Of a stretch of DNA of 64,000 bases, positions 1-64,000 are shown one piece after another. This stretch comes from Mobula hypostoma (lineage: Eukaryota). The position numbers and the translations under genes are program-made. Within the stretch, counting starts at the first letter, position 1; each line of letters begins with the position of its first letter. The notes beneath the pieces were generated by a model, which did not search any database, was not told the origin of the DNA, and saw nothing but the letters and a program-made list of their open reading frames with translations. The stretch covers positions 38,070,001-38,134,000 of the forward strand of contig NC_086108.1 in the NCBI RefSeq assembly GCF_963921235.1, in the 5' to 3' direction.

Positions 1-769
1 GAAAGACAAATCTAGAAAGGGAAAATCAGATGACCCATGTAAAACTAGAAACAGACAACACCCATGCAAGCCTAAGAAGCAGCACTAATATAGTGATCAA
101 TGTGCTAGAAAAGAAACAAGAAAGGAAAAACAAGATTAATGATACAGGGGCTTGTCCACATATCCCACATAGAACCAAGCAAAGCTTCATCCAAGTCAAC
201 CTCCTTTAATTACATCTTTGACTCAGAGAAAATGAGTGCAGTTAAAAAAGAAGTTATTCAATGCAAGAACTAGGTGAAGGAGAGTGGCAATGGAAGAAGC
301 GTGATTGGACATCTGTTCAGGCAAGAAGCGTGGAGTGCTCAAGTGATTTTGTGGTGGATGGAGGTGCAAAGAAAATTGTACTTGGGACCAAGAAACTGAA
401 ACGTCCCAAAGTGCCAATGGATCAGAGTGCCATCAAAAAACTGTGACAAGACTAGAAAGTGGAGAAGAAATAGATTCAAGATAGAAATTGTTTGGGGAAA
501 GAACAAATTGGAACAAAGAACCTGTGGGTGCAGGCATGCTTGTGGAAACTGGAGAGGTAGATGTAGGCTTTTTAAGGAGGACGGAATGAGGCTGGAAGCC
601 ATGGAAGGAAGGTGCCAGGAGAAAACAAAGTTATTGACTGGTATTCAGTGCAGGGTCTTATGATCTAGGGTAGATGCTTCTACTTTGTATTCCTTGAAAA
701 ATAACAACTATTTATTTCCCTCTATAGATGCTTTTAGACTTAAGTCTTTTTCTTATTAATAACAGAGTC

Positions 770-1010
770 ATAAGCAAGGGAATATAGCTACAAAATAAGA
801 AGCCGATCATTTAAAACTAAAATGCACAGCAATATTTTATCTCAGTGAGTAGTGAATCTCTGGAATTCTCTTTCCCTGAGGATGGTTCTTGGACAGAGAT
901 AGAAAAAATATTTAAAAGTTAAGGAATTGCAGGGATATAGGGAACTAACAGAGGAGTTGAGATCAGCTATGAGTTTATTGAATGACAGAACAAGTTTGAA
1001 TGACCTAGTA
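770..1010 (+). mobile_element. Degenerate CR1 LINE 3' end fragment
   Basis: 'gtagtgaatctctggaattctct' and flanks resemble the 3' ends of the better-preserved CR1 copies in the window (e.g. 24890-24920). Confidence 0.55.
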
Positions 1011-1019
1011 GACTAATAT

Positions 1020-2300
1020 TGATAAAACATGGAGGAGAGACAGTGATAGACATCCTCACCAATATCTGCAACAAAATCTGGCAGACTAAGGAATGGACAA
1101 CATCTTGGACAAAAAACACTCATCATCACTCTCTCCAAGAAAGGTAACTTACAGCAGTGCTAGAATTATAGACCCAATAAGTCTTATCAGCCATGCAAGC
1201 CAAATGATGTTAAAAGTCATCTTGAACAGACTGAAACCACAGGCAGAAGAAATAATCACCGAAGAGCAGGCTGGATTCAGAAGAGGAATTACAGCAGGAC
1301 AGGTATTCAGCCTCTGACTACTGTGACAGAAATACACCATCATCAACAGGACATCCTCCACGTGTTCATAGACTTCAAGAAGGCATTCGATGCACACTGG
1401 CCACAATGAAGAGAGACAACATGGGCTAGAAGTTGATCCAAACCAACAAGTAGCTATATACCGAAGCTAGCATTGTGGGACTTGCTCAAGGCACAGTTGG
1501 AGAGTTGTTCCACACATCTGTTGGAGTCCGACAAAGCTGCCTCCTTTCACCCATGCTATTCAATACTTTCCTGGAGTAAATAATGACCTGGAAGTCTATA
1601 TTGGCAAAGTCAGCATCGGAGGACAGATCATAACCAACCTCAGGTTCACCAATGACATTGATGGGCTGGCAGGAAATGAGAATGAATTGGCCTGCCTTGT
1701 GAACCATCTGGCCAACATGCTAGATATGGCATGGGAGATCAGCACAGAGAAAACCAACCTGAATTTGCCGGCTAAACTAAAACCAATCTGGAGAGATAAT
1801 AACATTGCACTCAGATCCAAGTTGAAATCCCTGCATGCACTTGTGCTCTCCATCTTCTTGAATGTATGTGAATCATGGACTCTGACAACAGAACTTCAAA
1901 AAAGATCTAGGCAGTAGAAATGAGATGCTTCAGAAGGCTCCTCAGCATCTCCTATACAGACCATGTCTCAAACGACAAAGTACAAAGACCCATCACCCAA
2001 CAACATGAGACACTATGAAGATCTACTGTCCACAGTAAAGACGCAGAAACTGAGATGGTATGGCCACATAACAAGATGAAGTGGACTCTCAAAGACCATT
2101 CTACAGGGAACGGTGTTGGAGAAAAGAAAAAGGGGCAGACAGAGGAAGAAACGGGTGGACAACATTGCAGTGTGGACCAGTGAGACAGTTGCTGCCACCC
2201 AGGCACTTGCCCGCAACCGTGAGGGACAGAAGCAACTGGTGCAGTGCTCATCTGTGCAGTGCCCTTATGACCCAGGCGGGCTGCAGGATCCATAACCATA
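1020..2300 (+). mobile_element. RTE-clade LINE, degraded RT fragment
   Basis: ORF pieces PISLISHASQMMLKVILNRLKPQAEEIITEEQAGFRRG, SIFLNVCESWTLT and LEKRKRGRQRKKRVDNI are typical of RTE RT. Many stops and frameshifts. Confidence 0.85.
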
Positions 2301-2999
2301 ATATTATCCAATGAAGCTCAGCCTCTGCAAAGGTAGGGGGTTTGGATGGTTTTTCAACAATAACGGCATTGTCCTTGTTAGACGGTTTAATAAAAACATG
2401 CAGTTTCTCACTTTTCCTAGTTTTGAAGGAAGTCATCAACTCAATATATTAAATGCATGTCTTTCTCTCTGCAGATACTGTCTGCCCTTTTGAGTGTATT
2501 CAACATTTTCTGATTTTATTTTGGATTCCTGCATCTGTAGTTCATTCTTTTCAATTATGTAATTAAACATCCATATTTTGCAGTCCAAGCTGGAGGCTTC
2601 CTCCTAAACCTAGATCCTCAAGGTTGTTAAGCATGAACTTCACTCAGAAGTCGGCATATGCTGTTATAGAGAAACATTAGGCTGGCAACTTGTTACTGAG
2701 AAACAAAGCAGGTAAAATTGCCTTGATCCCATACTATTACACAGAAGAAGAAATTAAAATAAGCTATTTATTCTCAGTGAAAACCACTTGGCAATTAAAA
2801 CCAAAGCCCACTCCATCACCCAAATCTATTTGTTTTCTGACACGGAATCAGCATCCCGATTTGAAAATGACAATTAAAATTTATAATTGAATATCTAAAA
2901 GCTATGTGATTGGCATTGATTTAACTCAATTTGTATTTCTAAATTTGTTTATTTCTACAATTTAGGTGCACAGATGAAATTACTGTGGGTAACATTTCA

Positions 3000-3260
3000 G
3001 GTGGTAACAAGAAGGCATGCAGGAGAGAGAGATAAATTAGCTGGTTGAGTGGTACCACAGCAACAGTTTGAGAAGATTTGGCATTTCACCAAGGACTCTT
3101 GCAAACCTCCACAGATATAGGGCAGAAAGCATTCTGGCTGGTTGCATCGCATCCAAGTATGGAGCTTTCAATGCATACAATTACAAGATACTACAGAGAG
3201 CTGTAGGCTCAGCCAGCTCCATCACAAGCAAAACCTTTCGTACCATTGAGGACACCTTTA
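3000..3260 (+). mobile_element. Old Rex1/Babar-type LINE fragment, left part (continues at 13261-13288 and 20063-20330)
   Basis: RRFGISPRTLANLHRYRAESILAGCI...ILQRAVGSASSIT resembles the Rex1-type C-terminus at 34124-34489. The 3' continuation (...ttctttccctctgccatcagatttctgaatgg) resumes at 20063. Confidence 0.7.
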
Positions 3261-3334
3261 TAACCATATAACAATTACAGCACAGAAACAGGCCATCTCT
3301 GCCCTTCTAGTCCATGCCGAACTCTGACTCTCAG

Positions 3335-5188
3335 CTACTCCCACCGACCTGCACTCAGTCCATAAGCCTCCATTCCTTTCCTGTCCATATAGCTATCCAA
3401 TTTAACTTTAAATGACAACATCGAACATGCCTCTACCACTTCTGCTGGAAGCTCGTTCCACACAGATACCACTCTTTGAGTAAAGAAGTTCCCCCTCATG
3501 TTACCCCTAAACTTTTGCCCTTTAACTCTCAACTCATGTCCTCTTATTTGAATCTCCCCCATTCTCAGTGGAAAAAGCCTATCCACATCAACTTTATCTA
3601 TCCCGCTCATAATTTTAAATACCTCTATCAAGTCCCCCCTCAACCTTCTACGCTCCAAAGAATAAAGACTCAACTTGTTCAACCTATCTCTGTAACTTAG
3701 GAGATGAAACCCAGGTAACATTCTAGTAAATCTTCTCCGTACTCTCTCAAATTTGTTGAGATCTTTCCTATAATTCGGTGACCAGAACTGTACACAATAT
3801 TTCAAATTTGGCCTTACCAATGCCTTGTACAATTTCAACATTACATCCCAACTCCTGTACTCAATGCTCTGATTTATAAAGGCCAGCATACTAAAAGCTT
3901 TCTTCACCACCCTATCCACATGAGATTCCACTTTCAGGGAACTATGCACCATTATTCCTAGATCCCTCTGTTCTACTGCATTCTTCAATGCCCTACCATT
4001 TACCATGTATGTCCTATTTTGATTAGTCCTATCAAAATGTAGCACCTCACATTTATCAGCATTAAACGCCATCTGCCATCTTTCAGCCCACTCTTTTAAC
4101 TGGCCTAAATCTCTCTGCAAGCTTTGAAAACCTACTTCATTATCCACAACTCCACCTATCTTAGGATCATCTGCATACTTAATAATCCAATTTACCACCC
4201 CATCATCCAGATCATTAATGTATATGACAAACAACATTAGATCCAGTACAGATCCCTGAAGCACACCACTAGTCACCGGCCTCCAATCTGATAAACAATT
4301 ATCCACCACTACTCTCTGGCGTCTCTCATCCAGCCACTGCTGAATCCATTTTACTACTTCAATATTAATACCTAATGATTGAATCTTCCTAACTAACCTT
4401 CCGTGTGGAACCTTGTCAAAGGCCTTTCTGAAGTCCATATAGACAACATCCACCATTTTACCCTCGTCAACTTTCCTAGTAGCCTCTTCAAAAAATTCAA
4501 TAAGATTTGTCAAACATGACCTTCCACGCACAAATCCATGTTGACTGTTCCTAATCAGACCCTGTCTATCCAGATAATTATATATACCATCTCTAAGAAT
4601 ACTTTCCATCAATTTACCCACCACTGACATCAAACTCACAGGCCGATAATTACTAAGTTTACTCTTAGAACACTTCTTAAACAATAGAACAACATGAGCA
4701 ATATGCCAATCCTCCGGCATTATCCCCGTTTCTAATGACATTTGAAATATTCCGGTCAGAGCCCCTGCTATTTCCACACTAACTTCCTTCATATTCCTAG
4801 GGAATATCCTGTCGGGACCTGGAGACTTATCCACTTTTATATTCCTTAAAAGCACCAGTACTTCCTCTTCTTTAATCATCATAGTTTCCATAACTACCCT
4901 TCTTGTTTCCCTTACCTTGCACAATTCAATATCCTTCTCCTTAGTGAATACTGAAGAAAAGAAATTGTTCAAAATCTCCCCCATCTCTTTTGGCTCCGCA
5001 CATAGCTGTCCACTCTGATTCTCTAAGGGACCAATTTTATCCCTCACTATCCCTTTGCTATTAATATAACTGTAGAAACCCTTTGGATTTATTTTCACCT
5101 TACTTGCCAAAGCAACATCATATCTTCTTTTAGCTTTTCTAATTTCTTTCTTAAGATTCCTTTTACATTCTTTATATTCCTCGAGCAC
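3335..5188 (-). pseudogene. CR1 ORF2 reverse transcriptase portion (617 aa open)
   Basis: [38 protein letters not shown] and KYADD motifs. Separated from its endonuclease by the nested insertions. Confidence 0.9.
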
Positions 5189-5217
5189 CCCATTTACTCC
5201 AAGCTACACATATTTAT

Positions 5218-5253
<36 letters not shown>

Positions 5254-5699
5254 AAGTAGTCATACTTTATTGATCCTGAGGGAAATTGGTTTTTGTTACA
5301 GTTGCACCATAAATAATTAAATAGTAATATGTAAATTATGCCAGGAAATAAGTCCAGGACCAGCCTATTGGCTCAGGGTGTCTGACCCTCCAAAGGAGGA
5401 GTTGTAAAGTTTGATGGCTTCCTATAACGCTCACTGTTGCATCTCCGTGGAATGAGTCTCTGGCTGAATGTACTCCTGTGCCCAACCAGCCCATTATGTA
5501 GTGGATGGGAGACATTGCAACTTGGACAGCATCCTCTTTTCAGACACCACCATCAGAAAGTCCAGTTCCATCCCCACAACATCACTGGCCTTACGAATGA
5601 GTTTGATGATTCTGTTGGTGTCTGCTACCCTCAGCCTGCTGCCCCAGCACACAACAGCAAACATTATAGCACTGGCCACCACAGACTTGTAGAACATCC

Positions 5700-6621
5700 T
5701 GTGATGAAAGAAGGTTACAAAAGTACACATAAACTAAGATGTTAACTGTCCTGTGCTAGCACCAGTGGGATCAACAGTTGATCTGCCACCTGTCTTCAGG
5801 AGAGAGAGAGAAGTAAAACAATGGAGCAGCATTTGGAAATGTTAATGAAGAGACGAGAGAGTTTAACGGAAGGAGACACCGGTCTGAGTATTGTCAAGAC
5901 CGGCTCCTTTTGAAACCTGAACTGTTTGAAGTGTGATGGACAGGCGATACCCCAGCAGGGGGATAAAAAGGGACAGGTTCGCTAAAGCAATTGACACACG
6001 ACTCCACGTGGTAACGAGACCCTGAAAGCGGTGTGCCCCCCCCCACTAGCTGGTGGGAGTATTTTGGAGGTCTGGTCGCGGGACCAGCCATAGACGCACA
6101 GGGTGGAAAGGTACGGATCGGCGGGAAACTGGTGTGTGTGTCCGCCCTTGCCTAGGTGTTGGGTTCACCGCAGAAGAACGATCGTATCTGGAACGGAGGG
6201 GTCACAGTCGGTGACCTCAGAAGACATTACAAAGGGCTCGCCCGAAAACTGACTGCGAGGAATATTGAAGGTCTGTTTGGAATCCGATTTGAATATTCAT
6301 TCGTTCTCTCCCTCCCCACCCCACCCCCAACGGCACAACAATGATTACTGTGAACTGAACTGAACTCAATTGAACTGAACTTTGCGTCACTTGAAACTGG
6401 TCATTTACCCCTAGACGGCGATAGATTTTGATTGATCCTATTATCCTAGTTCTGTGTACATGTGTGTTTATCATTGCTGAACTGTTGCATTTATTATGCT
6501 TTTGATTAGAGTACTGTGTTGCTTATTTCTTTAATAAAACTTTCTTAGTTCCAGTAATCCAGACTCCAACTAAGTGTTCCATTTCTGCTGGTTTGACAAC
6601 CCAGTTACGGGGTACGTAACA
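5700..6621 (+). repeat. 5' LTR (922 bp) of the Gmr1-like element
   Basis: Direct repeat of 9736-10660; begins TGTGA and ends GTAACA. Confidence 0.95.
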
Positions 6622-6625
6622 TAAG

Positions 6626-6643
6626 TGGGGGCTCGTCCGGGAT
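6626..6643 (+). promoter_or_regulatory. Primer-binding site, tRNA-Pro
   Basis: TGGGGGCTCGTCCGGGAT is the canonical 18-nt complement of the tRNA-Pro 3' end, 4 nt after the LTR. Confidence 0.92.
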
Positions 6644-6719
6644 TTTGAACGCTAAATTTGGGATGGGGTAAATTGATTGGGTTAAAATTCCCGAAAGAAA
6701 GAAAAGACAAACAGCAGAA

Positions 6720-9560
6720 ATGGAGATTGAGGAATTTCTAAAGGTGCCGACCTTGGGGGCATTAGAGGATGCCAGGAAAGCGGAATTGGCAGCTGTGGCC
6801 AAATGGTTGAATCTTGTTAAGGGGAAGTCGACAATGAGGAGAGAGGAGATACATAGAGTTATCGTAGAGCACAATGTATCTAAAGGTGTGTTTCCCCAAG
6901 GGGAGCTGGAAGTGATATCTATTGGAAAACCTGGTGGAGACGCAGTACAGGTGCAGCTTGAAAAACTGAGACTCGAGCACGAGTTCCGGGTACGGCAGCT
7001 AGAACACGAAGAGAAACAGTTAGAATGGCAAGAGAGAGAGAGGGACAAACAGTTGGAGCGAGAAGAGAAACAGAGGGAAAGGGAATTCGAGCTGGAGAGG
7101 TTAAAGATAAGGGCAGAGCAGGGGCCCATGCCGAACCAAGGTGGAGGGTTCAGGGCGACCCAGGAGGTTAGGCTGGTTCCCCCATTTGACGATACCGATG
7201 TGGATCGGTACTTTCTCCATTTCGAAAAAGTTGCTGCAAGTCAGGACTGGCCGAGGGATAAGTGCGCTGTTTTGCTTCAGAGTGTACTTAAAGGGAAACC
7301 CCAACAAGCTTACTCGGCTTTGTCTGCAGAAGATGCCCAGAGGTATGAGGTGGTGAAAGAGGCCATCCTCAGGATTTATGAGTTGATCCTGGAGGCATAC
7401 CGGCAGAGGTTCCGGAATGCGAGGAAGCAGTGGGACCGCACGTATTTAGAGTTTGTCCATGAGATGCAGACATATTGTGAGTGTTGGTGCGCCTCGAAGG
7501 GGGTAGATGGGGATTATGACAGACTGCTACAGCTGATCCTGATTGAGCAGTTTAAAGATTGTGTCCCTGACGGTATGAGACCCTACCTAGATGAGAAAGA
7601 GGCAGCCATGTTAGCTACAACTGCTAAGTTAGCGGATGAGTACGCGTTGACGCATAAAATGAAGTTTGCCCCGAGTAAAGGCTACCAGAAGGGTAGTCAG
7701 GACGGTGGGGAGAGTCCGCCGGAAAAGTCAGTAAGTGAGCCGGGGACTAGTGAGAAGGATAAGGTAGACCAGGAGCAGTCTGGTACGAAGTCTTCTGGGG
7801 TCGTCTGTTATAATTGTGGGAAAGTCGGACACTTTGCGTCCAGGTGCTTTGCCCCAAAGAAGGAGACGGGAAAAGGAAAAACGGCGATTTCGACTGGCTG
7901 TATCGAGCTGATAAATGAACCGCTAGGAGGGGAAAGGTCTGCCAAAGTTCAGGAAGGGCGCGAGAGGTTTATCTCGGCCGGATTGGTGTCGGTGAAGGAA
8001 GGGTTAAACCCAGTTCCAGTACGGATCTGGAGAGACACGGGAGCGTGTCAGTCATTAATATTGAAGAGTGTGTTAGAGTTTAGTTCAGAGACCCAGGCTG
8101 GGGAGGTCAGGGTCAAAGGTATTGGGGAAGGGACAGAAGCAGTACCGTTGCACCAGATACACCTACAAAGCAACTTGGTCTCTGGACTAGTCACGATCGG
8201 GGTGAGGCCCGAATTACCGATGAAAGGCGTGGAAGTCTTGCTCGGTAGTGACCTCGCCGGGGGAATTGTGTTCTCGGCAGTGAGATTGATAGGTCAGCCT
8301 GCCAGCATTGAGGCCCCGCCCATGGACTCACAGGTTCATCCTGTTTGCGCAGTGACTCACTGTATGTCCAGAGACACTGCTGAGATGTTTCTACCAGCCT
8401 TGTATGAGGAGGGGGTAGAAAGTGAAAAGAAGGAGCGTAATGAAACAGGAGGAAGTGGGGAAATTAAGGTAGATTTATCATTAGAAAAGAAGGACTTTAT
8501 ACAGGCACAGGAGCAAGACGAGGAAACAACTCTCTGTGAAACAGAATTAGGAAGGGAGCGAGTGAATTATGGTGTGAAGGGGGAGGTACTAAGGAAGGAA
8601 GGGAGACCAAGTACCGCAGATGAGGAATGGGGGGTGGTGCAAAAGAGTTATGGGGATGAGATTTTTAACCTGGCCCACAAGGTACCCCTCGGTGGACATT
8701 TTGAGGTGCTGAAGGAAACAGTCGGCGGAGCCATGAGAGAGTTTTTCTGGCTGCACAGAAGGAAAGATGTTATTGATTATTGCAGACGCAAACTGAGACG
8801 GTCACAGGCTTTTGATATGCTAACAAACCTAGTCGGTGTTAGCGCGGAAATCAATGAAGCTAGGGTGCCACCTGATCAAGGGAAAAACCATTTTGAAAAG
8901 ATGGGTATGGTACCGACCAGATGGGAGAAGGCTACTGTTTTGGCCAGCTCTGCTGTTAAGGTCTCTCCCTTAATCCCCGAACAAAGCGACCCTTTAGGAG
9001 AGCTAATTAAATGGCTCGCACACGTGTGTTTGATTGTCCCGAGGCGATGCAAAGAACTAGGACGTTGGGTGGTGTTTGTCACGCTAGGTCAGCCTAGTGA
9101 GCAACAACCCTATAGAATGAGTAATTCAGTGACAAAAGGGCTAAAGAACACAGAAGTGTATATTGGCGATGTAATACGGCTCTCTGAAGCTAGCTTGATA
9201 GTGAACCTTGAAAAAAATGAGTTCGACCACACGAAGGTCACTTATCTGGGAATTGTGGTAACACAGGGGCAGCTGGCAGCAATGCAAGCTAAGGTGCGGG
9301 CTATCTCTGACATCCCAACCCCGACAGACAAGAAGGCCCTCAGAAGGCTCTTGGAGATTGTGGGCTACTGTAGGAAGTTTTGCAATGACTTTGCGGGTAC
9401 TACTAAGCCCTTGCGAAAGAAAACTAAGTCGGGATGGGGCGACCCTTGTTATCGTGGTCCGGGACGAAACCCAATGAGAGGTTACACTGATCACAATTCA
9501 CCAGTGTTTTCGGCCACTATGAAGGTTGCTAAGTTGGAGCCTGGTTTAGAGGATTATTAA
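6720..9560 (+). CDS. Gag (coiled coil, SCAN/capsid, CCHC knuckle) plus protease plus truncated INT/RT/RNase H polyprotein, 946 aa
   Basis: SCAN-like EAYRQRFR...LILIEQF...AKLADEY; CYNCGKVGHFASRC; protease IWRDTGA; integrase HH segment AHKVPLGGHF; RT remnants EVYIGDVI and KVTYLGIVV; RNase H remnant YTDHN. Confidence 0.85.
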   Translation: MEIEEFLKVPTLGALEDARKAELAAVAKWLNLVKGKSTMRREEIHRVIVEHNVSKGVFPQGELEVISIGKPGGDAVQVQLEKLRLEHEFRVRQLEHEEKQLEWQERERDKQLEREEKQREREFELERLKIRAEQGPMPNQGGGFRATQEVRLVPPFDDTDVDRYFLHFEKVAASQDWPRDKCAVLLQSVLKGKPQQAYSALSAEDAQRYEVVKEAILRIYELILEAYRQRFRNARKQWDRTYLEFVHEMQTYCECWCASKGVDGDYDRLLQLILIEQFKDCVPDGMRPYLDEKEAAMLATTAKLADEYALTHKMKFAPSKGYQKGSQDGGESPPEKSVSEPGTSEKDKVDQEQSGTKSSGVVCYNCGKVGHFASRCFAPKKETGKGKTAISTGCIELINEPLGGERSAKVQEGRERFISAGLVSVKEGLNPVPVRIWRDTGACQSLILKSVLEFSSETQAGEVRVKGIGEGTEAVPLHQIHLQSNLVSGLVTIGVRPELPMKGVEVLLGSDLAGGIVFSAVRLIGQPASIEAPPMDSQVHPVCAVTHCMSRDTAEMFLPALYEEGVESEKKERNETGGSGEIKVDLSLEKKDFIQAQEQDEETTLCETELGRERVNYGVKGEVLRKEGRPSTADEEWGVVQKSYGDEIFNLAHKVPLGGHFEVLKETVGGAMREFFWLHRRKDVIDYCRRKLRRSQAFDMLTNLVGVSAEINEARVPPDQGKNHFEKMGMVPTRWEKATVLASSAVKVSPLIPEQSDPLGELIKWLAHVCLIVPRRCKELGRWVVFVTLGQPSEQQPYRMSNSVTKGLKNTEVYIGDVIRLSEASLIVNLEKNEFDHTKVTYLGIVVTQGQLAAMQAKVRAISDIPTPTDKKALRRLLEIVGYCRKFCNDFAGTTKPLRKKTKSGWGDPCYRGPGRNPMRGYTDHNSPVFSATMKVAKLEPGLEDY

Positions 9561-9735
9561 AATAACACATATAAAAGGGACGGAAAGTGTGATTGCTGAA
9601 TGTCTGTCCAGGTGTTGACAACCTAAAATTCTCTGTATTAGCCAAATAGCTGATGAAAATGTATATTTGTGTGTATCTAATAATGTATTCATGCTTATAA
9701 TTTTTACCCCGGTAAAAATCCTTAAAGGAGAGGCC

Positions 9736-10660
9736 TGTGACGAAAGAGGGTTACAACAGTACACATAGACTAAGATGTTAACTGTCCTGTGCTAGCACCA
9801 GTGGGGTCAACAGTTGATCTGCCACCTGTCTTCAGGAGAGAGAGATAAGTAAGACAATGGAGCAGCATTTGGAAATGTTAATGAAGAGACGAAAGAGTTT
9901 AACGAAAGGAGACACCGGTCTGAGTATTGTCAAGACCGGCTCCTTTTGAACCCTGAACTGTTTGAAGTGTGATGGGCAGGCGATACCCCAGCAGGAGGAT
10001 AAAAAGGGACAGGTTCGCTAAGGCAATTGACACACAACTCCATGAGGTAACGAGACCCTGAAAGCGGTGTGCCCCCTGCACTAGCTGGTGGGAGTATTTT
10101 GGAGGTCTGATCGCGGGACCAGCCATAGACGCACAGGGTGGAAAGGTACAGATCGGCGGGAACCTGGTGTGTATGTCCGCCCTTGCCTGGGTGCTGGGTT
10201 CACCGCAGAAGAACGATCGTATCTGGAACAGAGGGGTCACAGTCGGTGACCTCAGAAGACATTACAAAGGGCTCGCCCGAAAGCTGACTGCGAGGAATAT
10301 CGAAGATCTGTTTGGAATCCGATTTGAATATTCATTCGTTCTCTCTCTCCCCTCCCCCTCCGCCCCCAACGGCACAACAGTGATTACTGTGCACTGAACG
10401 GAACACAATTGAACTGAACTTTGCGTCACTTGAAACTGGGCATTTACCCCTAGACAGCGATAGAGCTTGATTGATCCTATTATCCTAGTTCTGTGTACAT
10501 GCGTGTTTATCATTGCTGAACTGTTGCATTTATTATCCTTTTGATCAGAGTACTGTGTTGCTTATTTCTTTAATAAAACTTTCTTAGTTCCAGTAATCCA
10601 GACTCCAACTGAGTGGTCCATTTCGGCTGGTTTGGCAACCCATTTACGGGGTACGTAACA
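9736..10660 (+). repeat. 3' LTR (925 bp) of the Gmr1-like element
   Basis: Direct repeat of 5700-6621, preceded by a polypurine tract. Confidence 0.95.
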
Positions 10661-13288
10661 ATCCTCAGCATTGTCCGACGGATGTCAAAGGATCTCAGTC
10701 TCCTCAGGAAATAGATATTGTAGATCTCTCTCTTTTTCTGAACAAAGTTTCCAATATCCCTTGAAAACCATGGCTCTCTCAAACTTTTAAAGTTATAGTC
10801 ATACTTTATCTTAACCTTTCCTTTCAACCTAACAGGAACATAAAGTTTCTGTACCCTCAAAATTTCACCTTTAAATGACCTCCATTTCTCTATTACATCT
10901 TTCCCATAAAACAAATTGTCCCAATCCACTCCTTTTAAATCCTTTCACATTTCCTCAAAGTTAGCCTTTCTCCAATCAAAAATCTCAACCCTGGGTCCAG
11001 TCCTATCCTTCTTCATAATTATATTGAAACTAATGGCATTGTGATCACTGGACCCGAAGTGCTCCCCAACACATACCTCCGTCACCTGACCTATCTCATT
11101 CCCTAACAGGAGATCCAACACTGCCCCTTCTCTAGTTGGTACCTCTATGCATTGCTGCAAAAAACTATCTTGCACACATTTTACAAACTCCAAACCATCC
11201 AGTCCTTTTACAGAATGTCCTTCCCAGTCTATGTGTGGAAAACTAAAATATCCCACAATCACAACCTTGTGCTTACTACAAATATCTGCTATCTCCTTAC
11301 AAATTTGCTCCTCCAATTCTTGCTCCCCATTAGGTGGTCTATAATAAACCCCTATAAGCATTATTACACCTTTCCCATTCCTCAGTTCCACCCAAATAGC
11401 CTCCTTAGATGAGTCCTCTAATCTATCCTGCACCGCTGTAATATTTTCTCTGGCAAGTAATGCAACACCTCCCCCTCTTGCCCCTCTGATTCTATCACAC
11501 CTGAAGCAACAAAATCCAGGAATATTTAGTTGCCAGTCACACCCCTCCTGCAACCATATTTCATTAATAGCTACAACATCATATTTCCAGGTATCAATGC
11601 ATGCTCTAATCTCATCCACCTTTCTTACAATGCTCCTAGCATTAAAATAGATGCATTCAAGAAACTCTCCACCTCTTACTCTCTGTTTATCCCTAATGGT
11701 GCAAACAACTTTGTTATCTTTTTCTTCCTTGTCCCCTACACCTTCAGTCTGAGTGCTCCTGATCTCTGTCCCCTACCTATCCTCCCTCATACACTGTCTA
11801 CTAGCTTTCTCTATTTGTGAACTAACCACCTCTCTCCTAGTCTTTTCAATTTGATTCCCACCCCCAACCATTCTAGTTTAAAGTCACCTCAGTAGCCTTC
11901 GCAAATCTCCCCACCAGGATATTGGTCCCCCTAGGATTCAAGTGCAACCCGTCCTTTTTGTACAGGTCACACCTGCCCCAAAAGAGGTCCCAATGATCCA
12001 GAAATTTGAATCCCTGCCCCCTACTCCAATCCCTCAGCCACGCATTTATCCTCCACCTCATTCCATTCCTACTCTCACTGTCGCATGGCACAGGCAGTAA
12101 TCCCGAGATTACTACCCTTGCGGTCCTTCTTCTCAATTCCCTTCCTGACTCCCTATATTCTCCTTTCAGGACCTCTTCCCTTTTCCTACCTATGTCATTG
12201 GTACCCATATGTACCCTGACCTCTGGTTCCTCACCCTCCCACTTCAGGATATCTTGGACGCGGTCAGAAACATCCCGGACCCTGGCACCAGGGAGGCAAA
12301 CTACCATCCGGGTCTCCTGACTGCGTCCACAGAATCGCCTATCTGACCCCCCCAACTATCGAATCCCCTATTACTACTGCCCTCCTCTTCCTTTCCCTAC
12401 CCTTCTGAGCTACAGGGCCGGACTCTGTGCTGGAGGCACGGCCACTGTTGCTTCCCCCAGGTAAGCTGTCCCCCCCAGCAGCACTCAAACAGGAGTACTT
12501 ATTGTCAAGAGGCACAGCCACTGGGGTACTCTCTAGTACCTGACTCTTCTCCTTCCCCCCTCCTAACCATGACCCACTTGTCTGCCTCCCGTGGCCCCGG
12601 CGTGACCAACTGGCTGTAACTCCTCTCTGTCAACTCCTCAGTCTCCCTGACCAGACAAAGGTTACCGAGCTGCAGCTCCAGTTCCCTAACACGGTCCCTT
12701 AGGAGCTGCAGCTCGGCACACCTGGCACAGATGTGGACGTCCGGGAGGCTAGGAAACTCCAGGACCTCCCATATCCGAGACATAGAACAGCAAGCTGCCC
12801 TCACACTCATACTTGCCCCTTTCCTCAAATATCAGGAAAAATTGAAAACCACATCTACTTTGCCTCGCCCGTTTCCACCTAAGCCCGTTGAGCCAAAGCC
12901 CTTAAGCCTTCACTCTACTCCTGGCTCACTCCGCTGCCCACTGAATAAGGCTGTGTTCCTTTTAAATCTTCCGTGCTTCACTGCCCGACGTCAAACGCCT
13001 GCGCAGTCTCACCTCTCTTAACTCTGATGATAAGAAGAAAACATCAAAATGGCTCCCGTCACACTCCCGCTCCAATTCTCAGACTTCCTTCTCCAAATTA
13101 AAACCCAAATCAGGATTTCTGACCTTTTAAATCTTCCTCACTTTACTGCCCGACGTTACATGCCTGCGCAGTCTCGCCTCTCTTAACTCCAATGATAAGA
13201 AGAAAAAAATCAAAATGGCTCCTGACGCACTCCCGCTCCGATTCTCAGACTTCCTTCTTCTTTAAAAAGCAGAGCTCAAAGGTGGCTC

Positions 13289-16200
13289 TGTAACATGCAA
13301 AAGGGTTTCACTGCTGTGTAACATACTGTAAGGTTTCACTGATAATGTAATGGCTTCTCTGTAACAGCAATGTTTGGGTTATGACTAGAGATAACGGGGT
13401 TAGGAATGCTGTTGTTCTTTCTTGTAAGCTAGAAGAGAGATTTTTGCAGTCTTTTTGGCCGTGGAGAGATGAGGAGAGAAGACACGAATGGAGAGAGTGG
13501 GTAGACCACCAGATGGGGTGGACTTGGAGCGAGGATCCAAAAGGCAGCGACAATCGGAGGAGGTTGATGGTGGACGATCGACTTATCAATGAGCTCCAAT
13601 ATTGCGCAACAGAATGCTTAATAAGATTGGGCCCTTTTTTTTCTTTTTATTCGTTTCTTTACTAACCATATAGTCAAAGTAAGAATTATAAAGCTTAATC
13701 GTTTAACTGCATATCTGTTTATTATTTCAGGGTACTAATTTGTAACAGGGGACATATTGTGCAGCATCCACCCAAACGAGAATTTTAAGTTTGGCCAGGC
13801 TGGGGGCTATCGCCCCCTATATCCTATATTAAGCCACTAGCTGAAGCGGGAGTTACAATTGTGGGGGCTACGTTCGGGATTGATTCCTTTGGATGCTGGG
13901 TGATTACCCTGAGCAATGAACCAGTGGGGCACAAATCTGTACACCGGATGAATTGTTAATTCCACTGTTAAGTACTGTTGAAGTTGCGATTGTGGGTGGA
14001 GGTTTGATAAAATGGACAGCACAGCTCTCCTTTTAATGCAGACCAGCAATGAGGTAGCGGTAGCTGGCGGCGGAGATTTCAAAGACAGGGTTATCTCATT
14101 TCTGAGGAGTGAGGGGAACGAGTGGTCAGATGTGGAATGTCCAATTAGTCCATGTCCCCTGGTGAAGAGCGAGAACTCTGAGTTAGTATCCGCCCTTACT
14201 TCTCTGGCGAATAAATGGAAAACTCAGATTCAAAGTCCCAGCTATGACAGGCTCTGTGGAATATTGCCCACCCCTAAAGGGGAGGAAGAGTATGAGACTT
14301 GGGCGGAGCAGACCTTTTAGATGACTGGCAGTGCTCTGATGATGTAAAGCGACAGAGATTGATTGAGAGTTTGAGTGGGTAGGCCGCTGACGTTATGAGA
14401 GCCGTCAGGTCGAAATGTCCCGTAGCAACAGCTGTCAATTATCTGCAAGCACTGGACAATGCTTTTGGTCCGACTGGAAGCTCAATGGAGCTCATGGTGG
14501 GGTTTCAGAACACGTGTCAGGAGAAGGGGAGAAGCTTTCTGCTTCTATTTTTCAGCTAGAGAGGCAGCTAAATTGCTTGCAGTGCAGAGGGGTCATTTGG
14601 GCGGCTGAGGTGGATCAGTTAAGAATGGAGCAGATAGCCAGGGGTGTCTAGTCCCATGACCTGATTGCTTGGGGTCTCCGACAGTGTCGTAAGACATGCA
14701 CCCCTCCATCTTTTGTTGAGCTGATCAGAGAGTTACGGGAAGAGGAGAACACGGCGGAGGCACAGGAGGACTCTGTCAGCAGGGTACAGTCCTTGGTAGT
14801 AGTCCCCTGTGGTGAGGTGACCACAGATAGCTTACCCCAGGGAGCGGTAGAGGAGATCGTGGCAGAGTTGAAAGCGGAGATATGTCGGCTGTTATCAGCG
14901 GGTGTGACACGCCCCCCATGTGATGGAGCAGATGGGGGGCGGCGGATTTCCCAAGGGGACGAACAATGCGGAGGGCTGTTGGCAGCAAGTGTCATGCCAG
15001 AAGAAGACTGAGCCCCTGGGTAGCTCAGCAGGGAGAATCGTTGGGAAAACCTAGAGAAGACCCAGTGAGGGAATGACCTGGTGTCTCTGGGGGAACACGT
15101 TCCCAGCAATGTACCAAAGAACCCCTGAAAGCGAAAGACCCAATTCCTTAAGGCTAAGTGGGTTCATGCTCCAGTATGTCACTACGAATAGAGGGTATTT
15201 ATGCTAAAGCCATACTCGACACCAGGTCGTAGGTCACGTTGCTGTACCATTCGTTTTACAACCGGTATCTGAAATATTTACCATTGACACCATTCAGGGC
15301 ACTGGAGATCTGGGGGCTTAGTGCTAGTGATTATCCATACGACAGTTATTTGTCACTGAAGTTGGAGTTCTCAGAGGCCGAAGTGGGAGTGACTGAGGTC
15401 CTTGATACATTGGTGCTGGTTTGTCCGGATCCCGCTGAGAAGGGCGGCGTTTCAATTCTAGTGGCGATCAATACCCTTCTTGTGCGGAGGCTCATGGGGG
15501 CCTGCAAGGAGAAGACTCAAGAGAGCCTTCTGGGAACATTGTCCGTTCACCCAGGGTTTCGAGCTGCTTTTGAGGAAGTGCGTGGCAGCACTGGGCCGGA
15601 TACTGAATTTAAACAGGGGTTGTGTGGTTCACCCAGTTAAAGCCAATGGTGGTACGGCCCGGGGAAGTAGCGAGAGTGATGGAGACCCCTAAATTTCCCA
15701 GAATACCTGAGGGCAGGGCCCTCTTAGTGGATGCTCTGGACAACCACGAGGGGGAGTCAGGATTTCCTGCTCGGGTACTGGTGAGACCCAAATTGCAGAA
15801 GCCCTCAGATGTACAGGACACAGGATGGCAGTGATTGTCAGGAACACTACGAAGAGGAAGGTTACCTTCAAGCGGGGGATGCCCCTGGCGCATTTGTTCC
15901 CAGTGACAGTAATGTCTAGTGTCCCTGTGAGGCACGCCGGGGAGAAACTATTGGAAATGGGGGGAAAGTTGACCACTGAGTCATTCAACTTCGGGGACTC
16001 CCCGGTTTCTGTGGGTTGGAAGAGGAGGCTGGTAGAGAAGATGTTGAAGCTGGAAGGTGTCTTATCTACAGACGAGTTTGATGTGGGCTGTTCCAAGAGC
16101 ACTCGTCACACTATCCGGGTGAACGAGGACACCCCATTTAGAGAGAGGTCGTGGAGACTGTCTGCTGCAGAGGTTCAGGACGTTCGGCAGCATTTGTGTA

Positions 16201-19200
16201 AGTCGAAGGAAGCTGGGATCATCACCAAGTCCCGAAGCCCCTATGCGTCCCCGATAGTAGTAGCCCAAAAGAAGAATGGGAAGGTACGGATGTGTGTGGA
16301 CTATAGGACTCTGAACAGGCACGCCATCCCTGACCAGTATACTGTCCCGAGGACTGAAGATGTGCTGGCCTGCCTGAGTGGTGCAAAGTGGTTCAGTGTG
16401 CTGGACTTGAGGAGTGGATGTTACCAGATCCCCATGAGTGAGGCTGACAAAGAGAAAATGGCATTTATATGTCCCCTGGGACTTTTCCAGTTCTAAAGGA
16501 TGCCCCAGGGCATCTCGGGAGCTCCTGCAACCTTCCAGCAGGTCATGGAGAAGGTGGAGGGTGATATGAACTTCCTTGAGGTATTGGTAAATCTGGATGA
16601 CCTCATAGTATTTGGATCCACCTTGGAAGAATGTGAAGCAAGGCTGCTGAAGGTGCTGGGCCGTATGAAAGCTGAATGGTTAAAACTTTCCCTGGACAGC
16701 TGCCAGTTCTGCCAAACGTCTGTTAGCTACGTTGGGCACATAGTTTCATAGTTAGGGTAGCTACAGATCCAGCTTGGCCAGGACCCCAGACTTTGAGTGC
16801 TCTGCTCTCGTTCCTAGGGTTCTGTGGTTACTACCAGAGGTTTGTGAAAGGCTACACGAAAGTGAGTCACCCTGAGAATCAGCTTCTGTGCAGTTACCCT
16901 CGCTTGGGGAAGAAAGGGAGGGGGGAAAAGGACAGGAGAGTGGAGAGTATCTTAGCCCATCAGAGCTCTTTGAATCGAGGTGGGATGCAAAATGTGAAGA
17001 GGCCTTTCAGTCTCTGAAGGAGTTGCTGACTCAGGTGCCGGTGCTGGCTTTTGCAGACCCCCGGTTGCCGTATGTGCTGCACATGGATGCCAGCTGATAG
17101 GGGGCAGACACCGTATCAGGATCAGGGCTCCGGGTTGAGACCCGTTGGTCAGCCAGAGTCTGTCGCCCTCCAAGAGAAACTATCCCATGCACAAGTTGGA
17201 ATTTCTGGTGTTGAAATAGGCGGTGGCGGATAAGCTGAGTGACTACATCTACAGGGCCAAGTTTGAGGTGAGTACGGACAACAACCCCCTAACTTATATC
17301 CTGACCTCGACGAAACTGGATGCCACAGGCCATCGGTGGTGGCGGCGTTGTCGGCCTATGATTTCAGCCTGAAGTACCGGCTGGGAAGCTGGAACATTGA
17401 TGCTGATGCTTTGTCCTGATAGGCACATGAGGGACTAATCAGGGACAAGGAGTGGGAGAGCGTTCCTGCCCCGGGGGTGAAGGCCCTGTGTCAGTTTGCC
17501 ATCACCGTGAAGGCAGAGGGAAAGGAGGGGCAGGAACGAGCGGTGGATCAATTGGGGGCTTCCGATGATGCCATTTCCCAAGTTTACTGTAACCTGACTG
17601 CTCTGAAGACCAGTCAGCTGCCGGAGTTGAGTTCTGGGGAAGTGGCTGCTGCTCAGCGAGATGATCCGGACATCTGTCCCATTTGGACGGCGGTCAAAAA
17701 GGGAGACGTGGCTCAGGCAGAGAGGACAAAACATGCGTCGGTGCCTCCATTACTACGAGAATGGCCTCGGTTGGAGTTCAAGAACCAGATCTCATCCCGG
17801 ATCACGTTACCCCCACACCGACCCCGGCGTTGCCAGCTGGTTCTGCCTGCGAAGTATCGGAGGATGGCGTTGAAATCACTTCATGATGATTCTGGACATT
17901 TGGGAGTGGAAAAGACCTATGGATTGCTCAGAGACCAGTTTTACTGGCCCCAAATGAAGTCAGAGGTCGAAGAATACTGCAAGTTATGCTTTCGCTGCAT
18001 ATGGCAGAAGACACTGCAGTGCGGGCAGCTCACTTATCTCACTTGCAGAGTGCAAGGCCCCTGGACCTGGTGTGTATGGATTTCCTGTCAATAGAACCCG
18101 ATGCCAGCAACATGGTGAATGACTTAGTCACCATGGACCACTACACCAGATATGCTCAGGCTTTTCCTATCAAGGACCAGAGGGCGTCTACAGTGCCAAA
18201 GGTGTTATAGGAGAAGTATTTCATTTATTATGGCCTTCCCAGGCAGGTACATAGTGACCAGGGATGGGACTTTGAGAGCAGACTCATCTGTGAGTTACTG
18301 GGCATGCTTGGAGTCGAGAAGTTGAGGACCACACCCTATCATCCGTAGGGTGATCCCCAGCTTGAGGGGTTTAATCCGACCTTGCTAGATATGCTCGGGA
18401 CCCTGGAGATCAGCAAGAAGAGCAGGTGGAGTTAACATATTGAGCATCTGGTTCACAGTTATAATTGTACGCGAAATGAAGCTACTGGGTACTCGCCATA
18501 TTATCTGATGTTTGGGCGCGATGCGAGGTTGCCCATTGACTTTTGTTTTGGGACTGATGAGGACGACTTACCACTGAAGACTTATCTGAAGTATGTGTCT
18601 GACATGAGAAGAGAGTTGAAAAGGGCTTATGAATTAGCTGGGGTCGCGGCAGCCAAGCAGAATCAAGGGAATAAGAGGAGGTATGATCAAAAGGCGAGGT
18701 TCTTCCAACCCCTGCCGGGAGACAGAGTCCTTATAAGGAACTGGGGCGACCTGGACAGCATATGTTGGCAGATGGCTGGGCGGCTACGCCCTACGTGGTG
18801 GAGAGTCAGATGCCAAACCAACTAGTTTTCCAGGTGAAACCAGAGGATGGGAATACGCCTGTCAAGATTCTCCATCAGAACCCAGGTAGACCCAGAGCCA
18901 GACTTGGAGCCTACACCGAGTAAGAGGACCCATCGGAAACGCAGGTTACTACCGGGCCCCCAACAGGCAAGGTTAGGCCGGCCCCCACCCCTGAGAGCGA
19001 TACTGATTCGAAGGATGAGGACCTGGATGCGTGGTATATGCTGCCTTTTGCTAACTCCCCAGTGACTGAGGAAGAGACTCCCGGCCCTTCTCCCATTGAG
19101 ACAAGTGAAGTGGAGGGGGGTGCTATCTGTGGGCAGCCTGGGTTGCAGCGGGACTCTGCAGGGGAGGAAGCAGGGTTTGATCAGGGGACAGAGGGCTCCG

Positions 19201-20062
19201 AGTTGCAGGTGGGCACGATTGATAGGTCGGGGGAGGCCTCGCCAGGTAGACCAGAAGTATCCCCAGTAGTGTCGGAACCTGAAGAGTTAGATGATGGGGT
19301 GCAGAGGTCTCAGAGGATTAGGAGACAACCGGATAGGTTGGCCAACGTAGCACCAGGGGAACAGAGCGTGACCCCTACTGTGTTGGGGAACTATATCACT
19401 GCCTTTTACACCTGGATCGGGCTTTGTGTTTTGCAGGAAGGGTTGGGGAATTATCTCAACGTCATGAGGACATGACTAAATTTGGTAGGGGAGAGTGTAA
19501 CATGCTGTAAGGTTTCACTGCAGTGTAACATGCTGTAAGGTTTCACTGATAATATAATGGTTTCTCTGTAGCAGCAATGTTTGGGTTATGACTAGAGATA
19601 GCGGGGTTTGGAATGCTGTTGTTCTTTCTTGTGAGTCTGGAACAGAGATTTTTGCGGTCTTTTGCCAGGGAGAGATGAGGATAGAAGATGCGAATGGAGA
19701 GAGTGGGTAGACCGCCGGACGGGGTGGACTTGGAGCGAGGGTCCGAAGGGCAGCTACAATCGGAGGAGGTCGATGGTAAACAATCAGCTTATCAGTGAGC
19801 TCCAACATTGTGCAACAGACTGTTTCATAAGATTGGGCCCTTTTTTCCTTTTCTTTCATTCCTTTACTGATCATATAGTCAAAGTAAGAATTATAAAACT
19901 TAATCATTTAATCGCATATTGTATACTGTTTGTTATTTCAGGGTACTGATTTGTTACAGGGGACACATCGCGCAGCATCCACCCAAACAAGATTTGTTAA
20001 GTTTGGCCGGGCCAGGGGCTATCACCCCCTATATTAAGCCGCTAGCCGAAGTGAGAGTTACA
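13289..20062 (+). mobile_element. Gypsy LTR retrotransposon with PNMA-type gag, full length but degraded
   Basis: LTRs 13289-13857 and 19496-20062 (TGTAAC...GTTACA); PBS tgggggctacgttcgggat 13862-13880 (tRNA-Pro-like); PPT ggtaggggagag; gag GEEEYETWAEQT; RT (SPYASPIVV, RMCVDYRTLN, LDLRSGCYQI, NLDDLIVF); RNase H; integrase (LHDDSGHLG, LDLVCMDF). Many stops. Confidence 0.93.
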
Positions 20063-20330
20063 TCACTAAGGACAATTACCTTCTGGAGCATGCCCTCTTC
20101 TTATGAGAATCCATCAGGGATAAGATCCAAAAGCCTGAAGACCCATATTCAATGACTCAGAAACACCTTCTTTCCCTCTGCCATCAGATTTCTGAATGGT
20201 CCATGAACACTATTTCATTATTCCTTTTATTACAATAATTACTCTTTAAATAATTACAAATTTTATGTCTATGCAATGACTGCTGCAAAAGAAACAAATT
20301 TCAGTGATAATAAACCTGATTCTGACTGTA
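20063..20330 (+). mobile_element. 3' end of the old Rex1-type LINE that starts at about 3000
   Basis: Continues the sequence broken at 3260/13288 and ends in 'aataaacctgattctgac'. Confidence 0.65.
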
Positions 20331-20812
20331 TATAATTGATTATATTGTTTGTCTGTTCCACTTATACAGGGTTGCTAGGGGAGGTAGGTATTCAGCAATA
20401 CAACACAAAGGAAGCCATTCAACCCGCTCAGTCTACATCAACACATTCAAAAAGCAACTGAGTTAGCTGATGTCCTTGAGAATTTCCCTGCCCTCAAATA
20501 TCACAAAGCTGAAGTTTAAAGTATTTGAATGATCAATTTAAGGTCCACAATTTAAGAGCATGGGCTTAACTGATGATGTCTATATTTGGTTAGTGGAGAT
20601 ACAAATGGATTGCATTACTTCTTCCAATGCATAAATTTCTATGATTCAATTATTTATCCAACTCCCTTCTGAAAATTACTATTTTATTTTATGCTTTTCA
20701 TTCAAATTTTAACCACTGGAGTTTCTTCACACCACCTGCAATTTTGCCAATCGCCTTAATTTCATGTCCACCAGTTTCTAACCTTTCATTAAAATTATAT
20801 ATATACTTTGAA

Positions 20813-21429
20813 CTCTGATCTCTGTAATCTGTCAAGTAGGGTGCCGTGCACAATCCTATTTGATGGAGACAGACATGAGAGTACAGAGGAACAACTGAAC
20901 AACCTTCTGAAATGCCTGTTTCGCTGCCGCTGCTACTGTGTGATCCATAATCTCCGGAGGAGAAGGCCCTGAGTCCTCGGCTTTGCTTGTTGCTCGGTGG
21001 CCGGGGCAAGGTCAAAGCGCTCGGCAGAGATGGTGCTCGGTGTTGGAGGAGGCTTGAAGTTTTCAGACGGACTCAGCGTCGGCTGTGGTCGGGTGCTTCC
21101 AATGCATCGGTAGTCGTCGGCGCCTGGAGGTTTATGGCAGGGAGAGTTTCTCCGTTTTGCCACCTACTATCAAGACTATCGGGAGTCGATCGGAACTTTG
21201 AGACTTTTTTTTACCGTGCCCATGGTCCGCTCTTTATCAAATTATGGTACTGCTTTGCACTGCTGTAACTATATGTTATAATTATGTGGCCTTGTCAGTG
21301 TTAGTCTTTGGTTTGTTTTTGTTTTTTTTGTGATACCACTCTGGAGGAACATCGCATTATTTCTTAATGCATACATGCATTTCTAAATGACAATAAACAA
21401 GGACTGAGTGTCCTCATAATCTTAAAAAA
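20813..21429 (+). mobile_element. Non-coding retroposed (SINE-like) repeat, copy 1
   Basis: Similar to 26585-27003 and 59779-60382; flanked by ACTTTGAA direct repeats. Confidence 0.75.
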
Positions 21430-21839
21430 ACTTTGAATCTATTCTGTTAACCACAAATGCTCATCCCTTTAACTATTCCAGTACATCTTGCCTGTCTCTC
21501 CTGTAAGCCCATCTTCCCAGTTGGTTCTTTACCATAATTCTAGAGAAAAAAACATGAAGTGATACCAACTGCACACTTAAAAAAAGATGCCAGCAGGTTT
21601 TTGATCCAAATGGATTGATCCAGCTTTGCAACTGAACTAATTCCTTCCTAAATGCTTTAATTATTCCTCATGGAAGACAGTTGTACCTTAGGAAGGTTCA
21701 TTAACAAAGACTTAACACCCTTGTTTACAAATTAATGTTTGCTTCAAAAAAAAGAGGGCAACCCAATTCAGTTTTACTTCCACGTTTCCACCAGCTGAAA
21801 TTGTTGCTGTTTTTTTAAGATAAAACTTCACAATGCCAT

Positions 21840-22050
21840 CTGTGAGACAGCACGGTTTTCCTTCGGGTGCTCTGGTTTCCACTCGCATTCCAAAGACATC
21901 TCGGTTTGGGTTAGTAAATTGTGGGCCTACTGTGTTGGCGTGGGAGCATGCTGACATTTGCTGGCTGTCCCCAGCACATCCCAACACAAGCAACTCATTT
22001 TACTGTATGTTTCGATGTTTTGATTGTCATGCGACAAATAAAGCTAATTT
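21840..22050 (+). mobile_element. SINE fragment (V-SINE-like central domain)
   Basis: ggttttccttcgggtgctctggtttccactcgcattccaaagac resembles the conserved V-SINE core. Confidence 0.6.
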
Positions 22051-22264
22051 TAAAAAATCTTTTTAACTTTTCAATGCTTATCAACTGATTGAATTATTCA
22101 AAGGAATTAAAATCAATTCTGCACCAAAGTGTGGTAAGTATTCTTTAACGCAATTAGCCAGCTACTCATAATTCTTAGCCATACATGTACTGAAAGGAAA
22201 TACTATCCACCATTTTAACAGCATGACCCAGAAAAGGCTGTTACCTTTTGTATTTTTATTTGAT

Positions 22265-25125
22265 GTAATAAGGTGGATGAATTGAAAGTGCAGATTGTTA
22301 TTAATGATTATGATATAGTTGGGATCACAGAGACATGGCTCCAGGGTGACCAGGGATGGGAGCTCAACGTTCAGGGATATTCAATATTCAGGAGGGATAG
22401 ACGTGAAGGAAGGGGAGGTGGGGTGGCGTTGCTGGTTAAAGAAGAGATTAACGCAATAGAAAGGAAGGACAGAAGCCGGGAAGATGTGGAATCGATATGG
22501 GTAGAGCTGCGTAACACTAAGGGGCAGAAGACGCTGGTGGGAGTTGTCCACAGGCCACCTAACAGTAGTAGTGAGGTCGGAGATGGTATTAAACAGGAAA
22601 TTAGAAATGTGTGCAATAAAGGAACAGCAGTTATAATGGGTGACTTCAATCTACATGTAGATTGGGTGAACCAAATTGGTAAAGGTGCTGAGGAAGAGGA
22701 TTTCTTGGAATGTATGCAGGATGGTTTTTTGAACCAACATGTCGAGGAACCAACTAGAGAGCAGGCTATTCTGGACTGGGTTTTGAGCAATGAGGAAGGG
22801 TTAATTAGCGATCTTGTCGTGAGAGGCCCCTTGGGTAAGAGTGACCATAATATGGTGGAATTCATCATTAGTATGGAGAGTGACATAGTTAATTCAGAAA
22901 CAAAGGTTCTGAACTTAAAGAGGGGTAACTTTGAAGGTATGAGACGTGAATTAGCTAAGATAGACTGGCAAATGACACTTAAAGGATTGACGGTGGATAT
23001 GCAATGGCAAGCATTTAAAGGTTGCATGGATGAACTACAACAATTGTTCATCCCAGTTTGGCAAAAGAATAAATCAAGGAAGGTAGTGCACCCGTGGCTG
23101 ACAAGAGAAATTAGGGATAGTATCAATTCCAAAGAAGTAGCATACAAATTAGCCAGAGAAAGTGGCTCACCTGAGGACTGGGAGAAATTCAGAGTTCAGC
23201 AGAGGAGGACAAAGGGCTTAATTAGGAAGGGGAAAAAAGATTATGAGAGAAAACTGGCGGGGAACATAAAACCGGACTGTAAAAGCTTTTATAGATATGT
23301 AAAAAGGAAAAGACTGGTAAAGCCAAATGTAGGTCCCCTGCAGACAGAAACAGGTGAATTGATTATGGGGAGCAAGGACATGGCAGACCAATTGAATAAT
23401 TACTTTGGTTCTGTCTTCACTAAGGAGAACATAAATAATCTTCCAGAAATAGTAAGGGACAGAGGGTCCAGTGAGATGGAGGAACTGAGTGAAATACATG
23501 TTAGTAGGGAAGTGGTGTTAGGTAAATTGAAGGGATTGAAGGCAGATAAATCCCCAGGGCCAGATGGTCTGCATCCCAGAGTGCTTAAGGAAGTAGCCCA
23601 AGAAATAGTGGATGCATTAGTGATAATTTTTCAAAACTCGTTAGATTCTGGACTAGTTCCTGAGGATTGGAGGGTGGCTAATGTAACCCCACTTTTTAAA
23701 AAAGGAGGGAGAGAGAAACCGGGGAATTATAGACCGGTTAGCCTAACGTCGGTGGTGGGGAAACTGCTGGAGTCAGTTATCAAGGATGTGATAACAGCAC
23801 ATTTGGAAAGCGGTGAAATGATCCGACAAAGTCAGCATGGATTTGTGAAAGGAAAATCATGTCTGACGAATCTCATAGAATTTTTTGAGGATGTAACTAG
23901 TAGAGTGGATAGGGGAGAACCAGTGGATGTGGTATATTTGGATTTTCAAAAGGCTTTTGACAAGGTCCCACACAGGAGATTAGTGTGCAAACTTAAAGCA
24001 CACGGGGGTAAGGTATTGGTGTGGGTGGAGAATTGGTTAGCAGACAGGAAGCAAAGAGTGGGAATAAACGGGACCTTTTCAGAATGGCAGGCGGTGACTA
24101 GTGGGGTACCGCAAGACTCAGTGCTGGGACCCCAGTTGTTTACAATATATATTAATGACTTGGATGAGGGAATTAAATGCAGCATCTCTAAGTTTGCGGA
24201 TGACACGAAGCTGGGTGGCAGTGTTAGCAGTGAGGAGGATGCTAAGAGGATGCAGGGTGACTTGGATAGGTTGGGTAGTGGGCAAACTCATGGCAGATGC
24301 AATTTAATGTGGATAAATGTGAAGTTATCCACTTTGGTGGCAAAAATAGGAAAACAGGTTATTATCTGAATGGTGGCCGATTAGGAAAAGGGGAGGTGCA
24401 ATGAGACCTGGGTGTCATTATACACCAGTCATTGAAAGTGGGCATGCATGTACAGCAGGCGGTGAAAAAGGCGAATGGTATGCTGGCATTTATAGCGAGA
24501 GGATTCGAGTACAGGAGCAGGGAGGTACTACTGCAGTTGTACAAGGCCATGGTGAGACCACACCTGGAGTATTGTGTGCAGTTTTGGTCCCCTAAACTGA
24601 GGAAAGACATCTTTGCCATAGAGGGAGTACAAAGAAGGTTCACCAGATTGATTCCTGGGATGGCAGGACTTTCATATGAAGAAAGACTGGATGAACTGGG
24701 CTTGTACTCGTTGGAATTTAGAAGATTGAGGGGGGATCTGATTGAAACGTATAAGATCCTAAAGGGATTGGACAGGCTAGATGCAGGAAGATTGTTCCCG
24801 ATGTTGGGGAAGTCCAGAACGAGGGGTCACAGTTTGAGGATAGAGGGGAAGCCTTTTAGGACCGAGATTAGGAAAAACTTCTTCACACAGAGAGTGGTGA
24901 ATCTGTGGAATTCTCTGCCACAGGAAACTGTTGAGGCCAGTTCATTGGCTATGTTTAAGAGGGAGTTAGATATGGCCCTTGTGGCTACAGGGGTCAGGGG
25001 GTATGGAGGGAAGGCTGGGGCGGGGTTCTGAGTTGGATGATCGGCCATGATCATAATAAATGGCGGTGCAGGCTCGAAGGGCCGAATGGCCTACTCCTGC
25101 ACCTATTTTCTATGTTCTATGTTTC
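22265..25125 (+). mobile_element. CR1 LINE, 5'-truncated, nearly complete ORF2 (young copy)
   Basis: ORF 22273-24369 has APE (ITETW, GDFN, SDH) and RT (FADD); frameshift near 24277; C-terminus 24432-25031; tail ttctatgttctatg. Confidence 0.93.
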
Positions 25126-25240
25126 TCCTGACCTTTGTTTCATGGCCAGCTAGTAAAACCAATCTGAAAGATCCCTTGAATCCAGAGAGTTTGTGCAAGC
25201 AGGGAGTTGCCAAGCAACCATTTCAAATCAAAAAGCTTAC

Positions 25241-25300
25241 CTTATAGCTGAGATAAGCCAACAGCATTGTTTCAAAGAAACTTATCAAGGCCACGGTAAC
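25241..25300 (-). CDS. KCNT2: Internal coding exon (60 bp) of KCNT2, S2 helix
   Basis: tttcctttcag|GTT ACC GTG ... AGC TAT AAG|gtaagc gives VTVALISFFETMLLAYLSYK. Compare KCNT2 [20 protein letters not shown]. Confidence 0.93.
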
Positions 25301-26179
25301 CTGAAAGGAAATAATAGAAATTAATACAATGAGCTATCAGAAGAATTCAGCCTCTGATGTTTTAACTAATCATTAAATAATCTTTTTAAGATATTACAGA
25401 CTATACCGGCAATTCATTCTTAAATGTTGAATTAGGACAAATTCAATATTAACATTGCTGATTTCCAAATTTTACAAGATTATTACAAAAGCCACAAACT
25501 TAAAATTTTATTTTTTAGATAGGGAAAATGGTTATTAATAATTTCTTTAGCAGCCCTTGCATGGCTCTTTGTTAATTTAAGATTCATTAAATCACATTTT
25601 TGTGTTTAGTTACACAGAACTGTTAGTGCAACAGATGTTACAGTCAATGAGCTCCATGGTTTAATAAACACAACATTCTATGATGAGTTTACTCAAAATT
25701 CTACAGTGAAATACACATTTATTTTTAAATCATACTCTGCCTCGCTTTAATATTCCAGTTTCCAGCTAATTTCTTTCATCCTATCACGGAACTGATTTAT
25801 AGAACATACATTTGTTTTTGTACCTGGATTTGCACATTTGGTTGTAAGCTGGGTGACCAGTTAATGTCTCCTTTTGTGATTTAGACAACCTTCAAAATTG
25901 TTTACTTGGGCATTACAAAACCTTCTTCTAAATAACGGTGTTATAAAGTAACAATAATTTGATTGTTGCAACATTCTGACTGAATTCATGCATTTTTCTG
26001 AATTTTGTCAAAATGTTAGATCAATTTACTAATTGGTCTATGAGAAAAAATGCTAGCTGAAATTGTCACAAAAAGTGAATAGGGATAGATATAGTGAACT
26101 CTATTTCCACCTATGGTTAGTGTACATAACAATCTGTCCATCAAACGTTTCATTTAATTAGATTGGGTCACACCAGCAT

Positions 26180-27170
26180 AGATGATATTGCTTCAAGCAC
26201 ACCGGACACAATAGACGACACCAGCAGACTTGCAGGTGAAGTGTTGCCTCACTTGGAAGGACTGTTTGGGGTCCTGAATGGTGGTGAGGGAGGAGGTGTA
26301 TGGACAGGAGAAGCACTTAGGCTGCTTGCAGGGATAGGTGCCTGGAGGGATATTAGTGGGGAGGAATGAATAGATGAAGGAATCACGGAGGGAGTGATCC
26401 CTGCAGAAAGTGGAGAGTGGGGGGAAGTAAAGATATGTTTAGTGGTGGGATCCCCTTGGAGATGAAGTTGCGGAGGATAATGTGTTGGATGCAGTGGCTG
26501 ATGGAATGATAGGTAAGGACAAGAGGGACTCTATCACTATTACAACAGTGGAAGATGGTGTGAGTGCAGATGCACGCGAAATGGCCCCGAGTCCTCGGCT
26601 TTGCTTGTTGCTCGGCGGCTGGAGCAGGGTCGAAGCGCTTGGCCGAGATGGTGTTCGGTGTCGGAGGGCTGGTCGGAAGCTCGAAGTTTTCGGACGGACT
26701 CAGAGTTGGCTGCGGTCGAGTGCTTCCAATGCATCAGCAAGTTGCAGCACTTCCGTCTGTGTGAGATGATGGGGCTATCGGGACTTGAGACATTTTTTTA
26801 CCGTGCCCTTGGTCTGCTCTTTATCAAATTACGGTATTGCTTTGCACTGTTGTAACTATATGTTATAATTATGTGGTTTTGTCAGTTTTAGTCTTGGTTT
26901 GTCCTGTGTTTTCTGTGATATCTTTCAGGAGGAACATTGTATCATTTTTTAATGCATGCATTTCTAAATGACAATAAACGAGGACTGAGTGTCCTCATAA
27001 TCTAAATGGTGGAGAAGCAGGTGAGGGCAGCATCAGTCAAAGAGAGAGGGAAACCCTGTTCTTTAAAGAAAGGGGACATCTGTGATGTCCTGGAATGGAA
27101 AGTCACATTCTGGGAACAGTTGCAGCTGAGGCAAAGAAACAGGAGGCAGGGAGGGAAGAAGTGCAGTCAA
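26180..27170 (-). mobile_element. Penelope-like element fragment, interrupted by the SINE-like copy at 26585-27003
   Basis: Resembles the RT/GIY-YIG linker region of chondrichthyan Penelope-like repeats (recalled). AAATGG is duplicated around the insert. Confidence 0.55.
26585..27003 (+). mobile_element. Non-coding retroposed (SINE-like) repeat, copy 2, 5'-truncated
   Basis: Same 3' end as copies 1 and 3; TSD AAATGG at 26579-26584 and 27004-27009. Confidence 0.78.
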
Positions 27171-27399
27171 GATTTTTGTTTACAGAAGATGGCGGATAAA
27201 GGCATAATCAAGATTTTTCACGAAACTTTGGCTGAGAAAACTTGGTGAAAGGAAGTGGTAAGTAAAACTAAAGCCCAGCAGTTTACTTCAGAATTGAAGA
27301 CCTGTCTCAAGGCAACAAATGGGGTACGGTTGTTGGTCTGCAATGGGAAGGGCTTTGTACAGACCTGGAGCGGGTAAAATCCATAGGCTGATGAGGATT

Positions 27400-29450
27400 G
27401 AGTAAGGGGCGACCGTGGATGACAAGGGAAGTCAAGAACAGTATAAAAATAAAAGAGAGGAAGTATAACATAACAAGGATGAGTGGGAAGCCAGAGGATT
27501 GGGAAACTTTTAAGGAGCAATAGAAGATAACTAAAAAGGCAATACGGGGGGAAAAGATGAGGTACGAAGGTAAACTAGCCAAGAATATCGAGGAGGATAG
27601 TTAGAGCTTCTTTAGGTATGTGAAGAGAAAAAAGTTAGTTAAGACCAAAGTTGGGCCCTTGAAGACAGAAACGAGTGAAATTACTATGGGGAGCAAGGAA
27701 ATGGCAAACAAGCTGAGAAGGTACTTTGGATCTCTCTTCACTAGGGAAGACACAAACAATCTCCCAGATGTAATAGTAGCCAGAGGACCTAGGGTAACAG
27801 AGGAACTAAAGGAAATTCGCATCAGGCACAAAATGGTGTTGGGTAAACTGACGAGACTGAAGGTTGATAAATCCCCAGGGCCTGATGGTCTGCATCCCAG
27901 GGTACTTAAGGAGGTGGCTCGGGAAATCGTGGAGGCATTGGTAATCATTTTCCAATGTTCTATAGAGTCAGGATCAGTTCCTGTAGATTGGAAGGTAGCT
28001 AATGTTACCCCATTTTTTAAGAAAGGAGGAGGAGAGAAAACAGACAATTATAGATCAGTTAGTCTGACATCAGTGGTAGGGAAGATGCTGGAATCAATTA
28101 CGAAAGATGTATTAGTGGCATATTTGGATAGCAGTGGCAGGATAAGTCCGAGTCAGCATAGATTTACGAAGGGGAAATCATGCTTGACTAATCTTCTGGA
28201 ATTTTTTGAGAATGTGACTATGAAAATGGACATGGGAAAGCCGGTGGATGTAGTGTACCTGGACTTTCAGAAAGCCTTTGATAAGGTCCCATATAGGATG
28301 TTAGTGTGCAAAATTAGAGCAAATGGTATTGGGGGTAGGGTACTGACACGGATAGAAAATTGGTTGGCAGACAGGAAACAAAGAGTAGGGATTAACGGTT
28401 CCTTTTCAGAATGGCGGGCAGTGACTAGTGGGGTTTCGCAAGGCTCGGTGCTGGGATCGCAGCTATTTACAATATACGTTAATGATTTAGATGAAGGGAT
28501 TAAAGGTAACATTAGAAAATTTGCAGATGACACAAAGCTGAGTGGCAGTGTGAAATGTGAGGAGGATGTTATGAGAATACAGGGTGACTTGGACAGGTTG
28601 GGTGAGTGGCAGATGCATGGCAGGTGCAGTTTAATGTGGATAAATGTGAGGTTATCCACTTTGGTAGGAAGAACAGGAAGGCAGATTACTATCTGAATGG
28701 TGTCAAGTTAGGAAAAGGGGAAGTACAACGAGATCTAGGTGTCCTTGTTCATCAGTCACTGAAAGTAAGCATGCAGGTACAGCAGGCAGTGAAGAAAGCT
28801 AATGGCATGTTGGCCTTCATAACAAGAGGAATTGAGTATAGGAGCAAAGAGCTCCTTCTGCAGTTGTACAGGGCCCTGGTGAGACCACACCTGGCATATT
28901 GTGTACAGTTTTGGTCTCCAAATTTGAGGAAGGACATTCTAGCTATTGAGGGAGTGCAGCATAGGTTCACGAGGTTAATTCCCAGGATGGAGCGACTGTC
29001 ATATGTTGAAAGATTGGAGCAACTGGGCTTGTATACACTGGAATTTAGAAGGATGAGAGGGCATCTGATTGAAACATATAAGATTATTAAGGGATTGGAC
29101 ACGCTGGAGGAAGGAAACATGTTCCCGATGTTGGGGGAGTTCGGATCCAGAGGCCACAGTTTAAGAATAAGACATAGACAATTTAGAGTGGAGTTGAGGA
29201 AAAACTTTTTCACACAGAGGGTTGTGGTTCTGTGGAATGCTCTGCCTCAGAAGGCAGCAGAGGCCAAATCTCTGGATTCTTTCAAAAAAGAGTTAGATAG
29301 AGCTCTTAAAGATAGCGGAGAAGGGATATGGGGAGAAGGCAGGAAAACGGTACTGATTGTGGATGATCAGCCATGATCATAGTGAATGGTGGTGCTGGCT
29401 CGAAGGGCTGAATGGCCTACTCCTGCACCTATTGTGTATTGTCTATTGAT
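27400..29450 (+). mobile_element. CR1 LINE, 5'-truncated
   Basis: RT ORFs 27620-28696 (FADD) and 28606-29376; tail tattgtgtattgtctattg. Confidence 0.92.
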
Positions 29451-30337
29451 AGTACAATGGGGTCCTGTTCACACTGTAAGGAACTGACTTTCGTCTATAA
29501 GTCTATTGGGACCTGATGAACCCTTAAAATAGAGAAAACTAAATACAGCTAAGGTTGGAGGAGTTGTAGAAAGAATTAATAATAATTTGAAGACAATTTT
29601 GAAGCATCAAGTCGCAGTCAAAGGCAGTCGAGAAAAGGAGGAATGTGCAGCCAAAATCCAAAAGGGGAAGATGAAGGAAGGAGAAGCGCGGTGTCCGAAG
29701 AAACGACCACATCACTGCACGGTGGAGAGATGCACAAACCTTGGAATTAAAGACTGTCTGCAAAGAAGAATCAAGCTGCAAGGAAGTGCAAGAAGCATAT
29801 CAGGTGAACTTGCTTCTTCGAAAGTGTTTTTCATGTGGATGTGTGCTTTTGTGCAAAATTTTTTAATCCACAACATTTATATGTTTGATCACATTGTATA
29901 CAACATTTACAAATAAGAACAGTAGAACAGTAATGTATTCATTGATGGGAATTTGTTGTGCTTTACAGACAACAGTGCATTTATGAACATATATATTTTG
30001 CCTGCTTTGACTCATCAGACCATGTATGCCTCCGTATCCTGATAAATTGAAGTAGGTGTGTCGGTGCTACCTTAAGTGACTGTCATGTGGTTATGGCTTG
30101 TAATGTTGTTGACATCTTGCAGATAGTTCAGTTGCACACACTGTAATGAAGTGCTTTTAGTCCCGACGGAACCCTTAAATCAACTGAACATAATACAGTC
30201 AAGTTGGGAAGAAATGGAAGGGATGTGGCATGTTATCAAGACAATTTCAAAGTACCATTTCAGAGTAAGATTGTATTAATGGTATCTGATTTTCACAAAA
30301 ATATGTGGTATTTACAGTACTGTACAAAAGTCTTAGG

Positions 30338-30346
<9 letters not shown>

Positions 30347-30396
<50 letters not shown>
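30347..30396. repeat. (TG)n microsatellite
   Basis: Directly visible; preceded by a Tc1-like terminus cagtactgtacaaaagtcttagg. Confidence 0.95.
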
Positions 30397-30398
<2 letters not shown>

Positions 30399-30401
30399 CT
30401 A

Positions 30402-31210
30402 GCAACACACACAAAATTCTGGAGGAACTCACCAGGTCAGGCAGCATCTATGGAAATGAATAAACAGATGATGTTTCAGGCAAAGACCCTTCTTCAGGAC
30501 TGGAAAGGTAGTGGAAGGAGAAATCAATATTTATGAAATCAGGTTGGAGGCTATCCAGGCGGAATATAAGTGTTACTCCTCCACCCTGAGGGTGGCCTCA
30601 TGTTGGCACAAGAAGAGGCCTAGAACTGACACGTTGAAATGGGAATAGGAATCAGAGTTAAAATGTTTGGCCACCGGGGAATCTCACTTGTGGCGGATGA
30701 TGCAGAGGTGCTCGACGAAGCGGTCTCACAATAATTTTTATTCTTGGTGGGGGGAGGGGAAGGAGGATAGCAAGGAGATGATAGATGAGGCCAGGTGGGT
30801 AGGAAAGATAAAGGGCTGGAGAGGAAGAAATCTGATAGGAGATGAGAGTGGACCACAGGAGAAAGGGAAGGTGGAGGTGATAGGCAGGTGAGAAGAGGTA
30901 AGTGGCCAGTGTGGGCAACAGAAGAAGGGGGGGGGGGTGGAGGAATTTTTTTAACAGGGAGAAAATCAGTATTTATGCCATTAGGCTGGAGGCTACCCAG
31001 ATGGGTTATAAGGTGTTGCTCCTCCACACTGAAGGTGACCTCATCTTGGTACAATAGGAAGCCATGGACTGTCATGTCAGAACGGGAATGTGAATGGGAA
31101 TTAAAATATTTGACCACTGGAAAGTTCTGCTTTTGGCAGATGGAGCAGAGGTATTTCATTTGGGTAGGCTCCAACCTGATGGCATAAATATTGATTTCTC
31201 CCTCCTGTAA
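30402..31210 (-). mobile_element. Penelope-like element 3' fragments (GIY-YIG C-terminus and pseudo-LTR), internally duplicated and inverted
   Basis: PVVKYFNSHSHSRSDMTVHG...EEQHLITHLGSLQPNGINTDF; the segment is repeated at about 30518-30730 and 30960-31150, with a short inverted copy at 31153-31205. Confidence 0.7.
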
Positions 31211-31879
31211 AAAAAAGGGGGAGAAGCACCTTACACCTCCTTTGGTAGAGACATATCTCCACACCACCACCAAAACGCATATGCTTCCACAATAATAATT
31301 GATTACCACCTCTGAACTTTCCCTGGCTAATTTCATGTCTCAAGAAATTTACCCAGTAGGTATGACATAATCACCAGGAAGGATACAGCTCAATCCCAAA
31401 TGAGTGCAGTTTGGCTGATCTGTTAGTGTTGACAGCAGAACACAGCATGATATATATCCTGCAAACCTAACTACTGTGCAATTGTAGATGCTGACTGAAG
31501 ACAGTTAAAGATCTTCAAACACCTACTGACAAAACTTGTATACAGTATTAATAATAACAAGCTGAAATCAATAAAGCATGAACATCAGCAGTCAAAAAGC
31601 TTTGCTCAAGTGACAGTAGAAAAATTGGATAGTTAAACTGCAAGAAAATGTATACGAGCTAAAGATAAGAGATAATGGCAGTGGTGGCAAGAAGTGGGGA
31701 AAACAAATGGTCTCTAACTCATTTTCATATCCATTTTTGCAACTAGTTCTCTGCATCCTTGTATGCTGCTTCCTCCTGCTTCTGCAGTGATTCGGTAGAC
31801 ATAATTGTGTAGTTAGTATTCTGACCACAAATGATAGCCTGATTTAAGTGACGGTCACTGTAAGATCTCATAATGTAGA

Positions 31880-32670
31880 TTGATCAAAAGGTTAGAATTC
31901 CAGGGGATCAAAGCAGATTCCTTTAATTATGTAAATATAAGGAGATGGGTTATAAAGGTCGCTGATGCAAAAATTGACGTGCAAAAGGAAGTCATAGACT
32001 ACAGGGAGATTTCAATAGACTAGCAATGAGGCCTTGAAATTGGAGAATGGAACTCAATCTACAGAACTGTCTGGAGGGCAACCTAGGCAAGAGAATACAC
32101 AACCAGCAGCAGAATTCTGAAGATCTACAGAGGAACACAGAGATGTAAAACAAACACAAGACAATAAGGAAAGATAGTTAAGGCGGCATCCAAGATGTTT
32201 TCCTACACCATGTAGACCACAGAATGTAAGACAAGGTACTGTACATCATCTTAAAATTACATAAAACATGAAAGCAGAGTGCTGGTTAGCCCATCACAGT
32301 AAATAAGGAACATGAAAAGGAGACTTAGAAGGATATTGCCAGCGCTGCAGAAGTTCGGTTGTTACCACAATTAGCTAAATTGTGGCTATTTTCTTCAGAA
32401 CACTAGGGGCTTAGAGATTTATTGAAGTGTATAAAATTGAAAGAGGCTTGGATAGGGTAAATGTGTAACATTTTATTTCCCTTCACAGGGTGAGCAGTAA
32501 CTAGGACGAAAAAGGACAAAAGCCACTTCACCCTCTAAATCTTCTATGAGGTTGGGGAAATGTAGTCAGGAAGGATGGTGGCAATGCATTTAGATAAGCA
32601 ATTGCAATGTCATATTCTGCACAATTATGGAACAGGTATTGAAAGGCAAGGTTAGTCTGATGGCTTTTCT
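31880..32670 (+). mobile_element. Highly degenerate CR1 3' fragment
   Basis: Residual similarity to the CR1 RT C-terminus (gctgatgcaaaaattg..., ttattgaagtgtataaaatt). Confidence 0.5.
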
Positions 32671-32719
32671 TTGGCAGGAGAAAGAAAACACTCATCTCAA
32701 ACCTCCGCTACCTTGTGAC

Positions 32720-35700
32720 TCTTCAAGGCTTCAGCAAAGAAAGACTTCAGTCAGAGAAAGCAAAAGAAAGGAAAGGCTCTAGGTTAAGTTTCTTTTTCCT
32801 TCTCTCTTTTATATCTGCTCAGCTAGGACAGTAGAGATGTCAGGCAGGATAGTGGAATGCTCCTCTTGCAGGATGTGGGAAGGCAGGGAAACCTCTGGTT
32901 AGGGGTAGTAGGGTTTGGTTGAACTAACAGAGGAAGGTCACAGTGGTTGGGTCTCTGGCACTGAGTCCGGCTTTGTGACTCAGAAGGGAAGGAGGGAGAA
33001 GAGGCACGCTGTGGTCATAGGGGATACGATAGTTAGGGGCACATACAGGAGGTTCTGAAGATTCCCAGATGGTACGTTGCCTCTCAGGTGCCAGGGATAT
33101 CTTGAGTTGACTTCTCAGCATTCTGAAGTGGGAAGATGAACAGCCAGAATTCGTGGTCCATGTAGGTCGAGTGACAAGGTTCTACACAGAGAGTTCCGGG
33201 AGTTAAGTGCTAAGTTAAAGGGCAGGACCTCAAGGATTGTGATCGCTGGATTGCTACCCATGCCATGTGCTAGTGAGGCCAGAACTAGGACGATTACACA
33301 GTTCAAAATGTGGCTATGGAGTTGGTGTAGGAGGGAGGGCATAACATTTTTGGATCATTGGGCTCTCTTCCAGGGAAGGTGGGACCGGTACAGATGGGAC
33401 AGTTTGCACCTGAACTAGATGGGGATTAACTAACATCCTAGTGGGAAGGTTTCTTAATGCTGTACAGTGGGTTTTAATTTAGAGATGCAGGGGATGGGAA
33501 CCAGAGAGCTAGAACAGTTAGTGGAGAGGTTTTGGAGGCAGATGTTGGTAAGACCTCAGACAAGGTTAGGATTCAAAAGGTTGAGCATGGTGCGACTAGT
33601 GTCCAGAGCTGTGAGGTCCAGACATCGGCCTGCACCCTGCCTTGGGCAGCTGCATCCTAAACTTCCTCTCAGATCGCCGGCAAGTGGTAAGAGTGGACTC
33701 CCTCACCTCTGCCCCTCTGACCCTCAACACAGGTGCCCCTCAGGGCTGTGTACTAAGCCCCTTTCTTTACTCTCTGTATACCCACGACTGTATCGCCACC
33801 CACAGCTCCAATCTGCTTATCAAATTTGCTGATGATTCTACATTGATTGGCCTTATCTCAAATAATAACAAGGTAGCCTACAGAGAAAAAGTCATCACAC
33901 TGACACAGTGGTGACTAAGAAAACAACCTCTCCCTCAATGTCGCAAAAACAAAGGAGCTGGTTGTGGACCACAGGAGGAATGAAGACAGGCTAGCCCCTA
34001 TTGCAATCAATAGATTTGGGGTTGAGAGGGAGGACAGCTTTAAGTTTCTCGGCATACACATCACTGAGGATCTCACGCGTTGTATGGTGAAAAAAGCACA
34101 ACAGCGCCTTTCACCTCAGACGGTTGAAGCAGTTTGGCATGAGTCCCCAAATCCTAAGGACTTTGTACAGGGGCACAATTAAGAGCATTCTGACTGGCAC
34201 TATCACTGCCTGGTATGGGATCTGTACTTCCCTCAATCACAGGATTTTGCAGAGAGTGGTATGGACAGCCCAGCGCATATGTAGATGTGAACTTCCCACT
34301 ATTCAGGACATTTACAGAGAAAGATGCATAAACAAGGCCCAAAGTATCATTAAGGACCTGAGGCATCCCAGCCACAAAAGGTTCCAGCTGTTACCATCCA
34401 GGAAACAGTACTACAGCATAAAAGCCAGGACCAACAGGTTCCAGGACTGCTTCTTCCACCAGGCCATCAGACTGATTAATTCACACTGATTTTTATGCTA
34501 TATTGACTGCCCTGTTGTACATATTATATATTACAAATTACTATAAATTACACATTGCACATTTAGATGGAGATGTAACGTAAAGATCCTCATGTGAAGG
34601 ACATAAGAAATAACGTCAATTCAATTCAATACTTCAATGCAAGAAATATTGTAGGAAAGGCAGGTGATAGTGCAAAAGATGAGGCAGCTGGTATATAAAC
34701 GGGGACAATGTGTCACGAGGAGTGGCTGTTGATAGGACAAAACTGCAGTCAACAGGATATCCTGCAACATAAAAGGCAGACAAAATTGAAAAGGGTTAGT
34801 ACAGGTCTGAAGGTGTGATATTTGATTGTGTGCAGTATAAGGAATAAGGTATATATGAACATGTAGCATAGTTGCAGATTGACAGGTATGATGTTGCAAG
34901 CAACACTAAATCATGGCTAAAAGAAGATTATAGCTGGGAGCTTAATGTCAAAGGATAAACATTGTATAGAAAGGACAGGCAGGAATGCAGAGGGGATGGC
35001 GTAGCTCTGTTGGTAAAAAATGAAATCAAGTCATTAGAAAGAGGTGACATAGAGTCAGAAGGTGTTAAATCATTGTGGATAGAGCTAAGGAACTGCAAGG
35101 GTAAAAAGACTCTGATGAGTTGTGTGCAGACCCCCAAACAGTAGTAAGGATGTGGTCTACTAATTACAACAGGAGATAAAAAAAAATGCATGCCAAAAAC
35201 ACAATGTTACAATAGTCATGAGGGATTTCAATATGCAGGTAGATTGAGAAAATCAGTTTGGTGCTGGATTCCAAGAGGGGGTACTTCTGAAGTGCCCGTG
35301 AAATTGCTTTTTAGTGCAGCTCATAGTTGAGCCCACTGGTGGACCAGATATACTGGATTGTGCGTTGGCAATGAACCAAAATGTTTAGAGAGTTTAAGGT
35401 AAAAGAACCCTTATGGATAAATACTCATAATATGATTGAATTCACCCTGAAATTTGAGAGGAAGAAGCTAAAGTCAGATGTATCAGTATTACAATGGAGT
35501 AAAGGGAATTACAAAGGCATAAGAGAGGAGATGACCAGAATTGATTGGAAAAGAACACTGGCAGGGATGATGGCAGATCAGCAATGGCTGGAATTTCTGG
35601 AAGCAATTTGGAAGGTACGGGATATATACATCCTAAAGAGAAATAAGTATTCTAAAGGGAAGATGGCACAAGCGTGACTAACAAAAGAAGTCAAAACCAA

Positions 35701-37682
35701 CATAAAAGTCAAAGAGAGGGTATATAATAGTGCAAAAATTAGTGGGTAGTTAGAGGATTGGGAAGCTTTTAAAAACCAACATAAGGCAACAAAAAAGTAT
35801 TTAAGAAGGTAAAAATGGAATATGAAAGTAAGCTAACCAGTAATATTAAAGGGATACTATAAGTTTCTTCAGATACATAAAGTGTAAAAGAGAGGTTGAG
35901 TGCATAAGAGACCACTGGAAAATGATGCTGCAGAGGTAGTAATGGGGCACAAGGAAATAGCAGATGAACTGTATAAGTATTTCGCATCAGTCTTCTCTGT
36001 GGAAGACACTAATAGTTTGGTGGAAGTTCCAGGTATCAAAGGTTATGAGGTGTGTGAAGTTACCATGACTAGGGAGAAGGTTCTTGGGAAACTGAAAGGT
36101 CTGAAGGTAGATAAATTGCCTGGACCAGATGGTGTAAACCCCAAGGTTCTGAAAGAGGTGGCTGAAGAGATTGTGGAGGCATTAGTAATGACCTTCTAAG
36201 AGTCACTAGATTTCAGAATGGTTCTGAAAGACTGGAAAATTGCAAATGTCACTCCACTCTTCAAAAAGGGATAGAGGCAGAAGAAAGGAAACTATAGGTC
36301 AGTTAGTCTGAACTCAGTGGTTCAGAAGACGGTGGAGTTGATTATTAAGGATGTGGGCTCAGGGTACTTGGAGGCACACAATAAAATAGGTGATAGTCAA
36401 CATGGAAGGGAAAATCTTGTCTGACAAGTTGGTTGGAATTCTACTAAGAAATAACATGCAGGATAGACAAAGGAGAATCGGTTGATGTTATTGATTTGGA
36501 TTTTCAGAAGACCTTTCACAAGGTGCCACACATGAGGCTACTTAACAAGCTATGAGCCTATGGGATTACAGGAAAGGTTCTAGCATAGATAAAGAAGCGG
36601 CTGATTAGCAGGAGGCAAAGAGTGGGAATACGGGGAGTCTTTTCCTGGTTGGCTGCCATTGACTAGTCCTGCTCCACAGGGGTCTGTGTTTGGACCTACT
36701 CTTTTTACGTTATATGTCAATGATTTGGATGATGGAATTGATGGCTTTGTTGCAAAGTTTGCAGACGATGTGATGATAGGTGGAGGGGCAGATTGTTTTA
36801 AGGACGTTGAAAGACTACAGGACTTAGACAAAATAGGAGAATGGGCAAAGAAATGGCAGATGGCATACCGTGTCGGGAAGTGTATGGTCAGGTACTTTGG
36901 TAGAAGAAATGAAAGAGTTGATTATTTGCTAAGTGAAGAGAAAACACAAAAAAATGAGGTGCAAATGGACTTGAAAGTCATTGTGCAAGATTCCCTATCG
37001 GTTAAATTGCAGGTTGAGTCTGTGTTGACGAAGGCAAATGCAATGCTAGCATTCATTTCAAAAGGATTAGAATATAGAAACAAGGATGGGATTTTGAGAA
37101 TTTATGAAGCACTAGTAAAAGCTCACTTGGAGAATTGTGAGTAATTTTGGGCCTTTTACCTTAGAAAGGATGTGCTGAAAAAGGAGGGGGTTCAAAGGGG
37201 ATTTATGAAAATGATTTCTGGGTTGAATAGTTTGTCAGGTGAAGAGTGTTTGATGGCTCTGGGCCTGTATTCACTAGAATTCAGAAGAATGGTAGGGGGA
37301 GACCTCATTGAAACTTATGAAATCATGAAAGGTCTCAATAGAGTGGATCTGGAGAGGATGTTCCCTATGATGGGAGAGTCTAAGACCAGAGGACAAAGCC
37401 TCAGAATAGAGAGGTGTCCTTTTCGACTTGAGATGAGGAGGAATTTCTTTAGCCAGAGAGTGGTGAATTCGTGGAATTCTTTGCCAGAGGCAGCTGTCGA
37501 GATCAAGTCTGTATGTATATTTAAGGCAGAGACTGATAGATTCTTGATTGGTCAGAGCATATGGGGAGAAGGCAGGAGATTGGGGCTGAGAGGAAATTTG
37601 GATCAGCCAAGATGAAATGGTGGACAGACTTGATGGGCCAAATGGCCTAATTCTGCTCCTTTATCTTATGGTCCTATGGTGT
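32720..37682 (+). mobile_element. Degraded CR1 sequence (ORF1 esterase about 32830-33600; ORF2 about 34640-37680), interrupted by a Rex1 LINE; possibly two subfamilies
   Basis: Esterase motifs (gtcataggggatacgatagttagg; gggacagtttgcacctgaac), APE and RT pieces (KFADDV at about 36760), tail cttatggtcctatgg. Confidence 0.85.
33612..34630 (+). mobile_element. Rex1/Babar LINE, 5'-truncated
   Basis: ILNFLSDRRQVVRV, TGAPQGCVLSPFLYSLYTHDC, KFADDSTLIGLI; tail (TCAAT)n. Confidence 0.9.
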
Positions 37683-38208
37683 AAGTAATGACAGCAATTG
37701 CAAAGGACCGTGAAACTTGTTTAAATGGGCACTTTCATCAATATGGACTATTTGGGCAAAATGGTCTGTTTTGTGCTGCATGGCTCTGTTAAGGCAGCAA
37801 GTAAGAGATGTCTCAGTGTTCACCGTATTAACTCCGGGTGATACCAGCAACAGGTAGTAATTTAATGAAAGATACTTTATTCGTGAAATGGTTTAGAGAC
37901 AGGTGGCATGCTTATAGTTACTTTCTCTCTAACACATCTTTTCCTACAGAGCCTTTTGTTCCCAAACACTGTCCCAATAAAAGCCTGCATTTAGATGCAT
38001 GAGCACTAAAGGGATAACGTGATTGTAGGAACATAGATTCTTCATGGACTGGTATTACATAAAAAAACATATTGTGTCCCTACTTAATAGAAGATGAAAG
38101 ACAGTCCAAACAATGTTTGGGTTAATGGTCCATCCTTCCCAAACCAATCCAAACTGGTTGTAGTTCATCAGAGGCCTATTATTGATCTGTAATGTTTTCT
38201 CTCTAGAG

Positions 38209-38289
38209 CAGAGGTTCCCAACCTGGGGTCTACGGTGTGCTTGGTTAACGGAAGCGGTCCATGGCATAATAAAAAGTTGGGAACCCCTG
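38209..38289. mobile_element. hAT-type MITE (81 bp)
   Basis: TIRs CAGAGGTTCCCAAC / GTTGGGAACCCCTG; perfect 8-bp TSD CTCTAGAG. Confidence 0.9.
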
Positions 38290-38329
38290 CTCTAGAGGTA
38301 GTAAAACATCCCCATATAAGTTTCCTTTA

Positions 38330-41500
<3,171 letters not shown>

Positions 41501-43729
41501 TGGCTATTCCTTCCACAGTTGTGATTTTGTTTGGCACCAGGTACATACTTTTCAACTGGAGTTATCTGCTGCAGTATTTATTCCATTAAGAACAGATCAA
41601 AGTAATTTCCTACTCCTGGTTGCAGGTAATGAACAATAACTACCAAATGATACATTTTTGGGCAGGTTGCAATATGGTTATAATACATTTATAAGCATGC
41701 TCCATTAACCTCACTTACGAGTTTTATATTACACAACAACTGTCTTCCATTTAACCAATGAGTTACAATCAAATCTTTATTACCAGCAGTCTGCTACGGC
41801 CAGCTCAAAGTACAGTGTGAACAGTTCCTATTACCATCTCCATTTTTTAGATAAGTTACATCCCTGGAAATCCAACATCTTGGGCAACTTTACTTGTTTC
41901 AATGTTTGTCCTTCCAACTGAATCACTTAATTCATTATCTCAATGAATGATTAAGCCCAACTTCAGGTATTCCAAATCAGGAATGGCATCTACATTTCAG
42001 AATTTCATCAGCTACCAGATGTCCACTCAGTATCGCTTTATAACCTGTGAAAGTGGTTCAAAAGTACAACCATCAATACAGATACAACAGAGCTTACTGT
42101 TGTTTTATTTCCCCCACAAGTAGCCTTTCTGTGTGGAAACTCATCCCCAAATAGTGCTATATTGTTCTGTGTTTCTTTTAATCCTGCCATATAATACAAT
42201 CCATTAGCTAACAGCATTAAAGGAACCACAGAAAAATATAGCACATGAAGCATATATTATGAAAGGTACTGTATAAATTAAATGATTTGTTTTCTTTTGA
42301 ACTGCTAGACTAATAACATGAGCCTTTTTAAAGTTGCACCAAAACACGAGTCTCACATCACAGTAGCAATTATTAATGTCACCATGAAATCAGACTGTAA
42401 AACAAAATTTGAGCTAAGATATTTAAAAAAATTTTCATCCTTGAGGCAGAAAAAGAGTGGGTGGTTCCCTTCAGACTGAGTTGTTTTTTTCACTATACAC
42501 AGTGGCTCAGTCTGTTCCCGATGTGTGGTATCTGCTTTTTGTCTTGTAGGAACTCCAGCGCCAACGATGATGGCATATTTCTTATATTTTGTAGTACTAG
42601 GAATATCGTATAGACTGATAGCCTTTTAATATTTCCCAAGGCTCATGAAAGGGTCAAAGCAGTCAATACCCTCTGCCAAAAATAAATGGCTCACTGAAAA
42701 ACAATAACATTTCCTGACTATTTTGTGCAGACAGCATAAATTATTTTCAAATTTCAGACAGTAATAATCAGCTTGTGTAGTTAAATGCAAGCCAGAGAAA
42801 GAAAGAATAGAGAGCCACATTAGATTTGTCTGTAAGCTTTCAAAAAATCGGTGAAATCTGACCTTATCTGAAAAGTAATCAAAACTATGAGCAAGCTAAT
42901 GGATGGAAACTAATTTGTTACATGTATGAATGTCAGCCCATTTGTACAGAAAGTCTGTGAGAACTTATGTTTCCAATCAGCACTGTCCCTTCTAAGCTGC
43001 ACAGGTGTGTGACCGTGCAGTAACTGAATCACACTTAGTCTTTGTTGCCATGCAGCTGCAATTTTCCTTTAAATAATGTTAACATAATTTTGAAATCTAG
43101 GTTAATATAATTCTGAAATACCCTGTAATTAATTATGATAATGAATATAATCCATTCATTTTCTAAATAATAAATGTACCACAAAGTTTACTTTGAAATA
43201 TTTTAGAGCTTCAGTGTGTTTACATTGTCAAGGTTTCAAGTTACAACTTATAAAAGTAATTATACTATGGAAGTCGGTAGTTCATTGTTAATGAACTGCC
43301 AGCCTGCTGAACACCAATGCCATCTAATCAAAATATTTTACTTTTACCATTGTGCCTGTCAGCTGTTTTGGCTTGGGTTCAAAATTGTGGTTTCCCTTCC
43401 TTTGATGTGAAAACTTCTAAGTTCTGACTTTTTGGTAATAATCTTTCAAAACAATCATAATCTACAAAGAATTTTTAAATAAAAAATTGTTAGAACAAGG
43501 TAAAAATCTGATACTGTAAAATTGCGTGACTGCGGTTATTTTATTAAAATTATAAATTTTTAATTTGTTAAATTTTTATATTTAAAAATAATTAAACAAT
43601 AATGAAATAATTATTATTATGTTTAGTATTCATAAATAATATTATTTTTAATATCCTAAGGATGTCAAAATAGAAAGCAGAAAACTTAAATGCTTTGAAG
43701 TATAAAATTTGTACAAAGTACAAGGTTTG

Positions 43730-45265
43730 TACTGAAGAAAGTAGCTGGAGAGATTGCAGAGGCATTCATGATGATCTTTCAAGAATCAATAGATTCTGGC
43801 ATTTTACAGGATGACTGCAAAATTGTAAATGTTACTCCACTATTTAAGAAGGGTGGGAGGCAGCAGAAAGGAAACTATAGACCTGTTAGCCTGACATCAG
43901 TGGTTGGGACGTTGTTGGAATTGAGTGTTAGGGATGAGATTACGGAGTACCTGGAGGCACATGTCAAGATAGGCCAAAGACAGCATGGTCTCCTGCAAGG
44001 AAAATCCTGCCTGTCAAATCTACTGCAGTTCTTTGAGGAAATTACAAACAGGGTAGACAAAGGAAATGTAGTAGACGTGAGGTACTTGGATTTTCAAAAG
44101 GCCTTTAACAAGGTGCTGCACATAAGGCTACTTAGCAAGGTAATAGCCCATGGATTTACAGGGAAGTTACTTGCATGGTTGGAGCATTGGCTGGTCCACA
44201 GAAAACAGAGAGTGAGAAATAAGGGATCCTATTCTGGCTGGCTGCAGCTTACCAGTGGAATTTCACAGGGGTCGCTGTTGGGACCGCTGCTTTTTATGAT
44301 GTATGTCAATGATTTGGACCATGCTATTAATGGATTTGTGGCTAAATTTGATGATGATACAAAGATAGGTGGAGGAGCGATTAGTGTTGAGGAGACAGAA
44401 AGACTTTGATAGTTTAGGGGAATGGGCAAAGAAGTGGCAAATGAAATACTATGTTGGAAAGTGTATAGTCATGCACTTTGGTGGAAGAAATAAACGGGCA
44501 GACTGTTATTTAGATGGAGAGAGAATTCAAAATGCAGAGATGCAAAGGGACTTGGGAGTCCTTGTGCAAGATACCCTAAGGGTTAACCTCCAGGTTGAAT
44601 TGGTTATGAAGAAGGCAAGTGCAATGTTGGCATTCATTTCTAAAGGTATAGAATACAAGAGCAGGGATGTGATGTTGAGGCTCTATAAGGCACTCATGAG
44701 ACCCCACTTGGAGTATTGTGTGCAGTTTTGGGCTCCTTATTTTAGAAAGGATATACTGACATAAGAGAGGGTTCAGAGAAGATTCACAAGAATGATTCCA
44801 GGACTAAAAGGGTTACCGTATGAGGAAAGTCTAGCAGCTCTTGGGCTGCATTCCCTGGAGTTCAGGAGAATGAGGGGGGATCTCATAGGAACATTTTGAA
44901 TGTTAAAAGGCCTGAACAGATTAGATATGGCAAAGTTATTTCCCATGGTAGGGGATTCTAGGACAAGAGGGCATGACTTCAGGATTGAAGGACATCCATT
45001 TAGAACTCGGATGTGGAGAAATTACTTTAGGCAGAGGGTGGTAAATCCATGGAATTTGTTGCCATGAGCAGCTGTGGAGGCCAAATCATCGGGTGTATTT
45101 CAGGCAGAGATAGTTATGTTCTTGATTAGCCAGGGCATCAAAGGGTACAGGGTGAAGGCAGGGGAATGGGGGTGACTGGAACAATTAGATAAGCGCATGA
45201 TTGAATGGCAGAGCATATTTGATGGGATAAATGGCCTACTTCTGCTCCTATATCTTATAGTCTAA
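43730..45265 (+). mobile_element. CR1 LINE, 5'-truncated, degraded
   Basis: RT ORF pieces 43768-44409 and 44369-44764; CR1 3' UTR ...atggcctacttctgctcctatatcttat. Confidence 0.9.
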
Positions 45266-45289
45266 TTTATGAGAGAATGATTTTTGCAA

Positions 45290-47661
45290 CTAATACTGAA
45301 CTACCGTCTTGGCATCAAAAACCAAAAATTAAAGTTGGTGATTTTTTTCCATATCAAGGTCATTTGTGCAGAAGGAAAATTTGGAGGTGAGTTCAATGGT
45401 GAAAATATGGGAAGAATGGAAGTTAGATTACTTAAAACGATGTCTTAACCAGAGAATTCATAAAGATGCAGTTTCCAAATTATGCAACCAGACAAAATGT
45501 GGAATTTTGCACATGTTAACTGAAACTCCACTTCTAGTGCTGACTGCAAACCTAGATTCCGATTTATGAATTCAATCAAATCTAAATCCAAAAATAGACT
45601 AGAAGAGGAACACTTGGATGATCTAATGAAGATTAAGACATATCCTTCATCTGGTGAAGCAAGAGAGAAAATGATGCACAAAAGAGTCTAACTCTGATAT
45701 TGTCAAAATGGTAATTGATAACATTATGTTAGCAATTAAAATTAATTATTTTTATGCATTCTGTGCAAGGAAACCATGCAAACATGGCCAAATATGTAAA
45801 TATACCAGAGAGTTGGTACAGCAAGAACTATGTATTTGAATTTGTTGAGTGCATCAGCTTTGTGTTTCAGAAACAGATAATGGCAGAATTGCGGAATCTT
45901 CTTTCCACACACGAATTACTAATGAAAGTACAGACATTTCTGTACAGACAATGTTAATTTTTTATTTTAAGTTTTAACAGTAAAATGAAACATCCTATGA
46001 AACTTGTGTTTGTGGATGTTTTGACACTGCACATGACAATATCACTATTGTTGAAGCAATAAAAACATTTTATCTGAACAACAATTTTGATATTCAAAAA
46101 ATGGTGATGTTTACATCAGACGCAGCAAATGCTATGCTTGGAAAGAATAATAGAATGGCAGCAATTTTGCAATGAGAAATAAAGCATCAGCCTGAACAAC
46201 ATTGCATTGCACACAGAGAAGATCTGGGATTAGACAACACATGGAAAACAGTATAAATAATGCAGGATTATAGTATACAATGTTCAGCAGGTCATCAGTT
46301 TAAAAAGGATAGCTAGAAGAGTTAGCTAATGTCACAGAATGTGATGTTGTGTCATTTAGACCACTAAACGAAGTAAGGTGGCTGTCAAAACATTTTGTCG
46401 TTACTGCTTTAGTGAGGAATTACAAAGTTTTAACCCAGTTTCGTAAAGAGCAAGTTAATGAATGTAATGATCCAATCAGCAACCACTGCTTGAGGATTTT
46501 GACAAATCTTCTATGTTAAGTAGCATTAACTATCCTCAATGATATTTTAGGAGATCTGGCATTGCTTTGTAAATTCCTTCAGAAAAGCTGTTGGAATACA
46601 ATTGAAGCACTGCGATATGTAAAAGCAAAAATTAACAAATTACAAGCAATACACATCAAAGTTGCTGGTGAACGCAGCAGGCCAGGCAGCATCTCTAGGA
46701 AGAGGTACAGTCGACGTTTCAGAGGGGTTTCGGCCTGAAACGTCGACTGTACCTCTTCCTAGAGATGCTGCCTGGCCTGCTGCGTTCACCAGCCACTTTG
46801 ATGTGTGTGCTTGAATTAACAAATTACAGTCACACTATCTTGGCTATACCATTTATTAGGGTGACAAGGTGAAAGATCTGCTTGCATGTATAAGTTCTGA
46901 TGTCAATATTATTCAATTCATTCAAAGGTGTGTGCAATCACGTGGATAATAGATTTCCTAATAATCATCGAAGAGAAAGGCAAGCTTTTGACACAGTTGC
47001 CATTGCAAATGTGCCCAATTTTGAATTTGGAAAAGAGAATGTTGTACAACTGAGAAAAAATACTCAGCTACTATTACGAACTATGATGAAAGCTTTGCCT
47101 CAAGAATATCGCAGCAACGTTGTGATTTCAAATTTATCAATTCTGAGAAATTTAAGACTGCTTCAGTTAAGATGTTCACTGATACATTAAACTACATGCT
47201 GAAATGAAAATTTTAAGAACTGTCAATTCTTGTTGATATCGCTGAAACATTCCAAGCTTCTCGTGCTGACTGCAAACCTGGATTCAGTCTTATGAATTCA
47301 ATCAAATGTAATTCCAGAAATAGACTAGAAGTGGAACACTTGGATGATCTAATGAGGATTAAGACACATCTTTCATCTGGATACTTAATTAATCTGGAAA
47401 CTCTTTATAGACAATAGTTTTGTAATAAAGACAGACGAGCAAAAGTTTACAAAAGGTGAAAGATTTTCTCCTACTATACTTCATTATATCCTTCAATTAA
47501 TAAATTTAAAGTATTTTTAAATTTTCACTCTAAATATTCACAGTATGCATATTACAAACAAAACATTTAAAGTGCTGTGCAGTTTTCAGGCCATGTAAAA
47601 ATTTCCTGCTCAGAGCAATGGTTGGTCCTCACAGCTGTAAAAATAAATTAGAGGGAATATT
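45290..47661 (+). mobile_element. hAT DNA transposon remnant (ZNF862/Tip100-like transposase)
   Basis: Translatable motifs FTSDAANAMLGKNN, HCIAHREDL, VRWLS and dimerisation domain ASRADCKPGFSLMNSIKCNSRNRLEVEHLDDLMRIK; terminal ttagagggaatattg. Confidence 0.8.
46645..46813. mobile_element. 169-bp palindromic insertion derived from Penelope-like termini
   Basis: About 70-bp near-perfect inverted arms; 15-bp TSD AATTAACAAATTACA (46630-46644, 46814-46828). Confidence 0.88.
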
Positions 47662-47769
47662 GCCAACTGGTTTACTAAGTTATTCGAAATGGCAAAATAT
47701 GTTGATATACTTCGTATATAATTCGTACACCCTAATGATTATTAACCTATTAATATGCCTGACAGCTGT

Positions 47770-50330
47770 TGGAAGATAAAAAGAACGGGAATCTGGAAGC
47801 CACCAAAAAAGAGCTGGAGCAGTACGTCAGGGGCCAGTTCAGTGATCCAGCCAGGAAAACTCCTCTTGGATTACCAGTGTATCTCCTCCAAAGGTCCAGT
47901 TTGACTCCTCTTCCACCACCCCCCAACCCCCACCAAGCAAAGTGAGGTCAGAGATGTCATCAAAAAGGCAAGGTCAGTGTCAGCACCAGGTCTCAGCTGA
48001 ATTCCTTACAATCTCTACAAAAATTGCCCTCATGCGCTAAAGATCATGTGGAACCTAATGAGAACTGCCTGGAAAAGCCAGCACATCCCATCAGAGTGGT
48101 AAAGAACTGTGGCAGTGTTCATCCCCAAAGAGCAGAACCTCAGTTCCATCAACTGGTTCAAGAGCTTCAAGAGGAAAATTGTCTTCTCTGTCATGGCTAA
48201 CAGGATGACCAATTTCCTCATGGGCAATGGATACAGTGACATCAGCTGTCAGAAGGCAGGAGTTCCAGGTGTCCCAGGATGTGTGAAGCATGCATCATTG
48301 ATATAGGACCAGATCCTACGAACCAAGCATGAGAAAGGTGACCTACACATCATGTGGCTAGATCTTGCGAATGCCTGTGGATCTGTGCTTCACCAACTTT
48401 GCGATCGAGTTCATTTATATTCCCGACTGCATTAGCGGCCTGGTTTCCGATTACTTCAGTGACCTCCAGATGGGCTTCTCTTTCCGAGACTTTACAATGG
48501 GGTGGCAGCATCTTGTGCCATCTCTGCCATCCTGTTTGTGGCAGTCTTCGAGATAATCATTGTTGGAGCAAAGCAGGTGATTGGAGGGATAAAGCTACAG
48601 TCCGGACAGAGGCTCACTCCACTGAGAAGCTGCATGGATGATGTCACAAGCATCCCTCAGACGTCTGCACACACAAGAAGACTGCAGAAGAGGTTGGACG
48701 AGCTAGTGACATGGGCAAAGATGAAGATCAAGCCCTCCAAGTCACGAAGCCTATCCTTCTGATAAGGGGTCAGAAGCAACAACATCACCTTTGATGTAGG
48801 GGGTGAGAAAATCTCATTGTTGGTCAGGCACCCCAACCAAAGCCTTGGGAGGCAATACACTGCAGAGCTCTCTGACAGGCAGATGGGAAAAGTAGCACAG
48901 AAACAGCTCGCAGAGGGTGATGTAGCCTTCGAAAATGTATAAAATGACCCTCATCAACAGCCAGCAGGATGGATGGGACAGCTAACTCAAACACCCAGGA
49001 ACGGCAGGGGCTGCCACACTGTTTCTCGGACACTGGCCTCTTTGGGAAGAACATGTTGCAGCTGCCACTGAGATTCATCAGCCTGGGGTACAAGCGGCAG
49101 AAAACCCGATTGGTCATTGAGCTGAAGGAGTCCATCACCCTCTGGAGAGGAGTCCCAATGCCTCAATCCATACCGGCCGTAAATGGAGAGCTCAAGCTGA
49201 AGTAGACCAGGCCATCAGCAGGCTGCAACACCAAGAGTTTGTCAGCAGCGTCGAGGCTGGGCATGCAGGACTTGGCTGGGGGAAGGCAGCACATTTCTGA
49301 TCAAAGGCGTTGAAGAAAGAGAGGAAAGCCATGGAAGTGAAGGAGGTGATAAGGACAGAGGAGAAGCGCGACAGGATGAAGACAGTGGCACAGGGCTGAC
49401 TGGAAAGGTGGGCAACATGAGATGGCACTATCAACAGGTCATTCAGCTGGCTTGACCTGTGAAAATTCCACAAGCCAGACTTGGCTTCCTCATCAGGGCA
49501 ACCTATGACACCTTACCCTGTCCCTGAAACCTTCACCAGTGGTTTGGTAGTGAGGAAAGCTGCCCTCTGTGTGATACCACCAATGTCAACCTCCAACACA
49601 TTCAGGCAAAACACAAGACTGCACTGTCCCAAGGACGCTACAGATAGTGGCACGACCAGGTGAAATTTTCCTAGAGACCTGCAGGTGGGATGTGAGAAGC
49701 AGCATTTCCCTAATGGGATGACAACTCACCCCATTTGTTAAGGCTGTTAAAAGCTCTGAATGCATCCGCCCAAGACAGGACTCCTCTCCACAGGCAGGGA
49801 GTGGAGTGGAACATGAGGACAGATCTCGGCAGACAGCTACAGTTCCCCACATAAATCACCACCACATCTCTCTGCCCAGACATAGTATTGTGGTCCATAG
49901 CTGCCACGACAGCCATCCTCACTGAGTTAACCATCCCATGGAAGGAAGGTGTGGAGGCTGCCCACCAGTGGAAGAGGTTGAAGTAGTCAGGCCTGGCAGC
50001 TGAATGTAAGGAAGCTGGCTGGCGGGAGGACCATCATCTATCCTAGCTGAGGAGGCAGGAAAGGGCAGTTTTTGGCAGTAACTGAGGAGGAAGGACAGAA
50101 ATTGGGGGACGACTAACCCAACTGCAAGCTGCAGGGGGTGTCAGGGTGACATCCCTGCTATTGCTCCATCACCAGGGGATGTACCAGGGCTAAGGGAGTG
50201 AAACACCAATGAATGTGGTCTCCGGCTGACGACCCTGCAGCTCACATCTGGGCACTGTTGGAGGTGTATCAGGCAGCAATGTCAAGCAGGAAACAAGATC
50301 TTCCTGTAAATTTCATTATCTTTGATAGTC
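47770..50330 (+). mobile_element. HERO/NeSL-type (R2 superfamily) non-LTR retrotransposon with restriction-like endonuclease, degraded
   Basis: QKAGVPGVPGCVKH, WLDLANA, SCMDDVT, WAKMKIKPSKSRSLS, CPLC zinc knuckle, WHDQV, PDIVLWS, ELTIPW. Confidence 0.85.
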
Positions 50331-50499
50331 TCTTTACTATCAAAGCAGGATTATCAACAAGTGTAATGAGAGAAAAGCTATTTTGCCTGTTGCTCAATTT
50401 TCTAATCCAAGTCTAGCCTCAGAACCCCAGAAAAAAATTAGCATTATTTCTAGTGATTGTTTTCTTATCAAGTTATCTGTACCAATGGTCATTTCTTAC

Positions 50500-50548
50500 C
50501 TGTAAACTCCATAAGGGAAGACTTCTTTCTACCCAGATTATAGGAGAC
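50500..50548 (-). CDS. KCNT2: Internal coding exon (49 bp) of KCNT2
   Basis: gatttaccatcag|G TCT CCT ATA ATC TGG GTA GAA AGA AGT CTT CCC TTA TGG AGT TTA CAG|gtaaga gives SPIIWVERSLPLWSLQ. Compare KCNT2 SHIFWVNRSLPLWGLQ; RSLPLW favours KCNT2 over KCNT1. Confidence 0.92.
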
Positions 50549-51319
50549 CTGATGGTAAATCAAATTGGTAACTTTGGTTAGTTTGTATTTCAATTATGTT
50601 TCAGGCAATGCTCATATTAGCTTACTTTCAGCTCATAATATGCAAGGTACTTAAGGAAAATGACGTACAATATACCAGTAAAATTACTAAAATTGTCATC
50701 TCAGAAATAAAAGTATAACTTGACACGCTTAGTCAAAATAAACTCATGAACCTAACTTCAAATTGATAAACATTATGCATTTCAACCTACCATATAATGT
50801 TTAAAGTCCATAAATTTCATGTTATAATGATTTAGGTGTTTGTCTGGCAGTACCACTGACTGTTCCTTGTTCAGGTAAGGGAGAAAGGGTGAGGGTTGTT
50901 TAGGTGACGGGAAAAGGGACTGAGTCCTGGAACTCAAGCATTTGATGATAAAAGCAGAAAATGGTGAAAACACTCATCAGGTCAGGCTGTTTTTGAGGAA
51001 AAAGAAACAGAGTTAATGTTTCAGGTGAGGTACTTCTCTACTTCTCCTTCCCCAGATACTTCCTAACATGCCAAGTGTTTCATATATTTCTGTTTTTATT
51101 TCAATCTTTTAACATCTGCATTTTATTTAATACAGGTGGTAAGTCAGTCAGCACCTCAGAATGGTGTATTCTACATGCAAGATGGAAAGTCAGTCCATAA
51201 GGAGAGATCTGTCTGCAACACCTTCAGTTTGGGCATCAGTACTTCCAAGCTGCGGAGGATCTAGTCCAGATAGCGGGGTGTAATTCTCACTATCTACCCT
51301 CATTCCTGCCCCCCCCACA

Positions 51320-51321
51320 TA

Positions 51322-51372
<51 letters not shown>
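51320..51372. repeat. (CA)n microsatellite
   Basis: Directly visible. Confidence 0.95.
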
Positions 51373-51373
<1 letters not shown>

Positions 51374-52059
51374 ACCTCATCTTTAAAATGACATTTGTGA
51401 TGTAAGTGGGTAAGCTTAAGATACGATGGCAGAAAAAAAAATCAATGACCTCTCTAAAGTGACCAAAGCAAAAACTTCTCTTTTAATGATCTTTCCAGAT
51501 TGTCAGCATCACTACTGATAGTACTAATTTCCCAAGGCTCCTAGCATGATGAAGTACTGACTGCAAGATTGCAGCATCTCTGGTGTGGAGTATTGTTTTT
51601 AGCTCTGACTTTGACTGATTAACAATAAAGAAATGGTGATATACATTTCTCAGATCAGTGTGTGATGGCACTTGGAAAACAACTGGCTAATCGTGCACCT
51701 AGTTGAACCCAGGGTATCAAGGGTACAGGTTTGATAAGTGCTGTCAGCAAGAGTAGCACTTCATTTTGTATGTAGTGCAGCCACAAGTAGACATCAAAAG
51801 TGCCAATCAACATGTACTTCAAAGGACACAAGCAATCATGTGTCCATGGGATCCAAGGCAAGTTGACAAATTGGATGCCAAAACTGATGAGGTAGATTAC
51901 AAGGTCAAAAGAGTCTATTTTATCATACTAGGGGACTGTTCAATAGTCATAAAAGCAGGATAGAAGCGGTCCTGGAGCCTGGTGGTCTCTGTACATATGG
52001 AGGCAGAGTGATGGTTGATATTTCAGGTAGAGCCCCTGCATCAATATTTCATGGAGAGG

Positions 52060-52755
52060 AGGACAGTCTTAAGCTATTGGATGATACTAGTTAGCTGGTA
52101 AAACAGGCGGAGCAATGCAGATTGAATTTAATCCTCTGAGTGCAAGATGATGCACATTGCAAGAACCACTATGAGTAGAATATATACCATGACTGGTAAA
52201 GTCCTAGAAGGTATTGAGGAATAGAGGACTCTCAGCATACATGAATAAAGATTCAGAAAGATGACAGTGCAAATAGCTAAGATGATGAAGAAACCAGATA
52301 GGATATTAATCTTCATTAGCCGGAAAATAGGATTTAGGAGCAAAGAGATTATGGAACAATGTTATAAGACATTAGTTAGGTCACAGTTGGAGTGGTGTGT
52401 GCGGTTCTGGCCACTATACTGTAAGGAATATATGGATGGACTAGAGAGTGTGCAAAGAATAGTCATTAGGATATTACCTGCGATGGAGTGTCTTGTTTAT
52501 GAGGAGAGACAGGATAGACTGGGCTTGTTTTCCTTGGGGTAGAAAAAGCTGAAGGAAGGACTGATAGAGATACATGAAATTATGAGGGGCACAAAAAGGC
52601 TAGAAAGTTGAAAATTTTCCCCGAGATGGAGGTGTCAAAAATAAACAGAATAGGTTTAGAGAAGGGGATAAGACATTGAGGGGGTTCTGACAAAGAACAT
52701 TATTCATCTAGAGGGCATTGCACTACCTAACTGGGTGGTGAAAGTGGACATTCTT
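52060..52755 (+). mobile_element. Old CR1 3' fragment; resumes at about 57000-57110 after the L1 insertion
   Basis: ORF 52261-52542 (FISRKIGFRSKEIMEQCYKTLVRSQLEWCVRFW). Confidence 0.75.
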
Positions 52756-55700
52756 ATACCATGCTACTTGTCAAAATAAAACAAAGGGAGTATCTATTTT
52801 TATAAAATCTAACATTTTATTTATCCAAGAAGACGTCATCTCGGATATTAATGGTAGATTTTTAATTGTTAAAGGAACAATCTGTAATAGAAAAACTGTC
52901 CTGTTTAATCTGTATGGACCTACTGTAGATGATCCTTTTTTAAAAAGTGTTTTTGGTTTATTACCAGACTTAAATGAATATATGTTGCTGATGGTGGGGG
53001 TGACTTCAACAGTTGTTTAAATCCTTTGATTGACAAGTGCTCAACCAATCAGCAGCTTCCGAGTTGTTCAGCATCACTTATTAATTCCTTGTTAACTGAT
53101 TATGGTTTGATCGAAACCTGGAGAAATCTACATCCTAATGATAGAGATTATTCTTTTTATTCACATGTTCATAAAAAAATTCGAGAATTAATTATTTTAT
53201 AGCTGATTTCTGATTTTTGTCCAAAGTCCAGAAATGTGAATATGACGCTCTTGTTGTTTCGGATCATGCACCTTTAAGCTTAATTTTTGAATTGAATGAT
53301 GTTAGTAATGTAAACTTGCCTTGGCGTTTTCCAGAAAATTTATTACAAAGTTCGGACTTTGTCAAATTTATTGAGACCCAGATAAAAGATTTTTTTCTTT
53401 TTAATAATACGGGAGATGTGTCGAACTTGATTATATGGGATACATTTGAAGCATATTTGTGAGGTCAGATACTCTCCTATTTGGCTAAGCTTAAGGAACA
53501 GACAAAAATGGAGTTAGAGAGGATTTCAAAACAAATTAAAAACTTGGATAATACTTATGCAGTCTCTCCTAATATTGATTTATTTAAACAAAGGGTTGAA
53601 CTTCAATCACAATATGATTTACTATTAACTTATCCTATTGAAAGAAATTTGCTTAAATTAAAAAGTCAATTTTATGTGTTTGGAGATAAAAGTAATAAGC
53701 TATTAGCATCCCAACTAAAGGCAGCTAGAGCTAAAAGACAATTTTTTTTAAATGCATAAGGGGTATGATAGTTTAGCTTGTAATTATGAAGACATTAATA
53801 AAATTTTTCAAGACTTTTACAGTGAACTCTAGAAAACTCAGTTTCCAGCTGATCCTTCTAAAATGAATGTCTTTTTACAAAAGATTGATTTTCCTAGAAT
53901 ATCTGTTGAAGATCAACAAACTCTTGATACTCCTTTTACTGAAAAAGAAATTCAGAAAGCTATTCTTTCAATGCAATCTGGTAAAGCTCCTGGATTGGAT
54001 GGCTTTTCTGTAGGATTTTATAAAAAAATTGAAGAATTGCTTATTCCTTATATGTTGGAAATGCTTAAAGATTCTTTTTTGTTAGGAGAGTTACCTTCCA
54101 CATTTTATGAAGCTTCTATCTCTTTAATTCTTAAGAAAGATAAAGACTCTACTGATTGTCATTCATATAGACCTATTTCATTATTAAATGTGGATGCTAA
54201 AATTCTTTCAAAAATAATGGCTAATCGACTGGAGAATATTCTAGCTAAAACTCTCAGAACCAAATAGGTTTCAGAAAAGGCCGTTATTCCTTTTCTAATA
54301 CTCGGAGACTGTTAAATATTAATATACTCATCCCTTTCTAAGACTCCCCAATGTGTTGTTTCTCTTGTTGCTAAAAAGGCATTTGGTAGAGTTGAATGGA
54401 AATACTTATTTAACATTTAGAGGAATTCAACTTTGATACTAATTTTAATAAGTGGATTAGAATGATATATAAAAGCCCTATCGCCACTGTTATTACTAAT
54501 AATTGCAGATCCCCTTTTTCTCACCTTTTGCGGGGTACGAGACAAGGATGTCCGTTAAGTCCCATGTTATTTAATTTGGTGTTGGAATCTTTGGCTATTG
54601 CACTTCGTGAAGCTAAAGAAATTCAAGGAATTTCCATAAATGGGATTATTCATAAGATCTCCCTTTATGCTGATGATCTCTTAGTTTATGTTTCGAATCC
54701 TTAAGAATCCATTCCTAGTTTATTCAAATTATTAAATGAATTTGGAAAGTTTTTAGGATATAAATTAAACCTGCATAAAAGTTAATTATTTCCTCTAAAT
54801 GATTCTCCTTCAAGTCCTTGTCAAATGCAGCAGAAGAAAGCAGCAATTGGATTTGGATTAAAAGGAAAGACAACAACTGGGCTGCAAGATGAAGACAAGA
54901 GGGTATGGAACTGAGGGGGGTGTATCTGGGACGCCAGGTAGCACCGTTGAGCTCTCTGGAAACGTTGTGGGCTTATCAACGAAACGTCGAAGAAGGAGGG
55001 TGCCCACCAGATGACCCCAATGACATACCTACCCTCCCTCCTTGTCACCACTCCAAACCCACTGCAAACATCGAGAATGCCAACTTACCACAGGGATTGA
55101 AAAATCAAGTCCTAGTAGCTCTACTATATATGATGACATTCCTTTTAAAGTTACGGACTCTTTCAAATATTTAGGTATTATCATCACCAAAAATTATGGA
55201 GACCTTTATAGAGCTAATTTAGTTCCCTTAGTGGATTTTATGAAGCAATTATTTTCTAGATGGAATCCACTTACACTTTCGTTAGCCAGTTGAATTCATG
55301 CAGTTAAAATGATGATTTTACCAAAATTCTTATATGTATTTCAAAATATTCCTTTTTTTTAACTAAGAAGTTTTTTGATCAGGTTAATTCCATTATTTCA
55401 TCTTTTGTTTGAAATAATAAAAGACTAAGAATTGGAAAATATCATTTACAAAAATTTTAAAAAAGATGGAGGTCTGGCTTTACCTAATTTAATAATTTAT
55501 TATTGAGCGGTTAATATACATTATGTGTGTTCCTGGTTATATTGGACTGATAAAAATGAACCTTGGGTTGATTGGGAATTGAAAGCTGTGAAACAATTTT
55601 ACAATTTTACAATTTTACTGAACTTCGTTATTAGGAGCCTCTTTACCTGCACAACTGGCCAAAATTTCAATTCTAAATTTATAACCTATGATTAAGCAGT

Positions 55701-56999
55701 CATTACGAATTTGGTACCAGTTTCGTGATTTTTTAAAATCTTAACAAAATTTAACCTTCTTAGTTTAATTTATCAAAACTATTTATTTAAATCTTCCTTT
55801 TGTGATCCTACCTTTTCTGTTTGGAGGAATAAAGGAGTATATTCCTTCATGGATCGGTTTCAAGAATGCTGATTGATGTCCTTTGAGAAAGTAGTAACTA
55901 AATATTCTCTCTCGTACTCACACTTCTTGCAATATCTTCAGGTTAGACATTTCTTACAAGAATATTTAAGTATTTTCCATATATACAAGATTTGGACCTG
56001 TTAGACATTATTTTAAAAATGAATCCTTTAGTGAAAGGTTTTATTGGGAAAATTTATAAATTACTATTACAACTGGATAAATATCCTTTACTTAAGATTA
56101 AGCAAGATTGGGAAAGAGAGCTTAACATGACCTTGATAACAGAGAATTGGCTGCAAATTTTGAAGTTGGTTAACTCTTCTTCGATTTATGCCAGTCACTC
56201 TCTAATTCAATTTAAAATTGTACATCATTATTATTTGACAAAGGAGAGACTGTCTAAAATATTTCCTAATGTTGATAGTCAGTGTGATAGATGTAAAACT
56301 GAGACAGCTATGTTGACACATATGTTTTGGTCGTGTTCTGTATTGAAACAGTTTTGAAAATCTATTTTTTCTACAATTTCTAAAGCTTTAAAAATTAATT
56401 TACAACCTAATAAATTGACAGTTTGTTCACGGTATTTCTATATCAGACCAACATGTAATTGCATATGTCATATTATTGGTCAGAAGGGCTATTTTCCCAC
56501 TTTGATACAATGGTTCTCTCAGGTGATGTTATGTCTTAGTTTGGAGAAAATCAGAAATCAATCTTTTGATCCTCAATTTGACTTTGAGAAAAGGTGGAGC
56601 TCTTTTGCCTGCTACTATCATTTGATTTGAGTTAGTTAAGATGGTCCCCTTCTGATTCTTGGGTAAATGGATTTGGTTGGCGGATTGACGTCTTTCTTTT
56701 ATGGAAGCTTGTATGGTGTACAGCTCCAGGTTTGTGCTCCCAATGGATTTTTTTATTCGTTTTTTTTGTCAGTAGGGGTTTTTTTTTGTTTGTTTTAGTT
56801 AGTAGGGGTTCTTTTTTCCTTTTTTTCTTTTTTCCAAAAAAAAGCTTTTAACATTTTGTTTTTTTCTTATTATTATTGATATATTGTTTTGCTTGGTTGA
56901 TAGTTTAACTCTTATTCTACATATTGATATGTTGACTTGATTACTTTAATGTTTTTTGTTGATTTTCAATAATAATTAATAAAAAAAAGATTTAAAAAT
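52756..56999 (+). mobile_element. L1-clade LINE, 5'-truncated in the endonuclease, degraded
   Basis: VSDHAPL, SMQSGKAPGLDG, SYRPISLLNVDAKIL, RGTRQGCPLSP, SLYADDLL, CDRC...HMFWSC; T-rich 3' UTR and A-rich tail; approximate 16-bp TSD gaaa(g/a)tggac(a/g)ttctt. Confidence 0.92.
54810..55115 (+). mobile_element. 3' fragment of a second HERO-type element inserted in the L1
   Basis: LSNAAEESSNWIWIKRKD resembles the C-terminus at about 50040-50100; the GC-richer 3' UTR interrupts AT-rich L1 RT sequence. Confidence 0.6.
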
Positions 57000-57181
57000 G
57001 AAAATGGACGTTCTTGCTGCATTTAAGAACTATCTAGATAAGCATGTGAAACAAAGTCACAGAGGGCTCCTGATCAAGTATATGGGCATTGTTGGCTGAT
57101 CTATGACTGTAATTATGTAACAATTTCAAGAATTCAATTCAAAAGATTTAGCCTTTTGGGAAATCCTCATAAATTCCAAAG

Positions 57182-57261
57182 CAGGGGTTCCCAACCTGGA
57201 GTCCACAAACCTCTTCAATAATGGTAGGGGTTGATGGCATTTAAAAGGTTGGCAACACCTG
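57182..57261. mobile_element. hAT-type MITE, same family as 38209-38289
   Basis: CAGGGGTTCCCAAC ... GTTGGCAACACCTG; degenerate 8-bp TSD ttccaaag/ttctaaat. Confidence 0.8.
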
Positions 57262-57441
57262 TTCTAAATTAATAAGAGGTCTGGGAACTTACTGTACTTA
57301 TTCACTCCATGCCATCCACCTTAATTGTGACATTTCTGCTGAGGAAAACTTTGATTCATGCTCCTATTCTATTAAGCATATTTTACATTAATTGATGCAT
57401 ATAAAATGTAAATAATACTTACAAAACAACTGAGAACTTAC

Positions 57442-57486
57442 CGGTCAATCTTGCTGAGAGTGTGGTTTTGACTGGAGCAGCCCCAG
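57442..57486 (-). CDS. KCNT2: 45-bp phase-2/phase-2 coding exon, S1-S2 extracellular loop (KCNT1-like, probably a cassette exon)
   Basis: ttttgtgttttgttttataaag|C TGG GGC TGC TCC AGT CAA AAC CAC ACT CTC AGC AAG ATT GAC CG|gtaagt gives (C)WGCSSQNHTLSKID(R). Resembles KCNT1 CWGCPKQNYS...EINW and is in frame with both neighbouring exons. Confidence 0.85.
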
Positions 57487-58269
57487 CTTTATAAAACAAA
57501 ACACAAAATTAACATTTCAGATCAATCAGGTGGATTTAATGTTTGTCTGTATATCACCATTATTCACTAAATAGTATGTTTTGCACATCTAGTTTTAGTA
57601 ATAAATTATAATTGTAAATTGCAACATTTATTAATGTTCACATAACCAACTGATAAAAATTGCAATATATATTCTTCTGAAAATTTTCAAGTAGTCCAAA
57701 ATATACATTCCTTATCAGCAGTACATTGACACTGATTTCATCTAAGGCGGGATTAGAATTGCTCCAATGTAAAGCCAGTGTTGATGGGATCTCCTTTTGG
57801 GAGAAATGGTTGTGCATGTTCCTACTTATGAATGCAATATCTGATCTTTTACTAACCAAGCGTGTCATCTAATTTTCTATTGCAGCTGCTACTCCTGGCA
57901 TCAAGTCCAGCTATAGCTGCTGACGAGGAAATGTCTGCATATTTTCATGGTTTTTTAACCTTAGCACAAAGCTCTCCCTTGCCTTACATTATCAAGTTTC
58001 CAGACCCATGAGGACCACTAGATCAACCATCAACCACATAATTTTTAATTCCTTCATTTGTATCACTCCTACATAAATGTTAATAGTAAAGCCTGGGGGA
58101 AATTTTAATCTTTCTCAGTCAACAGAAAGGGAAGATGAATGGTGATAGTTTTTGCCTTTCCAACCAATGACGTGACCTACAGTACAATCTCAAAACCTAA
58201 TACTAGATGATTCGAACACATTCCACAATCAAGTCAGTTCATTTCAGAATATACCTTAACATACACTCA

Positions 58270-58650
58270 AGGGGACTCAGAAACTGCAAATGCGACAATA
58301 TGGGAAAAAGAAGCAACAGCCTACTGGGGGAATTGAACAGATCAAGCAGTATCATTTTTTGGGGGGAGGGGGGTAAGGATAAGGAACTGTCAACATTTCG
58401 GGTCAAAACCTGCATCAGCCCTAAGGGAGGTGAAGAAAGATAGATGGTATAAAGAGGATGGGGGAGTGATGAAGTGGACCCAAGTTACCGAAGGATGGTA
58501 AGCAGATCGATCCAGGTAAGGGAGTTGAAAGAGAGGAGGTGGAGGGAGGGGGTGGTGTTGGTGGTGATAGATGGAGGCAAACAAAACCGAGGCAGTTGAG
58601 AGGAGGGAAGGGTGAAAGTGGACAGAGCTGTGAAGGAGGGCGGTAAGCAG
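58270..58650 (-). mobile_element. Old Penelope-like pseudo-LTR fragment
   Basis: Similar to 30402-30520, with a purine-rich tract and degenerate hammerhead-like core. Confidence 0.5.
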
Positions 58651-58739
58651 GACTGTGTATGCCTAGTATTACATGGAACACAGAGCAGAAAAGTTGAACT
58701 GATGGTTCTGTTTACATAATGGACCATGGTTTACTTGTA

Positions 58740-59435
58740 GGTGGATGCCTAAACAGGCAAGCATGCAGGATCCTGGCCTTTATTACCAGGGCACATAAAA
58801 TGAGAGCATGGAAGACATAGTACAACTTTATGAAACCTTAGTTAGGCCCAACTAGTCTTTTGTATGCACTTATGGCCACTACACTACAGGAAGAACATGA
58901 ATGCACTGTGGTAGGTTCAGAAGAGATTTATAAGATGTTGCCCGGAATGGGCAGTTTCAGGGAAAGAGGAGTGACCGGTTAAACTGGGTTTATGGTCCGT
59001 GGAGTAGGAGAGGCTGAGGAGGGATCCAACAAAATAATGTGGGCCATAGATAGGGTGGATAGTAAGGTATGTTTCTATTTTCCAGATGTCTAAACCAGAC
59101 AGCATAAGTTTAAGTGATGAATAAAAGGATTAGAGGTAATTGGAGGAAGTTATTTTTCATCCAGAGGGTGGCTACAAACCGGACTGCACTGTCTTATACA
59201 GTGGTGGAGACAGCTACCCTTACAACACTTAAGAAGTATCTGGATGAGCGTCTGAATTACTGAGGCACTGAATGCCACAGAATGTGCATAGATCAGGGGT
59301 TTCCAACCCTTTTTATGCCACGTACCCCTCCTATTAACTGAGAGGTCCATGGACCGCTGGTATAGATAGCCAGTATAGATATGATGGCCTAAAGGACCAG
59401 CTTATGTGCTGTCCATTTCTAAGGCTCCATGACTT
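58740..59435 (+). mobile_element. Old CR1 3' fragment containing a MITE
   Basis: Residual CR1 RT C-terminal and 3' UTR similarity. Confidence 0.65.
59294..59359. mobile_element. hAT-type MITE, internally deleted, opposite orientation
   Basis: CAGGGGTTTCCAACC start; 8-bp TSD gcatagat/gtatagat. Confidence 0.75.
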
Positions 59436-59778
59436 TAGATACTACAATTAAAAACAATTTTTAAAAAATCACAAGAAATTCCATCTGTCATTTTTAAGTC
59501 ATAATTTTATGGTTGATCAATAGTTATTGCCAAGTTTGAGAAAAGCCAAGTGATTAGATTTACGGTAATAAATTTGATTAATTTGAGTGACATTTGGTTG
59601 AAATCATTAAAACTAGATACATGATATTTATGGTGATCTAGTGAAAAATGTATTGAGCAATATGTTCTCAAATTACAGAATTATGCCCATTATTCCTTAC
59701 TTTGTAACATACAATATTAATTGTTACTGTAAATTATATTGAATATAACACAGTGGTGAAAAGATTCTAATATTAATA

Positions 59779-60382
59779 GGCGGGAGGAGAGAGAGTAGCG
59801 CGCCTGCGCGTGCGCAGCCCTCCAGTGAAAAATGGTATCGTATCTGTTAGATGGGGGCCGTGGACAATTCTGATTTGATGGAGAATGGACGGGAAAGCAT
59901 AGAGGAACATCTGGAGAAATTTCTGAAACACTCGTTCGCTGCTGTCATTACTGCGTGGTCGGGAATCTTTCAGAGGGTAGGCCTCAAAATCCCCGGCTTT
60001 GCCTGCTATTGGCGACCGAGGTTGAGGTCGAATCATTCGGACAGAGATGGCGCTCAGTACTCGGTGTCAGAGAGCTGATCAGAGCTCGAAGTTTTCAGTT
60101 GACTCAGAGTCGGACTATGGTCGGCATGGCAGGGAGAATTTTTCTTCCTTCTCCCGTCTGCGTGAGATGTGGGACATTTGAGAGACTTTGAACTTTTACT
60201 GTGCTCATGGACTTCTTCATCAAGTTATGGTATTGTTGCACTGTTGTAACTATACGTTATAATTTCAGTCTTGGTCTGTCCTGTGTTTTGTGATATCACA
60301 CTGGAGGAAATATTGTATCATTTTCTTAATGCATGCATTACTAAATGACAATAAAAGAGGACTACGTGTCTTCATAATCATC
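59779..60382 (+). mobile_element. Non-coding retroposed (SINE-like) repeat, copy 3, with the most complete 5' end
   Basis: GC-rich head gcgcgcctgcgcgtgcgca; shared 3' end; TSD ATTAATA (59772-59778, 60383-60389). Confidence 0.78.
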
Positions 60383-60876
60383 ATTAATATTTTCTTTTTT
60401 TTCAAAAGATCTATTCAACACCATCTAAAGCCCTCTAGTGCAATGTACAAAGTGAATTTTGGATGTAAAATTTGGATGTTTCGGAAAATACATATTTTAA
60501 ATGAAATTAGCAGAGGCACACAGAAGTCCTGATTGCATTTTTAAAGCACCCTCAAGGTACACAAAACTGAAGTGGCCAAAGGCAGTGCAACTTACATAAT
60601 CAGCATCCCACATGGTTCCACATGAGAATATTGTACAATTAGCCTTCACTTGTCCAAAATCTGGTATGCAATTCACACGTTTCAGCAAATAATTCAAAAA
60701 TTTAGTGGTCACATGATTTTGATGGAGCAGCATTAAATGAATAGTGACACAAAGAAGAACTTCACTTTTCCTGGGGAATGCTTTATAATTATGGTGCTTT
60801 ATTTTGATAAGTTTTTAAAATGTACTGTAATAAGATATCAATAAGAGTTAGAATAAAACTTTGAGTTTGTACGTAC

Positions 60877-60976
60877 CATCCATTTCTTTCTCTAGGATCA
60901 TCGAGCAGCACACGAACAATATACAAAAAGCAGCTTAGTAGCTTTAGAGAAAAGTAGAACAGGCGTATTCTCAGAC
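60877..60976 (-). CDS. KCNT2: Internal coding exon (100 bp) of Na+-activated K+ channel KCNT2/Slo2.1, covering the S1 helix
   Basis: Minus strand reads ttatttcag|GT CTG AGA ... AAT GGA TG|gtacgt. Translation (S)[32 protein letters not shown] matches KCNT1/2 SLRIRLFNFSLKLL[S/T]CLLYI[I/V]RVLL. Canonical splice sites. Confidence 0.93.
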
Positions 60977-61385
60977 CTGAAATAATTCAAATTGAAGTTT
61001 CATTTAGATAGTCAGAATATTTGTATATATTTATTGTATTATATTGTTCCAAATAACAGAATGCAGATACAAAGGAAATGCATGTCACTATACAGTTACG
61101 TTTTGTAATAAATAAATCACTGAAAATAATGGTAATTTCAGTGGCACTTATCTTCAGTGTGGATTGGCGTGGGTGCAGACACACCCAGACCTGGCAAATG
61201 AGACAAGGTCACTTGATTCCAAATAATTGATTTATTGATCATTACAGAATGTCCCTCTGGTGCTTCCTGCTCTCTCCCCTCTGCCTTCCCGTTTTCCCAA
61301 CCATGATTTTCCTCTCCCAGACTCCTTCCCAGTCTCCGCCCACAATAGAAATCCATAGCAGAATCAGGTGTACTATCACTCACAT

Positions 61386-62224
61386 AGAGTGTCTATAAAA
61401 ACTATTCACGCTCCTTAGAAGTTTTCATGTTTTATTGTTTTACAACATTGAATCACAGTGGATTTAATTGGGCTCTTTTGACACGGATCTACAGAAAAGA
61501 CTCCTTTGTGTCAAAATGAAAGCAAATTTCCACAAATTGGTTTTAATTTATTACAGTTATTCAACGCAAAATAATTGATTGCATAATTACTCACCCCCTT
61601 AAAGTCAGTATTTAGTCCATGCACCTTTGGCAGCAATTACCGCCTTGGGTCTGTGTTGATAGGTCTCTATCAGCTTTTCACATCTGGACATTGCAAATTT
61701 TCCCCATTCTTCTTTACAGAACTGCTCAAGCTCAGTCAGATTGTATGGGGATCATGAGCAAACAGCCCTTTTCAAGTCCAGCCTCAAACTCTCAATTGGA
61801 TTGAGGTCTGGACTCTGACTTGGCCACCTCAGGGCATTAACTTTGTTGTTTTAAAACATTACTGAGTAACCTTGTCTTTATGCTTGAGGTCATTGTCTTT
61901 CTGGAAAACAAATCTTCTCCCAAGTTGCAGTTCTCTTGTAGACTGCATCCGGTTTTCCTCCATGTTTTCCCTGTATTTTGTTGCATTCATTTTACTCTCT
62001 ACCTTCACAAGCCTTCCAGGGCCTGCTACAGTGAAGCATCCCCAGAGCATGATGCAGCTACTACCATGCTTCACAGAAGGAATGGTGTGTTTTGAATGGT
62101 GTGTTTTTGATGATATGCAGTGTTTGGCTTACGCCTAACATAATATTTAGTATGATGGCCAAAAAGCTCAATTTTGGTTTTATCAGAGTCTCCCGCATGA
62201 CTTCTAGCAAACTGTAGCCAAGAT
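61386..62224 (-). mobile_element. Tc1 transposon 3' portion, interrupted by L1
   Basis: KHGSSCIMLWGCF...FVFQKDNDLKH; TIR-like gtgtctataaaaactattcac with an inner repeat near 61585. Confidence 0.8.
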
Positions 62225-64000
62225 TTCTTTCTTTTTCAATCTTTTTATTAGCTTCATAAAAATAAACATAACACGATAATGTACAAAGTTATTCGGAATA
62301 CATTGTTATAATTAGCATAAGTGATTATAAAGCCAGTTGACACTTAAATGATAAAACTCCCAATCATATAGGATACAAATGAACAATATATAAAAAAGAA
62401 AAATATCTAAAAAAATTCATGAAAAAGGAAAAAAAAAATTATAACCCCCCAATAAAAAACTAATCTGAACAGAATTAATCAACTAAACTAAAAAAAGACA
62501 TGGGCTGTTTGTAACATCGTAAAAAAAGAGAAAGGAGAAAACCTCAGTGTCGACGACTCCGTTCCTCTCAACCAATATTACAAAGAAATAAAATAAGTTT
62601 AGAAAAGGTCAAATTACGTCATATGAAAATGTTGAATAAATGGCCTCCAAGTCTTTTTGAACTTAATAGAGGGATCATAAACAACACATCTAATTTTTTC
62701 CAAATTTAAACACAACATAGTTTGAGAAAATCAATGAAATGTGGTAGGAGGATTAATCTCTTTCCAATTCAGCAAAGTAGATCTTCTAGCCATTAAAGTA
62801 AGAAATGCAATCATCCGACGAGCTGAAGAGGTCAGATGATTTGATTCTATCATTGGTAATCCAAAAATAGCAGTAGTTGGGTGAGGTTGTAAGTCTATAT
62901 TCAAAACCATTGAAATAATATCAAAAATATCTTTCCAATATTTTTCTAACAAAGGACACGACCAAAACACGTGATCTAAAGAAGCTCTCTCAGAATGACA
63001 TCTATCACATATTGGATTAATATAAGAATAATAACGAGATAATTTATCTTTGGACATATGAGCCCTGTGCACTACTTTAAACTGTATCAACACATGTTTA
63101 GCACATATAGAGGATGAGTTAACTAATTGAAGAATTTTTTCCCATTTTTCAATCGGTACCATAATCTTAAGTTCTCTTTCCCAATCAGTTTTAATTTTAT
63201 TACATACATCAGGACATAAATTCATAATTATGTTATAAATAATTGCTACAACACCTTTCTGAAAAAGATTTAAATCTAAATTTTTTTCCAAAATATCCAT
63301 TGGATATAGATGTGGAAAATTAGGAGAAACAGTAATTAAAAAGTTTCTAACCTGTAGTTATCTAAAAAAGTGAGATCTCGGCAAATTATATTTACTAGAT
63401 AATTCTTCAAAGGACATAAAACAATTATCCAAAAATAAATCATGAAATTGTACTATACCTTTGATTTTCCAATCTAAATAAGCTTGATCCATAGTGGAAG
63501 ATTGAAAAAAGAAATTAGATATAATAGGACGTGCTAAAATAAATTGGTTCAACCCAAAAAATTTTTGAAATTGAAACCATATACATAAAGTATGTTTAAC
63601 TATTGGGTTATTCATTTGTTTATATAATTTAGAAAGAATAAAAGGAAGCAAAGTCCCTAAAATAGAACCCAATGAAAACCCTTGTAAAGAATTACATTCA
63701 AGATTTACCCAATGTGGACTTGAAATTACATCTAAGTCCTGTCACCAAAATTTTAAGTATCGAATGTTAATTGCCCAATAGTAAAATCTAAATTTCGGGA
63801 GCGCTAACCCCTCCCCCACCTCTTTTTTAGATTTCTGTAAATGCCTTTTATCTAACCTAGGGTTTTTGTTCTGCCATATATATGAGGAAATTTTTGAATC
63901 AACATTATCGAAAGAAGATTTTGGAATAAAAATTGGTACCATTTGAAATATATATGAAAATTTAGGCAAAATAATCATCTTGATAGCATTGATCCGACCG
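62225..64000 (-). mobile_element. L1-clade LINE 3' portion, runs off the window
   Basis: MIILPKFSYIFQMVPI, GLALPKFRFYYWA, IQFKVVHRAH, CDRCHSERASLDHVFWSC; tail near 62225-62250. Confidence 0.9.

Follow-up and report, generated by a model that had tools for sequence, protein, structure and literature searches.

The loop exon of KCNT1 (Slack, Slo2.2; human 8HIR, chicken 5U70) is the closest described counterpart of an exon that we find in the KCNT2 gene of the ray Mobula hypostoma. The two occupy the same position in the same phase, begin with a CxxC, and carry an N-x-S/T sequon. They differ in that the ray exon belongs to the other paralogue, is 45 nt long as against 60 nt for the KCNT1 exon of the ray genome, and has Arg rather than Trp as its final codon. 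The same exon is already annotated in long-loop NCBI models of KCNT2 from sharks, rays, gar, reptiles, and birds, although the sauropsid versions have their Cys residues six apart. Unlike these models, the database model of the ray gene itself (P0129) is without the exon. Mammalian KCNT2 (Slick, Slo2.1) is the orthologue of the ray gene; none of its models (86/86) has the exon, and the ray reading with the exon skipped gives the same short Trp linker.

Differential exon retention between paralogues has precedents. In the excerpts available, PMC4494069 treats the separation of splice isoforms after gene duplication for mutually exclusive homologous exons, and these excerpts make no mention of KCNT. 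As far as excerpts of PMC4494069 and PMC2077895 go, the present case resembles those systems in that an ancestral exon is kept by one paralogue and lost by the other. It is unlike the excerpted cases of PMC4494069 in that there is a single exon copy, duplication preceded the loss by a long time, and an alternatively spliced stage would here be hypothetical. For Slack, the accessible parts of a 2013 review (PMC3850776) and of an electric-fish preprint (10.1101/2021.03.08.434486) place splice forms at the N-terminus only. The accessible parts of PMC3711925, PMC11181338, PMC13007567, PMC10951377, and PMC4641468 add nothing on the loop, and those of PMC8518378 contain no statement on exons. No publication on the loop exon or its loss was found in the literature searched, a scope that left out most subscription journals and supplements, and an atlas search gave leads only, all under 0.9. 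The exon itself is already annotated in relatives, and its likely lineage-specific loss adds one more case to a known class of change.

Identity of the gene

The window, the whole stretch of 64,000 nt that was analyzed (C50:38,070,001-38,134,000), belongs to a gene that spans ~1.0 Mb on the minus strand of contig C50. This gene is KCNT2, as originally predicted, because both phylogeny and synteny place it there. When 25 selected proteins are placed in a maximum-likelihood tree (LG+G4, without outgroup, P0129 standing for the C50 gene), the C50 gene falls inside KCNT2 and a paralogue on contig C67 falls inside KCNT1, each with 100/100 support. The closest homologues of the C50 gene are stingray and devil-ray KCNT2. 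P0129, which carries the source label Mobula hypostoma KCNT2 isoform X2, is identical to the C50 exons letter for letter, while P0449 matches the exons of the C67 gene, which is a separate KCNT1 with its own loop exon. The ray genome thus holds at least two KCNT genes.

Synteny agrees with the tree. CDC73 lies at C50:36.45 Mb, 1.0 Mb from the 3' end of KCNT2, and a CAMSAP gene lies at 42.36 Mb on the same contig, 3.9 Mb past the 5' end. On C67, a CAMSAP gene lies ~70 kb from the 3' end of KCNT1 on the opposite strand, so that the two stand tail to tail; CAMSAP in this comparison stands for any copy of the family. We take the order CDC73 - KCNT2 - CAMSAP, and KCNT1 beside CAMSAP, to be the human gene order. 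The ray genome has four CAMSAP-type loci with a CKK domain (C12, C50, C67, and C81); humans have three CAMSAP genes.

The same tree contains a third KCNT clade (coelacanth kcnt2b, paddlefish, and softshell turtle; P0174, P0108, and P0112), separate from KCNT1 and KCNT2 with 100/100 support. Coelacanth and turtle also have a true KCNT2. This clade fits badly with the KCNT tree in PMC8518378, where, in the parts seen, only two ohnologues are said to survive; teleost kcnt2b is outside the tree presented here.

The loop exon and its use in RNA

The sequence bears out the predicted coordinates and splice sites as well as the two translations (Table 1). Read on the minus strand from 57486 to 57442, the exon is preceded by ...ttttgttttataaag (an AAG acceptor) and followed by gtaagt, and the introns beside it measure 3,390 and 6,893 nt. 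Inclusion gives ...RNG-CWGCSSQNHTLSKIDR-SPIIW and skipping gives ...RNG-W-SPIIW, with both frames open. The exon contributes 15 residues, among them two Cys (one via the split codon) and an N-H-T sequon, and the CxxC pair that had been read in the included form is present there together with the sequon. The split-codon switch between Cys and Trp, which had been singled out as well, is real but not special: every symmetric phase-2 exon shares codons at both of its ends.

Table 1. Features of the window, with positions counted from its first letter.
Feature	Position	Strand	Basis
KCNT2 S1-S2 loop exon, 45 nt, phase 2-2	57442..57486	-	spliced X1 contig, homologues, chance test
Upstream exon, 100 nt, ends TG, encodes helix preceding loop	60877..60976	-	X1 contig covers full length
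Downstream exon, 49 nt, first base G	50500..50548	-	X1 depth equals that of loop exon
Next KCNT2 coding exon, 60 nt	25241..25300	-	
GCATG at +81, downstream intron	57357..57361	-	weak, post hoc
GCATG at +130, downstream intron	57308..57312	-	weak, post hoc
Open frame, 962 codons, within KCNT2 intron	6672..9560	+	SCAN and zinc-knuckle domains
Intronic frame, likely LINE copy	3335..5203	-	reverse transcriptase/endonuclease
Intronic frame, likely LINE copy	22264..24369	+	reverse transcriptase/endonuclease
Intronic frame, likely LINE copy	27605..28696	+	reverse transcriptase/endonuclease
Intronic frame, likely LINE copy	43699..44409	+	reverse transcriptase/endonuclease
Intronic frame, likely LINE copy	62731..63357	-	reverse transcriptase/endonuclease

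We compared the loop exon with every AG..GT candidate of 30-90 nt that lies between its two neighbors and preserves the frame. The loop exon is the best of 141 against 6/6 homologous loop peptides (shark, gar, and crow KCNT2; ray and rat KCNT1; the paddlefish third paralogue), with z from 4.3 to 11.4. No second copy of the exon was found between the flanking exons. This goes against a mutually exclusive second copy in the ray, an idea prompted by the divergent exon of Hypanus.

The loop exon is spliced in, as seen in one low-depth contig from 1 of 7 runs. This X1 contig (228 nt, depth 4.8) passes from the previous exon through the whole upstream exon and continues for 94 more letters, which equals 45 + 49. 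The first 30 letters beyond the upstream exon are exactly 57457-57486, and the depth in the loop-exon and downstream-exon bins is 0.59 each. The inclusion junction that had been proposed as a check (60877->57486) is therefore carried by X1. The skipping junction (60877->50548) was not seen in X1, the sole run to cross this point, and contigs of this sort drop rare variants. None of the 8 sequencing runs is recorded as RNA, and the kind of the X1 run is a guess, though its contig is spliced. Among the 7 runs examined, X2, X4, and X6 do not cover the three exons, X5 and X7 have nothing of the upstream exon, and X3 ends within it. The exon is likely present in most ray KCNT2 transcripts, a reading whose direct support for inclusion is the single low-depth contig.

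Other open frames lie in the introns. We take the 962-codon frame to be a likely gag of a Gmr1-like LTR retrotransposon, and the reverse-transcriptase/endonuclease frames are likely LINE copies (Table 1).

Distribution and likely loss

Long-loop KCNT2 models occur in 13 genera of sharks and rays and also in gar, turtles, lizards, snakes, and birds (e.g., P0121, P0025, P0131, P0161, and P0146). KCNT1 on C67 has a loop exon of 60 nt in the same phase, and paddlefish, sturgeon, and turtle have a loop exon in their third paralogue. Since the exon occurs in all three KCNT clades, it is by parsimony likely older than the vertebrate KCNT duplications, an argument built on vertebrate sequences without an invertebrate or lamprey outgroup. 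The claim that the exon is an ancestral homologue of the KCNT1 loop exon thus holds up well. The human KCNT1 loop quoted in support of it agrees with PDB 8HIR.

Mammals are different. We examined 88 mammalian KCNT2 models, of which 86 span the region, and 86/86 are short, including those of platypus and echidna. This agrees with the expectation that mammalian KCNT2 is without the exon, and the short loop given for it matches primate and other mammalian models (the human record is not among them). A loss on the mammalian stem is likely, judged from protein models rather than genomic introns, in a sample without marsupials. Ancestral origin and mammalian loss are, taken jointly, well supported. 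Mammals may have fixed a form that was already being skipped; alternatively, a constitutive exon may simply have been lost.

The search for the exon in other relatives had mixed success: it is found in sharks, gar, reptiles, and birds, but the models of coelacanth (3/3), chimaera (6/6 of those complete enough to classify), and tailed frog (4/4) are short. The coelacanth and chimaera models are uninformative, because short models outside mammals likely mirror mammalian templates, as set out below.

Two lineages have unusual versions of the exon. That of Hypanus (P0123) is unusually diverged from that of another stingray (P0121), and its last codon is Trp. Behind this could lie a CG-to-TG reversion, or Hypanus could have a second copy of the exon. 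In gar KCNT2, two acceptors are used in the models (P0100, P0159, and P0160 versus P0161 and P0162), 11 residues apart, with one extra Cys.

Database isoforms as evidence of skipping

Both forms are annotated in several species, which might be taken as proof of a cassette. We dropped this argument, as the short forms are mostly template-shaped. Among NCBI-type models of cartilaginous fish, 19/20 short-loop models fit three mammalian exon patterns, compared with 2/15 long-loop models (Fisher p 9e-7, for rows that are not independent). The three patterns, of 1140, 1116, and 1073 aa, have their counterparts in KCNT2 models from mammals of 1135, 1111, and 1068 aa, which are presumably the curated human KCNT2 isoforms. 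In other non-mammals, 53/61 short models fit these patterns versus 16/57 long ones. These counts exclude models of <900 or >1400 aa or without the loop region, and Ensembl-type models were counted separately. The initial query ended in the Trp of the short form; this biased the ranking toward short models without bearing on the patterns downstream.

KCNT1 serves as a control. Of 155 long proteins, 125 have the long loop, 20 are short, and 10 are unclassified. Three short NCBI models of KCNT1, from two turtles and wood mouse, share the 50- and 24-residue deletions of the 1068-aa mammalian KCNT2 pattern, and a swan model has the 50-residue deletion in common. KCNT1 isoforms with such deletions (P0403, P0404, P0407, and P0358) are likely cross-paralogue annotation artefacts. 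Most short-loop models outside mammals are likely protein-guided projections of mammalian proteins, because they copy mammalian patterns and because even KCNT1 receives such models.

There are exceptions to the template patterns. P0129, from the ray gene, and P0075, from jay, are short yet keep a 19-aa exon that is absent from therian models, and in the softshell-turtle third paralogue all four combinations of loop and 19-aa exon are annotated (P0096 among the exceptions). These models could be chained from protein and RNA evidence.

The 19-aa exon (57 nt, RCK1) is at L033:1757-1816, near 37.911 Mb of C50 and outside the window. Sharks, rays, birds, and monotremes have it, as does the third paralogue of turtle, but it is missing from the therian KCNT2 sequences and the KCNT1 sequences examined. 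In echidna, platypus, and turtle some models include it and others leave it out, and it may be a better cassette candidate than the loop exon.

Alternative explanations

The loop exon might be a regulated cassette in rays or other non-mammals, perhaps enhanced by RBFOX, with mammals having fixed the skipped form. The exon has a suitable build, being 45 nt and symmetric, and its skipping restores a Trp. This Trp would be a by-product, since the exon's own end supplies a Trp codon in most distinct loop peptides (48/58, and 47/48 outside elasmobranch KCNT2). In elasmobranch KCNT2, 9/10 peptides end in Arg and that of Hypanus in Trp. Selection for the Trp codon of the skipped form, as read from the G kept at the start of the downstream exon, is rejected because acceptors favor G at that position.

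We scored the 46 exons of ray KCNT2 and KCNT1 with a leave-one-out matrix and found no weaker sites at the loop exon than at constitutive exons: its donor is the strongest (rank 1/46), and its acceptor, which the original prediction had called weak on account of its AAG, is average for the gene pair (24/46). AAG is found at 7/46 acceptors, core exons included. A cassette origin has a described route in the passage from constitutive exons to alternative ones, which in the excerpts of PMC2077895 can proceed through a relaxed 5' site; the strongest donor of 46 argues against that course here.

The downstream intron contains two GCATG sites (Table 1), presumably the RBFOX core motif. This is the maximum after any of the 46 exons (1/46) and is equaled by 4/426 window tiles, but the count comes from one among 8 motif-by-side tests, and the full TGCATG is present at neither position. 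Neural microexons of the SRRM4 type are very short, with UGC just upstream of the acceptor; the loop exon, at 45 nt and with no TGC at -25..-3, has no such signature.

Short models that escape the templates (P0129, P0075, and the softshell-turtle 2x2 set) speak for a cassette, as do the tailed frog models, although these could reflect a second loss. Against it stand the template shape of most other short models, the current gar RefSeq isoforms (5/5 long among those seen), and the lack of a skip junction in X1. We hold the cassette to be possible but on the doubtful side.

A broader version, in which an ancient switch predating the three vertebrate Slo2 paralogues toggled a glycosylated, disulfide-tied outer cap and is still flipped in non-mammalian KCNT2, is unlikely. 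If it were true, mammals would have divided the two states between genes, with Slack fixed on and Slick fixed off. The absence of the exon from P0129, a model of the same gene, might suggest a decayed relic or an unused chance pseudo-exon, but splicing into an RNA-type contig, conservation across 13 shark and ray genera, and the first rank of 141 make this extremely improbable and, for practical purposes, rule it out. That the gene is KCNT1 and the exon therefore ordinary, as could be read from PDB matches that are KCNT1 only and whose loops resemble this one, deserves virtually no credence given the synteny, the distinct KCNT1 on C67, and the 25-protein tree, which refutes it.

Likely function and history of the loop

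A second Cys and an N-x-S/T sequon occur in all distinct long-loop peptides (58/58), compared with a shuffled rate of 0.36; the search pattern itself demanded the first Cys, and the peptides are related rather than independent. The sequon shifts position between lineages. Cys spacing also varies, with CxxC in 38 peptides, a spacing of six in 19 sauropsid KCNT2 peptides, and another spacing in one gar variant. A universal Cys pair of variable spacing and a universal sequon of variable position are in keeping with selection for an extracellular S1-S2 linker that bears a glycan and a short disulfide, rather than for a fixed redox or metal-binding CxxC site. An AlphaFold model (P0020; pLDDT 50, 8 sequences) has a coil between two helices and was not used as evidence.

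The account that we favor, and judge to be probable on the whole, is that of a conserved ray KCNT2 exon of pre-duplication origin, mostly included, that was lost on the mammalian stem. The exon would have been present before the vertebrate KCNT duplications, kept in ray KCNT2, and included in most transcripts. Its 15 residues would lengthen the extracellular S1-S2 linker, where the loop may be N-glycosylated and closed by a bond between its two Cys. Its effect would most likely be on folding, on delivery to the surface, or on external partners rather than on Na+ gating. Skipping would carry no structural cost, as both the reading frame and the Trp preceding S2 stay intact; loss would thus be easy. 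The exon would then have been lost on the mammalian stem, with or without a cassette stage.

In mammalian Slick, we suggest, it is the short form of the outer loop that is likely derived. The difference in this loop between Slack and Slick would then likely reflect late exon loss rather than a hallmark of the paralogues. Many skip isoforms annotated outside mammals mirror mammalian protein isoforms, and caution is needed, as they are unfit as evidence of splicing. A natural long-loop Slick offers, together with its short-loop counterpart, a clean pair to probe the roles of the loop glycan and cysteines.
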